Assembly (NCBI GenBank): GCA_020056635.1
Contig: JAGVHI010000024.1
Location: 2,317 to 66,316 of the forward strand
Length of the DNA stretch: 64,000 nt
Direction: 5' to 3'
Source: an archaeon
GTDB taxonomy: Archaea > Micrarchaeota > Micrarchaeia > Anstonellales > Anstonellaceae
Below the pieces are notes generated by a model that ran no database searches, was not told the DNA's origin, and worked only from the letters and a program-made list of their open reading frames with translations. Shown here one piece after another: positions 1 to 64,000 of the stretch. Each line of letters opens with the position of its first letter. Positions within the stretch are counted from its first letter, which is position 1. Made by a program: the position numbers and the translations under genes.

Positions 1-125
1 GCACTATGCTGCACAGAGGCATGGGGATGGGAAGTACAAGCCCAGGGCCGTCCTTTTCGAGCCCAGAGGGTAGCAATTATAAAGATTGGCGGAGCCTAGT
101 TACTCTCTAATTACTAGGGATATTT

Positions 126-683
126 ATGAGCAAGAAAGACGTTATTCCAGGCTCCGCAGTCGGCACCGAGGAGGAGTACGTGTCCGGAAGCGGAACGTAC
201 GTGGAGGATGCGAACATATACTCCACTGTTTCGGGAATGCTGCACGAGGACCAGAGGACGCTTTCGGTGAACCAGCGCGTGCTGCTCCAGCCCATACATG
301 CGGGCGTGACAGTGCTTGGCAGGGTTGAAAATATAGTCGAGCCGATTGCGCTTGTGAGCATAATGGCGCTCCCGACCGATAAAGTAAGATATACGGAGAT
401 GCCGGATTATTGCGTGCTGCACGCATCAAGGGTGAAGGAAGGGTTCGTGAAGAACATACGCGGCGAGTTTAGGATTGGGGACATCATAAAGGCGAAAGTG
501 ATTGGCATCAAGAGCGGTGAGATCAGCCTTTCAACAGAGGGGCCGGAGCTCGGGGTTGTGAAGGGGTTCTGCGCAAAGTGCCGCAGCGTGCTCGAGCTTG
601 CTGGCGGAACGCTTAAATGCAATGCATGCGGGAACAGCGAGAACAGGAAAGTGTCGCGCGATTATCGGAAATTGGAGTTATAA
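126..683 (+). CDS. csl4: Exosome complex RNA-binding subunit Csl4
   Basis: ATG ORF of 185 aa. S1-like core plus C-terminal 4-Cys zinc ribbon (CAKC...CNAC). Lies directly upstream of rpoL, as in many archaea. TATA-like ATTATAAAGA at ~76-85. Confidence 0.75.
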   Translation: MSKKDVIPGSAVGTEEEYVSGSGTYVEDANIYSTVSGMLHEDQRTLSVNQRVLLQPIHAGVTVLGRVENIVEPIALVSIMALPTDKVRYTEMPDYCVLHASRVKEGFVKNIRGEFRIGDIIKAKVIGIKSGEISLSTEGPELGVVKGFCAKCRSVLELAGGTLKCNACGNSENRKVSRDYRKLEL

Positions 684-695
684 GGGGGGAGAGCA

Positions 696-983
696 ATGAA
701 AGTCGAAATCAAGTCCGAAGGGAGCAATTATGTCGAGATTACCATGAGGGGCGAGGATATCAGCCTGCCTAATGCGATTAGGGAAATCCTGCTAAACGAG
801 CCGGGAATAGAGTTCGTATCGTGCACGCAGGACCACCCGCAAATCGGCGCGCCAAAGCTCGTAGTGAGGACCAAGGGAAAGCCCGCGCTCGGGATGGTAA
901 AGGACGCGGTAAAAAAACTCAAGAAAGAAGTGGCTGAATTCAAGTCCGAGCTTAAGGAGCACAAGGCGAAGAAAAAGGGTTGA
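696..983 (+). CDS. rpoL: DNA-directed RNA polymerase subunit L (Rpo11)
   Basis: 95 aa. The pattern GEDISLPNAIREILLNEPGIEFVSC..HP....PKLVVRTKG matches the archaeal RpoL signature (GEDHTLGN...V.FA.Y...HP). Confidence 0.8.
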   Translation: MKVEIKSEGSNYVEITMRGEDISLPNAIREILLNEPGIEFVSCTQDHPQIGAPKLVVRTKGKPALGMVKDAVKKLKKEVAEFKSELKEHKAKKKG

Positions 984-994
984 GGGGCGGCGTG

Positions 995-2212
995 ATGGCC
1001 AGTTTTTTGAGGGAGGTCAGCACGGCCGGAGGCAAACGCGTGAAAGAGGCTTCTTTGAAAAAGATTGCCGGGTTTGCTGTTCCGCCCCAGGTGTGGCTCG
1101 CTGCCGAAATCCTGTTTTTGCTTTTCATCGCATGGCAGCTTTGGGACTTTGAGCTGTTCCTGCTTGTGATGGTCCCGGGCAAGCTTATCTTGGCGCTTAT
1201 TTTATTGCTTCGGGGCGTGGAGCATTTTGTGAAGGAGGGGAAAGCCGAACCGGGCCCGCAGCTTAAGAGAATTCTGGAGGTGCTCTCAAGCAGCAAGCTG
1301 CTCTATGCGATTTTGGTTCTGGCGTTTGCAGGCTATCTTCTGAGCAAGAGCGTGGTGTTTGGGTACCTGGTTGCGCTTGCAATCCTGCTCCTAGTGGCAG
1401 AAGAGATTGTGAGGGGGGTTGCGGAAGGAGGGCTGAAATCCGAATTGCGCGAAACGAGAATTGCGATTTATTTTGCGCTCGGGCTTTGGTTCGGAGCCGG
1501 CTTTTTGCTGCAGACAACTTCCCCGATAAACGCGATTGTTTCATGCTCAATGCTTCCAGCCATGGAAAGGGGGGATTTGGTGCTGCTGCATGGAGGGGAG
1601 GTGAACGCGCCTGCTGTGCTGATGTCGGATGCCGAGGCTATGATGATTGGCAAGAACGCAACAGTGCAGTTCGGGAACCGGAGCATTGAGGTAAAGGGCT
1701 CGATGTATGCGCATTGCGTATTGAACAGGAATGACAGGACGTGCGCTGAGTTCATTGCAACCCCGGAAGGGTTTGTTGAGAAAAACGGGCCGCTTGAGTT
1801 CAGGTATTCGAAATGCGAGAGGTATTTTCCAGGAAGCGGCGCAAGCAATTACGGGCCTTGCGTGACTTCCATTTATTACAATGGGGAGAAAGTGACAAGC
1901 GGGAAGGTGGGCGATACTGTGGTGTATGCACCCAAGAGCGGGGATTTGTTTGCAAGGAGCGGGGATATCATACACAGGGTGTTTTTGGAAATCGAGACCC
2001 CGAAAACGAAGTATTATGTGATTAAGGGGGACAACAACCCTGTTGCGGATTTGCAGGTTTACGATTCAAGGTTTGGCGGGAACTCAATTGCCGAGGGGAA
2101 ACAGCTCAAAGGGAGGGTGCTGTTTAGGATACCAATGCTTGGCTACTTCAAATTGTTCCTCTCCGGGTTTGTCGAAGAGGGTGAAAGCTGCAATTCCTAC
2201 CTCAAATATTAA
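995..2212 (+). CDS. Archaeal-type signal peptidase I (Sec11/S26B-like) with long N-terminal multi-TM extension
   Basis: Catalytic-box-like motifs SCSMLPAMERGDLVLL, GDIIHRV and IKGDNNPVAD. About 170 aa of hydrophobic helices precede the domain. First in-frame ATG is at 995; the ORF track starts at TTG 980. Confidence 0.6.
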   Translation: MASFLREVSTAGGKRVKEASLKKIAGFAVPPQVWLAAEILFLLFIAWQLWDFELFLLVMVPGKLILALILLLRGVEHFVKEGKAEPGPQLKRILEVLSSSKLLYAILVLAFAGYLLSKSVVFGYLVALAILLLVAEEIVRGVAEGGLKSELRETRIAIYFALGLWFGAGFLLQTTSPINAIVSCSMLPAMERGDLVLLHGGEVNAPAVLMSDAEAMMIGKNATVQFGNRSIEVKGSMYAHCVLNRNDRTCAEFIATPEGFVEKNGPLEFRYSKCERYFPGSGASNYGPCVTSIYYNGEKVTSGKVGDTVVYAPKSGDLFARSGDIIHRVFLEIETPKTKYYVIKGDNNPVADLQVYDSRFGGNSIAEGKQLKGRVLFRIPMLGYFKLFLSGFVEEGESCNSYLKY

Positions 2213-2295
2213 AAGCTTCATCCGAGAAGGCTGTCCAAGCTGGGAGGCTTGAACAGACCGCAACGTAGTTGCGGGATGAGTGGGGGGTTGTTGGT

Positions 2296-3045
2296 ATGAC
2301 GTTCAAATTCGCGGTAGATGATGCGAAGTCCTGGAAGAGTTCAATTGATGCGATTGTCAATCTTATCGATGAGGGGAACCTCGAGGTGGGAAAGGACGGG
2401 ATTACGCTGCGCGCCATGGACCCTTCGCAGATTGCGATGATTTCGTTTTCAATGCCAAAGGGCGCATTCATCGAGTATTCTGTCGCTGCGACAGCAAGGC
2501 TGGGGCTGAATTTTGACAGTTTGAGCAAAATTCTTGGAAGGACGAGGGGGAGCGAGACGCTCGAGGTGTCTGGCGAGGAGAACAAACTCGTGCTCAGGTT
2601 CGCATCAGGGAAAAGGAAGAGGAGCTTCAAGGTCCCGCTTCTTGATTTGCCCGCGGGAGCGCAAAAGGAGCCCAGCATACAGCATGATGCGACCGTGAAA
2701 ATCAACGGAGGCCAGTTCAAGGAAACGCTGCGGGATGCGGCGCTTGTGAGCTCGCATGTGTCGCTTGAGGCTGGGACTGAAGGGTTCATTGTAGAGGTGC
2801 ACGGGGATTCGGGGGATTTGAAGGTCGAGAGCGAGAAGGAGAGCGAGGAGATTGTGGAGATTAAGGCAAGCGGAAGCTCGAAAGCAACCTTCCCGTTGCA
2901 GTACCTTGAGGACATTGTGAAGGCGTGCCCGGATTCGTCCGTGCTCTCAATCCACCTGAAATCCAATGCCCCGGTGAAAATAGAGTACGAGGTCGGGAGC
3001 AGCAAGCTAAGCTACTATCTTGCGCCCAGGATTGACAGCGATTAA
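2296..3045 (+). CDS. pcn: DNA polymerase sliding clamp PCNA
   Basis: MTFKFAVDDAKSWKSSIDAIVNLIDEGNLEV..DGITLRAMDPSQIAM is a typical archaeal PCNA N-terminus. About 249 aa from the internal ATG. Confidence 0.9.
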   Translation: MTFKFAVDDAKSWKSSIDAIVNLIDEGNLEVGKDGITLRAMDPSQIAMISFSMPKGAFIEYSVAATARLGLNFDSLSKILGRTRGSETLEVSGEENKLVLRFASGKRKRSFKVPLLDLPAGAQKEPSIQHDATVKINGGQFKETLRDAALVSSHVSLEAGTEGFIVEVHGDSGDLKVESEKESEEIVEIKASGSSKATFPLQYLEDIVKACPDSSVLSIHLKSNAPVKIEYEVGSSKLSYYLAPRIDSD

Positions 3046-3055
3046 GCAAAGGGAG

Positions 3056-3793
3056 TTACTTCTTTTTTATTTCAATCGGGCTTGCGGGGAGCTCGAAATC
3101 CGAATCCGTGACCTGGTAGCTGTAGCTTGTGGCGAGGAGTTCGCGGTAAACAGGCTCATCGTCTTCTGCCATGCTGATTTTGTAATAGAGGGGTATTGCA
3201 TCGCGCGAGTAGCACGTGCGCGATTGCATATCTGTGATGCGGGAATTGGGGTTTGAATAAAGAAGGTAATAGAGCTCTTCGAGGTTTTCTTGCTTGAAGC
3301 AGGTGGCATTTGCGCCTGCAACCTGGAGAGCGCCATCAGGAACCGGAGTGTAGCGCTCTGAGATTGGCCCGATTTTTGCAAGAAGCTCTGAAATTATTTC
3401 GGTAAAGCCAGTCTGAGTCCCTGCGCACGTCCAGTTGCCAAGCTGCTTCATGCAGAAATAAATCCCGTTCCCAAGGTCATATGCACGGAATTCGACACCC
3501 TGCGCGAGCATCGAATCGTCGGAAACGTCAATTCGCATGAAGCGCGAGCCCCCGTATAATTGCTCATAAACCGTGTAATAGGAAGTTTCATTTGGGCGGG
3601 CGGATGAGGTTGCCCCATAAATCACTTTCCAGGCGTGCGATTCGTTCGCCTTGGCTTGGAGTTCCTGGTATGTGGGGGGCGTTTCCTGCACAGGGGGAGC
3701 TGGAGCGGGGTTCTGCTGTGTACAACCGGAAAGCTGGAGCAAAAGTGCAAGCATGAGAAGGAGGAACGCTGCGCCCAGGATCGGCTTTTGCAT
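3056..3793 (-). CDS. Putative secreted lipoprotein (unknown function)
   Basis: The internal ATG at 3793 gives MQKPILGAAFLLLMLALLLQLSGC, a signal peptide plus lipobox-like LSGC, followed by a Pro-rich linker. The longer 343-aa ORF overlaps ribA on the other strand. Confidence 0.5.
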   Translation of the reverse strand: MQKPILGAAFLLLMLALLLQLSGCTQQNPAPAPPVQETPPTYQELQAKANESHAWKVIYGATSSARPNETSYYTVYEQLYGGSRFMRIDVSDDSMLAQGVEFRAYDLGNGIYFCMKQLGNWTCAGTQTGFTEIISELLAKIGPISERYTPVPDGALQVAGANATCFKQENLEELYYLLYSNPNSRITDMQSRTCYSRDAIPLYYKISMAEDDEPVYRELLATSYSYQVTDSDFELPASPIEIKKK

Positions 3794-3845
3794 ACCTGGA
3801 AATGTCGCGTGCAGGTTTAAATTAGTTGTTTTGCAAGCGAATCTC

Positions 3846-4502
3846 ATGAAAAAAAGCGCAGGGCATATTCCGGGAACAAATGTGTTCCGCTGCAAGCATA
3901 CCGGAAAAAAGCATGTGGAGCTTGCGGCAGATGCAAGCCTGCCAACCAGGTTCGGAAATTTCAGGATATATGCATTCTGCAGCACGTATGACCATAAGGA
4001 GCACGTGGCGCTTGTGAAAGGGGATGTAAGAGGGAAATCAGGAGTGCCTGTGCGGGTGCACTCAGAATGCTTTACCGGGGATATCATGGCATCAAAACGG
4101 TGCGATTGCAGGGAGCAGCTTGAGAAAAGCCTGCACTATCTGGCAAAACAGAAATGCGGAGTGCTCGTTTATCTGCGCCAGGAGGGAAGGGGAATCGGGC
4201 TTATCAATAAGGTGAGGGCGTACAAGTTGCAGGAGCAGGGAGTGGACACGTATGAGGCGAACGAATTGCTCGGGTTCCCGTATGATGCGAGAGATTATAC
4301 TGTCGCAGCAAAAATTCTGGGGCTGCTAGGGGTTAAATCAATCAGGATACTCACCAACAATCCGCACAAGATTGAGGGTTTGAAAAGGCACGGAGTGAAA
4401 ATTGCAGGCAGGGTTGAGATAGAGACTAAGCCCAACAAGTACAATTCGAAATATTTAAGTGCGAAGCAGAGGAAAGGGAAGCACATGCTGCACGTGGCTT
4501 AG
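3846..4502 (+). CDS. ribA: GTP cyclohydrolase II
   Basis: VRVHSECFTGD...CDCREQL...YLRQEGRGIGL.NK..AY.LQ..G.DT..AN is the classic RibA zinc/active-site region. ATG at 3846. Confidence 0.85.
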   Translation: MKKSAGHIPGTNVFRCKHTGKKHVELAADASLPTRFGNFRIYAFCSTYDHKEHVALVKGDVRGKSGVPVRVHSECFTGDIMASKRCDCREQLEKSLHYLAKQKCGVLVYLRQEGRGIGLINKVRAYKLQEQGVDTYEANELLGFPYDARDYTVAAKILGLLGVKSIRILTNNPHKIEGLKRHGVKIAGRVEIETKPNKYNSKYLSAKQRKGKHMLHVA

Positions 4503-5587
4503 CACCGTGCGCATGCTTCAATCACAGCATCTGGACCTAATTTCCTCAGCGTTGTGCGCTTGAAAAACTTTCTTGCGCTAGGAGCGGCGAAAGGAGAATC
4601 AATTGCACCATTTTCTGGCAGCTTATTAGGTGAGATTGCGAGGATTATTTTGTCAGCTGCTTTTTCTCTTAGCGCGGAGGAGACGGTTTTTGCGCCCCCT
4701 TCAATCAGAACGGAGGTTATTCCGAATGTAGGGAGTTGTTGGAGTAGGGATTTGAATGAAACCGTTTCCCTTCCGCAAACGAGAATATGAACCCCGAGGG
4801 ATTTGAGCATTTGTTCTTTTTTTCTATTCCGCTTTCCGCTTGTGGCGATTATCACTGTTTCTTTTTTTGCGCGTGCGAGAACTTTTGCATTCAGCGGGAG
4901 TTTGAAAGTCTCATCGAGTATGATACGGACAGGATTCCTGCCCCCGCTCATGCGGCAGGTAAGGCGTGGATTATCCGAAATAACTGTATTTATGCCGACC
5001 AGTATTGAGTCGTAGCGGTTGCGCAGGCGCTGAACATAGGAATCGAATTGCTTTCCGCTAATCCGCACGTTGCGCTTTCCCTTAATGCCGATTTTACCAT
5101 TCCTGCTCTGCGCTAGTTTTATCGCAACAAATGGCTTTCCTGTGCGCATGAAATGGAAGAAAAATTCGTTTTGAAGTTCAGCCTCCTTTGAAAGCAACCC
5201 GCATTCCACTGCCAAACCTGCTTTTTTCAGTTGCGAAATGCCATCCACCTTAGGGTTTGCATCCTTCGCTGCAATGATGACGCGTTTTATTCCGGATTTT
5301 ATTATGAGGGGAACGCAGGGGGGCGTTTTCTTCCCTTTTCCAAAGTGGGAGCATGGTTCGAGAGTGACGTAGAGTGTTGAGCCTGCGGCAGCCTTGCCTG
5401 CTTTGCGGATTGTATTCACTTCAGCGTGCGGGGAGCCAAACCCCTCGTGATACCCTTCTCCAATAATTCGCCCGTTTTTTACAAGCACTGCACCTACTAG
5501 GGGGTTTGGGGAAACATGCCCTTCGCCGTTCTGAGCGAGAGAAAGAGCTCGGCGCATGAATTTGGTATCATTGTTGCTCCAGCCCAT
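4499..5587 (-). CDS. ribD: Bifunctional riboflavin biosynthesis deaminase/reductase RibD
   Basis: CMP/dCMP deaminase zinc motifs HAEV and PCSHFGKGKKTPPC, plus a C-terminal RibD_C-like reductase half. 362 aa. Confidence 0.85.
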   Translation of the reverse strand: MGWSNNDTKFMRRALSLAQNGEGHVSPNPLVGAVLVKNGRIIGEGYHEGFGSPHAEVNTIRKAGKAAAGSTLYVTLEPCSHFGKGKKTPPCVPLIIKSGIKRVIIAAKDANPKVDGISQLKKAGLAVECGLLSKEAELQNEFFFHFMRTGKPFVAIKLAQSRNGKIGIKGKRNVRISGKQFDSYVQRLRNRYDSILVGINTVISDNPRLTCRMSGGRNPVRIILDETFKLPLNAKVLARAKKETVIIATSGKRNRKKEQMLKSLGVHILVCGRETVSFKSLLQQLPTFGITSVLIEGGAKTVSSALREKAADKIILAISPNKLPENGAIDSPFAAPSARKFFKRTTLRKLGPDAVIEACARC

Positions 5588-5826
5588 GGGAAATTCTTTG
5601 CATTGGGGTATTAAATTGCCAGCCCCCGGCCTATTTTTTCATTACATTTTCATCTCTTTGATGCGACAAAAAATAAGGGGTTATTAGGCGTATTTTCAGC
5701 AAAAGAAAGCGCAGAATGCTTTATTTGAGGAAAAAAAGTGCGCGAGGGCTTATTTTAGCTGCAATGCCCTTTATTTTTGGGTTGAATTTTGCGGTTTTTT
5801 GGCCATACGAGTGAGAAAAGTAGGGG

Positions 5827-5834
5827 TTTAAAAA
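5827..5834 (+). promoter_or_regulatory. TATA-like box upstream of nrdJ
   Basis: TTTAAAAA lies in the AT-rich ribD/nrdJ intergenic region, about 108 nt upstream of ATG 5942. Confidence 0.35.
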
Positions 5835-5866
5835 GGTGCACATGTTGTTATCACAGGCTCCCGCAA

Positions 5867-5882
5867 CCACAATATATTGTGG
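5867..5882. promoter_or_regulatory. Perfect 16-bp palindrome resembling an NrdR box
   Basis: CCACAATATATTGTGG is its own reverse complement. It matches 14/16 positions of the published NrdR-box consensus acaCwAtATaTwGtgt and sits between the TATA-like box and the nrdJ start. Confidence 0.5.
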
Positions 5883-5941
5883 AAAAATGGCAGGCTTATA
5901 TTGCGGGAACGACATAATCATAGTGCAGATTGGGTGGTGGC

Positions 5942-8900
5942 ATGAAAGAAGGGCAGGGCAGGGGGGGGAGGCCGGAAAGCCAGGGGCTTTACGGGACTAT
6001 TGCGAAGCAATCAGGACTAAAATCCGTGCAGATAAGGCCGAAAAAGGGGCAGGGGCTTTCCATTCCAAGGAGATTTACCAAAGCGGGAGAGGACCCGTAT
6101 TCGCAGTTCAAGTGGGAGCAGAGAAGCTCGGTGATTCGGAACCCGGATGGGTCCACTGTTTTTGAGATGAATGACATCGAGGTGCCCAGTTTTTGGAGCC
6201 AGGTTGCAACGGACATACTTGCGCAGAAGTATTTCAGGAAAGCAGGGGTGCCGCAGGCTGATTCTTCTGGAAAGCCCGTATTGGGCTCGGATGAGAAGCC
6301 CGTGCTGGGGGCTGAGAGGACGCTTCGGCAGGTAGTGGACAGGCTATCTGGATGCTGGAGGGAATGGGGGGAGAAGAACGGCTATTTCAAGTCCAAGGAG
6401 GATGCGCAAGCGTATGAGGATGAAATGAAGTACATGCTTGCTGCGCAGATGGCTGCCCCAAACAGCCCGCAATGGTTCAATACAGGATTGGCTTGGGCGT
6501 ATGGGATTAGGGGGCACCCGCAAGGGCATTATTATGTTGACCCGGAAACCGAGGAGCTGAGAGCATCTGAGGATGCATATACCAGGCCCACCCCACATGC
6601 GTGCTTCATACAGTCGATTCGGGACGATTTGGTGAATGAGGGGGGGATATTTGATTTGGTGACGCGGGAGGCCAGGATATTCAAGTACGGGAGCGGCACC
6701 GGGACCAATTTCAGCGTGCTTCGGGGGGGCGGGGAAAGGCTCTCCGGAGGGGGCAAATCCTCGGGCATGATGTCGTTTTTGAAAATCAATGACAGGGCGG
6801 CAGGGGCCGTGAAATCAGGCGGGACTACACGGCGGGCTGCAAAAATGGTGATTGTGGATTTGGACCACCCGGATGTGGAACAGTTCATAGAGTGGAAAGT
6901 GCAGGAGGAGCAGAAAGTCGCTGCGATGGTGTGCGGAAGCAGGATACTCAATAGGGAATTGAACAATGTGATGAAAGTCGCGCTTGAGCAGAAGAGCTCG
7001 GATTACAAGCGGAACGTCGCGCTCATGAATGCGGTGAATTCCGCGGCTGAGAAAAGCGTGCCCATGAGCTACATTTTGCGCGCGCTTGCGCTGGTGGAGC
7101 AGGGGCATTCGAGCATGGAATTGCCCGAGTACACTACGCATTACGAGGGGGAAGCGTATCAGACAGTGTCAGGGCAGAATAGCAACAATTCGCTTAGGGT
7201 GCCAAACAGCTTTGTGAAAGCGCTAAAGGAGGACGGGCCCTGGTCGTTCCATTTCAGGACTACTGGAGAGGTTTCAAAAACCGTGCGTGCAAGGGAGCTT
7301 TGGGACAGGATTGCGTATTGCGCATGGGCGTGCGCTGACCCTGGAATACAGTTCGATGATACGATAAACGAGTGGAATACGTGCCCGAATGACGGTAGGA
7401 TAAATGCCACCAATCCGTGCTCTGAGTATGTATTCCTGGATGATACGGCGTGCAACCTTGCAAGCGTGAACCTCGGGAAGTTTTTGGATGAGAGGAGCGG
7501 GCAGTTCGATATCGAGGGGTTCAAGCACGCGTGCCGGCTCTGGACGATTACACTTGAGATTTCAGTGCTTATGGCGCAGTTTCCAAGCAAGGAGATTGCG
7601 CTTAGGTCTTATGAGTACAGAACACTGGGGCTGGGGTATGCAAACCTTGGGACAGTGCTTATGGTATTGGGAATCCCTTATGATTCTGATAAGGGGAGGG
7701 CGATTGCAGGCGCGCTTACCTCAATCATGTGCGGGGAGTCATATGCAACGAGCGCGGAGATGGCAGGCGTGCTTGGCGCGTTCCCTGGCTATGAGAGGAA
7801 CAAGGAGCACATGCTTAAGGTGATGAAGAACCATAGGCTTGCATCGTATAATGCAGAGAGCAGCGCATATGAGAAGCTCACAGTCACTCCGGTCGGGATA
7901 AATCCGCAATCGTGCCCGCCTGAATTGCTTTCTGTGGCAAGGGAGTGCTGGGACAGGGCGCTTGCAAACGGGGAGAAAAACGGGTATAGGAATGCGCAGG
8001 TGACCGTGATTGCGCCCACTGGAACAATAGGCTTGGTGATGGATTGCGATACTACAGGGGTTGAGCCTGATTTCGCGATTGTGAAATTCAAGAAATTGGC
8101 AGGGGGCGGGTATTTCAAAATCGTGAACCAGAGCGTGAGAAAAGCAATGGTCAGGCTTGGGTACGCTTCGCAGCAAATTGATGAGATGGAGAATTATTGC
8201 AGGGGGCATGGGACATTGGTAGGATGCCCGTATGTGAACCCTGAATCGCTTTCCTCAAAAGGGTTCACGAAAGAGGCCATTGCCGCGATTGAATCCCAGC
8301 TGCCGAACTCGTTTGACTTGAGGTTCTCGTTCAACAGGTACACGCTTGGCGAGGCGCTGTGCTCAAAGCTCGGGTTCACCCCCCAGCAGCTTGCGGACCA
8401 GAAGTTCAATGTGCTTCGCGCGCTCGGGTTCACAAAGGAGCAGATAAAGGAAGCGAATGAATACGTGTGCGGGACCATGACAATTGAGGGGGCGCCGCAC
8501 CTGCGTGTTGAGCACTATCCGATCTTCGATTGCGCGAACCGGTGCGGCAAGATTGGGGTGAGGTGCATAAATTACATGGCGCACGTGCGCATGATGGCCG
8601 CGGTGCAGCCGTTCATTTCCGGCGCGATTTCCAAAACCATAAACATGCCAAATGAGGCCGGGATTGAGGATGTGAAGAAAGCATACATGGAGAGCTGGAA
8701 TATGATGCTAAAGGCGCTTGCGCTCTACCGGGACGGGAGCAAGCTCTCGCAGCCCCTGAACACTTCTGTGGATGAGGAGGAAGAGGAGGAGAAGCCGAAA
8801 GCAGGGGTTACGCTTACGCTCACAGGGCAGCCTGCTTCCGTGCCTGCCGCGCCGGTTGCAGCCTATGCGTACAACAAAAAGCCGCTCCCGAAAAAAAGGA

Positions 8901-9541
8901 GGGGCTTTGTGCAGGAGGCGCGCGTTGGAGGGCACAAGGTGTACCTTAGGACCGGCGAATACCCAGATGGCGGGCTCGGGGAAATTTTCGTGGACATGTA
9001 CAAGGAAGGGGCTGGCTACCGTTCATTGCTCAACTGCTTTGCGATTGCTGTGAGCAAGGGGCTGCAGTACGGGGTGCCGCTTGAGGAGTATGTGGACACA
9101 TTCACTTTCACGCGGTTTGAGCCTTCCGGAATTGTGACCGGGCATGAGAACGTGAAGAACGCAACCTCGATTGTGGATTACGTGTTTAGGGTGCTTGGGT
9201 ACGAGTACTTGGGGAGGACTGATTTGGTGCACGTGCCTGGCGAGAACGGGAAGAATGGGAACGGGCACGGGCTGCAGGAAGCATCAGCGCATGAAGTGCA
9301 TGCGCATGCGGAAAAAGGGGCGCAGACCACGCTTGAGCCCGTGCGGCAGGCAGTATCGCACACTGCGCTTGCGGCTGCCGCAAGCGCGCTTGTGGGGGAG
9401 CTTGAGTCCAAAAGTTCGGAAGATGCGAAAATGCAGGGGTACACAGGAGAGCAGTGCTCGAACTGCGGGTCCATGAAAGTGAAAAGGAACGGTTCGTGCA
9501 CAGTTTGCACTGAATGCGGGGAAACGAGCGGGTGCTCGTGA
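5942..9541 (+). CDS. nrdJ: Class II (adenosylcobalamin-dependent) ribonucleotide reductase
   Basis: Motifs [25 protein letters not shown] and [21 protein letters not shown], with a C-terminal zinc ribbon CSNC...CTVCTEC. First ATG is at 5942; the ORF track starts at TTG 5930. Confidence 0.9.
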
Positions 9542-9595
9542 AAAGCGCCATATGCTTTTATTTATTCCACTTCATTCTTTTCTTTGGTAATCCTG

Positions 9596-9931
9596 ATGAT
9601 GCGCGAGCAAAATTACGAGCTTTTTTTCGAAACCCTGTCCAACAGGCTTAGGATACAGATAATACTCGCGCTTGAGAAGTCCCCCATGACCGTGGGGGAG
9701 CTTTCTGGGAAATTAGGCGAGGAGCAGAGCAAGGTGTCGCACTCGCTTGAGGCGCTGCGCGCATGCAGGGTGGTGCAGGTCAAGGAGAGCGGCAGGAAAA
9801 GGGTGTATTCCCTGAACAAGCACACCATACTGCCTATTTTGAGGCTTATTGACTCGCATGTGTGCGAGAACTGCAGGGCTTGCGAGAAAATCGGATTGAA
9901 GAGCGCCAGGGCAAAAAGCAGGAGAGGGTGA
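9596..9931 (+). CDS. ArsR-family winged-helix transcriptional regulator
   Basis: LSNRLRIQIILALEKSPMTVGELSGKLGEEQSKVSHSLEAL fits the ArsR/SmtB HTH pattern. Lies upstream of an iron permease. Confidence 0.7.
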   Translation: MMREQNYELFFETLSNRLRIQIILALEKSPMTVGELSGKLGEEQSKVSHSLEALRACRVVQVKESGRKRVYSLNKHTILPILRLIDSHVCENCRACEKIGLKSARAKSRRG

Positions 9932-9977
9932 GCTTGCTGGGGGATGATTACGCATTGCTTGGGCTTTATAAGATTAT

Positions 9978-10799
9978 ATGAAACCAATTTCATATATGTT
10001 TCCTGAGGCGCTAATCACTTTCCGCGAGACGCTTGAGGCCGCGCTTGTGGTTGGGGTGATGCTTGCGTACCTTGAGAGGAGTGGGAATGCGAAATTGAAC
10101 AGGCATATTTACCTCGGGGTTGGCATAGGGGTTTTTGCATCGGTTATTGTTGCGGTGCTTTTTTCAGCGCTTGTCGGGGAGTTCGAGGGGAGGAACGAGC
10201 AGCTTTTTGAGGGCAGCGTGATGCTTTTTGCGTCGTTTTTGATTTCATGGATGATATTATGGATGCTCAAGCAGGAGCATGTGAGGCAGGAAATAGAGGG
10301 AATCGTGAAGGTGAAAACAAACAAGGGGGAGCTATTGGGGCTGGTGCTTTTTACTGCGGTTGCGGTGTTTAGGGAAGGGACTGAAACAGTGATATTTTTG
10401 GGGGCTGCGGCTTTTTCGAATGGAAGGCTTGCGCTGCTTGGGGCGCTTCTTGGGGTTGCAGGCGCGCTTGCGCTTGCGTTCGTGCTGTTTGAGACTGCAA
10501 TGAGGGTGAACCTCAGGCTGTTTTTCCAGGGGACAAGCGTGCTCTTGATACTGTTTGCAGCAGGGCTGGTTGCGCATTCGGTGCATGAGTTCCAAGAGGC
10601 GGGAGTGCTGCCTGAGCAGGCGCCCCTCTGGAGCACCAAGCTGGCATTGGACCAGAAGAGCGGGATTGGGGCGGTTGCCCGCTCTCTGTTCGGATATGCG
10701 GACAGCCCGACCGCACTTGAAGCTATTGCATACCTTGCATACTTTGCGGCTATTTTTGCGGCTTACAAAAACATTAAACTCTTTTACCGCTATATTTGA
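9978..10799 (+). CDS. FTR1/EfeU-family high-affinity iron permease
   Basis: Two REXXE-type motifs (FRETLEA, FREGTETV) in a 7-TM-like hydrophobic protein. Confidence 0.8.
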   Translation: MKPISYMFPEALITFRETLEAALVVGVMLAYLERSGNAKLNRHIYLGVGIGVFASVIVAVLFSALVGEFEGRNEQLFEGSVMLFASFLISWMILWMLKQEHVRQEIEGIVKVKTNKGELLGLVLFTAVAVFREGTETVIFLGAAAFSNGRLALLGALLGVAGALALAFVLFETAMRVNLRLFFQGTSVLLILFAAGLVAHSVHEFQEAGVLPEQAPLWSTKLALDQKSGIGAVARSLFGYADSPTALEAIAYLAYFAAIFAAYKNIKLFYRYI

Positions 10800-10819
10800 G
10801 CGGTGGTTTCGTGGCTGAG

Positions 10820-11524
10820 ATGCTATACCTAACAGATTCCTACATGAAAGAATGCGATTCGAAAGTGGTTTCGGTGCTGGAAGGGAACAAAATTGTGCTG
10901 GATAGGACGGTGTTCTTTCCGCGTGGCGGCGGCGTCCCGTGCGATATGGGGAAACTGGTCGCAAATGGGAACGAGTACCCTGTGGCGAATGTGGTGAAGG
11001 AGAATGGGGAGATTGTGCACTGCGTGGCGGATGCGGCAGGGCTTGCAGCCGGGATGCAGGCAAAATGCGTGCTTGATTGGGAAAGGAGAAATAGGCTCAT
11101 GCGCTCGCATACTGCCGCGCATACGCTTGCATCAGTGCTGTACAGGCAGGAAGGGGTGCTCATTACTGGAAACCAGATTGAACTGGATAAGGTGAGGTTT
11201 GATTTCAACATGGCGCAGTTTGATGCTGAGAAGCTGAAAGCGCAAATTGGGAAAGCGAATGAACTTTTGAAGGAAGGGCATGAGGTGAAAATATACTCGA
11301 TGAAAAGGGAGGAGGCGTTCAAAATCCCCGAGGTCGTGAAACTGGCAGGTGCGCTTCCGCCTGCGATTGATGTGCTTAGGATTGTGGAAATTGTTGGGGT
11401 GGATGTGCAGGCCGATGGGGGTTGCCATGTGCGCAATACGAGCGAAGTGGGCGAGATTGAGTTTTTGAAGGCGGAGAATAAGGGAAAAGAGAATAGGAGG
11501 GTGTATTTCAAGCTGAGGGATTAG
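10820..11524 (+). CDS. alaX: Alanyl-tRNA editing protein AlaX (AlaX-M type)
   Basis: Editing-domain zinc motifs HTAAHTL and GGCHV. About 234 aa from ATG 10820. Confidence 0.75.
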   Translation: MLYLTDSYMKECDSKVVSVLEGNKIVLDRTVFFPRGGGVPCDMGKLVANGNEYPVANVVKENGEIVHCVADAAGLAAGMQAKCVLDWERRNRLMRSHTAAHTLASVLYRQEGVLITGNQIELDKVRFDFNMAQFDAEKLKAQIGKANELLKEGHEVKIYSMKREEAFKIPEVVKLAGALPPAIDVLRIVEIVGVDVQADGGCHVRNTSEVGEIEFLKAENKGKENRRVYFKLRD

Positions 11525-11838
11525 CCGAATATCGCACCAAACCCGGCTTCCGCGCTGTTCTCCTCATCCTCGATTTTCTTTATCACGCGCTCTTGCACTG
11601 CAGGCTCGGTTTTCTCGCACATTGAATCAAGCTTGGAGTGCGCGAATTTTGCGAATTCCTCTGTGCAGGAGAGGTAGAGGTAGGCTTTCTTTGCATCCTC
11701 GGAAACTGAAGCGCCGTCTTTTAGCTTGTACCCGTTGCGGGAAAAGGACACTTTCTCGTAGGGCTCGGCCTCAAGCAGTTTTGTGAGTTCCGCTTTCTTT
11801 TCAGCAGGGAGTTGGAATACCATTTTCACATCTATCAC
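11521..11838 (-). CDS. Small acidic protein with ribosomal-stalk-like C-terminal tail
   Basis: 105 aa. The C-terminus EDEENSAEAGFGAIFG resembles the conserved aP1/L12e tail (acidic run + GLGALFG). The N-terminal part does not resemble the P1 dimerisation domain. Confidence 0.5.
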   Translation of the reverse strand: MIDVKMVFQLPAEKKAELTKLLEAEPYEKVSFSRNGYKLKDGASVSEDAKKAYLYLSCTEEFAKFAHSKLDSMCEKTEPAVQERVIKKIEDEENSAEAGFGAIFG

Positions 11839-11894
11839 CTTACGTAGTGTTGATGAAATAGGTTATGGAAAGGGAGAATAAAGAAGGTTTGCCT

Positions 11895-12179
11895 TCAGCG
11901 CATCGTCTTGCCGGTCTCGTCGCGCTTTATTTTCGCGTACACCACCAGCAGGCCCATGATGATTATGATAAGCGGGCCAATTGGCATGTTGGTGTCGAGC
12001 CAGCCGACCTCCTTTATGAACCATGTCACGCCCAGCACCGCAATCAGCATCCCGTATGCGAGCTGGTTCCTGCAGTCCTCCTCATAGCATTGCATCCATT
12101 GGGATGCGGTCGGCTCGCGCGGAACGTGGTGCGCGGCCGGGTGCGAAGCATGGTGTTTCGGCGCGGTTTTTATTGCCAT
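11895..12179 (-). CDS. Small membrane protein (unknown)
   Basis: 94 aa with a His-rich N-terminus and two hydrophobic helices. Confidence 0.4.
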   Translation of the reverse strand: MAIKTAPKHHASHPAAHHVPREPTASQWMQCYEEDCRNQLAYGMLIAVLGVTWFIKEVGWLDTNMPIGPLIIIIMGLLVVYAKIKRDETGKTMR

Positions 12180-12289
12180 GAGTCGCTTACCGAAACTATA
12201 TTTAAAAGCTTAACTAGGGGCGCAATCGGGGGAAAGTGTAAGGGGCGCCAAGAAGTTATTTAATCCCATCCAACCAAGCTTTTGCAAAG

Positions 12290-12571
12290 GTGGTTGCGTT
12301 GGCAAAGGTAGAGTTCAAGAAGGACGGCATATCGGTCGACGTTCCTGCAGGCACAGCGCTCATGAACATATGCGACGAGCACGGGGCGTCCGTTGCGTTC
12401 TCGTGTCGGGTCGGTGCTTGCACCTCGTGCCTTGTGACTGTGCTCTCCGGGCTTGAGAACCTCTCGCCCATGACCGAACAGGAGAAAATCACGCTTGAGG
12501 GGTTCGGGGCAAAGCCGAACCAGAGGCTTGCGTGCCAGGTAGTGGTGAACGGGGATTGCGTGATAGAGTAG
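12290..12571 (+). CDS. [2Fe-2S] ferredoxin (plant/adrenodoxin-like)
   Basis: Cys pattern CRVGACTSC ... LACQ (C-x4-C-x2-C...C). GTG start. 93 aa. Confidence 0.7.
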   Translation: MVALAKVEFKKDGISVDVPAGTALMNICDEHGASVAFSCRVGACTSCLVTVLSGLENLSPMTEQEKITLEGFGAKPNQRLACQVVVNGDCVIE

Positions 12572-12584
12572 GCTGGTGCGAACC

Positions 12585-13148
12585 ATGGCAGAAGAGCAGG
12601 GGCAGATTCCGCAGATAAGCTTTGTCGAGATAAGGGACATATCGATTGCGATAGACTCGTATGATGACATTTTTTCGGATTTCGACCCGCGCGAATTCTC
12701 CAAGCGCGAAGTGTCGGACGATTTGCTAAAGGAACTGAGAAGGAGGCACATCGAAGCCAGGAGCGGGAAGTTCGAAGTCAGGTTCATACTCACCGCGGAC
12801 ATGCGGGACCCGAAGCTTGAGGCAACCATAAAAAAGAGGCTGCGCGAGCACTTCGAGCGAAGGCTAAAGGAGCTCGAAGAGGAGCTGCACTCGCGCAGGT
12901 GGAGGGGCAAAATGTACATCGCGTTCGGCGCCCTTTTCTTGCTCCTTCAGGCATATTACACTGCGTTTATAGCCGATGTGCTGTCCAGCGAGCTCCTTGC
13001 GATAATACTCGTGCCTGCCGGCTGGTTCGGCATGTTCACCGGGATTGAGAAATTGCTTGAGGATCCCGACAGGTTCGGCGAGCAGAAAAGGCTCAATGAG
13101 AAGCTCATGCACGCAAACTACATATTCCTTTCAGAGGACAGGGAATAG
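12585..13148 (+). CDS. Hypothetical membrane protein
   Basis: Charged N-terminal half followed by two TM helices. No recognised motif. Confidence 0.45.
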   Translation: MAEEQGQIPQISFVEIRDISIAIDSYDDIFSDFDPREFSKREVSDDLLKELRRRHIEARSGKFEVRFILTADMRDPKLEATIKKRLREHFERRLKELEEELHSRRWRGKMYIAFGALFLLLQAYYTAFIADVLSSELLAIILVPAGWFGMFTGIEKLLEDPDRFGEQKRLNEKLMHANYIFLSEDRE

Positions 13149-13153
13149 CCTGT

Positions 13154-14350
13154 TTAGATAGGCTGGTTGAACTTGCCAGGGAAAATAATGGAAGGGAGCC
13201 ATTTTACCGCGGCATCCCTAAATTCGCGGAAGTGCGAGTCCGTCATTATGTACTCGTTTGTTATAGGCACTATTACATGATAGCATTGAAGCGAAACTGG
13301 AAAATGGCTTGGGGCCCTTGCCCATTGCACCCCAAGGTTCAAGAGGGAAAAGAGGGAGTTGATAGCAGCGATTGCCTGCTTTTCTGACAGGCCGGACGAG
13401 TATGGAACCAGTATTGCCCCGTCATCCGTGACTGCGATAGTGTTGCTGCCTGCTATCGGCATTTTATCTATAAGCTCGCGGGTAATTCCAGCTTTTCTTG
13501 AGGGGACCTTGTCCTTCAAACCCAATTTTTCCTCATCTGCACGCCTGGCGCCCACCTTTGCAACAAGATCAACGACGTTCTGCTGCAAATCAGGGTGGCC
13601 GTACGTTCGCAAGGCCCAGATGTATTCTGCATACAGGTCCGGGTGGATTGCGCTTGCTATTTCAGCAGCCAGGATTCCCTTTTGTGTGGTGCGCAATACC
13701 TTGTCCTGAGGGCAACCATCAAGGTCGCACAGGTTTTCAAGCACGTCCGCTGCGATTTTCATCACTATAGCCCGCACCTTTGTCGAGGAAAGAAGCTCGT
13801 TCATGAAACTTTTGAAATAATCAGCATCTCCGGACTCGTGCGTAACTGGGTTGGACATGTGGTCCAATAGGTCTCCTGCGCCCGGGCAGATTGCCGCACT
13901 CACCTGCTGTGCAGTCATGCCGCCATCCTCTTTCAAATCATGCACCCCAGCCTGTATTGCGTAAAGGGTTTTTCGAGTGATGATTGCAATGCGCAGCGCT
14001 ACACGGAGCGAATGGCATTTGGCCTCCATTTTTCCGTTGGCTCTCATGGAATTGCCGAATTTTTCATCAAGAAGGGCAGCCATCCGCTCTATCGCTTTGG
14101 GGTCGTAGTCCTTTGAGCGGCGCAATACCCTGTGAATCTCAGCAACAATCGCATCCCGCTCGGCCGGGAGGTTGCGGAATTGCTTCCAATCCAGCAGCTC
14201 CGGCTTGCGCGGGGAGAGAATGCGCCCTATTCCACTGTGGTCCCATAGAAAACCGGCAAAGCCAGAGCGAGGCAGCCTGCCCCCTAATAGAAAAACTTCT
14301 TTTGGGACCCCGTTTGCAGCACTATCACTCTTGCCGTTAAAGACTCGCAT
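13154..14350 (-). CDS. HD-domain protein (RelA/SpoT-hydrolase-like motif)
   Basis: CHSLRVALRIA...(~20 aa)...GVHDLKEDGG fits the H..RV....HD..ED pattern of HD_4 (ppGpp hydrolase-type) domains. The rest of the protein is unrecognised. Confidence 0.45.
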   Translation of the reverse strand: MRVFNGKSDSAANGVPKEVFLLGGRLPRSGFAGFLWDHSGIGRILSPRKPELLDWKQFRNLPAERDAIVAEIHRVLRRSKDYDPKAIERMAALLDEKFGNSMRANGKMEAKCHSLRVALRIAIITRKTLYAIQAGVHDLKEDGGMTAQQVSAAICPGAGDLLDHMSNPVTHESGDADYFKSFMNELLSSTKVRAIVMKIAADVLENLCDLDGCPQDKVLRTTQKGILAAEIASAIHPDLYAEYIWALRTYGHPDLQQNVVDLVAKVGARRADEEKLGLKDKVPSRKAGITRELIDKMPIAGSNTIAVTDDGAILVPYSSGLSEKQAIAAINSLFSLLNLGVQWARAPSHFPVSLQCYHVIVPITNEYIMTDSHFREFRDAAVKWLPSIIFPGKFNQPI

Positions 14351-14544
14351 GTTGCCCCCCTCTAACGCTAATTTTGTGGTTTTTTGGATTTTAATACGTA
14401 TGCCTAGAGAGGAATTGGAAAAACAGGATGTTTATATTTTACATGTTTAACCAGATATATAAATAATATTATAAAGGCTGAAAGCAAATAACTTTGGCAA
14501 GAATAATCAGATAACTCATGGTTTTCAGAAAAGATGATGGTTAG

Positions 14545-15111
14545 ATGGTGCCAAAACTAGAAAACGCCCAGTTTAGAATGCTCAGGCGCCCTTCTCATTC
14601 AGTTAGGGATACGTGCCGCCATGCATTAAGGCATCCGTGGCAGACGCTCAAGGACCTTGTATTGCTAGACAGGCAGTTTAGGCATGTTGAGAGGATTAGC
14701 GATACTGAAAAGGGGGTTTTCACCAATCTAGTGATAGCAAACATTGAAGCTGCATCAATTATGGGTGGCGATCCCAAGCTTAGGGCAGCGCTTGATTCCA
14801 AATTAGAGGAAATATGCGCAAACGAATCGCAATTGAGGAGCGAGTACGCGAAAATGAATAAGCACTACAAGGCAAGCGTTTGGACTGTTGCAATCACTTG
14901 CGCGATTGGGTTGGCGAATCTCGCGCTAAGCTACTTCGAAGTTGCATTGCCGCCCGTAGTTCGGGCCATAGCCTCGTACCTTAGCCTCCCGCCCATAGCG
15001 GCGGTTGCATTGCTCCTGCGCACGCACATAAAGCGCAAGCACGTGAAGGAAACCCTCTTTGAAATCGAGGTGACAAAAGAATTCGCAAGGGAGATGCAGA
15101 GTGGGGAATAG
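14545..15111 (+). CDS. Hypothetical membrane protein
   Basis: 188 aa with C-terminal TM helices. Flanked by an AT-rich divergent intergenic region. Confidence 0.4.
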   Translation: MVPKLENAQFRMLRRPSHSVRDTCRHALRHPWQTLKDLVLLDRQFRHVERISDTEKGVFTNLVIANIEAASIMGGDPKLRAALDSKLEEICANESQLRSEYAKMNKHYKASVWTVAITCAIGLANLALSYFEVALPPVVRAIASYLSLPPIAAVALLLRTHIKRKHVKETLFEIEVTKEFAREMQSGE

Positions 15112-15130
15112 AACTTTTCCGTCGGCATGT

Positions 15131-15256
15131 TTCTTTTTGGGGGTGAGCCCTCAGCCCCTTTGGAGAGGGAGTTACGGAAGAGCGAGAAGTTTTCCGTCAA
15201 ATTCTTTTCTTTTGGGGTGAAACCCTCAGCCCTTTTCTTTTCCCAAAAGAAAAGGG
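15131..15256 (-). repeat. tRNA-associated structured element, copy E5 (3' trailer of tRNA-Pro)
   Basis: On the minus strand, hairpin CCCTTTTCTTTT-GGG-AAAAGAAAAGGG is followed by purine tract AAAAGAAAAGAA. Two related hairpins follow, GGGCTGAGGGTTTCACCCC and GGGGCTGAGGGCTCACCCCC. The element begins 8 nt after the tRNA-Pro discriminator. Confidence 0.6.
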
Positions 15257-15264
15257 ATATGGGA

Positions 15265-15337
15265 TGGGGGATCAGAGATTTGAACTCTGACAACCAGCTC
15301 CCAAAGCTGGCAGCATACCAGGTTAGCTCAATCCCCC
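15265..15337 (-). tRNA. tRNA-Pro (anticodon UGG), uninterrupted
   Basis: Hand-folded cloverleaf: acceptor GGGGGAT/ATCCCCC, anticodon arm CCAGC-TTTGGGA-GCTGG, T arm CAGAG-TTCAAAT-CTCTG, discriminator A. 73 nt. Confidence 0.9.
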
Positions 15338-15410
15338 GAAAGAGAACTTAATATTATGCGGGATGCGATTTTAAAAAGCAGGACTTGGAATCTGGTGAAA
15401 GGTGGTATTG

Positions 15411-15680
15411 ATGCATGAGAAGGATGCTCTTACAATAATACTGGCTCTCGGGATTGCCGGGATGCTTTTCTCGGGCTATCTCACTTGGGGCGAAGTATTT
15501 GCACCCCAGCTAAAGTGCCTGCCCGATGCAGCTGCGCCCTCGTGCGGCGCGAATGTAGGGCTTACTGAACTATTCGGGCTGCCAGTCTGCATTTACGGGT
15601 TTGCGATGTATACAGCAATAACGCTTGTTTCAGGCTGCGCGCTTTTCGGGAAGAAAAAAGATGGCAAGAAGAGAAAGTGA
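15411..15680 (+). CDS. VKOR-like small membrane protein (N-terminal half only)
   Basis: GYLTW....C.......SC......LFGLP..IYGF.MY matches TM1, the Cys loop and TM2 of vitamin K epoxide reductase family proteins. The TM4 CxxC is absent. Confidence 0.4.
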   Translation: MHEKDALTIILALGIAGMLFSGYLTWGEVFAPQLKCLPDAAAPSCGANVGLTELFGLPVCIYGFAMYTAITLVSGCALFGKKKDGKKRK

Positions 15681-15681
15681 G

Positions 15682-16356
15682 CTAGCGGAATTTGTGCGCC
15701 ACTTTTGCAAATGTGCTCCCTAAATGCACCAAAGGCGAGCTTAGCTTCCCGATTGCTTTTGTTTTTCCCTTTGTGATTGCTTTCCGCAAATCTTCCGCTG
15801 TTTCTCCTTCAAATTCGGTGAGCGCTGTCCCTATTTCGAAAGCCATGTGCGCATCGCTTCCCCCGACCTTGGCTTTCTTGTGATTGCTGGCAAATTCCAT
15901 TGCCTTGAGATTATCATCTATGAAAGTAACCCTTGCGTTCAGCACTTCTATTGCATGGATTTTGGAGAGCTGCGATTTTGCAAGCGAATCCATTGGGAGG
16001 TGGTGGCGCAGCGAATCGAAGGGGTGAGGGGCGGAGATTATTGCATCCTGCGAGCGGAGCAGGTCCAGAGTTTCATCCAGCGAAAGTTTCTTTGGAATCA
16101 GTTCGTTCATGAAAAGCCCTATCACTTCGCCTTCCTTGGTTCTGATTTCTTCGCCCAGAATTATGCGGACCTGAGATTTGAGCTCCTTTGCAAGCTTTTT
16201 TGCCTCAAGCGCCCCTTCGAAATTGTTATGGTCCGTGATTGCGATCATATTGATGCCTTTGCGTTCAGCCACGCGCAAAATTGAGCGCAGCTCGGAAAGC
16301 GAATCTGGGGAGTATTTAGTGTGCAAGTGAAGCTCTGCGAATCCCAAGGGAAGCAC
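15682..16356 (-). CDS. PHP-domain metal-dependent phosphoesterase
   Basis: LHLHTKYSPDS and ITDHNNFEGA are PHP His motifs. GTG start directly abuts the ribB stop. Confidence 0.7.
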   Translation of the reverse strand: MLPLGFAELHLHTKYSPDSLSELRSILRVAERKGINMIAITDHNNFEGALEAKKLAKELKSQVRIILGEEIRTKEGEVIGLFMNELIPKKLSLDETLDLLRSQDAIISAPHPFDSLRHHLPMDSLAKSQLSKIHAIEVLNARVTFIDDNLKAMEFASNHKKAKVGGSDAHMAFEIGTALTEFEGETAEDLRKAITKGKTKAIGKLSSPLVHLGSTFAKVAHKFR

Positions 16357-17001
16357 CTAATCCACTATTTCGCTTCCGCCTATAAAAACAAGCCCGTTCT
16401 TCTGCGCGTATTTTTTCGCATCCGCAAGCGAGAGCGCTTTCCCGCTCCCCAGCATCTCGCATACTAGAACCGCGGGAGGGAGGGTTGCAAGCCTGCAGAG
16501 CTCAAGCGCAAGCTCTGTGTGCCCATTTCGCTCCTTTATTCCCCTGCCTATGAGAAGCTGGAGGTGACCCGGGGTGCGGAAGTTGGCTTCGAAAAAAGAG
16601 CGCGGATTTGGAGCAATGGTGCAATTTGCAAATTCACGCGAAGTGAGCGCGCGCTCCTCATCAGGTATTCCGGTATAGGTTTTCACATGGTTTATTGAAA
16701 CTGAGAATGCGGACTTGTCCCCGTAGCCCGCGCGCTTGGAAGAGGTTTTTGCAAGTGTCGGGCTGCCTGAGCGTATCAGAATATCTTCGAGGTGCTCAAG
16801 CCCGATTTTTTGTGCGGAAAGGGAATCTGTTGCAAGGCAGAGGAGACCGCCTGCGTCTTTGCGCATTAGGGTGATTTTTTCCGAGGTTGCAAATGATGCG
16901 TGCAGCACTAAGTCGCACTCGCCCTCACGTTCAGCTGAATCGAAAAGAACGATTGGCTTGCCTGCTTTCAATGAGGAGACTGCGTCCACTAGATTACCCA
17001 T
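16357..17001 (-). CDS. ribB: 3,4-dihydroxy-2-butanone-4-phosphate synthase
   Basis: GKPIVLFDSAEREGECDLVLHA...MRKDAGGLLCLA is a typical RibB core. Confidence 0.85.
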   Translation of the reverse strand: MGNLVDAVSSLKAGKPIVLFDSAEREGECDLVLHASFATSEKITLMRKDAGGLLCLATDSLSAQKIGLEHLEDILIRSGSPTLAKTSSKRAGYGDKSAFSVSINHVKTYTGIPDEERALTSREFANCTIAPNPRSFFEANFRTPGHLQLLIGRGIKERNGHTELALELCRLATLPPAVLVCEMLGSGKALSLADAKKYAQKNGLVFIGGSEIVD

Positions 17002-17055
17002 GGATGGTTAATTACCCGGAATTGTTTAAAACCGGGATTACCTGAAATCGCGTGC

Positions 17056-18000
17056 TTATGAGGGGATTGCGCCTTTCTGGGATTTTAGGTGCTCGTGCGA
17101 TTTCCAGAAAAAGAAGCCTATGAGCAGGAATGTGATTACTGGGGATACAAAGCTTGGGATGCTGATTCCGAATGCGTCCGCAAGCATCACAAGCCCGAGG
17201 AAGAATACTGAGTACATTGCCCCGTTTTTCAGGTAAACATATTTTTTCACGTTTTCTATGTTGTGTATTGTGAATTCCCGCACAATGAAAGCGCCAAGCC
17301 CGCTCCCAAGCATTATGAGAGGGACAGACATTGTGAATGCGAATGCCCCCACCACCCCGTCAATTGAAAATGTGCCGTCTATCACTTCAAGGTAGAGGAT
17401 TTTGCTCCAGTCGCTCATGCCGCTTGAGCCTGCGCCTGAGAGGAGCTTTTGCTCGGCTGCTTCCGCATTCTGCTTGAACCCGTGCGTTATGAAAAATGCG
17501 GTTGAGCCCACAACTGCACCAAATGCCATCAATGGACTTTGCTGCAATGCGAACCAGACTATTATCGTGAGCAGGATGGAGACTACTGCGAAGAACCATA
17601 CTCCCTGCTCCATGAGGAACTGCTCCCCGTGCAATCCAAACGTTTTGGGCTCAAGGAAAAGCCAGTGAAGGAAAAGGAATATCAGGAAAATGCCCCCTGC
17701 GGAGAGCAGGATTGGGGCGCTTGCCTCTAACGCCTCTATCACATGCGGGTCGTCGGAGAAGGTTGCGGTGAATGCGCCCATTATGCCTATTTGGGGCGCG
17801 GATGCAAACACTATGAGAAGAGGGAGGCCGAGCCGGAGCGCGAATACTGCAACCAGCATGCCCCAGGTGAGGAACCAGCGCTTTGCGCGCTCGCTCATCT
17901 TCGTGAGGATTGATGCGTTTATTACAGCATTGTCTATACTAGAGATTGACTCGAATAGCGCTAGGCCGATGATTGTGAGGAACGCGGAGAGGAGGTCCAT
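17056..18000 (-). CDS. Integral membrane protein, DUF475/TerC-like
   Basis: SIDNAVINA motif near the N-terminus. About 8 TM helices. Confidence 0.55.
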   Translation of the reverse strand: MDLLSAFLTIIGLALFESISSIDNAVINASILTKMSERAKRWFLTWGMLVAVFALRLGLPLLIVFASAPQIGIMGAFTATFSDDPHVIEALEASAPILLSAGGIFLIFLFLHWLFLEPKTFGLHGEQFLMEQGVWFFAVVSILLTIIVWFALQQSPLMAFGAVVGSTAFFITHGFKQNAEAAEQKLLSGAGSSGMSDWSKILYLEVIDGTFSIDGVVGAFAFTMSVPLIMLGSGLGAFIVREFTIHNIENVKKYVYLKNGAMYSVFFLGLVMLADAFGISIPSFVSPVITFLLIGFFFWKSHEHLKSQKGAIPS

Positions 18001-18057
18001 TGGCCTAGATTAGGAATGAAGGGAATAAAAGCGATATCGAAGACCGTCTATAGAATC

Positions 18058-18065
18058 TTTAAATA
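18058..18065 (+). promoter_or_regulatory. TATA-like box for the tRNA-Tyr/tRNA-Asp unit
   Basis: TTTAAATA ends 27 nt upstream of the tRNA-Tyr 5' end. Confidence 0.5.
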
Positions 18066-18091
18066 GTTTGAGCACCCCTAACTTTTCTTAT

Positions 18092-18320
18092 CCCGCCATA
18101 GCTCAACCTGGCTAGAGCGCCTGGCTGTAGTCTGCCAAATCGGCCTTATGCGATTGCGCATGTGGTCATCAGGAAGTTGTGTGTTCAATAGCCCTTTTCT
18201 CTCTCCGAGAGAAAAGCCCTCGTGGAAAAGAGAAACCATTTGGCGAAAAATATCCGCTTCGCGCGGTTTTTTCGCGCTGATAAAAGTCTCTTTTCGGCTG
18301 AACCAATCACACTGGCGGGA
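18092..18320 (+). tRNA. tRNA-Tyr (anticodon GUA) with two introns (229-nt gene)
   Basis: Acceptor CCCGCCA/TGGCGGG with the archaeal C1:G72 pair and discriminator A. D arm GCTC-AACCTGGCTA-GAGC. Anticodon stem CCTGG/TCAGG, loop CTGTAG|intron 18131-18167|A. T stem GTGTG/CACAC, with the T loop TTCA|~18188-18304|AAT interrupted. Confidence 0.8.
18188..18304 (+). repeat. tRNA-associated structured element, copy E1 (T-loop intron of tRNA-Tyr)
   Basis: Modules: CCCTTTTCTCTCTCCGAGAGAAAAG hairpin, GGAAAAGAGAAACC purine tract, GCGAAAAATATCCGCTTCGCGCGGTTTTTTCGC hairpin. The junction is ambiguous by 1-2 nt because of flanking A residues. Confidence 0.7.
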
Positions 18321-18357
18321 TTTTTTAAACCTACAACAGCATATGGAAGAGCCACTT

Positions 18358-18511
18358 GCCTCGGTAATGTAGTGGTCTAGCATTCCGGCCTGTCGCAAGG
18401 CCCCTTTTCTTTCTTAAAAAGAAAGAAAATGCCCCTGGGTTCAAAAGAAAGAAACGGATCCAGCAACCTTGCAGAAAGTCGGCAACCCGGGTTCGAATCC
18501 CGGCCGAGGCG
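18358..18511 (+). tRNA. tRNA-Asp (anticodon GUC) with 81-nt canonical-position intron
   Basis: Acceptor GCCTCGG/CCGAGGC, discriminator G. Anticodon stem CCGGC/GTCGG, loop CTGTCG|intron 18396-18476|A. T arm CCGGG-TTCGAAT-CCCGG. Intron ends pair as GCAAGG/CCTTGC. Confidence 0.85.
18396..18476 (+). repeat. tRNA-associated structured element, copy E4 (short form, tRNA-Asp intron)
   Basis: CCCCTTTTCTTTCTT-AAAAAGAAAGAAAATG hairpin plus AAAAGAAAGAAAC purine tract. The third hairpin module is absent. Confidence 0.6.
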
Positions 18512-18524
18512 CTCCTTTTTCGTT

Positions 18525-19265
18525 TCACTTGTAAGCAGCCACTTTCAAACTCTCAAGCGGGAAGCCCTCGTATTGGCGCTTGCTGATTCCAGCGTCTTCG
18601 GACAGGGTTTTGATTGTGAAACCCGCACCGGTTATGAGCTTGAGATATTCGTCCTTCAATACCGCCCCGCCGACACAGCCTGCAATGAGCTCTTCGTTTT
18701 TCCTATCAGAAACAGAGAGCTCCTTTAGGAGGACGATGTCGGAAACGAAGAGCCGCCCGCCCTTTTTGAGCACCCTGTACGCCTCGGAGAATACCTTCCC
18801 CTTGTTGGGGGAGAGGTTGATGACACAGTTGCTTATGATTACATCTACTGAATTGTGCTCAACCGGAAGCTCCTCTATTTCCCCGAGCCTGAATTCCACG
18901 TTGGGGTAGCCGTATTTGGCTGCGTTGGCCCGCGCCTTCTCCACCATCGCATCAGTCATGTCAACCCCGATTACCTTGCCTGTTTTGCCGGTTTTTTTAG
19001 CGGCAAGGAAGCAGTCAAAGCCCGCGCCGGAGCCTAGGTCAAGCACGGTTTCCCCTTCCCTTATCTCGCCAAGCGCTGTCGGGTTGCCGCAGCCAAGCCC
19101 GAGGTTTGCGTCGGGCGCTGCGCTTATTTCCGCATCGGAATATCCGATGCTTTTGGCAATTTGCCCTGCGGCCTTGTTCCTGCAAGAGCACGAGCAGCCG
19201 CACCCTGATTGCGCTATTTTCCCGTAGCTTTCCTTCACTATTTTCTTGAGTTTACTAATCTCCAT
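18525..19265 (-). CDS. SAM-dependent methyltransferase, arsenite methyltransferase (ArsM)-like
   Basis: ATG at 19265 (MEISKL). Cys cluster [11 protein letters not shown] motif [11 protein letters not shown], and ISNCVINL. The upstream 139 codons of the tracked ORF overlap the HIT gene and look non-coding. Confidence 0.7.
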
Positions 19266-19374
19266 GCCATCCCCTTTGGCATCCTTTGCCCGCCCAAAAT
19301 TAATTAACGCAGCCCCTGTTTCCTGCAAGCTTGTTTGGGAAGCGATTTTAAACATTGTACCCCTGTTATCCAGC

Positions 19375-19803
19375 ATGGAAGGCTGCATATTCTGCAAAAT
19401 AGCCACAAACGAGATAGCTTCGCTCAAAATAGCCGAGGACGAGGTGCACCTTGCTTTCCTGGATATCAATCCGCTTTCCCCGGGGCACACGCTTGTGATG
19501 ACCAAGGAGCATTTTGAGAAGTTCGAGGAAATTCCCGAGGAGAGGATTGTGGGGTTCATGAGCTTTCTGCAGAGGTGCGTGAGAGCGGTTGGGAAGGGGA
19601 CTGGGGCGGATGGGTTGAATGTCCTGGTGAATTCGGGCAAAGCGGCTGGGCAATTGATTCCGCATGCGCATTTCCATATCATCCCTAGGTTCTCAGGGGA
19701 CCCGCTTCAAAAAGCATTCAATCATAACAGGGGAAAATACCCTGCGGGGAAAGATAAGGAATATGCTGAGAAGATTAGGGGCGAGTATGAAAAAGCGAAG
19801 TGA
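19375..19803 (+). CDS. HIT-family nucleotide hydrolase/transferase
   Basis: CIFCKI N-terminal motif and histidine triad HAHFHIIPR. Confidence 0.8.
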
Positions 19804-19853
19804 AGCTGGGAAAGATGGTGAGCAAGGAATCAGAAAAGCGGGCGTGATGTGTT

Positions 19854-21113
19854 ATGGTGAAAATAACCAAAGTGTTTGCAAGGGAAGTACTTGATTCGAG
19901 GGGGAACCCAACTGTGGAAGCAACAGTTGAGGCGCAGGAGTATTCTGGCGTTGCGTGCGCGCCATCTGGGGCGTCCAAAGGGAGCCATGAGGCGCTTGAA
20001 GTGAGGGATGGGGGGAAGCGGTTTGGCGGGAAAGGGGTGCAAAAGGCTATTGCGAATGTGAATGGGATTATTGCGCAAAAATTGGCTGGGATGGATGCGG
20101 AGGATAATGAGGCAGTGGACAGGGCAATGTGCGAGCTGGATGGAACTGCGAACAAAACAAGGCTTGGGGGGAATGCTACAACTGCGGTTTCGCTTGCTGC
20201 TGCAAAATGCGCCGCAGCTGCAAAGGGGGTGGAATTCTATGAAAGCATGGGAGGGGAGGTGCTTCCAGTCCCGATGATGAATGTGCTAAATGGCGGGAGG
20301 CATGCGGGCAACGGGCTTGCGATACAGGAGTTCATGGTAATGCCGTATGGAGTGAAATCGTTTGCAGAAGCGGTGAGGGCGGGAAGCGAAATTTATCACG
20401 CGCTTTCTGAAATACTTGTGAAGAAATACGGGAAAACTGCCAGGAATGTGGGGGATGAAGGGGGGTTTGCCCCGCCTATTTCAAACAGCACAGAGGCGCT
20501 AAACGCGCTGGAAAAGGCGATTGAGGAAACCGGGTACAAAAATTCTGTCGGGATGGCGCTTGATGCCGCTGCAAGCGAGTTCTATGACGGGAAGAAATAT
20601 TCCATAGACGGGCAGAAAATGAATGCAGGTGGCTTGTCGGATTATTACTCGTCGCTCTGCAAGGCATATGACATACAGAGCCTGGAAGATCCGTTTTTCG
20701 AGGAATCGTTTTCCGAGTTTGCAATGCTTCAGAAGAAAATCGGGAAAAGGGTGCAGGTGGTGGGGGACGATTTGATTGTGACCAATGAGGAGAGGCTGGC
20801 GCTTGCAATCGAGAAAAAGGCGATTGGTGCGCTGCTTGTGAAAGTGAACCAGATTGGGACGCTCTCTGAGGCGATGCGGGCGGTCGGGATGTGCAAGGAA
20901 GCGAATCTTGGGGCGGTCGTGAGCCACAGGTCAGGGGAAACCGAGGATACGAGCATTGCGGATATTGCAGTCGGATGCGGGTGCGGGCAGATAAAAACCG
21001 GCTCGCTTGCAAGGGGCGAGAGGACTGCGAAGTACAACAGGCTTATGTGGATTGAGCGGACGCTTGGCGGGAAAGGGTTATATGCTGGGAAGCGGTTTAG
21101 GAAGCCGTGGTGA
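19854..21113 (+). CDS. eno: Enolase
   Basis: ITKVFAREVLDSRGNPTVEA and SHRSGETEDT are canonical enolase signatures. Confidence 0.95.
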   Translation: MVKITKVFAREVLDSRGNPTVEATVEAQEYSGVACAPSGASKGSHEALEVRDGGKRFGGKGVQKAIANVNGIIAQKLAGMDAEDNEAVDRAMCELDGTANKTRLGGNATTAVSLAAAKCAAAAKGVEFYESMGGEVLPVPMMNVLNGGRHAGNGLAIQEFMVMPYGVKSFAEAVRAGSEIYHALSEILVKKYGKTARNVGDEGGFAPPISNSTEALNALEKAIEETGYKNSVGMALDAAASEFYDGKKYSIDGQKMNAGGLSDYYSSLCKAYDIQSLEDPFFEESFSEFAMLQKKIGKRVQVVGDDLIVTNEERLALAIEKKAIGALLVKVNQIGTLSEAMRAVGMCKEANLGAVVSHRSGETEDTSIADIAVGCGCGQIKTGSLARGERTAKYNRLMWIERTLGGKGLYAGKRFRKPW

Positions 21114-21119
21114 GAATAA

Positions 21120-21566
21120 ATGCTATATAAGCTGGATGGGACTGCGCTCACCCCGTGCGTTTCTGGCGGGGGGAACATAAAGAAAGTCGCGGAGGCGAAC
21201 CTGCAGCTCCTGCTTGATGCAAAGCAGATTGCATCCGGGCTTGAGTTCACTGGCGGGGGGGCGGTTGATACTGTTGCAGTCGATTCCGAGGGGAGGGTGC
21301 TCCTCATTGAATATGAGGGGAAGGACGTGGCAAACGCGCTTTTCAGACTGAATTTCTATTCCGAGAAAATACCCGAGCATGAGGAGAAGCTTGAGAAATT
21401 GGCGCGGGATAAGGCGGGAAAGAAGGTGAGCTGGGACTTGGGGGTGCGGCTCGTGCTGTTCGTTGAGATGGGGGCCGCGGGGGAGGAGATGCTTGCGAAA
21501 TCCGGCTCAGGGGTTGAAGTGAAAAGGTACATGTTCCTGGATAAGGGGTATCTGCTGGTGGATTAG
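21120..21566 (+). CDS. Hypothetical protein, possible PD-(D/E)xK nuclease fold
   Basis: VDSEGRVLLIEYEGK gives a D...E.K spacing reminiscent of restriction-endonuclease-like/NucS C-terminal domains. Weak evidence. Confidence 0.35.
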   Translation: MLYKLDGTALTPCVSGGGNIKKVAEANLQLLLDAKQIASGLEFTGGGAVDTVAVDSEGRVLLIEYEGKDVANALFRLNFYSEKIPEHEEKLEKLARDKAGKKVSWDLGVRLVLFVEMGAAGEEMLAKSGSGVEVKRYMFLDKGYLLVD

Positions 21567-21977
21567 ATGAGGGATGCTGCTGAAAAAATAGTAACGATAG
21601 GGCTTGCAGCAGTCTCTTGGCTGCTGGTGACCGCAGGGATTATCCTTTTCTTCTGGGAAAAAACCCCAATGTATTCGTTTGTCGCGTATGCAATCGGCAT
21701 TGTGCTATTGTTCTTCAATGAGTACCTTTCGTACGATACATGGAAAAGGAAACTGATGAGCGGCGAGGATGCAGGGCAGGGGGCGATTTCTGGGCTGCTC
21801 CAGATGGTCATGACCGGGTTTGTGCTCCCGCTTGCGCTTGCGGGCGTGTTTTACATGTATGTTGCAAAGGATGGGAGAGTAATTATTGTGCTGTTCATGG
21901 GATACCTTGCAGCGCTGATTAAATTGGGGTTCAAGGCAATGAAAATTTTTAGGGCAAAGGACAGGCCAGCTGAGTAA
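21567..21977 (+). CDS. Hypothetical membrane protein
   Basis: 136 aa with 4 hydrophobic helices. ATG directly follows the preceding stop. Confidence 0.4.
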   Translation: MRDAAEKIVTIGLAAVSWLLVTAGIILFFWEKTPMYSFVAYAIGIVLLFFNEYLSYDTWKRKLMSGEDAGQGAISGLLQMVMTGFVLPLALAGVFYMYVAKDGRVIIVLFMGYLAALIKLGFKAMKIFRAKDRPAE

Positions 21978-21979
21978 GC

Positions 21980-22762
21980 TTAGGGCAGCGTTTTGAATGC
22001 GGAGGGGCCGAGGCTTCGCGGGGCATCGGAAGGTCTTCGACCTTTCGAGCTTGCACTGAGAGGTGCATGATTTTTTCCGCCGGAAAGCCGCAAGGCTTTT
22101 CGAACTTGCAACGAAGTTGCATGGTCCCACGCTGCCGAGGGGCAGAGCCCATTTAGCGGGCAGAGCTGGCATTTGGGGCGGTTTGCAATGCAGATTGCGC
22201 GCCCGTGGTAAACGAACAGGTTGGAAACCTGCAGCCAATCCTTGCGCGGTACGAGCGCCATTAGGTCTTTTTCTATTTTCTTTGGGTCCGAATGCTGGGT
22301 GAGCCCAAGAAGCCTGCTCAACCTTATTGCGTGCGTGTCAACAGGGATCCCTTCGAGAATGCCGTAAGCGTTTCCGAGCACTATGTTTGCGGTTTTGCGT
22401 GCAACTCCCGGGAGGGCGAGCATTTCATCCATTGTGGAGGGGAGCTTGCCAGCATATTGCCCATCGATTAGTTTGCATGCGCCGATTATGTTTTTTGCCT
22501 TTGTGCGGAAAAAGCCGCAGGAGCGGATGAGGGATTGAAGTTCGCAGGGGTTTGCGCGCACGAAATCCCTTGCGGTTTTGTATTTTGCAAAAAGCGCTGG
22601 GGTGGTAAGATTCACGCGTGCGTCCGTGCATTGGGCTGAGAGCATTACTGCTACGAGCAGATGTAGTGGGGAATCGTAATCAAGCGAGCATTTCGCACCA
22701 GGATAGGCGCGCTTGAGCATTGAGAGCATTTTTAGGAACTTGGGCCTGCTTGTGCGGGGCAT
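21980..22762 (-). CDS. nth: Endonuclease III (DNA glycosylase/AP lyase)
   Basis: HhH-GPD motif LPGVARKTANIV and [4Fe-4S] cluster loop C-x6-C-x2-C-x5-C (CIANRPKCQLCPLNGLC). Start chosen at MPRTSRP; an upstream ATG at 22816 is possible. Confidence 0.85.
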   Translation of the reverse strand: MPRTSRPKFLKMLSMLKRAYPGAKCSLDYDSPLHLLVAVMLSAQCTDARVNLTTPALFAKYKTARDFVRANPCELQSLIRSCGFFRTKAKNIIGACKLIDGQYAGKLPSTMDEMLALPGVARKTANIVLGNAYGILEGIPVDTHAIRLSRLLGLTQHSDPKKIEKDLMALVPRKDWLQVSNLFVYHGRAICIANRPKCQLCPLNGLCPSAAWDHATSLQVRKALRLSGGKNHAPLSASSKGRRPSDAPRSLGPSAFKTLP

Positions 22763-22814
22763 GGCAGGATTGGCTGCGGCACGGTTTTTATTCGTGCGTG
22801 GGGAAAGCTTGGGC

Positions 22815-23327
22815 ATGGCAGGAAAAAAAAGTGCCCCGAAGCTTGCCGGGCAGTACCACGGCAATTTCTCATGGCTTGTGCAGGGGAAAATCGCAGGCTC
22901 GGATATGCCTGGCAGGTTCAACCCGGTTGAGAAGGATTTGGAGTGGTTTGCAAAGCAGGGAGTCAGGGCGATTGTGACGCTTACGGAAAAGCCGCTCCCT
23001 GCTAAAAGCGTCAGGGGATTTGAGTATTTGCACATTCCGGTAAAGGAGATGGGAACCCCGAGCTTTGAGGAGATAATGAAGTTCGTTGAGTTTGCCGGGA
23101 AAATGGAGCTGGAGGGAAAGCCCCTGCTTGTTCACTGCAATGCGGGAATTGGAAGGACAGGGACGATGCTTGCGTGCTACCTGGTGGGGAATGGTTTAAA
23201 AGCGGAAAAAGCACTTGATATTTTGGAGAGTAGGAGGGGGTACGGGCTGTTCACGCAGGGCCAGTATTCCGCAGTCTACCAGTTCGAATCCATATTGAGG
23301 ATGCACGAGGGGGAAAAGCAGGATTGA
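22815..23327 (+). CDS. Dual-specificity/tyrosine protein phosphatase
   Basis: P-loop HCNAGIGRTG (HCxxGxxR[ST]). Start at MAGKKS. Confidence 0.7.
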   Translation: MAGKKSAPKLAGQYHGNFSWLVQGKIAGSDMPGRFNPVEKDLEWFAKQGVRAIVTLTEKPLPAKSVRGFEYLHIPVKEMGTPSFEEIMKFVEFAGKMELEGKPLLVHCNAGIGRTGTMLACYLVGNGLKAEKALDILESRRGYGLFTQGQYSAVYQFESILRMHEGEKQD

Positions 23328-23375
23328 GCCTATAGGGGCTGATGAGAAAGAAGTGGGGGGAAGGGAGTGAGTGGG

Positions 23376-24548
23376 ATGGATGGAGCGTATGATGTTGCAG
23401 TGATTGGGGCTGGGCCTGCTGGCAATTTCGCCGCGATAGCCGCTGCAAGGAACAAGGCGCGCACTGTCGTGTTTGAGGAGCACAAGGAGATTGGGGAGCC
23501 TGTGCACTGCGGGGAGTGCCTGTCGCAGATTGCGCTGGACAGGATGGGGCTGTCGCCTCCGAAAGATGCGCTTTCGTTCGAGGCAAAGGGGATACGGGTC
23601 ATTTTCCCGGATGGGAAAAGCTGCTATGCGAAGGAGAAGGGGTACGTGCTTGAAAAGCATAGGTTCGAACAGTATCTTGCATCACTTGCGCAAAAGGAGG
23701 GGGCAGAGTATGTGATGGAAACAAGGGTGCAGGAGATCAAACGGGAAGGGGAGACATGGCGCCTGTCAGCCAAGGGAAAGCAGGAGAGCGCTAGAATAGT
23801 GATTGATGCAAGCGGGCCGTTTGCATTCGCATCAGAGAAAACCGGCCTGAACAGGAAGCCGGAAGTGGTGATAGGGCTGCAGGTTGAGATGCAGGAAATA
23901 CCTAACGAGGGGTGGATTGATTTTTATATCTGGCCGAGGCTTGCGCCGCACGGTTACCTTTGGATGATCCCTAAATCCGGCGGGAGGGCGAATGTCGGGC
24001 TTGTGACAAGCGAAACTGCAAAAGCAAGGCCGTGTCTTGACCAGTTCGTAAAGGAAATGGGCTGGCAGGAAAAGAAGGTGAACAAGACTTTCGGCGGGAT
24101 AATCCCATCATCCGGGCCTCTTCCAAAAACATATTCGGACGGGCTGATGCTGGTTGGCGATGCGGCAGGGATGACAAGCCCGCTTTTTGAGGGAGGGACA
24201 GGCTTGGCGATGAAATCCGGCGAGTTTGCAGGGGGGGTTGCTGCAGAAGCAGTGCGGGCTGGCAATACCGGAGCAGGGTCGCTCTCAAAATACGAAAAGC
24301 TATGGAAGGCTGAGTTCCCGGATTATTTGAAGCTGGTGGACGGGAAGCATAAGCTTTACTCGTTCAATGATGAGGAGATAAACGCCATTGCTGGCGCGCT
24401 GCCAGAGGACCTAAGCAAGCTTGACGTGCTGGACAAGGCGGGAGTCGGGTTCAAGCTATTGATGTCAAATGGGGCGCTGGTTGCGAAGGGCGCGGTATCC
24501 GCGCTTCTGGCGCTCGGCTATTCGCGCGCAAAGCATTACGGATGGTAA
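23376..24548 (+). CDS. Geranylgeranyl reductase family FAD-dependent oxidoreductase
   Basis: YDVAVIGAGPAGN dinucleotide-binding motif. Length and GDAAG motif fit digeranylgeranylglycerophospholipid reductases. Confidence 0.75.
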   Translation: MDGAYDVAVIGAGPAGNFAAIAAARNKARTVVFEEHKEIGEPVHCGECLSQIALDRMGLSPPKDALSFEAKGIRVIFPDGKSCYAKEKGYVLEKHRFEQYLASLAQKEGAEYVMETRVQEIKREGETWRLSAKGKQESARIVIDASGPFAFASEKTGLNRKPEVVIGLQVEMQEIPNEGWIDFYIWPRLAPHGYLWMIPKSGGRANVGLVTSETAKARPCLDQFVKEMGWQEKKVNKTFGGIIPSSGPLPKTYSDGLMLVGDAAGMTSPLFEGGTGLAMKSGEFAGGVAAEAVRAGNTGAGSLSKYEKLWKAEFPDYLKLVDGKHKLYSFNDEEINAIAGALPEDLSKLDVLDKAGVGFKLLMSNGALVAKGAVSALLALGYSRAKHYGW

Positions 24549-24672
24549 CTAGATGGAAGGGGGGTTGCATGCGAAGCCCGCTTGTGCCGTTCATCCCAGT
24601 TGAGAACCTCGCGTTTGGGAGTGCTCTTTTTGTTCTTTGCGCTGCATCCTATGAGCCCAGAGTGGTTGGATT

Positions 24673-25719
24673 ATGGAGAAAAAGGTAGTGATTGCTGGGG
24701 CAGGGCCTGCAGGGCTTGCGGCTGCGATAGTGCTTGCGAAAGCAGGCAAGGAAGTTGAGGTGTACGAGAAGGCGCCCGTGCTTGGCTCAAGGTTCGGGAG
24801 CAGCTACCAGGCAATTGAGAATTATACCGAACAGTGGGACTGCCTTGGGGAGATTTCGGAGTTCGGGATACAGATAAACTTCTTTGCAAAACCCTGCACA
24901 GAGATGGTGCTGTTCGACCACAGGGGAAGCAGGCACGAGGTAAGGAGCAATGTGCCCTACTGGTACCTTGTGAGAAGGGGGACCGAGCACACTGCGCTTG
25001 ACGCGTCGCTTGCAAGGCAGGCGCGCGAGCACGGAGCGAGGGTGCATTACGGGAAAGCGATCGGGATTAAGGATGCGGACATCATTGCGACCGGGCCTAG
25101 GAGGGGAGACGGGATTGCGATGGAGTGTGACGCGCACTGCCATGAGGAAGGGGTGTTCGTGCTCATAGACGAGAAAATAGCGCCCGGGGGGTATGCTTAC
25201 CTGCACTCCTATGGCGGGAAGGGAACGTGCGGTGTTGCAATAACCAAGAGCTTCGGGAACCTGAACCGGCATTTTGAGGATACGTGCAGGTTCTTCAGGG
25301 AGAACATTGGGGCGAATTACCAGGTTGGCACAAGGGTTGCGGGAGTGAATTTCTTTGTTCCGAAAACAGCAGTCAAGGACGGGAAAATCTATTGCGGGGA
25401 GGCGGCAGGGTTCCAGGATTACTTTTTCGGACTGGGGATACGGTATGCGATTGTTTCAGGCGCGCTTGCTGCGGAGAGCATAATACATGAGAGGGACTAC
25501 GATTCAATGTGGAAGGCGCGTTTTGGGGAGAAGATGAGGCAGAATATTGCAAACAGGATATTTTATGAGAGGGCAGGCTCAATGGGCAGGAAGGCGCTGC
25601 TTGCGCTTGCATCGCAAATTGGGATCAGGGAATTTCTGCTTGAGTGGCACAAGCCCCGCATGTTTAAAAGAATAGTCACCGATATTTTTGGCAGGCACAA
25701 GCACATTGACCAGGTGTAG
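24673..25719 (+). CDS. FAD-dependent oxidoreductase (geranylgeranyl reductase-like paralog)
   Basis: KVVIAGAGPAGLAAA motif and GEAAG. Adjacent to a GGR and a phytoene/squalene synthase. Confidence 0.65.
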   Translation: MEKKVVIAGAGPAGLAAAIVLAKAGKEVEVYEKAPVLGSRFGSSYQAIENYTEQWDCLGEISEFGIQINFFAKPCTEMVLFDHRGSRHEVRSNVPYWYLVRRGTEHTALDASLARQAREHGARVHYGKAIGIKDADIIATGPRRGDGIAMECDAHCHEEGVFVLIDEKIAPGGYAYLHSYGGKGTCGVAITKSFGNLNRHFEDTCRFFRENIGANYQVGTRVAGVNFFVPKTAVKDGKIYCGEAAGFQDYFFGLGIRYAIVSGALAAESIIHERDYDSMWKARFGEKMRQNIANRIFYERAGSMGRKALLALASQIGIREFLLEWHKPRMFKRIVTDIFGRHKHIDQV

Positions 25720-25722
25720 CCC

Positions 25723-26571
25723 ATGGACCTTTCAAAAGCATATGAATACTGCCACCAGGTTACGAGGAAGGCAGATACCAATTTTTACTTAGGGTTCACT
25801 TTCCTGCCTAAGGATAAGCGGAATGCAGTATATGCATCTTATGCGTTCTGCAGGTATGCAGACGATATTGTGGATGAGATGAAGGGGAAAGGGGTAGAGG
25901 CGCTTATTTTGCGCTGGGAGCGGGATTTGGATAATGCTTACGTGGGAAAGGCAACACACCCGATAATGGTTGCGATGGCGGATGCGGTGAAGAGGTACCG
26001 GATACCAAAAGAGCCGTACAAGGGGCTGATTGCAGGGTGCAAAATGGATTTGACCATTAAGAGGTACCGAAACTTCCAGGAATTGCTGCAGTATTGCGAT
26101 TTGGTTGCGACCACCATTGGGAAAATTTCGCTGCATATTTTTGGGTACAAGAACCCGAATGCCAAGAAATATGCGAGGTATTTGAGCATCGCATTGCAGC
26201 TTACAAATATACTTCGGGATGTCGGGGAGGATGCGAGGAAAGGGAGAATTTACATCCCGGTTGATGAGCTTGAGCGGTTCGGGTATTCGGAATCCGAGCT
26301 TATGAGAGGGGTGATGAACACCCAATACTACAGGCTTATGAAGTTCCAGGTGGGCCGCGCAAGGGAATATTACAGGAAAGCGTATGAAGTGACAAAATTG
26401 ATGAGCGCGGATTCGAGGTTCGCTGCAGTTATGATGGGAGCGGTGTACGCAAGGATACTTGATAAGATTGAGAGGCAGGGGTACACTGTTTTCGAAGGGG
26501 AAACTAAGCTGTCTGAGTTTGAGAAGAAAATGCTCACTTTGCAGATGATGGTCGCGCCGAAGTATTGCTAG
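25723..26571 (+). CDS. Phytoene/squalene synthase family protein
   Basis: Motifs YCHQVTRKADTNFYLGF, YADDIVDE (DxxxD) and RDVGEDARKGRIYIP. Confidence 0.8.
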   Translation: MDLSKAYEYCHQVTRKADTNFYLGFTFLPKDKRNAVYASYAFCRYADDIVDEMKGKGVEALILRWERDLDNAYVGKATHPIMVAMADAVKRYRIPKEPYKGLIAGCKMDLTIKRYRNFQELLQYCDLVATTIGKISLHIFGYKNPNAKKYARYLSIALQLTNILRDVGEDARKGRIYIPVDELERFGYSESELMRGVMNTQYYRLMKFQVGRAREYYRKAYEVTKLMSADSRFAAVMMGAVYARILDKIERQGYTVFEGETKLSEFEKKMLTLQMMVAPKYC

Positions 26572-27634
26572 TTTTAAGCTCTGACAATGCAGCGATTGCC
26601 GCATCGTTCTGCCCTTCCATTCCGATTGCGATTCTTAGGAAGCCTTCTTTTGAGCCTGTGAAATTTGTCGAATCCACAACACTTATCTCGTGTTCTTCAA
26701 GAAGCCATTCCCTTGTTTCTTGGGGATTTTCGGTTTTGAACAGGAAAAAAGGCACATTGGAACCTCGCACCAAGCCTTCTCCAAGCGCGCTCTGTATCCT
26801 GTCAAACTCATGTTCCAAAAAAGAGAGAGTGTCCGGCAGATGCCCCTTGTCGCGCAAAGCGAATAGGGCGGCCATTTGGGAGATTCCGGCAACGCGGAAA
26901 GGGGAGATGCCTTTTGAGAATGCGGCAATATTATGCTCTTGCGATTCAATCCATCCGACGCGGAAATCCGCAAGCCCGAACGATTTTGAGAGGCTTTTTA
27001 GCACTGCAACGTTAGGGAATTTGTTCACCATGGTTGAAGTGTCCTGTGTGCCAAATGATGAGAGCACTGAATCAATGAGGAAGAAAGTTTTTGGCTGGGA
27101 GCGGATTAGGTGCTCTATGCTTGCAATTGGGATTTCATTTCCAGTTGGGTTGTTTGGCGTACAAAGCACTATTGCCTTGCAATCAGATGGTGCATCAGCA
27201 AGGCTTTCAAACAGCTGTATGTTTGCGCAGCAAAGCTCCCTGCCGACTATTTCAAAGCGCGAGAAAGTTGGGGTGAGTATCCCTAGGGAATGGCCTTTTG
27301 CAAGTATATGTGTCAAGGCTAGTTCTATCGCTTGGTCCGCGCCTGCAGTGAGCATTATGCTCTCTTTTGGAACTCCGCTGTGCAATGCAAGCATATCCAT
27401 CAGCCCTGGAAGCTCGGCTGGGTGCGAGTAATGGTGCATCTGGCTGAAATCAAGCGAGCGCAACCCCGCTGAAACTGAGGGAGGGAGCCCCAAGGGGTTT
27501 GTTACCATGTCAAGCCGGATTTTGGCATGCGCTGGAAGGGTTTCAGCGTATGAGCGCACAGAAGCAGGTGCTTGCAGCCCTGGCCTGAAAAATGGCGTTC
27601 GCTGATTACCTGGCCCGGGGGTAAAGTGGGCCAC
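26534..27634 (-). CDS. Class I/II (HisC-like) pyridoxal-phosphate aminotransferase
   Basis: PNNPTGN and SLSKSFGLADFRVGW (PLP-lysine region). GTG start. The 3' end overlaps the convergent synthase gene by 38 nt. Confidence 0.7.
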   Translation of the reverse strand: MAHFTPGPGNQRTPFFRPGLQAPASVRSYAETLPAHAKIRLDMVTNPLGLPPSVSAGLRSLDFSQMHHYSHPAELPGLMDMLALHSGVPKESIMLTAGADQAIELALTHILAKGHSLGILTPTFSRFEIVGRELCCANIQLFESLADAPSDCKAIVLCTPNNPTGNEIPIASIEHLIRSQPKTFFLIDSVLSSFGTQDTSTMVNKFPNVAVLKSLSKSFGLADFRVGWIESQEHNIAAFSKGISPFRVAGISQMAALFALRDKGHLPDTLSFLEHEFDRIQSALGEGLVRGSNVPFFLFKTENPQETREWLLEEHEISVVDSTNFTGSKEGFLRIAIGMEGQNDAAIAALSELKTSNTSARPSSAK

Positions 27635-27687
27635 CAGCTGTTATTTCCTTTCGTGTCACACTATCACCGTAGCGCTTTGTGTATTGA

Positions 27688-28359
27688 ATGCTTTTTATGC
27701 TGTGTAACGAAAATATGCGCATGAATGGGAATTCCAAGATGGTTTCGTACCTTGTTTCTGCCGGCTTTTCGGATGGGAGGGTGGCTAGGGCGATGAAAGA
27801 GATTGACAGGGCGCCGTTCGTTCCGGAAGATGAGCGGGAATTTGCTTATGAGGACAGGCCGCTTCCGATTGGCTTTGGGCAGACAATATCCGCACCGAGC
27901 GTCGTTGCAATCATGAGCAGGGAATTGCAAGTGGATGAGGGAATGGGAATACTTGAGATTGGGGCTGGGAGCGGATACCAGACTGCAGTCCTTGCATACC
28001 TTGCGGGAAAGGAGGGAGTGGTTTTTACTGTCGAGCGAATGGCCGAATTAAGCGGTCTTGCGAAGGGGAATGTTGCAAAATTGCCGCATTCGGTGCACGA
28101 GAGGCTTGCAAAAATAGAATTTTTCGTATCGGATGGGCATTTGGGGCTGCCTGCGTTTGCGCCTTTTGACAGGATAATAGTGACCGCTGCCGCGACTGAA
28201 ATCCCTTTTGCTCTAAAGAAGCAGCTTTCAAAAAACGGAAGAATGGTTATACCAGTGGGAACCGGGTGGGGGCAGGAATTGGTTGTTTATGAGAAGGGGC
28301 AGGAAAAGAGTATATTGCCCGTGATTTTCGTGCCACTTGTGAAGGATGAAGAAGGATGA
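27688..28359 (+). CDS. pcm: Protein-L-isoaspartate O-methyltransferase
   Basis: Motifs ISAPSVVA and LEIGAGSGYQTAVLA. Confidence 0.8.
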   Translation: MLFMLCNENMRMNGNSKMVSYLVSAGFSDGRVARAMKEIDRAPFVPEDEREFAYEDRPLPIGFGQTISAPSVVAIMSRELQVDEGMGILEIGAGSGYQTAVLAYLAGKEGVVFTVERMAELSGLAKGNVAKLPHSVHERLAKIEFFVSDGHLGLPAFAPFDRIIVTAAATEIPFALKKQLSKNGRMVIPVGTGWGQELVVYEKGQEKSILPVIFVPLVKDEEG

Positions 28360-28443
28360 TGACAGTTTGTGAATCGTCAAACGCCGAGGCAGCGGGCGGC
28401 TATTTAGTTATCTTTTTAAGCCAACCCAGAGCCTAATTTACTC

Positions 28444-29859
28444 ATGGCAAACAAGATGCTTTGGGGGGGCAGGTTCTCCCAGGAACCGGATGTCGCAGTG
28501 CTTGCTTTCAATAGCGAAGAGAGCGTCAAACTGGATGGGAGATTGGCGCGCTACGATGTGCTGGGCAGCATGGCGCATACCTTAATGCTGCAAAAGCAGG
28601 GGATTCTAAAGGGGGAGGAAGCGGGAGCTGTGCTTGTTGGGTTGCTTGAAATATTCGCGCAGGTGGAGCAGGGGAAATTCAAACTGAAGCCCGAGCTGGA
28701 AGACGTGCACATGAATGTCGAGGCGGAGTTGAGCAGAAAATACCCTGCAGCAAAAAAAATGCATACCGCAAGGTCTAGGAATGACCAGGTGACGCTGGAT
28801 ACAAGAATGTACATGAGGGATGCGATGATTGAGTGCGCAAGGGGGATTATAGGGGTTAGGAAAGCATTGGCAACGCTCTCTTCGGATAAAACCCCGTTCC
28901 CGACCTATACGCACACAAGGGTAGCGCAGCCTGCGACCGTTTCATTCTGGGCCAATGCGTGGTTTGAATCTTTCGGCAGGGATTTGGAGAGGTTGCTTGC
29001 GATGAAAAAGAGGCTGTGGGAAAACCCGCTTGGGGCAGGGGCAGTTGCGGGAACCACCTGGAATATCGACAGGAAATACACCACGAAACTGCTGGGTTTC
29101 GATTCAGTGCAGGAGAATGCGCTGGATGTGGTGAGCTCGAGAGGGGAACACGAGGCGGAGCTAGTATCCGTGCTTGCGATTGCCATGGTGAAAGCTAGCA
29201 GGATTGCAGAAGAGCTCATTTGGCTTTCGGAAAAAGGGATTGTTGAGATTCCGGACAGGTACTGCAGCGGAAGCTCAATCATGCCGCAGAAGAAGAATGC
29301 GGATTGCCTGGAATTGGTGAGAGGGAGGGCTGCAAGGGTGCAGGGGCATCTTGTGCACCTGCTTGCGCTATCTAAGGGGCTTCCTTCTGGCTATAATTCG
29401 GATTCGCAGGAGAGCAAGTTTGCACTGATGGGGGCGATTGATGTGAGCCTGCCAAGCATGAAATTGCTTGCGGGAGTGCTTGCAGGGATTTCAGTTGATA
29501 GGGAGAAGGCAGTGCTGGAAATTGAGGAGGGATATGCTTGCGCGACCGAGCTTGCGGATTTGCTTGCAAGGAAGGGGGTTCCGTTCAGGGATGCGCATTC
29601 GATTTCTGGGCAAACGGTTGCAAAATTGATTAAGGAAAAGAGGTTCCTCTCATCGCTTAAAGTGTTTGAGCTTCCGGCAAAGGGAATTTTGCAGCACGAG
29701 CTTGCGCAAGCGGTGAACCCGGATAAGGGCAAGAGGATGGTGAAAGCGATTTCTGCAGCCGAGGCCGGGGAGTACGAGAGCGAAGTGGATTCTCTGGAAA
29801 GGGCGCTTGCAAAATCGGAAGGGGAATTGCTTGCGCTTGCGAAGAAAAATTCAAAGTAG
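28444..29859 (+). CDS. argH: Argininosuccinate lyase
   Basis: LWGGRF N-terminus, TARSRNDQV, and fumarate-lyase signature GSSIMPQKKN. Confidence 0.9.
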   Translation: MANKMLWGGRFSQEPDVAVLAFNSEESVKLDGRLARYDVLGSMAHTLMLQKQGILKGEEAGAVLVGLLEIFAQVEQGKFKLKPELEDVHMNVEAELSRKYPAAKKMHTARSRNDQVTLDTRMYMRDAMIECARGIIGVRKALATLSSDKTPFPTYTHTRVAQPATVSFWANAWFESFGRDLERLLAMKKRLWENPLGAGAVAGTTWNIDRKYTTKLLGFDSVQENALDVVSSRGEHEAELVSVLAIAMVKASRIAEELIWLSEKGIVEIPDRYCSGSSIMPQKKNADCLELVRGRAARVQGHLVHLLALSKGLPSGYNSDSQESKFALMGAIDVSLPSMKLLAGVLAGISVDREKAVLEIEEGYACATELADLLARKGVPFRDAHSISGQTVAKLIKEKRFLSSLKVFELPAKGILQHELAQAVNPDKGKRMVKAISAAEAGEYESEVDSLERALAKSEGELLALAKKNSK

Positions 29860-29872
29860 AGTGCGTGTTCAA

Positions 29873-31135
29873 ATGGGAAAAACATCCGCTGTTTCAGGAT
29901 TTTATAAGCTATCGGCAGCGGAACGGCTGGGGATAGTTGCGGAGTTTGCAAACCTGAATGAGGTGGAGAGGAAAGCGGTTGAGGGGGCTGCTGGCTTGAG
30001 CTTGGCTGCCGCGGACAGGATGAGCGAGAATGTGGTTGGGGTGTTCGGGCTCCCGCTTGCGTTTGCAAGCAATTTCCTGATTGATGGGAAGGAATATTTT
30101 GTGCCTATGGCTATTGAGGAGCCTTCCGTAGTTGCTGCGGCTTCGAATGGCGCGAGGTTGGCAAGGCCCGGGGGGTTTGCCACCAGTGCGAGCGAGCCTG
30201 TGATGAGGGGGCAGGTGCAGCTCGTGTGCAATGATGCAAGCGGGGCGGTGCGGGAGCTGGAGAAAAAAAGGAAGGAGATTGAAAAGGTTGCAAAAGAGAA
30301 TGCTAAAGGGATTGAGCAGTTTGGCGGGGGAGTGAGGGGAATAGAGTTCGGGAAGCTCAAAACAAGCAGGGGAACAGTTGCAACTGCAATCATATTTGTC
30401 GATTGCAGGGATGCGATGGGAGCAAACACGGTGAATACCATTTGCGAAGCGGTCGGGGCGGAGATGGAACAGGTTGCGGGAGGAAAGGCGCGGCTGCGGA
30501 TAATTTCAAACCTTGCAACCGAGAGAACTGTGCGCGCAAAATGCGCATGGAAAAAGGAAGCGGTAGGGGAAGAAGAGATTGAGGGGATTTTGGATGCATA
30601 TGCGTTTGCGGCTGCGGATGTGTATAGGGCTTGCACGCACAATAAAGGGATAATGAACGGGATTGACGCTGTTGCGGTGGCTACCGGGAACGATTGGAGG
30701 GCTGTGGAAGCCGGGGCGCATGCTTATGCGTCCCTTTCTGGGAAGTATATGCCGCTTACGAAATATGAGAAAATGAAAAATGGGGATTTGCTTGGGAGCA
30801 TTGAATTGCCCATTGCAGTAGGGTTGGTTGGAGGCGCAACTAAAACGCATCCTGCAGCGAGGGCTTGTGTGAAGGTGCTTGGGGTGAAAACTGCCAGCGA
30901 GCTTGCAAGAGTGATGGCTGCAGTCGGGCTTGCGCAGAACTTTGCTGCATTGCGCGCGCTTTCAGGCGAGGGGATACAGAAGGGGCATATGAGGCTGCAT
31001 GCAAAGAACCTTGCAGTGATGGCAGGCGCGAATGAAGGGGAGATTGGGAAGGTTGCAAATAGAATGGAAGGGAGTGGAGAGGCAACGCTTGAGGGCGCAA
31101 AAAAAGCGCTTTTGGAAATAAGGGGAGAAAAATGA
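29873..31135 (+). CDS. hmgA: HMG-CoA reductase, class II type
   Basis: MAIEEPSVVAAAS and DAMGANTVN resemble class II enzymes. ATG at 29873. Confidence 0.8.
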   Translation: MGKTSAVSGFYKLSAAERLGIVAEFANLNEVERKAVEGAAGLSLAAADRMSENVVGVFGLPLAFASNFLIDGKEYFVPMAIEEPSVVAAASNGARLARPGGFATSASEPVMRGQVQLVCNDASGAVRELEKKRKEIEKVAKENAKGIEQFGGGVRGIEFGKLKTSRGTVATAIIFVDCRDAMGANTVNTICEAVGAEMEQVAGGKARLRIISNLATERTVRAKCAWKKEAVGEEEIEGILDAYAFAAADVYRACTHNKGIMNGIDAVAVATGNDWRAVEAGAHAYASLSGKYMPLTKYEKMKNGDLLGSIELPIAVGLVGGATKTHPAARACVKVLGVKTASELARVMAAVGLAQNFAALRALSGEGIQKGHMRLHAKNLAVMAGANEGEIGKVANRMEGSGEATLEGAKKALLEIRGEK

Positions 31136-32157
31136 TTCTTGAGATGGCAGTCGTATTGGCAACAGGCTTCCTGATCACGCTAGTATCGGTGAAAAAAATA
31201 ATCCCTAAAATGGTCGCTGCGGGGATTGTCGGGCGCGATGTCAACAAGCCGGAGAGGCCGCATGTTGCGGAAATGGGAGGGGTTGCGATAGTGATGGGGT
31301 TTGTTGGGGCAGTGCTGCTTGCGATTGCGATGCATGAGACGCTTGGGATTGGCGCGGTTGTTGCAAACGAGATTGGGGTCAAGGCAGTGGCGCTCCGGTT
31401 TGATTTGGTTTCGGTGCTTGCTGCGATGGTCACGGTGCTCATTGTCGCGCTCGTTGGGGTATTTGATGATTTGTTCAATATGGCGCAAAGGACAAAGGCG
31501 CTGCTGCCGATTGTGGCTGCGATTCCGCTTATTGCGGTGCAGTTCACAAGCTCAAGCGCAATCAGCTTCCCGTTCGTAGGGATGGTTGATTTTGGGATAG
31601 TGTATTTCGTCATTCTCATTCCGCTTGCGATTACAGTGTGCTCGAACCTCACGAACATGCTTGCGGGATTCAACGGGCTGGAGGCAGGGATGGGAAGCGT
31701 GATGTTTGTTGCAATCCTGGCGTTGGCCATTGCCTCAGGCTCGGTTGCGATGGGAGTGCTTTCCGCCGCAATGCTGGGGGCGCTGCTTGCATTCCTGCTC
31801 TTCAACTGGTTCCCTGCAAAAGTGTTCATGGGGGACATTGGGACGCTGTCAATTGGCACTGTGGCTGCCACGGCGGTGATTATCGGGAATTACAAGGTTG
31901 CAGGGGTGATAATGTTCGCCCCGTATGTGGTGGATTTCGCGATAAAAGCAATCAATCGGTTCCCGAGCGCCAATTGGTGGGGGGAGCCTAAGGGCGGGAA
32001 GCTCTTTGCCCCTGAGGGGCGGGCGAGGGGGCTGTGCCAGCTTATAATGAAAAAAATGAATGGCATAAGCGAGAGGAACCTTGTGCTGCTCCTAATAGCG
32101 GTTGAGATGGTGTTTGCAGCGGTTGCGCTTGCATTGTACCTTCCGAGAGTGGTTTGA
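31132..32157 (+). CDS. Glycosyltransferase family 4 (dolichyl/undecaprenyl-phosphate GlcNAc-1-P transferase-like)
   Basis: DDLFNM and NMLAGFNGLEAG motifs of the MraY/WecA/AglH family. ATGA overlap with hmgA. Confidence 0.75.
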   Translation: MILEMAVVLATGFLITLVSVKKIIPKMVAAGIVGRDVNKPERPHVAEMGGVAIVMGFVGAVLLAIAMHETLGIGAVVANEIGVKAVALRFDLVSVLAAMVTVLIVALVGVFDDLFNMAQRTKALLPIVAAIPLIAVQFTSSSAISFPFVGMVDFGIVYFVILIPLAITVCSNLTNMLAGFNGLEAGMGSVMFVAILALAIASGSVAMGVLSAAMLGALLAFLLFNWFPAKVFMGDIGTLSIGTVAATAVIIGNYKVAGVIMFAPYVVDFAIKAINRFPSANWWGEPKGGKLFAPEGRARGLCQLIMKKMNGISERNLVLLLIAVEMVFAAVALALYLPRVV

Positions 32158-33042
32158 ATGATTCTTGTGACTGGCGGGTCCGGGTTCATTGGCACGCACC
32201 TTGTGCGCGAGCTTTGCAGGAAGGGGGAAGCGGTGCGGAACATGGATATCAGGAAGCCAAAAGAGCAGAATGGGGAGTATTTCAAAGGGGATGTGAGAAA
32301 AGGGAAAGATTGTGAGCTGGCTTGCGAGGGGTGCGGAACTGTGATGCACCTTGCGGCGATTGCGGATGTGGCGGCATCGATTGCAGACCCGGCCGGGAAT
32401 TTCCAAACCAATGCGGTTGGGACTGTGAGGATGGTTGAGGCTGCAAAAAATGCTGGAGTGAAAAGGTTTGTGTATGCGTCTTCGGCAGCGGTTTACGGCC
32501 CGCCTCATTCGCTTCCAATATCAGAGAGCCACCCGGCCAACCCGATTTCGCCCTACGGGCTCTCAAAACTGGCTGCGGAAAAATTCGTGCTCATGCATCC
32601 TGCTGCGGGTCCGGAGCCAGTTGCGCTGAGGTATTTTAACGTGTACGGCCCGGGGCAGGACCCACAGAGCCCTTATTCAGGAGTGATGACCAAGTTTGCA
32701 GATGCGATAAGGAAGGGGGAGGGGATCACTGTTTTTGGGGATGGGCTGCAGACTAGGGATTTTGTGCATGTGGCCGATGTGGTGCAGGCAACCATGCTTG
32801 CGGCATCCGCAAAGGGGTGCGTGGGGAAAGCGGTGAATATTGGCTCGGGAAAGGAGGTTTCAATCGGCGGGATGGCAAGAATGATGATTGGGGCGTCAGG
32901 GAAGAAAATTGGAATAAATTATGAGCCGAAAAGGAGCGGGGACATTGAAAAGAGCGTAGCGGATGTTTCGCTTGCGAAAAACTGCCTCGGGTTCGAGCCT
33001 AAAATGGCATTTGAGAAGGGTGTTTCGCAGCTCCTGCAATAG
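32158..33042 (+). CDS. NAD-dependent nucleotide-sugar epimerase/dehydratase
   Basis: VTGGSGFIGTHL Rossmann motif and YGLSKLAAE (YxxxK). Confidence 0.8.
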   Translation: MILVTGGSGFIGTHLVRELCRKGEAVRNMDIRKPKEQNGEYFKGDVRKGKDCELACEGCGTVMHLAAIADVAASIADPAGNFQTNAVGTVRMVEAAKNAGVKRFVYASSAAVYGPPHSLPISESHPANPISPYGLSKLAAEKFVLMHPAAGPEPVALRYFNVYGPGQDPQSPYSGVMTKFADAIRKGEGITVFGDGLQTRDFVHVADVVQATMLAASAKGCVGKAVNIGSGKEVSIGGMARMMIGASGKKIGINYEPKRSGDIEKSVADVSLAKNCLGFEPKMAFEKGVSQLLQ

Positions 33043-33049
33043 CGCGCGG

Positions 33050-33769
33050 CTATTTCTTTGAGTGGTGGTGCAGCGCAATATCCAGGATGCTGATTGTCTT
33101 GTGGATGCTCTCGTAATCCTCCATGCGCCCTATGTCCACCCAGTAGCTGTCAAACACGTAGGAGTTTATGTCCTTCTTGGCTGAGAGGAGGGAGGGGAAG
33201 ACGTTTTTTGCAAAATCATCCTTTGGCTTTATGTAGTCTAATATTTCCGGCTCGAATGCGTAAACCCCGGCATTCACAAGGTTCTCAACTATCGGCTTTT
33301 CTGAAAAGTCGCTTATTTTCCCGTCAGGGCGCAGGTGCGCTATCCCGTAATCAAGCGGGACGCCGGTTTTCTTGAGCCCTATTGTCGCAATGCACCCGGA
33401 TTTCTTGTGGCAGGATAAAAGCTCACTTATGCTCACGTTTGTCAGGTGGTCGCCCATAACCACCACGAAGGTGCCCGTTGCCATGCCCTTTTTTGCAAGT
33501 ATCGCACCTGCGGTGTTCTGCTCCTCATTTTCCTTCGAGTATGTTATTTTCACCCCGAATTTCGAGCCGTCGCCAAAGTGCGAAATTATCTGTTCTGAGA
33601 GGTAGCCCACCGCGAGCACTAGGTCAGTGACTCCGCTGTTTGCGAGGTTCCCGATTACGAATTCAAGAATCGGCCTTTTCCCAAGCGGAAGCATGGGTTT
33701 GGGTATCGAATAGGTGTAAGGCCTAAGGCGCGTACCCTTCCCGCCGCACAGCACGAATGCAATTGTCAT
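33050..33769 (-). CDS. Sugar-phosphate nucleotidyltransferase
   Basis: LCGGKGTRLRPYTYSIPKPMLP (GGxGTRLxPxT). Confidence 0.8.
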   Translation of the reverse strand: MTIAFVLCGGKGTRLRPYTYSIPKPMLPLGKRPILEFVIGNLANSGVTDLVLAVGYLSEQIISHFGDGSKFGVKITYSKENEEQNTAGAILAKKGMATGTFVVVMGDHLTNVSISELLSCHKKSGCIATIGLKKTGVPLDYGIAHLRPDGKISDFSEKPIVENLVNAGVYAFEPEILDYIKPKDDFAKNVFPSLLSAKKDINSYVFDSYWVDIGRMEDYESIHKTISILDIALHHHSKK

Positions 33770-33834
33770 TTTCTCACCACGCTATGTGTTTGGTTGGGAG
33801 TATTTTTTATTTAATACTCCTAGGTATGGCTCCC

Positions 33835-35190
33835 TTAAGAAGAGCGAAGCATTGATTCTACTTTTTTCTTGTAAAAGAGCATGAGCTTTTCAGCCTCGCG
33901 CGGGGTTTTTGCCTCTGCAAAAACACGGATATAGTTTTCTGTGCCAGAGGCGCGGATTATCGCCCATGAATCTTCGAAATTGATGCGCACCCCGTCAGTC
34001 AGGTCAAGCTTCCCGGCTTTTACCATTTTTGGTAGATTGGAGATTATTTTCCCTTTCTGCTCGGGCTTGGCAGGGAGCTTGCATTTTGAATTGTAGTAGA
34101 GTGGGATTTGCGATAGGAGATGGGAGAGGGGCTTGTCGCAAACAGCCTGCGCAGCCATTGCAGCCGAGTAAATCCCATCCTTTGCAAGCGAGAAGTCCGA
34201 CCAGATGACTCCGCCCACTTCCTCGCCGCCCATCACGGCATTCTCGCGCAGCACTGCCTCGGAAATGTATGGGGCGCCCACGCCCACGTAAATTGTTTGA
34301 ACGCCGGATTCTTTTGCCACATCCTCCACCGCGCGGCTCGTGGAAACTGTGTTCACTATTTTTCCTTTCCGTTTTTGGAGCATGAGCATTGCGGAGAGCG
34401 CAAATACCCGGTCGCCAACAACCCACTCGCCCTTTTCATCCACGTACACCACGCGGTCCGCATCCCCGTCCCATGCTACGCCCATGTCAAACCCGCCCTC
34501 GCGCATGAGCGCAATAAGGTCCGATACGTTGTCGCGGATTGGCTCTGAGTTCCTGCCCGGGAAAGTGCCATCGAGCTGGGAATTGAGCACCGTGAGCTGG
34601 CACCCGAGCGCGGCGAAAAGCTTTGGGGCGACGAGAGTGGACGTCCCGTTGCCCGGGTCAAGCGCAAGCCTAAGCTTGCGTTTTTTGAATTTTGGGACAT
34701 TGAGCCTGGAGAGTATTGCCGCAATGTAGGAATCGATTGTATCAGTGCGCACAGTATGCTTCCCTATTTCATTCCAGTTCACTGGCGGATGCTCAAGGTA
34801 TTTTTCTATCTCGTGCCCGGTTTCGCGCGAAACGGATACGCCGTTTCCAGCCACGAACTTGAGTGCGTTCCACTCAGGGGGGTTGTGCGATGCGGTTACG
34901 ATGATTAGCCCGTCCGCCTGCGTGTGCTTGAGCATCCACTCCGCAGTTGGGGAGGGGCAGATGCCGATTTCTATCGCATTTGCGCCGCCTGAGAGAACGC
35001 CTGCGATTGATGCCTGGGTGAGCGCGGTTCCTGTTAGCCGCATGTCACGGGCAATAAGTAGGGAGGGGTTTGTTTTCTGCACCTTTAGCGCGGTCCAGAA
35101 GGCAAAAGCCTTGCAGAGCTTTGCTGCAAGCTCGACTGTGAGCTCGTCGAACTTCCCGCGCACGCCGTTGGTTCCGAAGTAGTTTGGCAT
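33835..35190 (-). CDS. glmM: Phosphoglucosamine/phosphomannomutase
   Basis: FGTNGVRG start region, active-site TASHNPPEWNALKF and metal loop WDGDADR. ATG at 35190. Confidence 0.85.
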   Translation of the reverse strand: MPNYFGTNGVRGKFDELTVELAAKLCKAFAFWTALKVQKTNPSLLIARDMRLTGTALTQASIAGVLSGGANAIEIGICPSPTAEWMLKHTQADGLIIVTASHNPPEWNALKFVAGNGVSVSRETGHEIEKYLEHPPVNWNEIGKHTVRTDTIDSYIAAILSRLNVPKFKKRKLRLALDPGNGTSTLVAPKLFAALGCQLTVLNSQLDGTFPGRNSEPIRDNVSDLIALMREGGFDMGVAWDGDADRVVYVDEKGEWVVGDRVFALSAMLMLQKRKGKIVNTVSTSRAVEDVAKESGVQTIYVGVGAPYISEAVLRENAVMGGEEVGGVIWSDFSLAKDGIYSAAMAAQAVCDKPLSHLLSQIPLYYNSKCKLPAKPEQKGKIISNLPKMVKAGKLDLTDGVRINFEDSWAIIRASGTENYIRVFAEAKTPREAEKLMLFYKKKVESMLRSS

Positions 35191-35253
35191 AGGACCAGCA
35201 GTAGGTTCGTTCGAGGGGGAAATTAAAAAAGGTTGGCAAGCAGGAAAGAGTAC

Positions 35254-35538
35254 ATGGCATTTGAGGATGGTTGGTGGCTGAAAAGGCATTCCAAAGAGAC
35301 ATTTAGCATCCTATCAACTCTATACCTGGGGATTATTCTATTCAGCGTTATGAGCAACATCGTGCCAGAGCCTGGAGACAGGGATTTTTACAACGGCCTG
35401 TTTGGGGATGGGATCAGGCTGGTTGCAGGCGACCCGTTTATCAGAGCGCCTTTGGCAATTCTCGTTTGGGGGGCTTGTATGTATCTCCTCTGGTTCCGCA
35501 AAAAAGAGAATCGCATTGTGGAGTGGAAACCAAGCTGA
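35254..35538 (+). CDS. Small membrane protein (unknown)
   Basis: 94 aa with two to three hydrophobic helices. AT-box AATTAAAAAA lies 24-33 nt upstream of the ATG. Confidence 0.35.
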   Translation: MAFEDGWWLKRHSKETFSILSTLYLGIILFSVMSNIVPEPGDRDFYNGLFGDGIRLVAGDPFIRAPLAILVWGACMYLLWFRKKENRIVEWKPS

Positions 35539-35566
35539 AGGAAGCCCAGCGCATTGCCAGGGAATT

Positions 35567-36028
35567 TTACTTTGAGCCGCTGGGCCCGTCCGCCAGAACC
35601 TTAGCATTCGCGGCCCAGCCGAAATCTTCCCTAGCAAGCGCCTCATTCAACGCCCAGAGGACATTATATGGGCTTGCCCTTGCATCCTCAACAGGCACAG
35701 GCTTCCACCCATTTTTCTTGCCGTCTTCCTCAAGCGCAAATTCCCATTTCCCTTCCTGGGTGCGCATCAGGATTTCGTGCGTTTCGTACATCTGCTCTTC
35801 AACAACGCTCAATCCAGGCCAGCCCCCGGCCGCAGTAACTTCACCGACTTGCACTCGCCTGATTACTGCAGGCTTTCCGTCCCCGCTGGCGCCTATTGCG
35901 GCGCTAGTTGGGCGTATGATTAGGCTCCTGCGAAGCGGCCCAAGGTCAGGTTTCGTTATCCTTGTTCCGGCCCCAGTAAGGGCTTTTGCAGTTGTAACCA
36001 TCACATCAGTAGGACTTGGGCCTCCCAT
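35567..36028 (-). CDS. Hypothetical protein
   Basis: 153-aa ATG ORF with ordinary composition. No motif recognised. Confidence 0.4.
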   Translation of the reverse strand: MGGPSPTDVMVTTAKALTGAGTRITKPDLGPLRRSLIIRPTSAAIGASGDGKPAVIRRVQVGEVTAAGGWPGLSVVEEQMYETHEILMRTQEGKWEFALEEDGKKNGWKPVPVEDARASPYNVLWALNEALAREDFGWAANAKVLADGPSGSK

Positions 36029-36158
36029 AAAATCACTTCGTTGTTCTGGGAATTGGTGCTAATAAAGAGTTGTCACGAAAATAAGCCCTAAGCCCCGGAG
36101 CGATATCGACATCCTTTTTATCCCCGCGCCCGCAAACTAAACTGCCTGCCCCTGTAGC

Positions 36159-36307
36159 AGGGCCTTTCTTTTCCTCCGGAAAAGAAACCCCCGAGAAAGA
36201 AAAGAACCATGACCGCGAAAAATATCCGCTTTTCGAGCAGGTTTTTTCGCCCAAGAAAATCGCCATGTCATTAGCTTTTTTATCTCTCGTCTCGAAATCA
36301 GAGTTAT
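36159..36307 (+). repeat. tRNA-associated structured element, copy E2 (flanked by duplicated tRNA-Thr 5' end)
   Basis: GGCCTTTCTTTTCCTCCGGAAAAGAAAC hairpin, GAGAAAGAAAAGAACC tract, GCGAAAAATATCCG...GGTTTTTTCGC hairpin. Its 3' part TTATCTC..CAGAGTT is shared with copy E3. Bounded by TGCCCCTGTAGC on both sides. Confidence 0.65.
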
Positions 36308-36403
36308 GCCCCTGTAGCTCAGCAGCAGAGCGCCTGTCTTGTAAGAGCATAACGCCCAATTCAGGAAAACAGGAGGTCGCGAGTGCAATCCTCGCCGGGG
36401 GCT
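36308..36403 (+). tRNA. tRNA-Thr (anticodon UGU) with 24-nt canonical intron
   Basis: Acceptor GCCCCTG/CGGGGGC. D arm GCTC-AGCAGCA-GAGC. Anticodon stem CCTGT/ACAGG, loop CTTGTA|intron 36344-36367|A. T arm GCGAG-TGCAATC-CTCGC. The D and T loops are atypical. Confidence 0.8.
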
Positions 36404-36466
36404 TGCTATTTATTAAAAAGGTTGATGGATAAAGGGGATTAAGATAACGTCTAGAGTTGGTTTTGG

Positions 36467-36619
36467 ATGGGAAAATTTGCGGAAGCTGACGCGGAAATCG
36501 CAAAAATCTTCATTTGCAAGAAGTGCAAGGGGCGGAACAAGGCAGGCGTGGCGCACTGCAGAAGGTGCGGCTACAAGGCGCTGCGGCCCAAGAGAAGGGA
36601 AATCCGCGCAAAGAAGTGA
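36467..36619 (+). CDS. rpl40e: Ribosomal protein L40e (eL40)
   Basis: 50-aa ORF MGKFAEADAEIAKIFICKKCKGRNKAGVAHCRRCGYKALRPKRREIRAKK. 4-Cys ribbon and basic tail are typical of archaeal L40e. Too short for the supplied ORF track. Confidence 0.8.
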   Translation: MGKFAEADAEIAKIFICKKCKGRNKAGVAHCRRCGYKALRPKRREIRAKK

Positions 36620-36634
36620 GCAGGAAGCGTTTGT

Positions 36635-37387
36635 ATGGCAGGCGCAAGCGGGAGCAAGAGGGAAGGGCTGCCTACTTCCATTGCAGGGGTCGGTAGCACT
36701 GAGGGGCAGGAGCAGCCTTTTGCAATCCCCAACTTTGCGGATTACCTTTCACCCGAGGCCAGGAAATGGGCCAGGATTTTTTTCTCTAGCGTAGGGATTG
36801 TGCTCTCATTGCTCGGCTTTGTAGGCACAGTGGTTGCATACCTTTTTCTTTCATCTGCTGCCTCGAGCACTGAAAAGATAGTGCTTGGGCAGTTGGACGG
36901 GGCGGTTGCGTCGCTCTCTGATTTGGAGATATCCCTTGCGAACCTAGAGGGCGTGAAAGGCGATGCGACCAACATGACCGGCTCGATTGCGGCCTCTTTC
37001 CGAGGCTATTCCACTGCAACTTCGGGCATAGCAGACTCGCTTTCCGGGGTTGCAGACTCGCTTTCCGGAATTCCGCTTGCAGGGGCGGCGCTTGATTCAC
37101 AGGTAAGCGATATTCAGGAAAAGGCGCAGACGCTAAAGGACTCGGCACAAAGCATGTCTGATGCGGCAAATTCCGCGGAAAGCGCAGGTGGCAAGATAGG
37201 TGCAACATTCGACGGAGTATCGAACGCCCGCTCGGATATTGGGGCGATGATTGACAATTTGGAGAGGGCGAGGGGGGAAATCCGCTCTACGTTCGGGCTG
37301 CTCTCGGCTGCAATGCTTGCCGGGATGGTCGTGCTCATGCTGCTTTTCGCGTCAGTTGGGAGCGCGTGCCTTGCGGCACTTTTATGA
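36635..37387 (+). CDS. Hypothetical membrane-anchored protein with short tandem repeats
   Basis: TM helices near both ends. Ser/Ala-rich helical middle with GIADSLSGVADSLSG repeat. Confidence 0.45.
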   Translation: MAGASGSKREGLPTSIAGVGSTEGQEQPFAIPNFADYLSPEARKWARIFFSSVGIVLSLLGFVGTVVAYLFLSSAASSTEKIVLGQLDGAVASLSDLEISLANLEGVKGDATNMTGSIAASFRGYSTATSGIADSLSGVADSLSGIPLAGAALDSQVSDIQEKAQTLKDSAQSMSDAANSAESAGGKIGATFDGVSNARSDIGAMIDNLERARGEIRSTFGLLSAAMLAGMVVLMLLFASVGSACLAALL

Positions 37388-37419
37388 AAGCTTTTTATAG
37401 CCAGCTAGTGTAAATTTTG

Positions 37420-37983
37420 ATGATGCGAATGGCATACGCGAAGGCTGTTGCACTGTGTCTTCTTGCGATTGGGATTCTTTTTGCTGCAATTGATGTCACC
37501 CCAGCGTCGCTTTCGGTCGACCCTCCCCCGCTCACAGGGATGAGAAGCGTGATCAAAACAGTCATTCAGAATACCGGAGCGGATGCGGCAGGCCAATTCA
37601 TGGTGTGCTTGAATATTGATGGGAGGCAGTATGCCGCGCTCCCTGTCGAGAAGCTTGCGGCGGGCGCAAAGACAGAGGTTTCGGCGTTCTGGTGGCCGCA
37701 GCAGCACAATTTGGGGAAAAGGAGCGTTCAAGTGGTTTTGGACTGCACAAGGAAACTATCAGAGTCGAACAAGGGGAACAATGAGAAAAGCATCCCAATA
37801 ACCGTGAATGAGGGGACTAGCGAGGGGAAGGAAAGCTCGATCAACTATGACAGGAGGAGCCAGAGCATAAGCAACAATCTTCTCATGGCGATCACTACCA
37901 CGCCCCAGGGGCTGCTTGCATTCATAGGGGTCTGCGCAACTGCAGTGCTGATTTTCGTGTTCCTTTCAAGAAGGCAGGAATAG
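37420..37983 (+). CDS. Secreted/anchored protein with CARDB-like beta-sandwich region
   Basis: N-terminal signal-like helix and C-terminal TM. The middle (VIQNTGADAAGQF.V.L.IDG......V..LAAG....V) resembles CARDB domains. Confidence 0.45.
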   Translation: MMRMAYAKAVALCLLAIGILFAAIDVTPASLSVDPPPLTGMRSVIKTVIQNTGADAAGQFMVCLNIDGRQYAALPVEKLAAGAKTEVSAFWWPQQHNLGKRSVQVVLDCTRKLSESNKGNNEKSIPITVNEGTSEGKESSINYDRRSQSISNNLLMAITTTPQGLLAFIGVCATAVLIFVFLSRRQE

Positions 37984-38052
37984 GAGCATTGCTCATTATT
38001 ATAAGATTTGTTCCCGATAGCAGTGCATCTAGTTTAGCATGAGGTGGATAGC

Positions 38053-39051
38053 ATGCCAGTTAGAATTGGAATAAATGGGTTTGGCAGGATTGGAAGGTGC
38101 GCGCTCAAGATTGCGCTTGCGAAGGGTGCGCAGGTAGTTGCGATAAACGATTTGGGGGATAATAAGACTCTCGCGCACCTGCTGTCGCATGATACCAATT
38201 ACGGGGCGTATGGAAAAAAAGTCACCTATGATGAAAACAATTTGATTGTGGACGGGAAGAAAATCAGGAAATTTGCCGAGAAAGAGCCGGCGAACATCCC
38301 TTGGAAAGAGGTTGGCGCGGATGTGGTGCTTGAGTGCACGGGCAAATACACAGATGCAGCGGGAGCTGGGTTGCATTTGAAAGGGGGAGCGAAGAGGGTG
38401 CTAATTTCAGCTCCTCCGAAAGGGAGCGATGTCGGAACGTATGTGCTCTCAGTGAACGGGGATAAGCTCAAGGGGGACAAGAAAGGCGTGGTTTCGTGCG
38501 CTTCGTGCACCACGAACTGCATAGCCCCTGTGATGCAGGTGCTGCACAATAAGTTTGGGGTGAAAAAGGCAATGATGACCACCGTGCATGCGTATACCGG
38601 GGACCAGAGGCTGCTTGACGGGACACACAAAGACTTGAGAAGGGCGAGGGCGGCTGCGGAGAACATCGTGCCGACCAGCACCGGGGCTGCAATTTCAACC
38701 ACTGAAGTGATACCTGATTTGAAGGGGAAGTTTGACGGGCTTGCGCTGCGCGTGCCGGTGAGCGTGGTATCGCTCTCGGATATTACTGCGCTTATGGACA
38801 GGAAAGTGACAGTCGAGGAAATCAACAAGGCGTTTGAGGAAGCGGCGGCGTCGCCCCAATTCAAGGGAATACTAGGGGTGACCAAAGAGCCTCTTGTGAG
38901 CTCGGATTTCAAGGGAAGTGAGTTTTCAACTGTCGTGGATTTGCCCCTGACAAAAGTTGTGGATGGGGATTTGGTGAAAGTGATTGCGTGGTATGATAAT
39001 GAGTGGGGCTACACCTGCAGGCTGATTGAGGAAGCGATGATGCTTGGGTAG
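38053..39051 (+). CDS. gap: Glyceraldehyde-3-phosphate dehydrogenase, type I (bacterial/eukaryotic type)
   Basis: Motifs INGFGRIGR and active-site SCTTNC. Confidence 0.9.
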   Translation: MPVRIGINGFGRIGRCALKIALAKGAQVVAINDLGDNKTLAHLLSHDTNYGAYGKKVTYDENNLIVDGKKIRKFAEKEPANIPWKEVGADVVLECTGKYTDAAGAGLHLKGGAKRVLISAPPKGSDVGTYVLSVNGDKLKGDKKGVVSCASCTTNCIAPVMQVLHNKFGVKKAMMTTVHAYTGDQRLLDGTHKDLRRARAAAENIVPTSTGAAISTTEVIPDLKGKFDGLALRVPVSVVSLSDITALMDRKVTVEEINKAFEEAAASPQFKGILGVTKEPLVSSDFKGSEFSTVVDLPLTKVVDGDLVKVIAWYDNEWGYTCRLIEEAMMLG

Positions 39052-39088
39052 CTGCAATTGCAAGGGCAATAAGGGGGCTGCGAACAAT

Positions 39089-40027
39089 ATGTGCGCCATG
39101 GAAAAACTGTATGACACTGTGATCATCGGCGGAGGGGTAGCGGGCTTTGGGGCTGCGATGTATGCTGCAAGGCTAGGGCTCAAAAGCCTCGTGATTTCAG
39201 AAATACGCGGGGGCACCATCATACTGACAGACATAGTGGAGAATTACCCGGGATTTAAGAAACTGACTGGATTGGAGCTTGCGGAGAAAATCGAGGAGCA
39301 TGCAAAGGAATATGGTATTGAAGTGATAGACGAGCGCGCAAGCAAGGTTGAAAAATCAGGGAATTGCTATTCGGTTACTGCAGCTGGAAAGGACTACAAA
39401 ACCAAGACAGTGATATTTGCAACCGGGACAAAATGGAAAAAATTGGGAGTGCCTGGGGAAGAGGAGTTCGCGAACAAGGGAGTGCATTACTGCGCATTGT
39501 GCGATGGCGCGTTTTACAAGGGGAAAGTGATCGGGGTAGTGGGAAGCGGGGATTCAGCAGTGAAGGAAGCATTGCTCCTATCCACGTTTGGGGCAAAGGT
39601 GTATATTTTCGCAAGGGGCGAGCGGCTCAAGCCCGAGCCAGTGAACCTTGAGCGGGCGAAAGCAAACCCAAAAATCGAAGTGGTGACCAAAATCAATGTA
39701 AAAGAGATAAGGGGGGAAAAGAAAGTCACGCATGTTGTGTTTGACCGGGAGTTAAACGGGAGCAAGGAATTGGCGCTTGATGCGCTTTTCATTGAGATTG
39801 GGCACATACCGCTCTCCGAGCTTGCAAAAGAGCTCGGGGTGGCATGCGACGAGCATGGAGAAATCAAGATTGACAGGCTTTCGAGAACAAATATGCCTGG
39901 AGTGTATGCTGCGGGGGATGTTGCGGATTCGGCTTTCAAGCAAGCGATTACGGGGGTTGCGGAAGGGGTGAATGCGGCTTATTCTGCTTACGAGTATGTG
40001 AACAAGAATACTGGAATCACTTGCTAA
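39089..40027 (+). CDS. trxB: Thioredoxin-disulfide reductase
   Basis: YDTVIIGGGVAG, redox-active CALCDG, and a second GSGDSA nucleotide motif. An alternative ATG lies at 39098. Confidence 0.85.
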   Translation: MCAMEKLYDTVIIGGGVAGFGAAMYAARLGLKSLVISEIRGGTIILTDIVENYPGFKKLTGLELAEKIEEHAKEYGIEVIDERASKVEKSGNCYSVTAAGKDYKTKTVIFATGTKWKKLGVPGEEEFANKGVHYCALCDGAFYKGKVIGVVGSGDSAVKEALLLSTFGAKVYIFARGERLKPEPVNLERAKANPKIEVVTKINVKEIRGEKKVTHVVFDRELNGSKELALDALFIEIGHIPLSELAKELGVACDEHGEIKIDRLSRTNMPGVYAAGDVADSAFKQAITGVAEGVNAAYSAYEYVNKNTGITC

Positions 40028-40830
40028 TTGCTGTTGCTTAGTCTTTGCAGCGCAGCTTCCATGTGGGAAACCAGCTGGACTTCCACATGCAGGTTGTGGA
40101 GCGATGCGTATTTTAGGACATTTTCTACAGCGAGCCCTGGAGTCACGCGTTTCCTGAAATTGGCATATCTCTCCGGGGCAGAGCCCGTCATATTTTCGTC
40201 CCCGTCTGCCTGTATCCTGATGCGGATTGTTATCTCGATCACAGGCTCGGAATCCCTGAGCATAAGGGTGAGCTTGATATATGAATGGTCAGGCGTTAGG
40301 CTCATGTATTCACGTTCCATGCGGTCTGGAGTGTAATGGTCGCGGATTGGGTAGTAATCCAGTTTGTCAGGGGTTATCAGGTTTTCTGCATTCATTCCGC
40401 GTGAGCCTATTGCAAGCGGGATTATGGTCAGCCTGACCTTGGTTTCACCGGTTTCCAGCATTTTTTTCACAAGGGCGTCAAGAGCCCTTGATTGCGGATT
40501 GTCAGATTTGATTTGGGATCCCCCATCACGTGTCCAAGAAGGTTCCGTTGCCCCGGACAGGCGGCCCCCAGCGAGGGGTATTGTAAATTCAATTGGGGGC
40601 GAATTTGGTTTTTCAAAAATTTTGCTCCCCGCCCAGTTGCCATTCCCGCCAGGCGCATCCTCAGATAGAGGCGGCAGTTCAAACTGCTTAGTTGGAGAAT
40701 TGCCTTGCCTATTCCCTTCTGAAAGGGATTGGTTTGGGGAAAAAGGAGTTTTGGGATTTGGAAGAGTGCCAGGTTGGTCTGGCCTGTTTGTTGGGGGAGT
40801 CACGGGTTTTCTTAGAAACGGGAATGTCAT
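40024..40830 (-). CDS. Hypothetical protein with Pro/Asn-rich N-terminal region
   Basis: 268-aa ATG ORF. About 100 aa of low-complexity N-terminus, then a globular part. No motif recognised. Confidence 0.4.
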   Translation of the reverse strand: MTFPFLRKPVTPPTNRPDQPGTLPNPKTPFSPNQSLSEGNRQGNSPTKQFELPPLSEDAPGGNGNWAGSKIFEKPNSPPIEFTIPLAGGRLSGATEPSWTRDGGSQIKSDNPQSRALDALVKKMLETGETKVRLTIIPLAIGSRGMNAENLITPDKLDYYPIRDHYTPDRMEREYMSLTPDHSYIKLTLMLRDSEPVIEITIRIRIQADGDENMTGSAPERYANFRKRVTPGLAVENVLKYASLHNLHVEVQLVSHMEAALQRLSNSN

Positions 40831-40947
40831 AGTATTTCGCTTCCAAACACTTTACGCAATTGAAGTTTATAATTGATTCTGAATTTTGGCGCAATTTGGG
40901 AAAAGATTGGGAAAGTATTAATTAAGGGAGTTTTTCGAACGGATTGC

Positions 40948-41646
40948 ATGGAGCTTATCAATTGCACTCTAGAGCAGGTGCTCGAGGAAAGCCCGACAGT
41001 GCGCACTTATCGGCTAAAGCCGCAGGGCGGGAGGAAAATTGAGTTTAGGCCGGGCCAGTTTGCACAATTGCACCAGCTAAGGGAGGATGGGAGCTCTGCA
41101 GGGTTCCGTGTATATTCCATATCTTCTGCTCCGGGCGAGGAGGAACTATGCTTTACAGTAAGGATCAATGGCAGGTTCTCAAGCGAACTTGCGAAGCTTG
41201 GTATAGGCGCACAGCTTGCGGTTTCGCCACCTCTTGGGAATTTTGTGCTGCAGGAGGGGCTGGGAGACGTGGTGCTGATAGCCGGCGGGGTGGGGTGCAC
41301 CCCTTTTCGGTCCATGATAAGGCATGCAATGCGAAGCGGGTATGCAGGGAAAATTACGCTGCTGCACATGAACAAGTCAAAGAAGGAAATTATTTACAGG
41401 GAGGAGTTTAGGGCGCTTGCTTCCGAGTTCCAAAACTTCTGCGCAATCCACTTCCTTACGCAGGAGCCAGAGGGAGGGTATGAGAGCGGAAGGCTGGATG
41501 AGGGAAGGCTCAAGGAACACGTCCCAAATTATCTTGAGTGCACCTATTTCCTGTGCGGCCCGCCTGCAATGGTCATTGGAACGAAAGCAATGCTTGCGGG
41601 GCTTGGGGTGGGCAAGGATAGGATTAAATTGGAAGCATGGAGTTAG
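40948..41646 (+). CDS. Ferredoxin-NADP reductase-like FAD/NAD(P)-binding oxidoreductase
   Basis: RPGQFAQL, RVYSISS (RxYS FAD motif), GGVGCTPF (NAD motif), and C-terminal LCGPPAM. Confidence 0.7.
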   Translation: MELINCTLEQVLEESPTVRTYRLKPQGGRKIEFRPGQFAQLHQLREDGSSAGFRVYSISSAPGEEELCFTVRINGRFSSELAKLGIGAQLAVSPPLGNFVLQEGLGDVVLIAGGVGCTPFRSMIRHAMRSGYAGKITLLHMNKSKKEIIYREEFRALASEFQNFCAIHFLTQEPEGGYESGRLDEGRLKEHVPNYLECTYFLCGPPAMVIGTKAMLAGLGVGKDRIKLEAWS

Positions 41647-41652
41647 TGTTGC

Positions 41653-42486
41653 ATGGAAAAGCTGCTTTTCGGGACTGCGGGAATTCCCCTTTCCACCGAG
41701 CCTAGGGACACGCTTAATGGAATTGCGCAGGTAAGGAAATTAGGATTGGATGCGATGGAACTGGAGTTTGTGCAGAACGTGAATGTGAGTGCGGAGAAAG
41801 CGCCATCAGTAAGGAAGGCAGCCGAATCAAACAGCGTCATTCTCACTGCGCATGGCTCATATTATATCAACCTGAATTCACCTGAAAAAGAAAAATGGCA
41901 TGCGAGCGTAACTAGAATTGTGCAAGCAGGGGAGAGGCTGGACTCGTGCGGCGGGTATTCATTGGTGTTCCACCCTGCGTTCTACCTGAAAGCGAGTAAG
42001 GAAGAGGCATATAAGAATGTGAAGAAAGGGGTTGAGCTTGCAATTGAAGAGCTTGAGAAAAAGGGCGCTAGGAAAATTTGGGTTCGGCCTGAAACCATGG
42101 GGCGGGAGAGCCAGTTTGGAACGCTTGAAGAGAATTTGAAATTATCGCAGGAAGTGGCGAGGGTATTGCCTTGCATAGATTTCTCCCATCTTCACGCACG
42201 CTACAAAGGCAAGTATAATACATACCCTGAATTCCGCTCGCAGCTTGAGCTTGTGGAGAAGATGAAAGGGAAGGAAGGGCTGAAGAACATGCACATTCAC
42301 CTTTCAGGAATAAATTATGGGGAGAAGGGGGAGAAAAACCACCTTATCCTGAAGGAATCGGACATGAATTACAAGGATTTGCTGCGTGCGCTAAAGGAGT
42401 TTGAGTGCGCAGGGATTGTGATTTGCGAGAGCCCGAATATAGAGGAGGACGCACTGCTTTTGCAGAAAACGTATAGAGAATTGTAA
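41653..42486 (+). CDS. Endonuclease IV / xylose-isomerase-like TIM-barrel protein
   Basis: Length and His/Glu-containing strands (ELEF, FHPAFY, FSHLHAR, HIHLSG) resemble AP endonuclease family 2. Confidence 0.6.
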   Translation: MEKLLFGTAGIPLSTEPRDTLNGIAQVRKLGLDAMELEFVQNVNVSAEKAPSVRKAAESNSVILTAHGSYYINLNSPEKEKWHASVTRIVQAGERLDSCGGYSLVFHPAFYLKASKEEAYKNVKKGVELAIEELEKKGARKIWVRPETMGRESQFGTLEENLKLSQEVARVLPCIDFSHLHARYKGKYNTYPEFRSQLELVEKMKGKEGLKNMHIHLSGINYGEKGEKNHLILKESDMNYKDLLRALKEFECAGIVICESPNIEEDALLLQKTYREL

Positions 42487-42504
42487 AAAGAAAAAAGACG
42501 GGCT

Positions 42505-42942
42505 TCAAACAGTTTCTGGCGGGAGCTGCATCCCGAAATGAAGCCCTATATCCTTGAGATTCTCAGTTGTTTCGATTAGCGCCTTTCTGCCGAAGTTCCT
42601 GAAACGCAGCATATCAGGCTCTGTTTTCCGCACGAGATCGCCAATCGTCCTAATTCGGGCTTCCTTGAGGCAGTTGGCTGTCCGCACAGTCCACTCGAGC
42701 GCCTCAATTGGAGCCCTGAGCTTTTCCTCCAGCGAAGTGTCTGCCCCAATGGCATGTGGTTTGGCGAACTGAGGCACCAGAATTGTGCCTTTAGCAATTC
42801 CATTATCCAAATCACGCAACCCTTCCGGACCTATTTTCCTTGCCATCCAGAGCATAATAGCCCTAGCCCGTCCATCCGGCACGGTATCGATCGCAGTTCT
42901 TAGATTGGCCAGCGGCCTTGCATTCCCGTTCATTTTTTTCAT
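42505..42942 (-). CDS. Protein with C-terminal bacterial RNA polymerase alpha-CTD-like helix-hairpin-helix domain
   Basis: LEWTVRTANCLKEARIRTIGDLVRKTEPDMLRFRNFGRKALIETTENLKDIGLHFGMQL aligns by eye with E. coli alpha-CTD ([12 protein letters not shown]...[9 protein letters not shown]..LL...[10 protein letters not shown]). GAGGTG lies 6 nt upstream of the ATG. Confidence 0.6.
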   Translation of the reverse strand: MKKMNGNARPLANLRTAIDTVPDGRARAIMLWMARKIGPEGLRDLDNGIAKGTILVPQFAKPHAIGADTSLEEKLRAPIEALEWTVRTANCLKEARIRTIGDLVRKTEPDMLRFRNFGRKALIETTENLKDIGLHFGMQLPPETV

Positions 42943-42956
42943 ATTTTTCACCTCGT

Positions 42957-44009
42957 TTAGTACAATCCCAATTCCACCTTCGGAATTCCCCGCTTGCGCA
43001 TGAGCTTTAATAGCAAATCCGGCTCCTTGCAAAGCTCGCGCAGAACACCAAGCGCATTCTCCTGCACTGCCTCATCCCCCTCCCGGACTGCATCGTGGTA
43101 GAGGTAAGCTGCAAGCGCAGCCAAGTCATTCGCGCCTGTAAAAATGCAGGAGGTGTTTTCCGCAAGCCATGATAGCGGGTTTGGGGCGGCCTCAAGCCCC
43201 TCGCGCATCCGCCCTAATTCTATTGCCGCTTGCTTCCTTGCGGCATCGAAATAGGCATCGTTCCTTGGAAGGTTTTTTTCCCCTGCCGTAAATTCGTAGA
43301 GGAAATTCCAGAATATTGGAATCCCCCGCCCGCCATCGCGCCCCAGCTCTTCCGCGAACTCTCGTGCGCACTCAAGGTTCCCTTCGCGCCCGATTTCCCA
43401 TTCAAGCGGAAACGTGATAGTGCCGGTTGCGGCAAACTCCAGATCGTTGCCAACGAAAATGCGCATGATTTTCGCATGGAAAGTGGAGCACGCTATGATT
43501 GCGTCCATGTCAATCGCCCGGAAAGCCTCTGGCCAGAGTGCCGGGTAAACCGGGTCCTTCTCAAGATGCATAGTAACATGGTCCGGCTCCCATCCAAGAT
43601 TCCGCAGGTCCGCGATGTTGCAGTGCTCCAAATGCCTCCGCCCGGATACCAGTTCGACCAGGAGGCGCTCGCCTGCGAAGCGGAGGTAAGGATTTTCCTC
43701 AAGCGCCATTTCTTTGATTGCATTGAGCGCCCCCTCATATTGGGTGCCCCCGAGCTTGCGCGTAAGCCGTTCAACGAATTCCCGAATCCCGGCAGGCACT
43801 TTTCGCTCTCCGGTAATGACCCCGCACATGCGCTCGTGCTCCGTGCAAAGGATGCGCGCCCGCTCTGCAGCATCCACCATCGCAAGTGAGTGGTTGCGCC
43901 GCATAATTTCGGCAGTTTTGGGCTCCACGCCAAGCCATTGCACGTCCCTCCATGGGGTATTGCGCGCGGTTTTCTGCGTTTCCCCGTTGCCATTGATGTT
44001 TTGCTGCAT
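42957..44009 (-). CDS. Hypothetical protein (middle gene of radical-SAM operon)
   Basis: 350 aa from ATG 44009, 4 nt after the radical-SAM stop. No recognisable motif. Helical C-terminal part. Confidence 0.5.
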   Translation of the reverse strand: MQQNINGNGETQKTARNTPWRDVQWLGVEPKTAEIMRRNHSLAMVDAAERARILCTEHERMCGVITGERKVPAGIREFVERLTRKLGGTQYEGALNAIKEMALEENPYLRFAGERLLVELVSGRRHLEHCNIADLRNLGWEPDHVTMHLEKDPVYPALWPEAFRAIDMDAIIACSTFHAKIMRIFVGNDLEFAATGTITFPLEWEIGREGNLECAREFAEELGRDGGRGIPIFWNFLYEFTAGEKNLPRNDAYFDAARKQAAIELGRMREGLEAAPNPLSWLAENTSCIFTGANDLAALAAYLYHDAVREGDEAVQENALGVLRELCKEPDLLLKLMRKRGIPKVELGLY

Positions 44010-44013
44010 GCCC

Positions 44014-45090
44014 TCACCCCCCAACTGCAATCTTAATCTCGTCTATTCCAGCTTCCCTGGCCAGCGGCACGTAATACTGCCCCCATTTCCTGCCGTTCTC
44101 CAGTATTTCCACAATCCCGCCCGGAGCAAGCCTGACATTGCCCATTATGCGGCCGCTCTCCAGCCCGGGCTGCACGTTCCCGAAAACATCAAGATGGAAT
44201 GCGGCCATGCGCTTGTCCGTTTCTGCGTAAGCAAGCGCGGGCATTCCCTGCGCAAATCCCCAAGTGAGCCCGAATTCCTGCTCGTCAATTCCGCGGAGGG
44301 TTGCAAATATCTCGTCTACGCGCCCTTCTTGAATTACAAAATTCCCGTTGAGCTTCGCCCCCCTGCCTATGGGCGCAAGCCTCTCGAAATACGGGACAAT
44401 GCCAAGCATCCTTGCGAACCGGAGCAGGGTTGGAAGCTCTGTTTCGTTCGGCTTTGCAATTATCACATCAATCCCAAGGTTCGGCCCGCGCATCCCGGCA
44501 TCGAGCAAATTCATCAGCCCCTCGCGCGCGTTTTTCCATGCGCCCCTCACCCCCACGAGCGTATCGTGCGCCTGCGGCTCAAGCGCGTAGAGTTTTGTGA
44601 TTACAGTTGTGCACACGCCTGCAAGCCATTTTGCTATTTCCTTATTCACCAGAGTTCCGTTCGTGAAAAGCACGAACTGCAGCCCTTCGCCCCTCACGAA
44701 TTGGGCAAGCTCCCAGAGGTTCGCATCCAGCAATGGCTCGCCCCGTCCCGCCACTGCAACGGTTTCAATTCCAGCTTCCTTTCCTGCCAGAATCGCGCCC
44801 TTCCACTCTGCAATCCTGTTCATTGCGCATGCGCAATCTTTTTTCTCAACAAATGTTGCATCCGGATAGCAGGGAGGGCAGCGCAAGTTGCACGCGTCCT
44901 TTGTTTCAAGGAATAGCATTTTGAATTGCGGAGGCGTGCCATTCGCAGTTTTCTTGGCATTTTGGCGCAGGTTCTCCACGCACACTTCGCGCGTGAAGAA
45001 ATACCCTGCAAGGGTTGGCGCCTGCCGAAGCCCAGTGGCTGCAGCGCGCTGCGCGTTAGTCTCAACAATCCGTATTGCCTTGTGTTCCAT
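44014..45090 (-). CDS. Radical SAM enzyme (unassigned subfamily)
   Basis: CNLRCPPC (CxxxCxxC) about 65 aa from the N-terminus, followed by a GRGEPLL glycine-rich SAM motif. No C-terminal SPASM Cys cluster seen. Confidence 0.75.
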   Translation of the reverse strand: MEHKAIRIVETNAQRAAATGLRQAPTLAGYFFTREVCVENLRQNAKKTANGTPPQFKMLFLETKDACNLRCPPCYPDATFVEKKDCACAMNRIAEWKGAILAGKEAGIETVAVAGRGEPLLDANLWELAQFVRGEGLQFVLFTNGTLVNKEIAKWLAGVCTTVITKLYALEPQAHDTLVGVRGAWKNAREGLMNLLDAGMRGPNLGIDVIIAKPNETELPTLLRFARMLGIVPYFERLAPIGRGAKLNGNFVIQEGRVDEIFATLRGIDEQEFGLTWGFAQGMPALAYAETDKRMAAFHLDVFGNVQPGLESGRIMGNVRLAPGGIVEILENGRKWGQYYVPLAREAGIDEIKIAVGG

Positions 45091-45238
45091 TTTCGCTCAC
45101 CATTCAACCTAAACCATGCAGGCAAACCTTCCGCAAGAGTTTTATTTAAAATTTAATCCGAAAAAAGCGAATAGATGCTCAAAAATAGATTAGATTTATA
45201 TAGATTTTGGAATATATATTCCATTATTGGTGATTCCT

Positions 45239-45682
45239 ATGGATGAACTGCCCGATGAGAAGGATTTTGCGGTAATTGAGGAGCTGAAGAAGAACTCACA
45301 CCTCTCTGAGCAGAAGCTTGCTAAAAAAACCGGAATCCCCATGACAACTGTGCATAACAGGGTGAGGAAGCTGCGGGAAGCTGGAATAATCGAGGCATAT
45401 ACCATAAGGCTCAATTACGCGAAAATCGGAAGGCCAGTGGTTGCATATGTGCAGCTCAAGTGCGTACAGGGGGCTGACCAGAGGGACCTGCTGCTCCAGA
45501 TTGCTAAAATACCGCACGTGCAGGAGGCGGCGATGGTCACGGGGGAGTTTGACTTGATATTCAAGGCAAGGGTCGAGTCCATGGAAGAGTTGAATAAAAT
45601 AGTGGTGCAAGGGTTGAGGAAGCAGAAGAACGTGGGTGAGACGAGGACGATGATAAGCTACGAAACAATTGAGAAACTGTGA
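45239..45682 (+). CDS. Lrp/AsnC-family transcriptional regulator
   Basis: HTH region (SEQKLAKKTGIPMTTVHNRVRKLREAGII) plus a RAM/ligand domain. Divergent from the radical-SAM operon. Confidence 0.85.
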   Translation: MDELPDEKDFAVIEELKKNSHLSEQKLAKKTGIPMTTVHNRVRKLREAGIIEAYTIRLNYAKIGRPVVAYVQLKCVQGADQRDLLLQIAKIPHVQEAAMVTGEFDLIFKARVESMEELNKIVVQGLRKQKNVGETRTMISYETIEKL

Positions 45683-45720
45683 GAGGAAGGCTGCCGCCCC
45701 GTTGCACCGAGAAAGAAAGC

Positions 45721-45730
45721 TTTATAAAAT
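45721..45730 (+). promoter_or_regulatory. TATA box upstream of tuf
   Basis: TTTATAAAAT preceded by purine-rich GAAAGAAAGC (BRE-like). GGGGGGTG Shine-Dalgarno-like motif lies just before ATG 45807. Confidence 0.5.
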
Positions 45731-45806
45731 AAATCAGCCAAAGTATGGTGCTGCTTAACGCTTTAGTTAAGTGTTGCTTAGCTTGTATATTGGGGGGTGT
45801 GTTGCA

Positions 45807-47078
45807 ATGGCAGAAAAAGAGCATTTGAACCTTATCTTCATCGGTCACGTAGACCATGGCAAATCAACTACCGTAGGGCGCATCCTTTACGAGACTGGGG
45901 CGCTCACTGAGCAGCAGCTTCGGAAACTGAAAGAGGAAGCTGAGAAGGTCGGGAAGGCAACTTTTGAGTTCGCTTTCACAATGGATACCCTCAAAGAGGA
46001 GAGGGAGCGCGGAGTTACCATTGACCTGTCGCACAAGGAGTTCCAAACCCAGAAGTACTACTTTACCATCATTGATGCGCCTGGGCACAGGGACTTCGTG
46101 AAGAACATGATTACAGGCGCATCGCAGGCAGACGCGGCGGTGCTCGTGTGCTCTGCAAAGGAAGGGGTGCAGCCGCAGACAAAGGAGCATGCGTTCCTTG
46201 CAAAGGTGCTTGGAATTTCCCAGCTAATTGTTGCAGTGAACAAGATGGATGCAGTGAACTATGACCATTTGAAGTTTGATGAGACAAAGATGCAATTGAC
46301 CACGCTGCTCAAGAACATTGGGTACAAGGTGGAGAACATCCCGTTCATCCCGATTTCAGGTTGGGCTGGCACGAACCTTGCAAAGAAACCGACTGAGATG
46401 AGCTGGTATTCGGGTCCGACGCTGCTTGAGGCGTTTGACAAGCTGACAGTGCCGGCGAAACCGACAGACAAGGCACTCCGGCTGCCTATCCAGGATGTGT
46501 TCACCATTACTGGGCACGGCACAGTGCCAGTGGGCAGGGTTGAGACTGGGATTATGAAAATCAACCAGAGCGTGGTTTTCATGCCCTCGGGTGCGAAGGG
46601 AGAGGTAAAGAGGATTGAGATGCACCACCAGGAGCTGCAGCAGGCTGTTCCGGGAGACAATGTAGGGTTCAACGTGAAGAACGTGGATAAGAAGGATGTG
46701 AAGAGGGGAGAAGTGGTCGGGCCTGTGGACAAGCCGCCAACAGTGGCTGCAGAGTTCACTGCGCAGATTGTGGTGCTCGAGCACCCGACTGCAATCGGAA
46801 AGGGCTACACCCCAGTGTTCCATATACACACTGCACAGGTTGCGTGCACAATCACAGAAATAGTAGAAAAGAAGGACCCGAAGACTGGCGCAACGCAGCA
46901 GAAGAACCCGGACTTCATCAAGACGGGCGATGTTGCGATTGTGAAAGTGAAGCCATTGAAAGCTGTGGTGATTGAGAAGTTCTCGGAGTTCCCGCCATTG
47001 GGCAGGTTCGCAATCCGGGACATGGGGCAGACCGTCGCAGCGGGCGTAGTGCTCGAGGTCGTGCCCAAGACGGCGTAA
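45807..47078 (+). CDS. tuf: Translation elongation factor aEF-1 alpha
   Basis: Motifs [17 protein letters not shown] and NKMD. 423 aa from MAEKEH. Confidence 0.95.
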
Positions 47079-47151
47079 ATTGCTTGGATTTGTTTATGGA
47101 TTTGAAAACTGAAGGATTTGCATCGCGGATGCAAACCGAGTGGTTGGTTGG

Positions 47152-47457
47152 ATGGGAAAAGCGAGAATAAGACTAATCGGGAAAGACGCTGCGGAGCTCG
47201 ATGGCATCTGCAAGCAGATTGTGGAGATCGCCAAGAGCACCGGAGTGGAAGTGAAAGGCCCGATTCCCCTTCCAACAAGGAGGTTGAAAATTGCAACCCG
47301 GAGGACCCCGTGCGGGGACGGGTCGGACACCTATGAGCACTGGGAAATGAGAATACATAAGAGATTGATTGATGTTGCGGGAGATGCCCGAACCCTGCGC
47401 CAAATCATGCGCGTGAAAGTGCCTGATACGGTGCAAGTGAAGATTTCGCTTGAGTGA
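47152..47457 (+). CDS. rps10: Ribosomal protein uS10
   Basis: ARIRL.G.D...LD..C..IV.......V.V.GPIPLPT pattern. Conserved tuf-rps10 order. Confidence 0.9.
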   Translation: MGKARIRLIGKDAAELDGICKQIVEIAKSTGVEVKGPIPLPTRRLKIATRRTPCGDGSDTYEHWEMRIHKRLIDVAGDARTLRQIMRVKVPDTVQVKISLE

Positions 47458-47508
47458 AGAGCTTCTTTTGAAAGGCTGTTTTTAAGAATTGGCTGCCTAG
47501 CTTAGTCT

Positions 47509-49095
47509 ATGGGCTCGCCTATCTACGACATTTTGAACAAGGCATGGAAATCGACTGCGCGAGTTTTATTTGGGGACGAGCTTGGGGAACTGGAAGATTA
47601 TGAGGACTGGCTGCTTTCCGGAATGCGCAAGCTCCGGTTTGAGAAATCTGCTTTATCGGGCAAGGAGGTAAGCCTTGCAATGCCTGAATATACCCCTAAT
47701 GCCCGCTTTTTGAGCTTTGATGAGATGGATTTCGGCAAGAAATTCGAGCCGCTTGGAATAAACGAAGTGAAGGATATTGATTCTGTTCTCGAGGCAATTT
47801 CAGAGCGCGTTTATTATACCGGCAACATAGTGCTGGGAGAATCGAAATATGTGGAGCGGAGCAGCAACATAGTGGACAGCCATTTCGTTTACTGTTCGAA
47901 CGTTGTTTCGGATTCGAAGTATATCGCATATTCAAGGGAAGCAAGGCTTTGTGAATACTGCTTTGGGTTCTTTGTTGGGGGGGAGTGCAGCTACACCGTG
48001 AAGTGCTGGGGGGGCAAAATGAAAAGGTGCTTTGAGTGCTACCATTCTGAGAGCAATTCTGATTCCTACTATTGCTTGGGGATACAAAACTGCCGCGACT
48101 GCATGTTCTGCTTCGGGCTGCAGAATGGCTCTTATGCAATAGGGAATCTGGCGCTGCCAGCGGAGAGATACAAGGGCATAAAACAGAAGCTGCTGTCGGA
48201 ACTTGTAGAAAAATTGAAGAAGGAGAAGAGCATATTCTCCCTATTGGATATCGTTGAGCAGGCAAAGGAGCACGAGGAGAGCAGCCTGCACCTGCCCCTT
48301 CCGCCCCAAAAACAGTTCAAAAAAGAAGTAGTGGAGGGGGCTTTTTCCCGCACAAGCGGCATTTTGCTTGGGAAAAGCCTGAGTGGGATTGACAGTTATG
48401 CCGGTTTCCTGCAAAAGCACGTGCCAAAGAACGTGATACTGAAATCCCCTCTGAGCGGGAAGAGGGTTTTGGTGGCAGGCTTCCGCTCATATGTGTTGGA
48501 CATGTTTGGGGTTGAGGGGCGGACAGTGGATATGGAAGAGCTTTGGGAAATCGGAAAGACGCATGTCGGGGAAAAAGAAGCATTATCCCTGAAAATGGAT
48601 GAGGGATATTTGGCAAAAGCATTGTCTCCGGTTGCTTACATCGCATTTGATGTGGGATATGGGAACATATCAAACATTGCAGATGCGGCTGTTGCAATAA
48701 ACTGCCAGGATTGCTATAATGGGTCTGCATTCGTAAATGCCAAAAAATGCGCCTATTGCTACTGGCCCCGCGAGTCTGAGCATATCTTCGGCTCTTCTGT
48801 AACCTGGATGTCTGCATTTTGCATGAAATGCTATTATTCGAAGAGGCTTACGCGCGCTTTCGAGTGCGATGCATGCGACAGCTGCTCTGACATTTACTTT
48901 TCGCACAACTGCGAGAATGTGAGGGATTCGATGTTCTGCTTCAATGTGAAGAACCTGAACTATGCTATAGGGAATGCGGCGCTTGCACCAGACAAGTACA
49001 AGCAGGTAAAGGCTAAACTGCTTGAGCAGGTTGCAGGCGAGCTTGAGAAGAAGAAGGACCTGAAATGGGATATATTTAAACTCTCGGAGAAATAA
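47509..49095 (+). CDS. CxxC-rich, internally duplicated protein of unknown function (paralog 1)
   Basis: 528 aa. Each half starts with an AW+..+VLFG....G.L.DY..WL helix. A run of CxxC-bearing short repeats follows, ending in C.DCMFCF.(V/L).N..YAIGN. Confidence 0.6.
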   Translation: MGSPIYDILNKAWKSTARVLFGDELGELEDYEDWLLSGMRKLRFEKSALSGKEVSLAMPEYTPNARFLSFDEMDFGKKFEPLGINEVKDIDSVLEAISERVYYTGNIVLGESKYVERSSNIVDSHFVYCSNVVSDSKYIAYSREARLCEYCFGFFVGGECSYTVKCWGGKMKRCFECYHSESNSDSYYCLGIQNCRDCMFCFGLQNGSYAIGNLALPAERYKGIKQKLLSELVEKLKKEKSIFSLLDIVEQAKEHEESSLHLPLPPQKQFKKEVVEGAFSRTSGILLGKSLSGIDSYAGFLQKHVPKNVILKSPLSGKRVLVAGFRSYVLDMFGVEGRTVDMEELWEIGKTHVGEKEALSLKMDEGYLAKALSPVAYIAFDVGYGNISNIADAAVAINCQDCYNGSAFVNAKKCAYCYWPRESEHIFGSSVTWMSAFCMKCYYSKRLTRAFECDACDSCSDIYFSHNCENVRDSMFCFNVKNLNYAIGNAALAPDKYKQVKAKLLEQVAGELEKKKDLKWDIFKLSEK

Positions 49096-49109
49096 TTTAC
49101 TTGCACATT

Positions 49110-49193
49110 GCCGAGGTGGCAGAATCTGGTATCGCGCTAGACTTGAGATCTAGTGCCCTTCGGGGCTTAGGAGTTCAAATCTCCTCCTCGGCG
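49110..49193 (+). tRNA. tRNA-Ser (anticodon UGA), uninterrupted
   Basis: Acceptor GCCGAGG/CCTCGGC. Anticodon arm CTAGA-CTTGAGA-TCTAG. Long variable arm TGCCCTTCGGGGCTT. T arm AGGAG-TTCAAAT-CTCCT. TATATTTAAA lies 30 nt upstream. Confidence 0.9.
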
Positions 49194-49198
49194 TTCGC

Positions 49199-50191
49199 TT
49201 ATACGAAATCTATTTCAAAACTGAAATCGGCTTTGCTGCCCGTGCTTTGCGGATTGGATTTCCAGAGCTTGAAATTGATATGCGATGGATACTCGCTTAC
49301 AACAAATCCGGTGTCAGGCTCAAATGGGCTTCCGTTGTTGCATCCGCCTTCATACCTGCAGCTTCCGCCAAGGTGGATGAACGTGAGCAATTGCACCGGG
49401 CCGTCAGCTATCCTCCCGCCATCAACGCGGTCAGGTGCTATTCCGGCTGATTTGTTCAAGTCCGCATATGCGAATTCGTAACCGAAATCCCTTGCGTTGA
49501 AGCTATACAGGAAGAGCGTGAAATTGGTTGAGAATCTTGACCAATGATTTGATTTCTGCTCCTCCGCCAGTCTGGTGAGGTTGTAAACCGCAACTGCACT
49601 GGATTCGTTTGGGTAATACACAAGGCTTATCGGGCGAGGGTAGGCAGGGGTGCAATTGCCATAATCATAGGTGACAAAATCCTGGTCAAGGACTAAGAGA
49701 AGATAGGGGTTTATGACGCTGCGGGATTCTTCAGAAGGCCCCTCTATGTTAGGATATTCCTCGCTATTGCAGAACTGGCCCGTCACGCCCCACCATGGCT
49801 TCTTGTCGTCTATTTGCCCGAACACCGGGGAATATGGGGAATAGTTCCCTTCCACCAAATCGTATTGGGAAACGTACATGTTGCGCATGGAGAGCACTTC
49901 GCGCTTTGTGAGCCAGTCAAACTCTACAGGTTCATTCAGCCGTATTTCCACCCTCTCGCTTGCATTTGGGCCGGTTTTGAGCCTGTTTGGAGCCGGAGAA
50001 GTGCAAAAGTCAGTGCCGTTTGCAAGAAGGCAGGAGGAGCCGCCATTTGGCGTGATTGATGGGGAGGGGGGAGAATGCTGAGTGAAAGGGATTTCAAGCA
50101 TGCCATTGAGAAAAAGGGCCAAAACAACAAGGAAAAGAAGGAAAACATTGGCTGCAATCAGCAAGGCAAGTTTCAGCCTACGGCCATCCAT
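49199..50191 (-). CDS. Hypothetical extracellular protein with N-terminal membrane anchor
   Basis: MDGRRLKLALLIAANVFLLFLVVLALFL anchor followed by an Asn/Tyr/Pro-rich domain. Confidence 0.5.
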   Translation of the reverse strand: MDGRRLKLALLIAANVFLLFLVVLALFLNGMLEIPFTQHSPPSPSITPNGGSSCLLANGTDFCTSPAPNRLKTGPNASERVEIRLNEPVEFDWLTKREVLSMRNMYVSQYDLVEGNYSPYSPVFGQIDDKKPWWGVTGQFCNSEEYPNIEGPSEESRSVINPYLLLVLDQDFVTYDYGNCTPAYPRPISLVYYPNESSAVAVYNLTRLAEEQKSNHWSRFSTNFTLFLYSFNARDFGYEFAYADLNKSAGIAPDRVDGGRIADGPVQLLTFIHLGGSCRYEGGCNNGSPFEPDTGFVVSEYPSHINFKLWKSNPQSTGSKADFSFEIDFV

Positions 50192-50331
50192 AATATTTGA
50201 AGGGATGCTTCGTTTATAAGTATGGAGGATAGCCGCACAACGGCGTTCTCCTCATGATTAAAAAGCAATAGCCGAGAAATGCATCTGAAACAGGGAACGA
50301 GCCTATATTATAACCAGCGACCAGGGAAACG

Positions 50332-51720
50332 ATGGACAATCTCCTAGAAGCCCCGATATTAAAGAAGGAATTGGGATTGCTCGGAAGCTTCTCTATGGGA
50401 TTTGCCGATGTGGGGGCTGACATTTTCCTTGCGCTGGGCCTTATTGCGGCATATGCGCACGGGCTTATGCCATTTGCGATATTGGTTGCATCGGTGGTGT
50501 ATGTTTGCTCTGGGTTTGCGTATGCTGAGCTTGCTGCCGCCATTCCTGTGAGCGGCGGCTCTTCCGCATTCGGGAAAAGGGCGTTTGGGAAATGGGCAGG
50601 CTTTCTCGCAGGCTGGGGCCTGATATTGGATTACACCATTGATGTCGCGCTGTTTGCAGTTGCATCAGCAGGCTATCTTTCGTTTTTCATCCCGCAAATA
50701 GGAGTTCTCCTGCCGCTGGTTGCGGCGTTCCTCATATTCGTGCTTTTGCTTGTGAATTTGCTTGGGATTAGGGAATCGTCAGCAATAAATTCGTTCCTTA
50801 CCCTTGTGGTGATCGGGATTCTTGCTGCGCTCATTTTTTTCGGGTTCCAGTATGCATTCAAATTGGACACGTTACTTGGGGCAATAAAATCCATAGAGAT
50901 TGACCCGGGAATGGACAGTTTCCTGTATTCGATTACGCTTGCGATGGTTGCATTTGTAGGGATTGAGAGCATATCGCAGGGGGCTGAGGAAACAAAGAAC
51001 CCTGGAAAAGTGATTCCCAGGGCAACGCTGCTTGCGGTTGTTTGTGTTGTGCTGTTTGCAGTTGTGCTCTCCACCATGGCACTGGGGATTGTATCTTACA
51101 AAACATTGGCAGATAATATGAACAGCCCGCTTGTGCCGATTGCAAAAGCATTGCCTTTCACTGATATTATAGTGCCAGTGATTGCTGCATGCGGGTTTTT
51201 GATCTGCTTCGTGTCTGCGAATACCGGCATAATAGGGGTGTCAAGAGTGGCGTTTTCGATGAGCGGGGCTGGGTTTATCACAAGGAAAGTGCAGTGGGTG
51301 CACCCGAATTACCGCACCCCGTGGCTTACGATAATTATTTTCTCATTGATTGCCATGGGCCTTGCGTTCACAGGGGATATGGTGTTCTTGGGGGAGCTGT
51401 ATGCGTTCGGTGCGCTGACCGCGTATACTGTGACCAATGCCTCGCTCATTGCGCTGCGGTTCAAGGAGCCGGATTTGCACAGGCCGTTCAAAATGCCATT
51501 GAATATCAGAGTAGGGAAAGGGGAGATTTCGCTGATTTCAATCGTCGGGCTTGTAAGCTGCATAGCAGTGTTTTTCCTGGTAGCCACGCTGCACACTGAA
51601 GGCAGGAATTTTGCGTTTGTGTGGTTTGCTGCGGGGATATTGTATTTCGTCTGGTATGGGGGTTACCGGGAAAAAGCGGATAGGAATACTGCCCTCAAAG
51701 GGATAGAAACCGTATCATGA
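50332..51720 (+). CDS. APC-superfamily amino acid/polyamine permease
   Basis: 462 aa with about 12 TM helices. The N-terminal G-rich helix (GFADVGADIF) is typical of APC transporters. Confidence 0.75.
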   Translation: MDNLLEAPILKKELGLLGSFSMGFADVGADIFLALGLIAAYAHGLMPFAILVASVVYVCSGFAYAELAAAIPVSGGSSAFGKRAFGKWAGFLAGWGLILDYTIDVALFAVASAGYLSFFIPQIGVLLPLVAAFLIFVLLLVNLLGIRESSAINSFLTLVVIGILAALIFFGFQYAFKLDTLLGAIKSIEIDPGMDSFLYSITLAMVAFVGIESISQGAEETKNPGKVIPRATLLAVVCVVLFAVVLSTMALGIVSYKTLADNMNSPLVPIAKALPFTDIIVPVIAACGFLICFVSANTGIIGVSRVAFSMSGAGFITRKVQWVHPNYRTPWLTIIIFSLIAMGLAFTGDMVFLGELYAFGALTAYTVTNASLIALRFKEPDLHRPFKMPLNIRVGKGEISLISIVGLVSCIAVFFLVATLHTEGRNFAFVWFAAGILYFVWYGGYREKADRNTALKGIETVS

Positions 51721-51766
51721 GATTCGTAAAAGAGTGCTGGAAGGCGAAAAGCTTTTCCTATTTCTG

Positions 51767-52519
51767 CTATGCTGCTCGTTCCAGAAAAGTGACTGCGGCT
51801 GCAATTATCGCAATCCCAAGCAACATGAGCGCAAGCTGTTTTACGGATTCCTTGGGCCGCACGTCCTTGTGCAGCTCAGGGACGACGTCTGCACTTGCAA
51901 TGTAGATGAACATGCCTGCAGTGAACGCAAGGCCGTAGAACGAGAGGTGCGCAACAAACGGGGCTATGTAGTAGAAAGAAACAGCCCCTACGACAGCAGT
52001 GAGCGCGGAGAGGAAGTTGAATGCAAGCGCCCGGGTTTTTTCCATCCCGCTGTAAAGCAGCAGGCTGAAATCCCCTATCTCCTGGGGGATTTCGTGCAAA
52101 ATGACTGCGATGGTAGTAGTCATGCCCAGTGCAGGGCTTGAGATGAACGCAGCCGAGATTGCGATGCCGTCAAAGAAGTTGTGCAGCCCGTCTCCAATCA
52201 GGTTCAGGTAGCCCAATGGCTTTACCTTGCTTGAGTGCTTTGAGGAGTGGTGGTGGTGCCACATTATCATCTTCTCAAGTATGAAGAAAGCTATGAAGCC
52301 AACAAGTGCTGCAAGCATTGCAGACTGAATTTCAATCCCTTCGAGCGATTCAGGTATGAGGTCAAGGAATGCAGCTCCAAGTAATGTGCCGCCAGAGAGG
52401 CTTACAAGCAGCGGGAGAAGCTCGTTTAGCCTCTTTTGGTTCATTGATAGGAAGAGGATGCCTGCAAGCGAGGCTGCGCTCACTATGAGCGTTGCTGCGA
52501 TTATCAGCTCCAGCACCAT
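51767..52519 (-). CDS. zupT: ZIP-family divalent metal transporter
   Basis: HNFFDGIAI and HEIPQEIGDF signature helices. His-rich loop HHHHSSKH. Confidence 0.85.
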   Translation of the reverse strand: MVLELIIAATLIVSAASLAGILFLSMNQKRLNELLPLLVSLSGGTLLGAAFLDLIPESLEGIEIQSAMLAALVGFIAFFILEKMIMWHHHHSSKHSSKVKPLGYLNLIGDGLHNFFDGIAISAAFISSPALGMTTTIAVILHEIPQEIGDFSLLLYSGMEKTRALAFNFLSALTAVVGAVSFYYIAPFVAHLSFYGLAFTAGMFIYIASADVVPELHKDVRPKESVKQLALMLLGIAIIAAAVTFLERAA

Positions 52520-52533
52520 AACTGTTCTTTTGG

Positions 52534-52564
52534 GTTATTAACTTTTAAATATATTGTTAATAAC
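52534..52564. promoter_or_regulatory. Inverted repeat GTTATTAAC-N13-GTTAATAAC flanking a TATA-like box (candidate metalloregulator operator)
   Basis: Perfect 9-bp arms. The spacer TTTTAAATATATT is TATA-like and lies 24-36 nt upstream of the zupT ATG. Located in the zupT/nikR divergent intergenic region. Confidence 0.5.
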
Positions 52565-52608
52565 ATATCCGGTGCGGCTTATAAGGCTGATAATAAGCGA
52601 GGGATTGG

Positions 52609-52992
52609 ATGCCCATAGTGAGCATGTCGCTTGATGAGAAGACACTGCGGGAGCTGGACGGGCTGTCTGGGCAGCTGGGCTTTGCGGGGCGGTCCGAAGC
52701 GCTTAGGGCAGGTGTGAAGAAGCTTGTTTCGGAGAACCGCGAGCTCTCAAGGCTTTCTGGGAAAATGAAGGCTGTGCTGCTTTTGGTGCATGGAAAGGAA
52801 GCAGAGGAGAGGGCAACTTCGTTCAAGCATTCGTACGACGATATTGTCTCAACACAAGTGCACACTGATTTGAAAGAAGGGAAGTGCTTGGAAATATTTG
52901 TGCTGGAAGGGGAGGCAGGCAGGATTAAAGAGATGGTGGGGCAGGCGCAAACAAACAGGAAAATTGATTATTGCAGGCTGGTCGTGCCCTAG
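52609..52992 (+). CDS. nikR: NikR-family ribbon-helix-helix metal-responsive regulator
   Basis: N-terminal RHH (VSMSLDEKTLRELD..GFAGRSEALR) plus a C-terminal ACT-like domain with His/Cys residues (VHG, KHS, VHTD, GKC). Confidence 0.7.
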   Translation: MPIVSMSLDEKTLRELDGLSGQLGFAGRSEALRAGVKKLVSENRELSRLSGKMKAVLLLVHGKEAEERATSFKHSYDDIVSTQVHTDLKEGKCLEIFVLEGEAGRIKEMVGQAQTNRKIDYCRLVVP

Positions 52993-52995
52993 CGC

Positions 52996-53463
52996 CTATT
53001 CCCCAAGGCCGGAAACGAATATTTCTTTTGAGTTGTTTGCATCTAGCGCGAGCGGGATGTCAAGCTTCACTGAAAGGGTCCAGATGTGTATCTTGTTGTC
53101 GTGCCCGAATTCGCGGCTTGTAGGAGGCGCGTCTTCCGGAAGCTGGAACTGAACTTGATACTCCCCTGATTGGAACGTGCCTTCGCCTGCGACCTGCTTT
53201 TCCTGCCTGTAGCGCTCGCGAGAGCGCTCCTGAACCTCGGTTCGGAGTTCGGTTGTGCGCGGCACCCCAAGCTCGTGCTCTCGAGCAAAATCGTACTGGT
53301 CTATTACTTTTGTGACCTTTTCGCGCGAGCGCTCGCTGCAAACTAGGGTTGCGAATATTCCCCGAGCCTTGGTTGGTTTGGGAAGCGAGAGGGAGATTTT
53401 TGCGATTATTGTGCTCCCTGGGGAGTAGGAATCGCAATCGGGGGTTAGTTCTATCATAAGCAT
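52996..53463 (-). CDS. Arrestin-N/Spo0M-like beta-sandwich protein
   Basis: From ATG 53463: YSPGSTIIAKISLSL..PTKARGIFATLVCSE... fits the arrestin/Spo0M strand pattern. The longer tracked ORF overlaps the neighbouring gene's start. Confidence 0.4.
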   Translation of the reverse strand: MLMIELTPDCDSYSPGSTIIAKISLSLPKPTKARGIFATLVCSERSREKVTKVIDQYDFAREHELGVPRTTELRTEVQERSRERYRQEKQVAGEGTFQSGEYQVQFQLPEDAPPTSREFGHDNKIHIWTLSVKLDIPLALDANNSKEIFVSGLGE

Positions 53464-53533
53464 CAGTTGAGAGAAGATAGAAAAAGGGGAATATTTAAAT
53501 ATAAAGTGGGAGAAAATATATTCAGGTGTCTTA

Positions 53534-55234
53534 TTGGAATTGAAACATGCCAGCCCTAATGCACGGCCTCCAAAAATTGCGAGGTGGGCGAGGAATACTG
53601 CAATTGTGATTGCAACTGTAGCGGTGCTTGCGTTTGGGGGAAGGGCGCTTGCGAACGAGCCAAATATGGCGAGCCAGCAGGGCGATGGGAAAGCTAATTC
53701 CGGGGAAGTGCACAAGGCGCAGGATAAGAAAGCGACTGTCTCTGAATGGCGCACGAAGGGCGTGGTTGACAATTCAACAGTATCTGGCATCTGCATACAG
53801 GCAGTTGCGCAAAGGCTTGGGATGGGCGCACAGGAGGCGCTAGGGGCGCTTTATGGGAGCCCGCAGACAAGGAAAGCGATGGAGCGGATGGTTGCGGGAG
53901 TGATGGGGGATAATGGAGTAAAGAATGCAAAAAAGCTTCGGGTCGGGGCTGAAATAACTGTTTCTGGGGAAAGGGTAGATACTGCTGTTTCACAAATTAG
54001 GGCTGCGCTTGGAACGCAGGGAAGCGGGGCTGGAACGAGCGTTACATTCACAATGCCCGCAGGAGCTGATTCGTGCCTTGATGGAGGGCAGTTGGTTGTA
54101 CCGATTACTCCTAAACAAGCTCCAGACACTTCTAATGCTGCACATGCCAAGCCAGAGGTGGCAAAGCGTGATACACAGCCTGCACAAGCAAGCCAGCCGG
54201 AAATTGTGCAGCCTTCAGGCAATTCTGTCCGCGGATGGGGCTTTAGGCTTGATGGGAATATGAAAATGCTTCTTGGGATTATTGGGCTGGGAGCGCTTTG
54301 GGGCTGGCTTGAGCTTAGGGCAAAGCATTATGGGGAGCTGGGAGATGCCATGAGCATCGGGCCTTACATCCTAAGCTCTGACAGAAGGTCGGCTGAATCT
54401 GAATTCGAGCGAAACCATCAGACAGATGAGGGAAGGCTTAGGCAAATGGGCATTAATTTTATAAGGAGCAATTTTGTGGAGAGGAACTGGCCTGAATTCA
54501 CGCTTGGTGGAAATGGAAAGGACAGCAACAGCGTGATACTTGAGCATGTGAGCAATGTGGGTGATAAGGAACTGTATTTCCTCATGTCAAAGCTGGCCAG
54601 GAACATGTTTGAGGGCGGGAAGGTCACGTATTATGATTTAGCTTATGCACTTCAGGAAAAGGCAAAAGGGCTTGCAGGCACAAGCGAAATGGGAAAGAAG
54701 ATTGACAAACTTGTTGAAGAGAAGCTAGTGAGCATGAATGGGAAAGTTGAGAAGATAGAGGAAGCAGTGCTTGCTGCTGAGAGGGAAGTGCTAAAGGGGC
54801 TGATTGAGGAGAGGCTTAGGAATATTGAGCGGAACGGGCCTGATCCTGATGGGAGCGGCGGCCGCAGTACAAGTGCAGTTGAGCTTGGAGTGGAGAATAG
54901 AACGGGCATTTTGACAGAGGCAGTTGTTGGCGATGGGAGCGGAGCGAGCGGGCTTTTGCTTGACAGGTTCAGCATAGGAGGAATACCCAAAGCCAGGATG
55001 CAGGAGTTCAAGGACCTGATTGGAGCTGCATCAGAGCTTCGAACCGAGGCGAAAAGAGGGGACAAGAAAGTCGTTTATGAAATGGTCCGCGAGGAAGTGC
55101 TTGCGAAGTTTGGAATGAGGATTTCAGATGCGACTATTTTGAAATATGCGAGAAAGTTCGGGCAGAAGCCGGTTGAGAGCAAGGTGCAGATAGTGGAGTT
55201 TGCACCAGAGAATGAGCTTCCGCTTGCAGCTTGA
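53534..55234 (+). CDS. Large hypothetical membrane-anchored protein
   Basis: 566 aa with an N-terminal TM helix, a second TM near residue 245 and a helical C-terminal half. Only a TTG start lies upstream of the first TM. Confidence 0.45.
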   Translation: MELKHASPNARPPKIARWARNTAIVIATVAVLAFGGRALANEPNMASQQGDGKANSGEVHKAQDKKATVSEWRTKGVVDNSTVSGICIQAVAQRLGMGAQEALGALYGSPQTRKAMERMVAGVMGDNGVKNAKKLRVGAEITVSGERVDTAVSQIRAALGTQGSGAGTSVTFTMPAGADSCLDGGQLVVPITPKQAPDTSNAAHAKPEVAKRDTQPAQASQPEIVQPSGNSVRGWGFRLDGNMKMLLGIIGLGALWGWLELRAKHYGELGDAMSIGPYILSSDRRSAESEFERNHQTDEGRLRQMGINFIRSNFVERNWPEFTLGGNGKDSNSVILEHVSNVGDKELYFLMSKLARNMFEGGKVTYYDLAYALQEKAKGLAGTSEMGKKIDKLVEEKLVSMNGKVEKIEEAVLAAEREVLKGLIEERLRNIERNGPDPDGSGGRSTSAVELGVENRTGILTEAVVGDGSGASGLLLDRFSIGGIPKARMQEFKDLIGAASELRTEAKRGDKKVVYEMVREEVLAKFGMRISDATILKYARKFGQKPVESKVQIVEFAPENELPLAA

Positions 55235-55237
55235 GCA

Positions 55238-55555
55238 CTATTTTTTTTCCGGAGCAGGAGAAACCGATTCCTGAGCTTGGATTGTTGGCGAGAGCGCAAG
55301 CATCCCGAACCAGACTGCATAAATCACCACAGTGATAACAAGCCCGAGCAATATATCGTGCGCAATGTTTGGGCCGATTAGGGTGAGCTGCCCGTTCCAC
55401 CAGTGGTCAACGATGCCGAATATGGCACCGCCGCCAAGCAGGAGGGAAAGCTGGTGCCCGGGAATGTCCTTTTTCTTCCCGAAGAAGCGGTGCGCGAGGA
55501 TCATTGCAGCTGCGCTGGTTGGAATGACATAGCATACCATTCTGATCACCTGCAA
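55238..55555 (-). CDS. Small membrane protein (unknown)
   Basis: 105 aa with 3 hydrophobic helices. TTG start, or ATG at 55540. Confidence 0.4.
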   Translation of the reverse strand: MQVIRMVCYVIPTSAAAMILAHRFFGKKKDIPGHQLSLLLGGGAIFGIVDHWWNGQLTLIGPNIAHDILLGLVITVVIYAVWFGMLALSPTIQAQESVSPAPEKK

Positions 55556-55570
55556 GTAGCAGCCTGTTGG

Positions 55571-56311
55571 CTATTTTAAGCGTTTGCCCAGTGTGTTTGC
55601 GGCTAAAAGATTGAGCTTGGTGTACTTTTCCAGGGATTTGGCTTGCATGCGTGTTAGCTTCATGGTTGCTATGCCCCAGTGGGTTGCAAGCAAATCGCCT
55701 TTTTTGGGGCTGGAAATGAGTTGTATGCCTGCGCAGGAGAGCTTTACTTTGCGGAGCGAGGGGATGAGAATGAGCGTTCCTGCCTTGCGAACTAGCGTTT
55801 GGCTTTTGAGGAGAGCAGATTGCCCGTTCGCGCTAACTACTTTGCCCCAGGAAGGGCGGCAGGAGTCTGCAACCGGAAGCGAGCGGCGGACCACCCCGGT
55901 GATCGAGCCTATGAAAAGAGGGTGGAATGAGTGGTGCGGGAGTGCACGCGCTGGAATGAGGGAGGCGATTGCACGCGCTTTTTTTGGAGCGAGGAGGGAA
56001 GGGCCGTTGAAATCCTGCGCGATTAGTTTTTGCAAATCCCTATTGCGCACCTTATCCAGCAATTTGTTCCCGAGCCAGAGTGCCTCGGAAACCCCAGGCG
56101 AGAAGGGGGAGAGATTATTTGCGCGTGCGATGAGCGAAAGGTAGGAGTAGTGAGCTTTGAATTTTTTCAATTCTGATTCAAGCAATTTGCGGGAAGAAGG
56201 GGAGCGGGCCCAGAGGAATGCGGAGAGGGCTTTTGCGAAAGTGCGCTTGCCGCAGTATCGCCTTGAATTGGGGGGAAGCGCAAACCGTGCAGAAAGCTCA
56301 AGCGGGTCCAT
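55571..56311 (-). CDS. Hypothetical protein
   Basis: 246-aa ATG ORF. No motif recognised. Lies between a DMT transporter and small membrane proteins, close to the hydrogenase genes. Confidence 0.45.
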   Translation of the reverse strand: MDPLELSARFALPPNSRRYCGKRTFAKALSAFLWARSPSSRKLLESELKKFKAHYSYLSLIARANNLSPFSPGVSEALWLGNKLLDKVRNRDLQKLIAQDFNGPSLLAPKKARAIASLIPARALPHHSFHPLFIGSITGVVRRSLPVADSCRPSWGKVVSANGQSALLKSQTLVRKAGTLILIPSLRKVKLSCAGIQLISSPKKGDLLATHWGIATMKLTRMQAKSLEKYTKLNLLAANTLGKRLK

Positions 56312-56314
56312 CTT

Positions 56315-57262
56315 TTAGCCACTCTGGAACCGGAGCCTAAGCCAGCGGAATGCAAGTAGGGATTGGGTGAAGCCTACTGTGAAAATCACCCCTGCTGCAA
56401 CCAGGAAAAAGCCTGCGGCCGTTTGCAGTGCGAGGGGCTTTCCTGCAAGCGCAAATGAGAGGAGCGCGCTTATCGGGCCCCCTAGTGTGAGAATTGCAGC
56501 GCATGAAATTAGGGGCGCGTTCTTGAGAGAGGAGTACCAAAGCGTCACGAATAGGGTGAGCAGCCCGACTGTTACTGCAACCCAGCCAAGGGAAGCGGGA
56601 GTGAGCGAGAGGAGAGCTCCGGCGTTCCCCTGCAATGCGAGTATGCAAAGTATTGTTATGGCGCCAATGCCCATGCGCGCGGAAGCGACCGTGGTTGGGG
56701 AAAGGGAGGCAAGTGCGAGCTTGGAGATTGCGTATTCAAGGGCCCAGAGCGCGGAAGCTGCAAGCACAAGCAGAACACCTTCGGAAAGGGAAAGCTGAAA
56801 GTTCCCGAGCAATAGGAAATTGCCTGCGAGCACTGCTAGTGCGCCTGCTGCGATTTTCCAATTGAGGCGCTCCTTGAGCAGCAGCATTGCTGTGCCTATT
56901 GAGAAAATGAATACAAATCGGTAGAGGAATGAGGAAACGGCGCCCGATAGGAGCAAGAGGCCCTGGAAATAGAGCACGAACGCTATGCCTCCGCCGATTA
57001 TTCCGGAAAGCAGGAGCAGGATTGCCTGCTTGCGGTTCAGCGAAAGGAACTCTTTGTGGCTTTTGAGCGCAAAACCAATTGATACGAGAATTGCGGCTAC
57101 AAGAACATTTTTTAGGAATGTATAGGCGGTTGGGTCCATTGCGAGGACGCCGAAGCTGTTTGCGAATACAGATATGCCGCTTACAAGTGCAGTGAGGTAG
57201 GCAAGAGCGATTCCTTTGTGGGATTCCATGAGCCAAGATTCATGGGCTATGAATATAAACAT
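56315..57262 (-). CDS. EamA/DMT-family transporter
   Basis: 10 TM helices arranged as two EamA-like repeats. Confidence 0.7.
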   Translation of the reverse strand: MFIFIAHESWLMESHKGIALAYLTALVSGISVFANSFGVLAMDPTAYTFLKNVLVAAILVSIGFALKSHKEFLSLNRKQAILLLLSGIIGGGIAFVLYFQGLLLLSGAVSSFLYRFVFIFSIGTAMLLLKERLNWKIAAGALAVLAGNFLLLGNFQLSLSEGVLLVLAASALWALEYAISKLALASLSPTTVASARMGIGAITILCILALQGNAGALLSLTPASLGWVAVTVGLLTLFVTLWYSSLKNAPLISCAAILTLGGPISALLSFALAGKPLALQTAAGFFLVAAGVIFTVGFTQSLLAFRWLRLRFQSG

Positions 57263-57282
57263 TTCAATCGCATGCTAATTCA

Positions 57283-57759
57283 ATGGGGAAGAAACTGAAA
57301 GTTGCATGGGTGACTTTTGCGTGCTGCGAGGACAGCTCGATACTTTTTGTGGAATTGCTAAATGACCATTTTTTTGAGTGGAACGAGAAAATCGAGTTTC
57401 GGGTCTGCCGGATGCTGAAAAAAGCGGCACTGTTTGAGGATATTGATGTGGCGTTCATTGAGGGGGCTATCGCGCTGAAGGAGGATGAGGAGAAGCTTAG
57501 GCACCTGCGGGAAGTGTCAAAAAAAGTGGTTGCGGTAGGCTCGTGCGCCTGCACCGGGATGCCGTCTGCCCAGAGGAATTATTTTGACGAGAAAACAAAG
57601 GGCGAAATCGAGATGGTCATTAACAGGTTCGGGCACATGGAAAAGGTGGTCCCGTTAAAGAGCCTGGTGAAGGTGGATTATGAGGTGCCGGGCTGCCCGA
57701 TGGATGAAAAGGTTTTCCTTGAAGTGCTGCAGAAGTGCTTTTCGGAGTTTGGGGTGTAG
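57283..57759 (+). CDS. [NiFe]-hydrogenase small subunit (minimal, proximal-cluster only)
   Basis: Cys ligand pattern FACCED, GSCACTGMP and PGCP, as in group 3/4 small subunits and NuoB-like proteins. Only 158 aa. Confidence 0.8.
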   Translation: MGKKLKVAWVTFACCEDSSILFVELLNDHFFEWNEKIEFRVCRMLKKAALFEDIDVAFIEGAIALKEDEEKLRHLREVSKKVVAVGSCACTGMPSAQRNYFDEKTKGEIEMVINRFGHMEKVVPLKSLVKVDYEVPGCPMDEKVFLEVLQKCFSEFGV

Positions 57760-57761
57760 CG

Positions 57762-59087
57762 ATGCATGACGTTCCGGACATTGATATCAACATAAACAAT
57801 TTGAGCAAAATTGAGGGGCATGCAAACCTCGAGGTGAACGTGAGGAGGGGAAAGGTCGATGCGGTCAAGCTCAAAATTTCGGAGGCAAAGAGGTTTTTTA
57901 CCCAGAGTGTCCGCGGGAAGCCGGCATTAAGCGTGCCGCAGCTCGTATCAAGAATTTGCGGAACGTGCAGCATCGCGCATTTAACCTGCTGCATAGAGGC
58001 GGTTGAGGATGCAATGGGCATTAAGCCAAGCGAGCAAACCGTTGAGCTGCGGCACCTTACAATGGATGCCCTGATGATTCGCGACCATGCGATGCACTTG
58101 TATATTTTCTGCCTGCCCGATATTTTCGGCGTGGACAGCGTGCTTGAGCTTGCGAAGAAGGAGAGGGGGCTGCTTGAGGATGCATTGCTTGTGAAGAAAG
58201 CCGGGAATGAGCTGGGGAAATTGGTTGCTGGAAGGTCGGTGCACGCACCTTTCCCCGCGGTAGGGGGGTTTACCAAAGTCCCGAGCAATGAAGGAGCAAA
58301 GGAGCTTTTGCACGAGCTTGAGCACGCGCGGGAGCATGCCATAGGATTTGTGGACTTGTTCCATGACAATATGCAGGAATTTGAGCGGGAAACGCATTTC
58401 ATCGCGCTCAAGAATGAGAAATATGATTTCCTTGGTGGCGAAATTTGCTCTTCGGAGGGGTACTGCATCACGAGAGGGAATTTCCGCAACCACCTGACAA
58501 GCGTGGTTATGCCCTATTCGCAGTCCACTGGGTTTGAGTTTGCTGGAAAGGAGTATATGGTGGGGGCGCTTGCAAGGATGAATTTGAATAAAGAAGCGCT
58601 GCACCCGAACACCAAGAGGGATTGCGCCGGGTGCATTGGGCTGTTCCCCTCGCACAATGTGATGATGAACAACCTGGCGCAGGCAATTGAGATCGTGCAC
58701 TGCATGGACAGGGCGATGGACAGGCTGGAGGGCGCGGAGTTCAAGCCTGAGAAATACACCGTGCCGCCAGTAAAAGCTGGGAAGGGGATTGGGGTGATTG
58801 AGGCGCCCAGGGGAACATTGTATTATGATTTGGAGACTGATGAAAAAGGTCTGATAAAATACATCAATTTGGTGATTCCGACAGCGCAGAACCATGTGAA
58901 CATTGAGCGGGATATTGCAGTGCTGGTGGAAAGAGAGCTTGAGCAGATGGACAAGGATGAGATTTCGATGGAAATTGAGAAGCTCATCCGCGCTTACGAC
59001 CCTTGCATGAGCTGCGCGACGCACTTTTTGAAGGTAAAATGGAAAGGAGAAGCGCCAGCGCGCCCTTCTCGCAAGAGGAAGCGGTAG
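57762..59087 (+). CDS. [NiFe]-hydrogenase large subunit
   Basis: N-terminal RICGTCSIAH and C-terminal DPCMSCATH Ni-binding motifs. A 20-aa extension after the His is consistent with proteolytic maturation. Confidence 0.9.
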   Translation: MHDVPDIDININNLSKIEGHANLEVNVRRGKVDAVKLKISEAKRFFTQSVRGKPALSVPQLVSRICGTCSIAHLTCCIEAVEDAMGIKPSEQTVELRHLTMDALMIRDHAMHLYIFCLPDIFGVDSVLELAKKERGLLEDALLVKKAGNELGKLVAGRSVHAPFPAVGGFTKVPSNEGAKELLHELEHAREHAIGFVDLFHDNMQEFERETHFIALKNEKYDFLGGEICSSEGYCITRGNFRNHLTSVVMPYSQSTGFEFAGKEYMVGALARMNLNKEALHPNTKRDCAGCIGLFPSHNVMMNNLAQAIEIVHCMDRAMDRLEGAEFKPEKYTVPPVKAGKGIGVIEAPRGTLYYDLETDEKGLIKYINLVIPTAQNHVNIERDIAVLVERELEQMDKDEISMEIEKLIRAYDPCMSCATHFLKVKWKGEAPARPSRKRKR

Positions 59088-59406
59088 AGCCATAGGGAAG
59101 CGCGATTATTTTCGCATCGCGTATTTTGCCAAGCTTCGCTAAGAGCGTGAGGTTCCAGGCAAGGTCGAAATCGTGCAAAGAGTATGATTTTTGGAGCTCA
59201 AGGTCCGAGAGGTGCAGCATTGCGGGTGCCTTGATTCCCTTTGCTGCATCAAGAATCACAAGCTCTTCCCCCTGCTCCTCCAAATCCTCCGCAGTGTCAA
59301 AAGGGACGAATTGGAATTCCGGAAGCTTCTTTGCGAGTTTTTTTGCAACTTTGAGCGCAAGCGAGTCGCCTGCATGCAACGGGTTGCCGAAAACTAGCAC
59401 GCGCAT
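58984..59406 (-). CDS. Hydrogenase maturation endopeptidase
   Basis: VFGNPLHAGDSLA, ILDA and SLHDFD fit the GN..xxD / D / H metal-ligand pattern of HycI/HoxW-type proteases. The 3' end overlaps the large-subunit gene by 104 nt. Confidence 0.65.
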   Translation of the reverse strand: MRVLVFGNPLHAGDSLALKVAKKLAKKLPEFQFVPFDTAEDLEEQGEELVILDAAKGIKAPAMLHLSDLELQKSYSLHDFDLAWNLTLLAKLGKIRDAKIIALPYGSTASSCEKGALALLLSILPSKSASRSSCKGRKRG

Positions 59407-59459
59407 GAGAGGATTTCTTTAGTGGAATCTATTTAAAGGTTGGATTGGGAGATAGGCGC

Positions 59460-60098
59460 ATGGCAGAAGAGCAGAAGAGGCCTGCAAACGTCCCGTCCAG
59501 CCTGTATGGGAAAGGGGGGGTTAAGGGCACCCCTGCGCGCGAGTATGTTGAAAAGAACGCGAGGCCGTTTTTCCCGATTGGTGGGGAGCTGATTGAAGCG
59601 CAGAAGAGCGAGAGCAAGCTGCCCCTGCTCATTTCAGTACTAGCGCTCCTTGTTGCGGTGATGGCATTGATGGTTTCAATGCAGGGGACGGGGGGAATTG
59701 GAAAAGCCCAATTGTCAGCCATTGCAACGGATTTGGAAAAGATGCAGGGCAAGCAGATGGAAGTGGGTGCGCCAGTCGCATCTACGGTATTCATAGATAA
59801 GGAAATTCCGCTATCGGAAGTGATACCGGATTTTACTGTGCCGGTGGATATTGTGGTGCCGATTCAGGGAACGTATAATGGAATAACGCCAACTGGGACA
59901 ATTAGGGTTACGCTGAATGAAAGCGTCCCGATGAGGCTTAATATACCTGTCAAAAGCAGCCTGTTTGCTACAAAAAATATCCGCATAAATAAGGAGATTC
60001 CGGTAAATGTGTATGCGAGCGCGAGATTCACTGTGCGCGAGCTGTATGGAAAGGAGTTCCAGGACATAATTGACAGGATTAGGAACGCCTCGAAATAG
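59460..60098 (+). CDS. Hypothetical membrane-anchored protein
   Basis: A single TM (LPLLISVLALLVAVMALMV) followed by a beta-rich domain. ATG at 59460. Confidence 0.45.
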   Translation: MAEEQKRPANVPSSLYGKGGVKGTPAREYVEKNARPFFPIGGELIEAQKSESKLPLLISVLALLVAVMALMVSMQGTGGIGKAQLSAIATDLEKMQGKQMEVGAPVASTVFIDKEIPLSEVIPDFTVPVDIVVPIQGTYNGITPTGTIRVTLNESVPMRLNIPVKSSLFATKNIRINKEIPVNVYASARFTVRELYGKEFQDIIDRIRNASK

Positions 60099-60720
60099 CG
60101 CCTGAGAGCTTTGCAATCCCCCTGCTCCCATCGAATTTCTTTTCCATTCCGGTTATTTCTATTTTAGATTTGAAGAATGGGGCGTTTGATACGAAAGTTT
60201 CGCCCTCGCCCCCTTCGAAAAATGGGTTTAGCCCAAGGGATTGCAGCTTCTGGACAAATTCCGAATCGAATTTTTTCCCTAAATGCTCCTCGCCCAATCC
60301 TTGCGCTGCAACCGTAGTGATATGGATTTCAAAAAATTCGGTCAGCTCCTGCAAAAGGGCATCGCCCTTGTGCCATAGAGGCGAGATGGTTGGAATTTTG
60401 AGGTTGTAGCCTATTTGGTCTATGCGCTGCTTTTGGTACTCGCTTGCGATTGCGCCGGTGATGATTGCATCGGGCTTGAGAGTTGCAAGCTCGCGCTCAA
60501 GCACTTTGAGCTCTGTTTCATTTGTGACGTTCACCTGCCTGTGCATCAATCCGAGCGCCTGCGCCTGTAAAGAGGTGAGTTCCACGTTCGGGCGGTGGAA
60601 CATCATCGAATCGTCCTGAGGGACAAGAGTGAGCAGCGATACATCCCAGCCCTGGAACAGGGAGAAAAATGTGGCAAAAACCGAATCCTTCCCGCCTGAA
60701 AAAAGTACAATGACGCGCAT
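60079..60720 (-). CDS. Diphthine-ammonia ligase (Dph6-like PP-loop ATPase)
   Basis: MRVIVLFSGGKDS PP-loop. Length and layout match the MJ0570-type ATP-binding domain. Confidence 0.7.
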   Translation of the reverse strand: MRVIVLFSGGKDSVFATFFSLFQGWDVSLLTLVPQDDSMMFHRPNVELTSLQAQALGLMHRQVNVTNETELKVLERELATLKPDAIITGAIASEYQKQRIDQIGYNLKIPTISPLWHKGDALLQELTEFFEIHITTVAAQGLGEEHLGKKFDSEFVQKLQSLGLNPFFEGGEGETFVSNAPFFKSKIEITGMEKKFDGSRGIAKLSGAISRRS

Positions 60721-60768
60721 GCTATCATTCCTTTGTAACCATGGTTACATCAGCATATTAAAATAAAA

Positions 60769-60975
60769 TGGACTGGATGGGATTTCTGGGTGGCTAAAAC
60801 TCTGAGATAAGAAATATTTCTGGGTGAAAAAACCTGAGCGCGTGGCGCTCGGATATTTTTCATGCTCCCGGTTCTTTTCTTTCCCAGGGCTTTCTTTTCG
60901 CGGAGCGAAAAGAAAGGCCTGAACCCATGGCCTCTTCGTTGCGAACGAAGCGATCTACCGCTGATCTACCAGCCC
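60769..60975 (-). tRNA. tRNA-Ala (anticodon CGC) with 135-nt T-loop intron
   Basis: Acceptor GGGCTGG/CCAGTCC with G3:U70, discriminator A. D arm GATC-AGCGGTA-GATC. Anticodon arm CTTCG-TTCGCAA-CGAAG. T stem ATGGG/CCCAT with T loop TTCA|60785-60919|AAT. Confidence 0.8.
60785..60919 (-). repeat. tRNA-associated structured element, copy E3 (T-loop intron of tRNA-Ala)
   Basis: GGCCTTTCTTTTCGCTCCGCGAAAAGAAAGCC hairpin, GGGAAAGAAAAGAACC tract, and TGAAAAATATCCGAGCGCCACGCGCTCAGGTTTTTTCA hairpin. Confidence 0.7.
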
Positions 60976-61002
60976 AATAGAGGTAATTCTGCCTCCGAAG
61001 AC

Positions 61003-61010
61003 TTTTAAAT
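61003..61010. promoter_or_regulatory. Shared AT-box between divergent tRNA-Ala and Cys-rich paralog 2
   Basis: TTTTAAAT lies 28-35 nt upstream of the tRNA-Ala 5' end (minus) and 21 nt upstream of ATG 61031 (plus). Confidence 0.4.
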
Positions 61011-61030
61011 CGGTGTGGAGTTGTTATACC

Positions 61031-62623
61031 ATGGGAGGAGGAGTGGAGGAAACCCTTTCTGTGCTCGATAAGAGATGGAGGGGCGCTTGCAGGGTGCTGT
61101 TTAAGGAGGAGGTTGGCGGGCTTGCGGAATTCTCTTCTTACCTCTCTGAACTTCCTGAAAAAGTAACGCACCATCAATCGAACATTTCTGGAAAAGATGT
61201 TTCGTGCGCACCAACCGCATATGCAGAAGGTTCAAAATTTATTAGTTTCAATGAGGTTGATTTCAACAGGAAGTTCGAGTCATTGAACATAAATGAAATT
61301 AAGGATATTGATTCGATAGTCGAAGCGTTGGGCGAAAGGGCGGTTTATTCAGGCAATATAGTTTTCGGGAATTCCGGGCACGTTGAGAAAAGCTCGAACA
61401 TAAATGACAGCTTTTACCTTTATGAAGTTGCAAGGTGCGGGAATTCCAAATACATTGCTTACGGCTCGATATTCAGGTATAATGAAGATTGTTTTGGAAG
61501 CAATGTTATAGGGGAATCGGCGTTCTGCATCCGCTGTAACAGGGGTCTTAGGCTCAAGCGCTGCTTCGAGCTCTGGATGGTGCAGAATAGCTCTGATTGC
61601 TATTACTCATCTGGTCTGGATGGATGCAGCGAATGCATGTTTTGCTTCAATGTGAAAAATAAGAGGCATGCCATCGGGAATCTGGCGCTTGAAGCGGCAG
61701 AATACGAAAAAATCAAGAAAAAACTCCTTTCAGAGATGGCAGAAGGCCTTAGGAAGGGGAAAAAACTGCCCTCGCTTCTTGACTTGGTAAAGATGAGTAG
61801 AAAGGAAGAAATACCTGCAATACGGACCAGTTCGAAAATCTTGGAGAAACAAGACAAGGACAGGATTGAAGATGCTTTCTCGCAAACCGCATCTATACTG
61901 TTCGGCAACAGACTTACCGGAGGGATAGATGCTTATTCTGATTGGCTGAGTGGGCATACGAGGCCCATTGGAGAAGGCATTTCTGCGGCAAGCGGCAAAA
62001 GGATACTGATAGCACCATTCGCAAACTTCTCCAAACTTCCAGCAGATAGGATAATGACTGAAGAGGCGTGGGAGCTTGGAGGGAGAACTTCTTTAACAGA
62101 ATCTGAAGTTGGGGAATTGAGCATGAAAAACGCCCACGAGACGATCGGAAAGCTAGCATATTTCAATGTGGATTTGTTTGAAGGAAAAAATTCGAATATG
62201 ATAGACTGCACATATGCTGTCGATTCAGCGGATTGCTACAAAAATTCTAACTCGCTGTATTCCAAATATTGCGGCTATTGCTTCTGGCCCAGGAACAGCC
62301 AATACTTGTTTGGGTGCGATTCCCCATTCGATTCTGCATTCTCAATGCATGCGTATTCCTGTACCCAGCTTACGAGATGCTTTGAGGCAGACTGCTGCGG
62401 CTACTGCTCGGACCTGTATTTCGGGCACAATTGCGAGAACGTGCACGAGAGCATGTTCTGCTTCAATGTGAAGAACAGGAGATACCATATAGGGAATGCC
62501 GAAGTGGAACAGGGGAAATACAAGGAGCTGAAGGCATCGCTTCTAGGGCAGATTCATCAGGAGTTGCAGAAGAAAAAAGGGCTGAAGTGGGACATTTACA
62601 ACATCTGGAGCGCGAAAAAATGA
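61031..62623 (+). CDS. CxxC-rich, internally duplicated protein of unknown function (paralog 2)
   Basis: 530 aa, colinear with 47509-49095. Shared blocks include ISFNEVDFNRKFE, INEIKDIDSIVEA, CSECMFCFNVKNKRHAIGNLAL and HNCENVHESMFCFNVKN. Confidence 0.6.
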   Translation: MGGGVEETLSVLDKRWRGACRVLFKEEVGGLAEFSSYLSELPEKVTHHQSNISGKDVSCAPTAYAEGSKFISFNEVDFNRKFESLNINEIKDIDSIVEALGERAVYSGNIVFGNSGHVEKSSNINDSFYLYEVARCGNSKYIAYGSIFRYNEDCFGSNVIGESAFCIRCNRGLRLKRCFELWMVQNSSDCYYSSGLDGCSECMFCFNVKNKRHAIGNLALEAAEYEKIKKKLLSEMAEGLRKGKKLPSLLDLVKMSRKEEIPAIRTSSKILEKQDKDRIEDAFSQTASILFGNRLTGGIDAYSDWLSGHTRPIGEGISAASGKRILIAPFANFSKLPADRIMTEEAWELGGRTSLTESEVGELSMKNAHETIGKLAYFNVDLFEGKNSNMIDCTYAVDSADCYKNSNSLYSKYCGYCFWPRNSQYLFGCDSPFDSAFSMHAYSCTQLTRCFEADCCGYCSDLYFGHNCENVHESMFCFNVKNRRYHIGNAEVEQGKYKELKASLLGQIHQELQKKKGLKWDIYNIWSAKK

Positions 62624-64000
62624 GCGAAGCGTATGAGTTGGTGAATAAAGCCTGGAAAAACACTTGCAGGGTTCTTCTGGGAGAGGAAGTTGGCGAGCTT
62701 AAAGATTACGAGAGTTACCTGAAGGAAAATGTCGACCAGATGCTGGTCGGGAAATCTGCGGTTTCAGGCAAGCCACTTTTTCTTTCGAGCACAGAATATG
62801 CAAAGGGATGCAAGTTCGTCTCAATGGAGGAGGTCGGGCAAGGCCAGAAGGCCGCTGCCATTGACATCAATTCAATTAAGGACATTGACAGCATCGTTTC
62901 CGCGCTCAGGGAGCAGTTCTACTACTGCGGGAACGGCATACTCGGCAATTCGAATTTTGTGGAAAACTCGGACAGCTGCGTGAATGTGCAGTATATTTAT
63001 GCCAGCCGCGACCTGCATGACATGAAATATGCGGCTTATTGCTCTGACACGAGCCTGAGCGAGCATATTTTCGGCTCGCAGGTGATACAGGGAAGCTTCC
63101 TGATAAAATGCCTGCGCGCGCTAAAAACAACAAGATGCTTTGAGGTATTCAGGACGCATTATAGCTCCGGGTGCTACTTCACCGGAAATTTGGAGGGCTG
63201 CACTGACTGCATGTTCTCCTTCAACCTTAGGAACAAGGTAAATGTGATTGGGAACCTGCAGCTGACAAAGGAGGAATACCAGAAAAGAAAGAGCGAACTG
63301 ATTTCGCAAATGAAGGAGGAGCTTAGGGAGAAAAGAAGGCTGGCTGGCATAATTGACATCATTGTAGATGTTCCGAAAGGCGCGGTAAAGGGTGCAGTGA
63401 AGAAAAAGCACGTATTTTCTTCGCAGGAGAAAAATGCATTAGATAAGCTTGAGACTGGATTTGGACGAACTTCGCAAGTGCTGTTTGAAAAAGAACTTTC
63501 AGGAATGCAAGAATATGGAGCATGGCTTGAGAGGCATGTGAGCAGCATACCTGTTGCATTTTCAACAATAAGCGGTGAAGAAGTGTTTGTCGGGGGGTGG
63601 GGGTTTCTCAAGAGGATAAAGGATAATACCTGCACGCTTGAGGAATCGCTTGCGCTTGGGAAGAAATCCCTTTCAGAGAAGGAGGCTGCTTCGTTATCGC
63701 TAAAGAATGCTTCAAGAACGCTGGATTCGATAAAATGCGTGAGCGGGGAGGCTGCGATTGGCAATAACATAGGGATAGTGATGTGCAATTCCTCAACAGA
63801 TGCAGAATACTGCTTTCGGGGAACAAATTGCACATACAGCCGGTACTGTGCTTATTGCCTATGGCCCAAGCAATCGCAGCACCTGTATGGGTGCTCACGG
63901 GCATTCGATTGCAGCTTCTGCATCCATTGCTACGATTCGGAAAAGCTCACGCGGTGCTTTGAGGTGAGCAACTCGAACTCATGTGCCGACTGCTACTTCT
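62620..64000 (+). CDS. CxxC-rich protein of unknown function (paralog 3, 3'-truncated by window end)
   Basis: My own translation from ATG 62620 (ATGA overlap with the paralog 2 stop) stays open to base 64000. MSEAYELVNKAWKNTCRVLLGEEVGELKDYESYL..., CTDCMFSFNLRNKVNVIGNLQL. Not in the supplied ORF track because no stop is reached. Confidence 0.6.
   Translation, partial: MSEAYELVNKAWKNTCRVLLGEEVGELKDYESYLKENVDQMLVGKSAVSGKPLFLSSTEYAKGCKFVSMEEVGQGQKAAAIDINSIKDIDSIVSALREQFYYCGNGILGNSNFVENSDSCVNVQYIYASRDLHDMKYAAYCSDTSLSEHIFGSQVIQGSFLIKCLRALKTTRCFEVFRTHYSSGCYFTGNLEGCTDCMFSFNLRNKVNVIGNLQLTKEEYQKRKSELISQMKEELREKRRLAGIIDIIVDVPKGAVKGAVKKKHVFSSQEKNALDKLETGFGRTSQVLFEKELSGMQEYGAWLERHVSSIPVAFSTISGEEVFVGGWGFLKRIKDNTCTLEESLALGKKSLSEKEAASLSLKNASRTLDSIKCVSGEAAIGNNIGIVMCNSSTDAEYCFRGTNCTYSRYCAYCLWPKQSQHLYGCSRAFDCSFCIHCYDSEKLTRCFEVSNSNSCADCYF

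Follow-up and report, generated by a model that had tools for sequence, protein, structure and literature searches.

What is the folded element of 80–150 nt that lies within or next to five of six tRNA genes in the window, i.e. the whole 64,000-nt stretch of micrarchaeal DNA analyzed here, and how did it come to be there? A preliminary description of the window had noticed a recurrent arrangement of hairpin A, purine tract B, and hairpin C at these loci and had left the choice between a mobile intron-like parasite and a functional RNA released by tRNA splicing. In silico, the element is in most cases a spliceable intron. The evidence leans to a mobile or selfish intron, because the copies cluster by genome and the orthologues decay by deletion while the exons stay nearly identical. 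The element probably represents a family of long introns of the bulge-helix-bulge (BHB) type that fold on their own, are specific to the lineage, and have spread to several tRNA genes and to several positions in these genes.

tRNA genes of the window and their element copies

ARAGORN and Rfam recovered the genes for tRNA-Pro, -Ser, -Ala, and -Thr. Those for tRNA-Tyr and tRNA-Asp were missed or mis-called by these programs because of their long introns, and were recovered by an acceptor/T-arm scan. The element was searched by direct hairpin and regex scans, in which the related sequence covered amounted to approximately 150 kb. All five copies were found where the preliminary description had placed them and in the orientation of the tRNA; within the window the modules recur at tRNA-Tyr, -Ala, -Thr, -Asp, and -Pro and nowhere else. 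The hairpin scan of the window detected no copy at tRNA-Ser, in agreement with its earlier singling out as the one tRNA gene without the element.

The genes for tRNA-Tyr and tRNA-Asp have the following parts:

18092–18320, + strand: tRNA-Tyr(GUA) gene with two introns, found by the acceptor/T-arm scan; valid tRNA-Tyr after in-silico splicing
18131–18167, + strand: ordinary anticodon-loop intron of 37 nt at 37/38 of tRNA-Tyr, not related to the element; BHB with central helix H 4/4 and flanking helix h of 5
18189–18305, + strand: first element copy, a T-loop intron of 117 nt at 58/59 of tRNA-Tyr, comprising modules A, B, C, and Y2; relaxed BHB
18191–18219, + strand: module A of the Tyr copy, hairpin CUUUUCUCUC / GAGAGAAAAG
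18224–18237, + strand: R2, i.e. module B of the Tyr copy, GGAAAAGAGAAACC, mirroring R1 (mirror run 9, direct run 7)
18243–18275, + strand: module C of the Tyr copy, GCGAAAAA-UAU-CCGC-UUCGC-GCGG-UUUUUUCGC
18358–18512, + strand: tRNA-Asp(GUC) gene, found by the acceptor/T-arm scan; splices in silico to a valid tRNA
18396–18476, + strand: second element copy, an intron of 81 nt at 37/38 of tRNA-Asp; BHB of the strict hBHBh′ form (H 4/4, h of 5, h′ of 4)
18399–18433 and 18443–18455, + strand: modules A and B of the Asp copy, module C being a deletion remnant only

The remaining loci include the copies that lie outside a mature tRNA body, or may do so:

36148–36158, + strand: upstream duplicate of the first 11 nt of tRNA-Thr (GCCCCUGUAGC), read from the sequence
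36159–36307, + strand: third element copy, 5′ of tRNA-Thr or within it; A 36160–36192, B 36193–36208, C 36215–36250
36308–36403, + strand: tRNA-Thr(UGU) gene, Rfam 51.4 bits; valid after splicing
36344–36367, + strand: ordinary 24-nt anticodon intron of tRNA-Thr; BHB with h of 5
60770–60975, − strand: tRNA-Ala(CGC) gene, from ARAGORN, Rfam, the acceptor/T-arm scan, and in-silico splicing
60786–60920, − strand: fourth element copy, a T-loop intron of 135 nt at 56/57 of tRNA-Ala; HBh′
60887–60919, 60870–60885, 60825–60862, and 60802–60814, − strand: modules A, B, C, and Y2 of the Ala copy, respectively
15265–15337, − strand: tRNA-Pro(UGG) gene, intronless, from ARAGORN and Rfam
15131–15256, − strand: fifth element copy, in the tRNA-Pro 3′ trailer, of divergent A+B form; A 15230–15256, B 15202–15213
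49109–49194, + strand: tRNA-Ser(UGA) gene, the sole tRNA gene of the window without the element

The element proved specific to these sites. Perfect 8-bp pyrimidine/purine hairpins were confined to the five element loci within the window and to tRNA introns within the related loci, and none was present in unrelated loci amounting to 620 kb. Of the exact 12-mer GAAAAATATCCG, the window has three occurrences, each within an element copy. Rfam, at gathering and at permissive thresholds (E ≤ 10), returned only tRNA in the window and the related loci, consistent with the earlier remark that it was not recognised as a described element.

Junctions of the intron copies

BHB motifs were formed at the exon–intron junctions of every copy within a tRNA body in the window, strict at 37/38 and relaxed in the T-loops. 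When copies from related genomes were included, the central helix H was present with 4/4 pairs and in the correct register in all nine intron copies tested. The flanking helix h measured 5–6 bp at 37/38, and h′ measured 2–4 bp in the T-loops. The strict hBHBh′ form was found at 37/38 in tRNA-Asp of the window, in its counterpart in GCA_053535515.1 (locus L093), and in tRNA-Glu (L031) and tRNA-Ile (L075) of another metagenome-assembled genome; the HBh′ form, with two 3-nt bulges, was found in the T-loop copies of the window Tyr and Ala genes, in tRNA-Ser (L086), and in the Tyr remnant of L093. The BHB search gave no clear motif for the T-loop intron of tRNA-Asp in a more distant relative (L095). 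The intron copies start right at the h′ helix (AGGCC/AGCC), so that the element itself contributes part of the BHB.

In-silico splicing yielded tRNAs accepted by ARAGORN for Tyr, Ala, and Asp of the window, Asp and Tyr of L093, Glu of L031, and Ile of L075. The intron limits given earlier for Tyr (18188–18304) and Ala (60785–60919) are equivalent to ours (18189–18305 and 60786–60920), and those for Asp (18396–18476) are the same. In the Tyr copy, HBh′ consists of GUUC/GAAC with the bulges AA-U and CA-A and of h′ AGCC/GGCU; in the Ala copy, it consists of GGGU/ACCC with the bulges UC-A and AG-A and of h′ GGC/GCC. The minimum-energy fold of the entire pre-tRNA-Ala reproduced this BHB arrangement. 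An open reading frame in the Ala copy (ATGAAAAAT...) was ruled out, since the other copies read GCGAAAAAT.

Among the five window copies, those of Pro and Thr, which lie in the 3′ trailer and the 5′ flank, are not plain introns. The modules announced for the Thr locus are present there. On either side of the copy stands an 11-nt sequence from the tRNA-Thr 5′ end, as a direct repeat (36148–36158 and 36308–36318), and the tail of the copy carries Y2 and a TATA-like sequence TTTTTTATC at 36275–36286. The upstream 11-nt sequence pairs with the acceptor 3′ strand in the minimum-energy fold, and a candidate HBh′ at 11/12 consists of UGUA/UGUA, including two G-U pairs, and h′ GGG/CCC. The upstream sequence could represent a target that was duplicated or, if there is an intron at 11/12, its exon 1; the copy lies in the 5′ flank and is only possibly an intron at that position. 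The Pro copy was verified as a divergent A+B form 3′ of the tRNA and outside it. Its A+B is followed by a second unit, GGGGCUGAGGGCUCACCCCC-AAAAAGAAAC, and the orthologous tRNA-Pro trailer in L093 has no hairpin. Splicing of the element introns is a prediction from sequence, and one that does not extend in plain form to the Thr and Pro copies.

No splicing endonuclease gene was found among the approximately 50 ORFs of the window that were scanned. Relaxed BHBs at non-canonical positions require an endonuclease of broad specificity, either an alpha-beta heterotetramer or epsilon2. The epsilon2 splicing endonuclease of Micrarchaeum is of this kind and cleaves strict as well as relaxed BHB motifs (PMC3239211). 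At their length, the elements are much too short to be group I or group II self-splicing introns, for which Rfam, finding tRNA only, gave no support.

Fold of the modules

The element copies folded better than shuffled sequences, with z-scores from −3.1 to −5.6 (−4.2 for Tyr and −5.6 for Ala), except for the Pro copy, whose fold was at the shuffled level (z −0.3). Module B had been described as a repeat of the 3′ arm of A. It is a repeat, but not a direct one: in the seven full copies it is the mirror image of that arm. In these copies and the window Asp copy, the mirror match always exceeds the direct match (9–11 against 7–10 nt), and the mirror matches span at least four different G spacings. 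In the Pro and L095 copies, B is a direct repeat instead. A and B change together from copy to copy; in MAFFT alignments, the arms of hairpin A, being of low complexity, fall out of register. A fourth module, the pyrimidine tract Y2, is present in four copies and pairs with B in the computed folds. In the Tyr copy, B pairs with Y2 at 18287–18295, and the energy of the R2:Y2 duplex (−11.9 kcal/mol) was matched by none of 500 shuffles.

Module C, with the stem GCGAAAAAUAUCCG...GGUUUUUUCGC, is a terminator-like hairpin, the lower stem and bulge of which are invariant in all eight C-bearing copies; 21 nt are identical in these eight copies, which come from at least two, probably three, genomes. 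The apical helix varies with compensation (GCUC/GAGC, GCGC/GCGC, GAGCGC/GCGCUC, GCU/AGC, and CCGC/GCGG), and the stem base shows a compensatory C:G to U:A change in the Ala copy. The U6 run of C resembles the T4–T6 runs found 3′ of tRNA genes in the window.

The order of the tracts, i.e. pyrimidine arm, loop, purine arm, short linker, and mirror purine arm, is the layout of a fold-back R·R-Y triplex. As a sequence motif, R1-linker-R2 is a homopurine mirror repeat beside its Watson-Crick pyrimidine partner. The layout appears to be of triplex type, the triplex itself being hypothetical. In design, A and B resemble intramolecular purine-motif triplexes and H-DNA mirror repeats (PMC7583470; PMC11667243). 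They differ from these in the low complexity of their tracts and in the additional pairing of B, in four copies, with a pyrimidine tract farther downstream. Evidence on purine-motif triplexes with RNA strands is mixed (PMC7583470), and homopurine mirror repeats are described as forming polymerase-stalling H-DNA (PMC11667243). We tentatively raise the idea, which has a rather low probability of being right, that the element represents a new class of tRNA-borne elements in which a triplex-capable A/B core and an invariant terminator-like hairpin drive spread or make a stable trans-acting RNA. The triplex would form in RNA or in a displaced DNA strand, and the trans-acting RNA would be freed by tRNA processing. 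If an RNA triplex forms, it would to our knowledge be a rare natural purine-motif RNA triple helix with covariation support.

Copies in related genomes

Further copies with compensatory changes were found in related genomes. The element is present in the tRNA-Asp intron of GCA_053535515.1, in the tRNA introns of Glu, Ile, and Ser (the L031, L075, and L086 loci) and in one truncated tRNA of the metagenome-assembled genome DeMMO2_7, and, as a simpler A+B form, in tRNA-Asp of the distant relative L095. With those of the window, all 12 copies are in the orientation of the host tRNA; they sit at 37/38, 56/57, 58/59, in a 5′ flank, in a 3′ trailer, and possibly at 11/12. In a wider genome scan, 83 of 87 matches were chance matches in bacteria and only the four DeMMO2_7 loci were real. 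A metagenome scan with a strict B+C pattern, probably too strict, gave three chance matches only, in AT-rich coding sequence, and a scan of a virus collection gave one chance match, in an actinophage terminator, with no hint of viral origin. The Micrarchaeota loci L094, L097, and L098 contained no tRNA genes. The methyltransferase adjoining the window locus is a mobile arsenite methyltransferase and unusable for synteny; enolase is usable.

The earlier view of the inserts as paralogous, structured, and tRNA-linked at different tRNA positions is upheld by the homologous copies and their folds. The closest pairs of copies come from the same genome and sit in different tRNAs or at different positions: the L075 Ile copy (37/38) and the L086 Ser copy (T-loop) are 86% identical, and the Ala and Thr copies of the window are 72% identical. 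Between the window and L093, the exons are 99–100% identical and the spacers 60–72%. The element intron of tRNA-Tyr measures 117 nt in the window and 37 nt in L093, which amounts to a large indel, whereas the ordinary 37/38 intron of the same gene is 92% identical to its L093 orthologue. In tRNA-Asp, the orthologous L093 intron has full A+B+C, and the window copy has lost C. This pattern of copying and decay fits introns spreading between tRNA genes.

The host tRNAs of the similar introns differ in anticodon and in body. The window Ala and L086 Ser copies, however, have common T-arm flanks (ATGGGTTC / AAATCCCAT), so that gene conversion through the T-arm is possible. In a distant relative, tRNA-Tyr has a T-loop intron with the same ends and other content. 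The tRNA-Tyr T-loop intron thus predates the element family, and some copies may therefore be insertions into pre-existing introns. DeMMO2_7 also has tRNA 3′-end fragments beside tRNA-Ser, which are typical of integration scars.

Proposed course of spread and decay

The spreading of BHB introns might proceed as follows. The element would be transcribed within the pre-tRNA, where hairpin A, the B:Y2 helix, and hairpin C are predicted to fold on their own before the short h′ joins the intron ends. The intron ends and adjacent exon nucleotides then form, in silico, the 4-bp helix with its two flanking 3-nt bulges. The host splicing endonuclease would cut the bulges and an RNA ligase would join the exons, such cuts yielding a normal tRNA in silico, and the excised intron would probably be freed as a stable, perhaps circular, RNA. 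New copies between tRNA genes would arise at the DNA level by a transposition-like or gene-conversion route, those surviving being copies that keep the BHB or lie outside the tRNA body, and older copies would decay through deletion. Most simply, the lower stem of C, invariant as it is, and the coupled tracts of A and B would serve propagation or correct folding in cis and not a cellular function.

Several points weigh on this explanation. Among them are that the Thr and Pro copies are not plain introns and that the T-loop intron of tRNA-Tyr is older than the family. There was no transposase, integrase, or reverse transcriptase among the approximately 50 housekeeping ORFs of the window, which speaks against a spreading intron. 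The invariance of 21 nt of C, set against neutral spacers of 60–72% identity, could equally mean selection for an RNA function. The U6 run would be expected to impede transcription of the intron, an odd property in a mere passenger.

Alternative explanations

The element might instead be a functional small RNA for which tRNA genes are the expression platform, transcribed from their promoters and acting in trans, in linear or circular form, although we give this a rather low probability. It would be released by splicing from the introns, by RNase P from the Thr 5′ copy, and by tRNase Z from the Pro 3′ copy, so intron, leader, and trailer copies would all be set free by normal tRNA processing; module C would be a protein-binding site and the purine/pyrimidine tracts interaction surfaces. 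The invariant lower stem and bulge of C with its compensated apical helix, the co-variation of A and B, and the presence of a copy in five of six tRNA genes agree with such a role, and precedents exist in the box C/D sRNA of pre-tRNA-Trp, circular tRNA introns, and mRNA-regulating tRNA introns of yeast. However, the element is gutted in one lineage in both orthologous comparisons, which argues against strong selection on each copy. Neither C (RUGAUGA)/D (CUGA) nor H/ACA boxes are conserved in the element alignments, and a guide RNA of either kind was rejected on this ground; there was no Rfam match, and no target could be identified. The Pro copy, moreover, lies behind a T-rich stretch that possibly already ends transcription, and folds no better than chance.

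It is unlikely that the element is a non-autonomous, MITE-like DNA element that is kept in safe sites near or in tRNA genes and owes its BHB motifs to older introns. Several observations are of the kind expected of it: the direct repeat around the Thr copy is like a target duplication or att scar, the Pro copy lies outside the tRNA, the tRNA-Tyr intron of the distant relative combines the same ends with different content, and the fragments beside tRNA-Ser of DeMMO2_7 are of the integration-scar type. A mobile-element model has also been put forward for the gain of a tRNA fragment and intron in Caldiarchaeum (PMC3293823). Terminal inverted repeats were looked for and not found, however, and none of seven intron copies has flanking duplications, the direct repeat being seen at Thr only. 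Within one replication arm, tRNA genes on either DNA strand have the copy in their own orientation, contrary to a strand rule, and the element begins at the h′ helix and so supplies part of the BHB. The other intergenic regions of the window contain no copies, and no transposase was found among its ORFs.

Still less probable is a cis regulator of tRNA output, with C as a terminator or pause site within the intron and the A/B mirror repeat stalling the polymerase or switching conformation, so that the level of full-length pre-tRNA would be adjusted. C is shaped like an intrinsic terminator, and the same pattern is a gene-end terminator in an unrelated phage. Oligo-T is the archaeal transcription termination signal; T4–T6 runs follow the tRNA genes of the window, and T runs are absent from the ordinary introns of the same genes. 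The homopurine mirror repeat R1-linker-R2 has the motif that forms polymerase-stalling H-DNA (PMC11667243). Against such regulation, module C is dispensable in window Asp and the entire interior in L093 Tyr, no sensing element or ligand is apparent, and the set of tRNAs with the element varies between genomes, unlike a conserved regulon. We know of no established case of hairpin-dependent attenuation in archaea, which also counts against it. A split-gene idea, with a promoter in module C or the GAAAUAU tail, was discarded, as the local tRNA promoters are TTTAAA and the tail motif is missing in several copies.

That the loci are dead tRNA pseudogenes with junk insertions, or assembly artefacts, is highly improbable: standard finders do miss or mis-call Tyr and Asp, but pseudogenes are rejected by exons conserved at 99–100% beside spacers at 60–72% and by BHB motifs retained in the correct register at all junctions, and an artefact by the independent assembly of a like arrangement in the window and three other assemblies.

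Relation to known systems

For spreading BHB introns there is a parallel. Archaeal tRNA introns had been taken as usually short and mutually unrelated; they are not always unrelated: in the Thermoproteales, similar introns occur at different positions in different tRNAs, and intron transposition has been proposed (Fujishima 2010, Mol Biol Evol 27:2233, as summarised in PMC4090602). The two cases are alike in that the BHB is the sole junction requirement and that spread is recent and within a lineage, by a route presumed to be at the DNA level. They differ in that the present element belongs to another phylum (Micrarchaeota, DPANN), measures 80–150 nt, has several hairpins and an invariant 21-nt core, and also occurs as flank copies. 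The tRNA introns of the Thermoproteales are short, mostly a few tens of nt. Thus, jumping tRNA introns are already known; the length, the common modular fold, the invariant terminator-like hairpin, and the mirror purine tract are new.

Micrarchaeota have many non-canonical tRNA introns (PMC3239211). ARMAN-2 (Candidatus Micrarchaeum acidiphilum), of the same phylum, likewise has relaxed BHBs and many disrupted tRNA genes, with introns at T-loop positions 53/54 and 59/60 and at 37/38, and the element copies are likewise in T-loops and at 37/38 (PMC3239211, PMC3488258). The ARMAN-2 introns assayed in vitro were of 13 and 25 nt, as against 80–150 nt here, and we found no mention of a shared structured intron family in these two articles.

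Functional RNAs from tRNA introns include a box C/D sRNA carried by the intron of archaeal pre-tRNA-Trp (cited in PMC4090602), stable circular tRNA introns or tricRNAs (PMC3326292, PMC4536317), and yeast tRNA introns that regulate mRNAs (PMC13079951). By analogy, the element could be a structured RNA in an intron that is released by the endonuclease and maybe stabilised by circularisation; it differs in having no C/D or H/ACA boxes or guide-target logic, in having many hosts, and in the decay of its orthologues. The Thr locus, with a 5′ tRNA fragment, an insert, and a complete tRNA, is like sites of integration at tRNA genes (tRNA-Thr of Caldiarchaeum, PMC3293823; pNOB8/SSV-type). The Thr insert, in contrast, is just 149 nt, encodes no recombinase, and is homologous to genuine introns elsewhere.

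For intron gain in archaeal tRNA genes, the short introns of the Thermoproteales offer few handles. The present family is more tractable, because it is long, information-rich, and easily recognised, and because several stages have been caught, from complete copies to remnants left by deletion and copies in tRNA flanks with an 11-nt duplication. It would provide a second, unrelated phylum for intron spread, with a mechanism that is directly testable, and its invariant hairpin and mirror-repeat tract are candidates for a cis signal or a function of the excised RNA. Long introns of this kind also hide tRNA genes from standard finders, which would inflate the count of ‘missing tRNAs’ in DPANN genomes.

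Results

Element copies in the window and in related genomes

ARAGORN and Rfam detected tRNA-Pro, Ser, Ala, and Thr of the six tRNA genes in the window; the long introns of tRNA-Tyr and tRNA-Asp caused both genes to be missed or mis-called, and a simple acceptor/T-arm scan recovered them. A preliminary description had assigned a modular element to every one of these genes except tRNA-Ser. We found that the five loci are real: the pyrimidine/purine hairpin A is followed by the purine tract B at each of them, module C (GCGAAAAATATCCG-variable-GGTTTTTTC) comes after A+B in three of the five, and only tRNA-Ser is devoid of a copy.

Element copies in the window
15131-15256, minus strand: copy at tRNA-Pro, A then B
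18188-18304: copy in tRNA-Tyr, A then B
18396-18476: copy in tRNA-Asp, A then B
36159-36307: copy at tRNA-Thr, A then B
60785-60919, minus strand: copy in tRNA-Ala, A then B

A hairpin scan located perfect 8-bp homopyrimidine/homopurine hairpins at these five loci only within the window, exclusively in tRNA introns in related loci, and nowhere in 620 kb of unrelated loci. The exact module C 12-mer occurs three times in the window, each time within an element copy.

The nearest relatives of the window enolase and of a 530-aa cysteine-rich protein are from Micrarchaeota (a DPANN phylum), and the approximately 50 ORFs of the window are ordinary housekeeping genes. As the preliminary description had proposed, further copies were sought in related genomes, and they were present in three. 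When one genome per species was scanned for the pattern, module C was identified four times in one archaeal MAG, DeMMO2_7 (JAGVIA01): at position 37/38 of tRNA-Glu(CUC) and tRNA-Ile(GAU), in the T-loop of tRNA-Ser(CGA), and in a tRNA cut off by the contig end. The remaining 83 matches were chance matches in bacteria. Among the DeMMO2_7 loci compared, no gene was common to the window. In L093 (GCA_053535515.1), whose enolase is 84% identical to that of the window and which is syntenic with the window around tRNA-Tyr and tRNA-Asp, the tRNA-Asp intron holds a complete A+B+C element, and the 37-nt tRNA-Tyr T-loop intron retains only the first arm of A and the intron 3' end. A distant Micrarchaeota contig, L095 (GCA_040960315.1), carries a simpler A+B element in a tRNA-Asp T-loop intron. 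Metagenome and virus scans gave chance matches only.

Candidate splice junctions

To each copy inside a tRNA body we applied a bulge-helix-bulge (BHB) test (a 4-bp helix with 3-nt bulges on both strands, each cut behind its second nucleotide), in the register giving the correct mature sequence. The central helix H was complete in all eight tabulated intron copies, which answers the junction check called for in the preliminary description. Copies at 37/38 have a strict or near-strict BHB, and T-loop copies a relaxed HBh' motif.

Predicted splice junctions (h and h', flanking helices)
Window Asp, 37/38: H 4/4; h 5 bp, h' 4 bp
L031 Glu (DeMMO2_7), 37/38: H 4/4; h 6 bp, h' 3 bp
L075 Ile (DeMMO2_7), 37/38: H 4/4; h 5 bp
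L093 Asp, 37/38: H 4/4; h 5 bp, h' 1 bp
Window Tyr, T-loop 58/59: H 4/4 (GUUC/GAAC); h' 4 bp (AGCC/GGCU)
Window Ala, T-loop 56/57: H 4/4 (GGGU/ACCC); h' 3 bp (GGC/GCC)
L086 Ser (DeMMO2_7), T-loop: H 4/4; h' 2 bp
L093 Tyr remnant, T-loop: H 4/4; h' 4 bp

When the whole pre-tRNA-Ala was folded, its minimum-energy structure showed the same arrangement as the HBh' motif, and ARAGORN accepted the tRNAs once the inserts had been deleted in silico. In ARMAN-2, 56% of the tRNA genes are disrupted, with introns at 37/38, 53/54, and 59/60, and the three-unit epsilon2 endonuclease cuts both strict and relaxed BHBs (PMC3239211). The element introns of the window, with their predicted BHBs, agree with these published Micrarchaeota introns.

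Divergence of the copies

Copies are most similar within one genome, even across different tRNAs and positions: identity is 86% between L075 Ile (37/38) and L086 Ser (T-loop) and 72% between the window Ala and Thr copies. The T-arm flanks of window Ala and DeMMO2_7 Ser are identical. Between the window and L093, identity is 99-100% in tRNA exons, 92% in the ordinary Tyr anticodon intron, and 60-72% in spacers, whereas the element introns measure 117 versus 37 nt (Tyr) and 81 versus 107 nt (Asp, where module C of the window is a remnant). Two genomes have the tRNA-Asp element intron at 37/38; in L095 it is a T-loop intron. The tRNA-Tyr T-loop intron of L095 has the same position and 3' end and a covarying h' helix, with different content; thus, the intron site is old and its interior turns over. 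In that gene (L095:8078-8303, minus strand), an anticodon intron accompanies the approximately 150-nt T-loop intron at 58/59, which is filled by GC-rich hairpins together with CCCCAAAA motifs; T-loop introns of this long, structured kind may be a general feature of Micrarchaeota.

A conserved family with decaying single copies is the usual signature of a multiplying element, unlike what is expected for a gene selected at each locus. The copy homology, BHB geometry, tRNA restoration, clustering by genome, and orthologue decay seen in silico probably reflect a family of BHB introns that spread as DNA from one tRNA gene to another and are excised from RNA by the usual splicing enzymes. Our account of the element's transcription, cleavage, ligation, and circularisation, and of how it is copied, is inferred. 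The strong autonomous hairpins and the short closing helix would prevent an insert of 100 nt from interfering with tRNA folding and would keep the splice sites in contact. Such spread would resemble the transposition of introns put forward for Thermoproteales (Fujishima 2010, as cited in PMC4090602). The element is genuine, and the preliminary description read it in a largely sound way. The relatedness of tRNA introns, which it had considered unusual, is a known phenomenon: similar introns have been described from many positions in tRNAs, and Micrarchaeota are known for heavy disruption of their tRNA genes. For this particular element, neither a matching Rfam family nor a description in the searchable literature was found.

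Structure of a full copy

A full copy begins with a short strand, AGGCC or AGCC, and ends with its complement. Hairpin A (pyrimidine arm Y1, purine arm R1) has 9-12 bp, and a linker of 3-8 nt separates it from tract B (R2). Hairpin C follows in the order GCGAAAAA, UAU bulge, CC, variable apical helix, bulged A, GG, UUUUUUCGC, and in four copies its 3' tail has a pyrimidine tract, Y2. In single-sequence folds against shuffled controls, five full copies were far stabler (z-scores -3.1 to -5.6); the window Asp copy scored -2.3 and the Pro copy -0.3. For window Tyr, Ala, and Thr and for L075 Ile, B paired with Y2 more favourably than with shuffled tails (the observed energy was reached by 0-15 of 500 shuffles); L093 Asp, L031 Glu, and L086 Ser showed no such advantage.

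Module C is supported by compensatory changes, the covariation whose absence the preliminary description had considered damaging: the apical helix, missing from L093 Asp, varies as GCUC/GAGC, GCGC/GCGC, GAGCGC/GCGCUC, GCU/AGC, and CCGC/GCGG, and a C:G pair of the stem base is U:A in the Ala copy. The lower stem and bulge (12+9 nt) are without any change, so that 21 nt are invariant in eight copies while everything around varies, which would imply sequence-specific recognition, for propagation or RNA function. The GC hairpin is followed by U6 and resembles an intrinsic terminator. The tRNA genes of the window end in T4-T6 runs, and the ordinary introns of element-bearing tRNA genes have no T runs; a U6 run within an intron should, judged from sequence, entail loss of full-length transcript.

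The preliminary description had tract B repeating the 3' arm of A. The tracts are indeed related, though not by direct repetition: in all seven full copies and window Asp, B is the mirror image of R1 and so parallel-complementary to Y1. Mirror matches are 9-11 nt long, against 7-10 nt for direct matches, with at least four different G spacings, the tracts being of low complexity and the margin merely 1-3 nt. The window Asp hairpin is longer than that of L093 Asp, and the extra length is exactly such as to extend the mirror match; the Pro and L095 copies have direct repeats instead. Y1, loop, R1, short linker, and mirror purine arm stand in the order classically given for a putative fold-back purine-motif triplex, and R1-linker-R2 is also a mirror repeat of the H-DNA type (PMC7583470; PMC11667243). 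Purine-motif triplexes that include RNA strands have mixed experimental support (PMC7583470).

The spread of BHB introns leaves the invariant module C, the terminator-like U6, and mirror tract B unexplained. All three would suit a functional small RNA carried by tRNA processing, which we consider unlikely, as orthologous copies decay. Of all its parts, the invariant hairpin and mirror-repeat tract most deserve experimental attention.

Thr and Pro copies

The Thr element is flanked on both sides by GCCCCTGTAGC, the first 11 nt of tRNA-Thr, each with a TATA-like box approximately 33 nt upstream. Two routes are possible from the sequence and yield an identical mature tRNA: RNase P may cut before the complete downstream gene, the element being a leader, or splicing may occur at 11/12 with the upstream GCCCCTGTAGC as exon 1. 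A weak HBh' exists at 11/12 (UGUA/UGUA with two G-U pairs, plus GGG/CCC), and in the minimum-energy fold the upstream GCCCCTGTAGC pairs with the acceptor 3' strand. The topology (tRNA fragment, insert, complete tRNA) is that left by integration at tRNA genes, e.g. in Caldiarchaeum (PMC3293823). The T-loop of this tRNA-Thr(UGU) (window 36374-36400) reads UGCAAUC, with G where nearly all tRNAs carry U55; that of the related tRNA-Thr(CGU) in DeMMO2_7 has the usual form, UUCAAAU.

The Pro copy, a divergent A+B form, starts 8 nt 3' of the tRNA and may lie outside its transcript. What the orthologous L093 trailer has in common with the window is limited to the initial CCCTTTT and one block further downstream; therefore, the Pro copy was gained or remodelled in the window lineage. 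The window trailer (15100-15230, minus strand) contains a tandem duplication of GGG(G)CUGAGGG(U/C)U(U)CACCCC(C)-AAAAAGAAA...GACGGAAAA(C/G)UUCU. Downstream of tRNA-Pro in L093 (4620-4865, minus strand), five or six GC-rich hairpins (approximately 150 nt), absent from the window and without a match in Rfam, are flanked by a block that the window also has (TTGACGGAAAACNTCTCGCTCTTC) and could be another unannotated RNA or element.

The Thr and Pro copies and the old Tyr intron would also fit a MITE-like DNA element sheltered in older introns and flanks, but inverted ends and target duplications are wanting, orientation follows the tRNA strictly on both strands, and no copies occur elsewhere in the window, making this improbable. 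A cis-regulatory terminator or attenuator would match the shape of module C and is less probable still, since module C is dispensable. Pseudogenes or artefacts, contradicted by exon conservation and independent assemblies, can hardly be credited.

Neighbouring features

At L086, 3' of tRNA-Ser(CGA), two additional tRNA-Ser 3'-end fragments (AAAATCCCATC..., AATTCAATCCTCGGCGC; 189-262, minus strand) look like att-type scars of past integrations; beyond them (89-160) lies a tRNA-Thr(CGU) without an intron. The surroundings of tRNA-Tyr/Asp form a hot spot for insertions (window 18525-19265, minus strand; L093:8001-8976): between tRNA-Asp and enolase, the window carries an arsenite methyltransferase whose close homologues occur DPANN-wide, and between TerC and tRNA-Tyr, L093 carries a HEPN/nucleotidyltransferase pair. 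An unusually long class II ribonucleotide reductase ORF (window 5930-9541, 1203 aa) has approximately 240 residues without domain assignment between the barrel and TSCPD domains, and Pfam showed no intein domain in it. GC skew is strongly positive almost throughout window 1-64000 (0.2-0.3 in many 4-kb windows), and the cumulative skew climbs steadily. The 530-aa cysteine-rich protein has two paralogues in the window (47509-49095 and 61013-62623; approximately 44% identical); the family lacks a Pfam domain, is essentially confined to Micrarchaeota, and has tandem or nearby paralogues in several relatives too.

Follow-up and report, generated by a model that had tools for sequence, protein, structure and literature searches.

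What could a hairpin with an unvarying core be doing in and beside the tRNA genes of an archaeon? The question arises from the stretch of DNA analyzed here (the window, 64 kb), a gene-dense archaeal contig of about 51% G+C whose proteins are closest to those of Micrarchaeota/Micrarchaeia (DPANN). An earlier note on this DNA had described three copies of the hairpin and had read them as a selected RNA structure. We verified the coordinates of all three copies, given here with their covariance-model scores and folding z-scores:

18243-18275, plus strand: hairpin copy 1, GCGAAAAA-UAU-CCGC-UUCGC-GCGG-U-UUUUUCGC; 52.5 bits; -15.2 kcal/mol, z -2.2
36215-36250, plus strand: hairpin copy 2; 64.8 bits; z -3.35
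60825-60862, minus strand: hairpin copy 3; 56 bits; z -4.5

The window contains exactly three perfect matches to the 12-mer GAAAAATATCCG, whereas by our own arithmetic an exact 12-mer is expected about 0.008 times by chance in the 128 kb of both strands. Allowing one or two mismatches yielded 8 occurrences versus 6.4 expected, which is the chance level. Folding pairs GAAAAATATCCG with GGTTTTTTC in a stable hairpin at each of the three window copies; the isolated hairpins reach -13 to -17 kcal/mol, with z-scores of -2.2 to -4.7 relative to dinucleotide shuffles. As the earlier note had reported, the outer stem GAAAAA/UUUUUC and the motif UAUCC are invariant among the three window copies, the stem base is compensated (GCG/CGC in copies 1 and 2, UG/CA in copy 3, a C-G pair having become U-A), and the apical parts differ in sequence while each remains self-complementary. 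Copy 3 also carries one A-C mismatch below its UG/CA stem base.

We extended this comparison with seven further copies from relatives (L025, L031, L071, L082, L094 and two at L088), found in four uncultured Micrarchaeota genomes. A scan for the exact pattern across a collection with one genome per species produced 83 matches, only 4 of which are real, and all 4 lie in a single MAG, 'archaeon DeMMO2_7' (JAGVIA01). The remaining matches are terminator-like chance matches: true copies score 51-65 bits with the covariance model, and chance matches of the same exact pattern in bacteria at most 31 bits. The loci L087, L088, L090, L094 and L095 were obtained via their neighboring proteins. The following loci bear on the family:

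L071, DeMMO2_7: intron of tRNA-Ile(GAU) at the canonical 37/38 site; textbook bulge-helix-bulge (BHB)
L031, DeMMO2_7: 37/38 intron of tRNA-Glu(CUC)
L082, DeMMO2_7: T-loop intron of tRNA-Ser(CGA)
L025, DeMMO2_7: copy interrupted by the contig end
L088, GCA_053535515.1: orthologous tRNA-Ala intron; flanking protein 80% identical
L088(-): antisense copy just after tRNA-Ala, between 22-nt direct repeats (91% identical) that comprise the tRNA end plus 3' flank
L094: orthologous tRNA-Tyr intron; flanking protein 74% identical
L087, an 87% relative: orthologous tRNA-Ala intron with the mirror module described below; only the remnant ATCCGCAGG of the hairpin
L095: antisense module lacking the hairpin, between three repeats of the tRNA-Gly 3' end

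About 90 kb of more distant Micrarchaeota (L091-L093, L096 and the two extra loci L097-L099) contained no copy, and the viral contigs that we scanned gave no match. A metagenome scan returned three matches, none credible: L084 and L086 are chance matches, and L085, a near-perfect hairpin scoring 36 bits, lies inside an ORF of an unrelated contig and was likewise taken as chance.

The copies from relatives carried the compensatory pattern beyond the window. In an alignment of eight hairpins, 95.5% of the cells form standard pairs, and 7 of the 16 pairs changed on both sides, compared with 3.0 +/- 1.2 in shuffled alignments (0 of 500 shuffles). When the partner columns of this alignment were shifted by 1-3 positions, pairing dropped to 35-60%. 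RNAalifold independently predicted the same two helices. These values derive from about 10 sequences of about 5 related genomes, some of them paralogues or orthologues, and constitute good evidence below the grade of an R-scape statistic; in a sample of this kind, gene conversion among paralogues could inflate the apparent conservation of the hairpin. Together, the compensatory changes, the invariant internal-loop core, and the location there of the longest invariant block of the element uphold the earlier note's preference for a selected structure over neutral intron sequence, and indicate that the hairpin is real and under selection.

The conserved part of the hairpin has a characteristic build. 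Its outer helix consists of (G)CG and an A-run paired with a U-run and CG(C), and closes on the core 5'-AAUAUCC / 5'-GGUUU, above which stands a G+C stem-loop. The core shows no variation across copies; the apical stem is freely replaced. The outer stem varies as well: GCGAAAAA/UUUUUCGC becomes UGAAAAA/UUUUUCA in window copy 3, GCGGAAAA/UUUUCCGC in L088(+), and GUGGCGAA/UUCGCCAC in L088(-). The 3' U-run exceeds the 5' A-run by one in three variants, A5/U6, A4/U5 (L088+) and A2/U3 (L088-). We modeled the A of UAU as pairing with the first U of the U-run, leaving two single bulged U residues; this arrangement fits the extra U at all three run lengths and is probably the one adopted. RNAalifold proposed a different register for the core (A-U, U-G, C-G, then a C/A mismatch), which may form instead, since those columns never vary.

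Conservation is concentrated in this core. Across eight whole elements from four genomes and six tRNA hosts, no invariant block is longer than G-AAAATATCC, which forms the 5' half of the core; variation affects module A, linkers, apical stem and tails alike. The same holds between orthologous introns: from the window to L088 the tRNA-Ala intron kept the core, while its apical stem was replaced and one A-U pair became G-C, and the core also survived in the L094 hairpin, where a nested insertion of 49 nt lies between ATCC flanks. Depending on the copy, the two conserved halves lie 9 to about 68 nt apart, and thus would be readable together only in a folded single strand, not as a site in duplex DNA.

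The earlier note had placed the hairpin in several copies of a larger element, and we found that it does belong to a family of tRNA-associated insertions. On these alignments, no other part of these long, highly folded insertions is as well conserved; they lie in or next to the tRNA genes of a small group of Micrarchaeota. Family members are 80-160 nt in size, and the hairpin is never free-standing. On the sense strand of the tRNA, the order from 5' to 3' is Y1, R1, spacer, R2, linker, hairpin, linker, Y2 and tail. Y1 and R1 form a pyrimidine-purine hairpin of 10-12 bp with the loop UCC; GCC/GGCC and GCCC lie on its flanks, and its foot has conserved C-C mismatches. In minimum-free-energy folds (window copies 1, 2 and 3, L071, L082 and L088), Y1 pairs with R1 and R2 with Y2, and the conserved hairpin is therefore predicted to cap the long purine:pyrimidine helix R2:Y2. 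The linker 3' of the hairpin often contains GAAAUAU. The short tail closes with bases that can pair with the end of the 5' exon, giving a predicted BHB-type splice site.

Within the window, the tRNA genes and family members are:

15203-15256, minus strand: Y1-R1-R2 module without hairpin, 8 nt downstream of tRNA-Pro(UGG), non-intronic
18092-18320, plus strand: tRNA-Tyr(GUA) gene, interrupted twice: by the T-loop element and by an unrelated canonical 37/38 intron (18131-18167)
18188-18304, plus strand: long-form element 1, T-loop (57/58) intron of tRNA-Tyr(GUA); Y1 18194-18203, R1 18207-18216, R2 18224-18235, hairpin, Y2 18287-18295
18396-18476, plus strand: short-form member without hairpin, canonical 37/38 intron of tRNA-Asp(GUC); Y1-R1-R2 module 18405-18453
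36147-36158, plus strand: orphan direct repeat TGCCCCTGTAGC, corresponding to tRNA-Thr positions -1 to +11; 100% identical to 36307-36318, spacing 160
36159-36306, plus strand: long-form element 2, non-intronic, between the two copies of TGCCCCTGTAGC and directly upstream of tRNA-Thr(UGU); Y1 36165-36174, R1 36178-36187, R2 36192-36206, hairpin, Y2 36275-36289
36307-36403, plus strand: second direct repeat and intact tRNA-Thr(UGU) gene with its own short canonical intron
60769-60975, minus strand: tRNA-Ala(CGC) gene, interrupted by element 3; G3:U70 present
60785-60919, minus strand: long-form element 3, T-loop (57/58) intron of tRNA-Ala(CGC), orthologous to the intron in L088; Y1 60916-60905, R1 60901-60890, R2 60885-60872, hairpin, Y2 60814-60802

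Of the six tRNA genes in the window, five contain a family member or adjoin one, and no member occurs elsewhere in the 64 kb. Overall, the hosts include T-loop introns of tRNA-Tyr and tRNA-Ala and 37/38 introns of tRNA-Ile and tRNA-Glu, in addition to the non-intronic copies, whose flanks are direct repeats, 12-22 nt long, of a tRNA end.

The module upstream of the hairpin has a symmetry of its own. R2 does not repeat R1 but mirrors it: A-run lengths of (a,b) in R1 return as (b,a) in R2 in 11 of 11 informative copies. The R1/R2 module is thus a homopurine tract followed, after a short spacer, by the same tract in mirror orientation, the arrangement that characterizes H-DNA-type sequences. Because the tracts differ between copies and yet remain mirrored, Y1, R1 and R2 have changed together. 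The homopurine mirror repeat is an unusual feature of these elements.

The earlier note had spoken of intron sequence and had missed the tRNA setting of the copies. Copies 1 and 3 lie in tRNA introns, but copy 2 lies outside any intron. In silico removal of the insertions restored tRNAs called by ARAGORN for tRNA-Tyr(GUA), tRNA-Ala(CGC) and tRNA-Asp(GUC) of the window, tRNA-Ile of L071, tRNA-Ala of L088 and tRNA-Tyr of L094; window copy 2 lies upstream of tRNA-Thr rather than within a tRNA gene. In L071 (position 37/38), we recognized by eye a canonical bulge-helix-bulge with the central helix CUGA/UCAG and the bulges UA|g and aa|A. In the T-loop copies, whose boundaries are ambiguous by 1-2 nt, the 5' site falls, in the predicted fold, within a bulge of 3 nt that separates UGGGU/ACCCA from GGC/GCC, and no clear outer helix is seen at the 3' site. 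An element within a tRNA gene would accordingly be expected to leave the pre-tRNA through the archaeal splicing endonuclease and ligase; a broad-specificity epsilon2 EndA has been reported for Candidatus Micrarchaeum (PMC3488258). The hairpin itself appears not to be needed for splicing, because members without it still reside in intact tRNA genes (tRNA-Asp of the window, and L087).

Differences between close relatives indicate that the family is or was mobile: they differ in the presence or absence of its members. The insertion L088(-) has a corresponding empty site in the window, and in L090, an 86% relative, tRNA-Asp is intronless and no module lies downstream of tRNA-Pro. In DeMMO2_7, a near-identical 52-nt hairpin region is found in three different tRNA genes. 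The direct repeats around three non-intronic copies vary in length (12, 22 [91% identical] and 12-14 nt), and could be target-site duplications, traces of short-homology integration, or products of recombination; the intronic copies have none. Relative to the tRNA, the eight intronic copies all point the same way, and the non-intronic copies occur in both orientations. The elements have internal hairpins but, as far as we found, no terminal inverted repeats, the mark of a MITE. Pfam scans of 35 window proteins detected no transposase, integrase, recombinase, reverse transcriptase or EndA, only housekeeping genes; the neighbor of copy 2 is a phosphoglucomutase gene.

We searched the literature for such elements and found no description of them. 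The nearest precedent is the transposed BHB tRNA introns of Thermoproteales (Fujishima et al. 2010), for which, as summarized in PMC4090602, intron transposition by an unknown mechanism was inferred, and the spread is presumed to have taken place at the DNA level. As in the Micrarchaeota family, related sequences in one lineage occupy both canonical (37/38) and non-canonical positions of different tRNAs. The Thermoproteales introns, however, are short, and no conserved internal hairpin has been reported in them, whereas the Micrarchaeota elements are 80-160 nt long, are modular (a mirror-repeat module with or without the hairpin), have a DPANN host, and include copies outside exons with direct repeats of tRNA ends on both sides. 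What is new is how large and modular the introns are, that they carry a conserved hairpin and a homopurine mirror repeat, and that intronic copies coexist with copies flanked by direct repeats; the hairpin would be a new RNA or DNA motif within spreading BHB tRNA introns, which are a known kind. This matters for the gain and movement of archaeal tRNA introns, where the published evidence consists of similarity among short introns, with no known mechanism (PMC4090602). Here one small clade offers long modular introns at canonical and T-loop positions, sister copies outside exons, filled and empty sites, and a hairpin dispensable for splicing, a combination that makes the question testable.

Two other systems share some of these features. 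A Caldiarchaeum tRNA-Thr gene was disrupted by a mobile element that left a tRNA fragment behind (PMC3293823), and both this case and pNOB8/SSV-type integration resemble the Micrarchaeota family in the duplicated tRNA fragment beside an intact gene and in the heterogeneous presence of the insert among close relatives; unlike them, the insert here is only about 90-150 bp, contains no recombinase gene, and belongs to a sequence family that also includes spliced introns. Archaeal tRNA introns are also known as carriers of RNA: a box C/D guide RNA resides in the intron of tRNA-Trp, and excised introns are normally circularized (PMC12558985). The hairpin elements resemble that guide RNA in being a conserved structured module, dispensable for splicing, within a tRNA intron, but differ in having no C/D (RUGAUGA/CUGA) or H/ACA boxes, no k-turn, and no guide-like complementarity that we could identify.

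Several identities for the hairpin were tried and rejected. A k-turn or L7Ae-type motif, which the earlier note had suggested looking for, does not fit, as the bulge UAU lacks the tandem G.A that should come after it: in 10 of 10 copies the next bases are CC, paired to GG, and neither strand has GA/AG. Comparison with Rfam matched no family: only tRNA was reported at the gathering threshold, and with Rfam 15 at E<=10 nothing above 18 bits overlapped the hairpins. A box C/D or H/ACA guide RNA was discarded, given that the elements have no C box, that CUGA appears only sporadically, in tails, and that Rfam gave no match. An internal BHB or bulge-helix-loop cleavage site fits copy 1 only, where a 3-nt bulge precedes 4 bp and a loop; elsewhere the helix is broken after 2 bp by a bulge of 1 nt. 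We also considered GCGAAAAATATCC, the hairpin's 5' half, as a BRE/TATA promoter, but the apparent tRNA promoters of the window and relatives, 23-35 nt upstream of the tRNA 5' ends, differ from it (TTTAAA, TTTTTAA or TTTTATC). Finally, a promoter in the tail for a separate 3' exon (a split gene) was dismissed, as TTATC-type boxes occur only in window copies 2 and 3 and in L088, and would leave no leader for trans-splicing.

We propose, with a probability of roughly 45%, that the hairpin is a cis-acting recognition hairpin for a trans-acting factor, and that it serves the element itself, as RNA or as single-stranded DNA. This tentative reading is drawn from sequence comparison and predicted folds. 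The hairpin is the apical module of the element's long arm, and its invariant, kinked core would be the recognition site for a putative trans-acting factor. Recognition might promote the propagation or maintenance of the element, or decide what becomes of the intron, probably circular, once excised; exon ligation would not be its purpose. The core would be read in a folded single strand, most likely RNA, and the common orientation of all intronic copies favors RNA. The sense and antisense strands fold equally well, and G-U content shows no asymmetry between them, the stems having almost no informative G-U pairs; because of this equal folding, action at the RNA level is inferred rather than proven, and the hairpin could instead act as single-stranded DNA. 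The proposal leaves one point unaccounted for, namely how transcription passes the T6 run within the intron, where an archaeal polymerase would be expected to stop.

The likeness of both strands also suits an explanation that we regard as unlikely, in which the hairpin is a signal for movement at the DNA level, read in single-stranded DNA by the enzyme that moves the element, and conserved by selection for movement. The ends of IS200/IS605 elements and their miniature derivatives provide the model: there too, a conserved hairpin with extrahelical bases (an imperfect palindrome) accompanies a small, non-coding, repeated element. Insertion polymorphism, and copies flanked by direct repeats in both orientations to the tRNA, fit such a signal, as does the fact that the recently spread, near-identical DeMMO2_7 copies all possess the hairpin and that members without it look old or decayed. 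IS200/IS605 elements, however, produce no direct repeats, whereas those seen here are 12-22 nt long and variable; the Micrarchaeota elements, moreover, have no fixed target tetranucleotide, are specific to tRNA genes, and have no tnpA/tnpB nearby. The lack of a transposase gene among the scanned window proteins and of terminal inverted repeats also counts against it, and the single orientation of all eight intronic copies is what a constraint at the RNA level predicts. Furthermore, orthologous resident copies maintain the structure through compensatory changes, which suggests continued selection in place.

A more elaborate scenario joins recognition and movement. The hairpin-bearing element could be a still-active mobile BHB intron, non-coding and targeted to tRNA genes, that survives via the host splicing endonuclease and leaves copies flanked by direct repeats at tRNA ends; the hairpin with its bulged U residues would be the cis site for the mobilizing machinery, and the mirror repeat would form an H-type triplex that aids insertion or RNA stability. 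We offer this as speculation, with the odds well against it. If true, it would give the first concrete sequence handle on the spread of archaeal tRNA introns.

Improbable, in our estimate, is a purely architectural role, in which the hairpin is a stable cap that helps the intron to fold compactly so that the splice sites meet, and its conservation reflects recent ancestry and gene conversion. Its position at the end of the R2:Y2 helix, the exchangeable apical part that tolerates the 49-nt insertion, and the confinement of copies to a narrow clade all agree with such a cap. The pattern of conservation does not: the invariant block is the internal-loop core rather than the stems, and this core remained the most conserved segment of the element while the neighboring helices turned over completely, in genomes whose flanking proteins are only 74-80% identical. 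The persistence of hairpin-less members in intact tRNA genes likewise speaks against a need for the cap.

The U-run raises the question of termination, because a G+C stem followed by T6 would stop archaeal RNA polymerase, and the upstream A-run would make such a terminator or attenuator bidirectional, insulating the element or throttling the interrupted tRNA. Of the 10 copies, 9 have T5-T6 after the G+C stem and L088(-) has T3, a layout that recalls intrinsic terminators and Hfq/Sm-binding 3' modules. A terminator consensus scan picked out window copy 3 on either strand and copy 2 on the minus strand, but not copy 1; the tRNA genes of the window and relatives end in T4-T6 runs; and hairpin copy 2 lies between an upstream TATA-like box and a second one, TTTTTTATC, which is contained in Y2 of element 2, 23 nt before the 5' end of tRNA-Thr, as would fit a terminator-promoter cassette. 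Even so, we find this role very doubtful, as at least 7 copies, among them that of tRNA-Tyr(GUA), the only Tyr anticodon, where an efficient stop would be lethal, are found not at the ends of transcription units but in introns, with a needed 3' exon 30-60 nt downstream; as every T-run is matched by an A-run of complementary length, which argues for pairing over a free U-tail; and as the invariant, asymmetric UAUCC core has no role in oligo-T termination and is kept in L088(-) with only three U.

The insertions also affect how these genes are annotated: standard tRNA finders miss or truncate them, with the result that the tRNA complements of such DPANN genomes look incomplete. In unspliced DNA, the tRNA-Tyr(GUA) gene went undetected by both ARAGORN and Rfam; with both introns removed in silico, it is a 75-nt tRNA-Tyr recognized by ARAGORN. 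For tRNA-Ala(CGC), both programs made only a truncated call on genomic DNA. The missing 3' part, AATCCCATCCAGTCCA, which includes the G3:U70 pair, is located 135 nt downstream, and joining 60975-60920 to 60784-60769 yields a 72-nt tRNA-Ala that ARAGORN accepts.

Every element opens with a pyrimidine-purine hairpin (Y1:R1), which is followed by a second purine tract, R2. We found that R2 is R1 in reverse order, such that the two purine tracts form a mirror repeat, and that Y1, R1 and R2 change in concert from copy to copy (11 of 11 informative cases). In short-form members, those without the conserved UAUCC hairpin, R2 has no Watson-Crick partner whatsoever. The classic triplex- or H-DNA-forming sequence is a homopurine mirror repeat. 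The window contains the following modules:

Window 18194-18235, Y1-R1-R2 module
Window 36165-36206, Y1-R1-R2 module
Window 60916-60872, minus strand, Y1-R1-R2 module
Window 18405-18453, Y1-R1-R2 module
Window 15256-15203, minus strand, Y1-R1-R2 module

Outside it, modules are present in the DeMMO2_7 tRNA introns L031, L071 and L082, and in the related Micrarchaeota loci L088 (both strands), L094 and L095. At L094 3818-3853, a Y1:R1 hairpin (GGCCCTTTTCTTTGctccGCAAAGAAAAGCCCC) lies 2 nt past the 3' end of an intronless tRNA-Asp; it is near-identical to the hairpin that starts the L082 intron. The first module of the intron may thus have originated as the hairpin of a tRNA 3' trailer, or may also act as one.

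Direct repeats of tRNA ends were found on both sides of non-intronic element copies:

Window 36147-36158 and 36307-36318, 12-nt exact direct repeat
L088 7316-7337 and 7426-7447, 22-nt direct repeat, 91% identity
L095 10913-11068, three repeats of the tRNA end

In addition, the 3' flank of tRNA-Ala in the window is the empty site matching the L088 insertion. Both the repeat-flanked copies and this filled/empty site look like the outcome of insertion events at the DNA level. In the relative L090, whose flanking protein is 86% identical, tRNA-Asp lacks an intron (L090 12-84 versus window 18396-18476) and tRNA-Pro is not followed by a module (L090 3425-3552 versus window 15203-15264, minus strand); the element family has therefore undergone recent gain or loss. 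Also 3' of tRNA-Pro (window 15120-15230, minus strand), a unit consisting of GGCTGAGGG(T/C)T(T)CACCCC and then AAAAGAAA is present twice, at ~70-nt spacing.

The two-intron tRNA-Tyr(GUA) gene (window 18092-18320) was wholly missed by ARAGORN and the Rfam tRNA model, and tRNA-Ala(CGC) (60769-60975, minus strand) was reported solely as a truncated or wrong-ended gene. In genomes of this kind, tRNA sets will be under-called.

All intronic copies carry sense-strand T4-T6 runs within the tRNA gene, for example:

Window 18266-18271, T-run
Window 60827-60832, minus strand, T-run
L094 3581-3586, T-run

Such runs also end tRNA genes in the same genomes. Their intronic occurrence would indicate either weak oligo-T termination in this lineage or attenuation of host tRNAs by the introns.

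Several copies have GAAAUAU, TTATC and TCAGAGTT in common as tail motifs:

Window 36275-36306, tail
Window 60814-60785, minus strand, tail
L088 7274-7305, tail

In copy 2, TTTTTTATC lies 23 nt upstream of the tRNA-Thr 5' end. TATA-like boxes 5' of the other tRNAs in this set are placed similarly, so the tRNA-Thr promoter may come from the element.

Finally, the hairpin of the orthologous tRNA-Tyr in L094 retains its core and outer stem despite a 49-nt nested insertion (3643-3691), which sits immediately after UAUCC, has a copy of the 4-nt repeat ATCC on either side and adds two stem-loops.

Follow-up and report, generated by a model that had tools for sequence, protein, structure and literature searches.

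A three-exon tRNA-Tyr(GUA) gene of a Micrarchaeota archaeon with a copy of a repeated, structured element as its T-loop intron

In the 64,000-nt stretch of DNA analyzed here, to which we refer as a whole as the window, positions 18092 to 18320 are confirmed at the sequence level as a real tRNA-Tyr(GUA) gene of 229 nt with three exons and two introns, both of which are of the protein-spliced type with predicted cleavage. We have high confidence that this locus is the working, and probably the only, tRNA-Tyr(GUA) gene of a Micrarchaeota archaeon and that its three exons are spliced by an epsilon2 EndA together with the ligase RtcB; transcription, cleavage, and ligation in vivo are what we infer from the observations described below. 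The 117-nt intron in the T loop is one copy of a repeated, structured, and apparently mobile element, and this repeat nature was not seen in the preliminary description of the locus. The gene layout is already known for the lineage, while the cargo of the intron and the turnover of this cargo at a fixed site are less ordinary.

Anatomy and detection of the tRNA-Tyr gene

The gene and its flanking elements are arranged as follows:

18058 to 18065, plus strand: putative TATA-like box TTTAAATA, 26 nt 5′ of the mature start
18092 to 18130, plus strand: exon 1, 39 nt, tRNA positions 1 to 37, ending at G37
18131 to 18167, plus strand: intron 1, 37 nt, at the canonical position 37/38 (ARAGORN intron call)
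18168 to 18188, plus strand: exon 2, 21 nt, tRNA positions 38 to 58
18189 to 18305, plus strand: intron 2, 117 nt, in the T loop at position 58/59, copy of a repeated ~105-nt element
18306 to 18320, plus strand: exon 3, 15 nt, tRNA positions 59 to 73, ending at A73 (CCA not encoded)
18321 to 18326, plus strand: putative terminator, a T6 run directly 3′ of A73

The box and the terminator are called from sequence and their roles in transcription are presumed; TTTTTAA or TTTAAATA is also present ~27 to 30 nt upstream of other tRNA genes in the same genome. Exon 1 contains the 5′ strand of the acceptor stem (CCCGCCA), the D arm, the 5′ strand of the anticodon stem, and CUGUAG. Exon 2 contains A38, the 3′ strand of the anticodon stem, the variable loop AAGUU, the 5′ strand of the T stem (GUGUG), and UUCAA, and exon 3 contributes AU, the 3′ strands of the T stem (CACAC) and of the acceptor stem (UGGCGGG), and the discriminator A73. 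Joining the three exons results in a 75-nt tRNA (CCCGCCATAGCTCAACCTGGCTAGAGCGCCTGGCTGTAGATCAGGAAGTTGTGTGTTCAAATCACACTGGCGGGA) with C1:G72, A73, the anticodon GUA, the T stem GUGUG/CACAC, the T loop UUCAAAU, and the anticodon loop CUGUAGA, in which the conserved tertiary bases U8, A14, G18G19, A15/U48, G53:C61, U54U55C56, and A58 are all present. C1:G72 together with A73 is the tyrosine identity set for archaeal and eukaryal TyrRS; the spliced tRNA-Tyr carries this set, which is unchanged in 12 orthologues.

The locus was missed by ARAGORN with default settings, by Rfam at gathering scores, and by Rfam at E<=10 on the region. Likewise, a search of the whole genome with RF00005 gave no match at the tRNA-Tyr locus, and ARAGORN made no call on the 229-nt precursor. 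Upon removal of the 117-nt T-loop intron from the precursor, ARAGORN reported a 75-nt tRNA-Tyr(gta) with the 37-nt canonical intron. The preliminary description had assembled the exons by hand into a normal archaeal tRNA-Tyr (C1:G72, GUA, GTGTG/CACAC) by taking out 37 nt after position 37, and this assembly is borne out by the ARAGORN call and, for the first intron (18131 to 18167), also by the same site in the orthologues. In an unbiased screen, every BHB-like interval of 10 to 220 nt was excised from the non-coding and tRNA-flanking parts of the genome (~170 kb), and ARAGORN was run on the resulting 40,509 products. This screen recovered the tRNA-Tyr with the excised interval C21:20505-20621, which corresponds to window positions 18189 to 18305 (117 nt). 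A relaxed BHB filter that included the central and inner helices only led ARAGORN to make numerous false calls at the borders of intact tRNAs, and calls from this filter were kept only if they had a full second exon set.

Based on these searches, the genome contains ~39 tRNA genes (14 found by ARAGORN without intron handling and ~27 interrupted; these counts are approximate). T-loop introns of 66 to 135 nt are present in at least eight of the genes, also an approximate count, i.e., those for Tyr, Ser-CGA, Arg-UCU, Leu-CAG, Ala-CGC, Phe-GAA, and Val-CAC and one further gene. Using BHB screens and BLAST, we found no second tRNA-Tyr gene in the assembly, which is 78.8% complete; an uninterrupted tRNA-Tyr(GUA) copy, which the preliminary description had named as grounds for rejecting its reading, is thus not present in this assembly. 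In the relatives that are at least 90% complete and carry the T-loop intron (G004, G016, and G022), every BLAST match falls in one tRNA-Tyr gene.

The tRNA-Tyr gene and a tRNA-Asp gene are located in a gap of 524 nt that is flanked by two genes on the minus strand, of which one is of the DUF475/TerC type and the other encodes a class I methyltransferase. Two open reading frames overlap the tRNA-Tyr gene (18078 to 18398 on the minus strand and 18148 to 18372 on the plus strand); a coding role was rejected based on the lack of a Pfam match and the intergenic position. The downstream gene at 18358 to 18512 is tRNA-Asp(GUC) with G1:C72 and G73. Its 81-nt intron at 37/38 (18396 to 18476) carries a short version of the hairpin-plus-purine module described below. 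When long introns were allowed, ARAGORN called 18358 to 18512 as tRNA-Tyr; this call is ruled out by G1:C72, G73, and the tRNA-Asp(GUC) obtained once the BHB-defined intron is removed. The Tyr-Asp tandem is conserved among relatives, and in G004, the tRNA-Asp is uninterrupted and the hairpin module begins right 3′ of its discriminator (L006, ~1130 to 1170, minus strand).

Orthologues, splice junctions, and endonuclease

We searched 40 genomes from this GTDB family by BLAST with the spliced tRNA-Tyr as the query and read 12 loci in full; in silico splicing gave a tRNA-Tyr in all 12. The exons are nearly invariant across these orthologues, with exon 1 being identical at 39/39 positions in G004, which belongs to another genus and in which both introns have diverged. 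Two stems have compensatory changes across the introns, i.e., C6:G67 to G6:C67 in G020 and G023, and C28:G42 to U28:A42 in G010, G022, G028, and G064. The T-loop intron is present at the same site in 11 of the 12 orthologues with a length of 42 to 161 nt and is lacking in G001. Judged by exon pattern, it is also absent in G007 (the genus of G001), G002, G008, and G017 (genus g3), G005 (g6), and G003 (g4). Other members of g2, g3, and g6 do carry the intron, which means that three genera each include genomes with and without it. Outside this family but within the order, every T arm that was matched lacks an interruption (G038, G048, and G059).

At the T-loop junctions, we identified the following elements of a BHB motif:

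18183 to 18186, plus strand: GUUC (tRNA positions 53 to 56), one strand of the 4-bp central helix, pairing with GAAC at 18300 to 18303
18190 to 18193, plus strand: AGCC of the inner helix, pairing with GGCU at 18296 to 18299
18300 to 18305, plus strand: GAAC plus CA, the 3′ half of the central helix together with the two bulged bases that precede the 3′ splice site

The bulges comprise 3 nt on the 5′ strand (AAU) and 5 nt on the 3′ strand (CAAUC), and GUGU/ACAC follows the 3′ bulge. The predicted junctions, AA↓U and CA↓AUC, are each 2 nt past the central-helix strand, with the bulges on opposite strands. Thus, the motif has the relaxed 3-4-5 form and departs from the strict 3-4-3 hBHBh′ geometry. 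In an alignment of the 11 orthologues with the intron, 90.2% of the cells of this motif are paired compared with 33 to 45% if the partners are slid, and the motif has 13 double-change cells with a covariation score that was reached by none of 500 shuffles. The GUUC/GAAC central helix is paired in 97.7% of the cells, three of the four pairs of the AGCC/GGCU inner helix have compensatory changes among the orthologues, and the end of the intron, GAAC followed by AA or CA, is kept in all 11 regardless of the cargo. The unconstrained fold of the 229-nt precursor has a free energy of −88.2 kcal/mol (z = −4.6; 0 of 200 shuffles as good) and pairs the acceptor stem and the T stem; intron 2 alone has a folding z of −4.2. 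Forcing the T-loop BHB results in a structure 1.8 kcal/mol above the minimum free energy.

The central helix of intron 1 is weak in this genome, as CUGU (positions 32 to 35) and GUGG form one G-C and three G-U pairs; in 11 relatives, it consists of CUGU/GCAG, and 2 nt separate it from A38. Forcing the intron 1 helix and the T-loop BHB together places the structure 6.3 kcal/mol above the cloverleaf-constrained fold. Positions 57/58 and 58/59 are not separable as the T-loop junction from the sequence alone, since an intron at 57/58 (18188 to 18304) gives the identical spliced product. However, the spacing of a helix and then 2 nt at the canonical intron, applied to both strands, points to 58/59 (UUCAA↓U...CA↓AU). 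The T-loop intron of ~117 nt at either position that had been proposed from the exon assembly is therefore exactly 117 nt and best placed at 58/59. As both motifs differ from the strict 3-4-3 form, both introns would need an enzyme of relaxed specificity.

The host assembly has a size of 1.10 Mb in 27 contigs, and its only EndA is encoded by one 399-aa ORF (C11:23001-24200). Residues 9 to 399 align end to end with residues 4 to 387 of the ARMAN-2 epsilon2 enzyme (PDB 4FZ2; E=5.3e-130), and the protein has two matches to tRNA_int_endo_N (PF02778, N-terminal) and two to tRNA_int_endo (PF01974, catalytic). Based on this architecture, the protein is predicted to be an EndA of the epsilon2 three-unit type (alphaN, alpha, and betaC), and its length fits the ~390 aa expected of this type. 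The motifs with the catalytic Tyr, His, and Lys (FRIYF, IHSKH, and SVKKTF) have the same letters as in 4FZ2; the ARMAN-specific loop reads GTYKAEQR rather than GTYKVSEH, with the K161-equivalent lysine kept. The roles of the catalytic residues and of K161 are from PMC3488258, where the lysine of the ARMAN-specific loop confers cleavage of a relaxed T-loop motif. Cleavage of relaxed BHB motifs by the homodimer has been shown for the ARMAN-2 enzyme only (PMC3239211). A gene for an RtcB ligase is present at C5:14481-15782 (581 bits). The closest relatives of the EndA are from Micrarchaeota MAGs, some labeled Anstonellaceae, with 76 to 80% identity, and the host is a DPANN archaeon of the ARMAN type (Micrarchaeota).

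These results agree with the expectation in the preliminary description of a splicing endonuclease with relaxed specificity, as the sole EndA is of the epsilon2 type and aligns with that of ARMAN-2, and of an ARMAN-type lineage. The further claim that the T-loop intron constrains both the lineage and the RNA-processing machinery holds in that the enzyme was found; the constraint is weaker than claimed, because the layout has been published for this lineage (PMC3239211).

A repeated element in the T-loop intron

The long introns of the genome resemble one another. Using an nhmmer profile built from five long introns and a cutoff for full copies of E<1e-7, we identified at least 16 full copies of a ~105-nt element in the 1.1-Mb genome, and intron 2 of tRNA-Tyr matches this family with E=3.8e-28. 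With a covariance model, 16 copies in this genome and 5 in that of G004 scored >=67 bits, and shorter relatives were detected in other genera and families. An exact word of 23 nt is common to the tRNA-Tyr copy and the Glu-CUC intron, and one of 21 nt to the tRNA-Tyr copy and the Leu-UAA intron. Global pairwise identity between copies is uninformative (75% for shuffled controls), and nhmmer E-values and exact words were used instead. The copies are distributed as follows:

Introns at 37/38: Glu-CUC, Glu-UUC, Leu-UAA, and Gly-UCC
T-loop introns at ~56/57: Leu-CAG, Ala-CGC, Ser-CGA, Arg-UCU, and one further gene
Intron at 58/59: Tyr
Outside introns: one copy directly 3′ of the tRNA-Lys discriminator, copies upstream of two tRNAs, and four free-standing copies

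In the tRNA-Tyr copy, we recognized three parts:

18194 to 18216, plus strand: hairpin 1, consisting of the pyrimidine strand CUUUUCUCUC (18194 to 18203), a loop, and the purine strand R1 GAGAGAAAAG (18207 to 18216)
18225 to 18235, plus strand: second purine strand, R2 GAAAAGAGAAA, which reads as R1 reversed but not complemented (mirror image)
18242 to 18277, plus strand: domain 2, the helix GGCGAAAAA/UUUUUUCGC around AUAUCC plus an apical hairpin followed by GG, with a T6 run at 18267 to 18272

Hairpin 1 is present in all element copies in several sequence variants. Among 26 copies with at least six sequence variants, the score for the mirror relation between R1 and R2 is 8.8 within the same copy and 5.7 with other copies (0 of 20000 permutations), a test that overstates independence in that the copies are related. 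In domain 2, 6 of the 10 predicted pairs have compensatory changes among 16 copies. An intramolecular triple helix of the purine type, i.e., a pyrimidine-purine hairpin plus an antiparallel purine third strand, needs a mirror-image purine strand, and R2 both mirrors R1 and changes with it. Alternatively, given the low complexity of the tracts, R2 and the pyrimidine strand could form 7 Watson-Crick base pairs.

The element is present beyond introns. In other genera, the core of the module is found in a tRNA-Ala intron, directly 3′ of a tRNA, and directly 3′ of a stop codon. Copies start from the first base past the discriminator of tRNA-Lys in this genome (G000) and of a tRNA in G002, and one copy starts at the stop codon of a protein gene in G023 (C8:28618-28733 for G000; L095, 1500 to 1560; and L090, 1500 to 1560). 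These extra-intronic copies support that the module is not confined to introns. Tentatively, and as a possible rather than a probable reading, we suggest that the interior of the intron is an undescribed self-folding module with a triple-helix-compatible core and a covarying second helix, and that this module may be a mobile or selected unit in BHB introns, tRNA trailers, and gene ends of Micrarchaeota with a turnover faster than that of the intron site.

We found no match of the intron or the element in Rfam, even at E<=10, no match of the domain-2 motif in viral contigs, and no account of such a module in the literature that we searched. A group I or group II intron was rejected because there was no Rfam match and 117 nt is too short, and a box C/D guide RNA because the intron has no C box (RUGAUGA) and no Rfam match. 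The tRNA-Trp intron of Haloferax and other Euryarchaeota is a carrier of a box C/D guide RNA. It resembles the intron described here in being a long (~100 nt) BHB intron with a structured RNA interior that has its own role; by contrast, the element in the tRNA-Tyr gene lacks C/D boxes and an Rfam match, is present in multiple copies, and is not tied to one tRNA.

The T6 run of domain 2 (GGTTTTTTCGC) is kept in all 16 copies, including those that interrupt essential tRNA genes. As such T runs usually cause archaeal RNA polymerase to terminate, transcriptional read-through must be assumed for the T-loop intron. Another element copy in the window (36159 to 36269) is located upstream of a tRNA at 36308 to 36403 that we read as Thr(UGU), and it is preceded by an 11-nt copy of the 5′ end of that tRNA-Thr (GCCCCTGTAGC). 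This displaced tRNA-Thr start is resembled by a perfect 18-nt copy of the tRNA-Tyr 5′ end in G028 (G028:C71:2013-2030), which lies 1.6 kb from the real gene and is the sole extra BLAST match in that genome.

The cargo of the orthologous T-loop introns differs between genomes. The interior is the hairpin-plus-purine module in this genome, G004, G020, G023, and G028, a second family (CCCTTTTGCTCGCTCCAGATGGGCACGCTCG...) in G064, of the CCTAGGGGG type in G010 and G029, and made up of other sequences in G016, G022, and G031. Thus, the introns at 58/59 have at least four unrelated cargoes, and all that these interiors have in common is the last six bases (GAAC plus 2), which are needed to pair with the exon. 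We note that a second, unrelated intron family, CCCTTTTGCTCGCTCCAGATGGGCACGCTCGCAAAAGCGTTCACGGAAAA, forms the canonical introns of tRNA-Ile(GAU) and tRNA-Arg(CCU) in this genome (C9:6023-6221 and C8:31601-31798). The same family is the canonical tRNA-Tyr intron in G010 and G028 and the T-loop tRNA-Tyr intron in G064 (L113, L114, and L119 are the tRNA-Tyr loci of G010, G028, and G064).

Processing pathway, alternative readings, and known systems

In the pathway that we propose, a single precursor of ~230 nt would be transcribed from the TATA-like box to the T6 run after A73, reading through the T6 run of the intron, and would fold its acceptor, D, anticodon, and T stems. BHB-type motifs would form at both junctions, i.e., CUGU/GUGG at 37/38 and GUUC/GAAC in the T loop with the inner helix AGCC/GGCU. 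The single epsilon2-type EndA, presumably tolerant of relaxed motifs, would cut 2 nt past each central-helix strand at 37/38 and 58/59. RtcB would then ligate the three exons, with circularization of the introns by RtcB being probable, and end trimming and CCA addition would come last.

Three other readings of the locus were considered. It is improbable that the locus is a dead tRNA-Tyr gene with a mobile element inserted in its T loop and that the functional gene is located in the fifth of the genome missing from the assembly. In favor of this reading, the repeat to which the intron belongs is also found outside genes, the intron contains a T6 run, and 78.8% completeness leaves room for such a gene. 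However, the exons are under strong constraint, as is evident from the identical 39-nt 5′ exon in another genus despite diverged introns, and compensatory changes maintain stems whose halves are in different exons. Moreover, the splice-motif helices of the intron are conserved and covarying, relatives with the same intron that are 90 to 94% complete show no second full tRNA-Tyr gene, and in this genome, the same element resides in other essential tRNAs (both Glu isoacceptors, Leu, Ala, Arg, Ser, and Phe).

BHB-type enzymes can join separate RNAs (PMC4033280), and the gene could, in principle, give two transcripts, of which the first would end at the T6 run at 18267 to 18272 and the 3′ piece would start from a promoter inside the element (AAAAATAT), with the halves being joined in trans as for the split tRNAs of Nanoarchaeum. 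In agreement with this reading, the element has the A/T-rich motif GCGAAAAATATCC without variation; we nevertheless consider two transcripts very unlikely. The candidate box is ~15 nt upstream of the T6 run, and a start ~25 nt downstream of the box would be at or just past this run; the motif is unlike the TTTAAATA/TTTTTAA boxes upstream of tRNA genes in this genome, and AUAUCC is within a helix that covaries as RNA. In addition, orthologues with unrelated cargoes (e.g., G031 with a 42-nt intron) have neither feature, and their junctions are unchanged. That the tRNA-like assembly merely reflects chance short matches put together by hand, as its escape from default ARAGORN and the Rfam tRNA model might suggest, can be regarded as refuted, given that the unbiased screen recovers the locus, that its exon structure is common to 12 orthologues, and that both ends are paired in the unconstrained fold of the precursor.

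T-loop introns, several introns per gene, and an epsilon2 enzyme have already been described for ARMAN-2 (Fujishima 2011, PMC3239211). The archaeon described here resembles ARMAN-2 in belonging to the same phylum and in having an epsilon2 endonuclease, relaxed-BHB T-loop introns, and multi-intron genes, but the tRNA (Tyr) and the site (58/59) are different, and the intron is 117 nt with a conserved repeated element compared with 13 and 25 nt for the two assayed ARMAN-2 substrates (PMC3239211). Its EndA resembles the 4FZ2 enzyme (Hirata et al. 2012, PMC3488258; PMC12397907) in the full-length alignment, the loop lysine, and the catalytic motifs; the loop differs (GTYKAEQR, not GTYKVSEH). In general, tRNA introns are mostly <100 nt (PMC4033280).

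For Thermoproteales, families of similar introns at different tRNA positions (Fujishima 2010, as cited in PMC4090602) and multi-intron tRNA genes with transposed introns (Sugahara 2008 and Fujishima 2010, as cited in PMC4090602 and PMC4033280) have been described. We made the observations by which transposed introns of this type are recognized, in that a similar intron is present in different tRNAs and at different positions and its presence varies among close relatives. As far as Thermoproteales are summarized in these citing articles, the two systems are alike in that presence and absence differ between closely related genomes and that a BHB is required at the junctions. They differ, on the same basis, in phylum and in the enzyme (alpha2beta2 there and epsilon2 here), and the element in this genome has considerable length and extensive structure and is also present immediately past tRNA 3′ ends, past protein genes, and as free-standing copies.

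The tRNA-Tyr site offers a clean comparative case, as position 58/59 is empty or has unrelated cargo in close relatives and the splice-motif bases are constrained. Such cases are the snapshots of intron gain called for in reviews of the field (PMC4033280). Provided that the three-strand core of the intron does adopt a triple-helical structure, it would represent a new type of natural nucleic-acid fold with a link to tRNA processing.

Automatic annotation of MAGs of this kind will badly under-report tRNAs, with tRNA-Tyr and others being wrongly listed as absent. We also observed that in the tRNA-Ala(CGC) gene of the window (~60768 to 60976, minus strand), the uninterrupted ARAGORN call (60902 to 60975) is wrong at the 3′ end, and its Rfam match covers model positions 7 to 64 only. 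This gene has a T-loop intron of ~118 to 135 nt that is a copy of the element (~60786 to 60920), and the alanine identity pair G3:U70 is present only in the spliced form.
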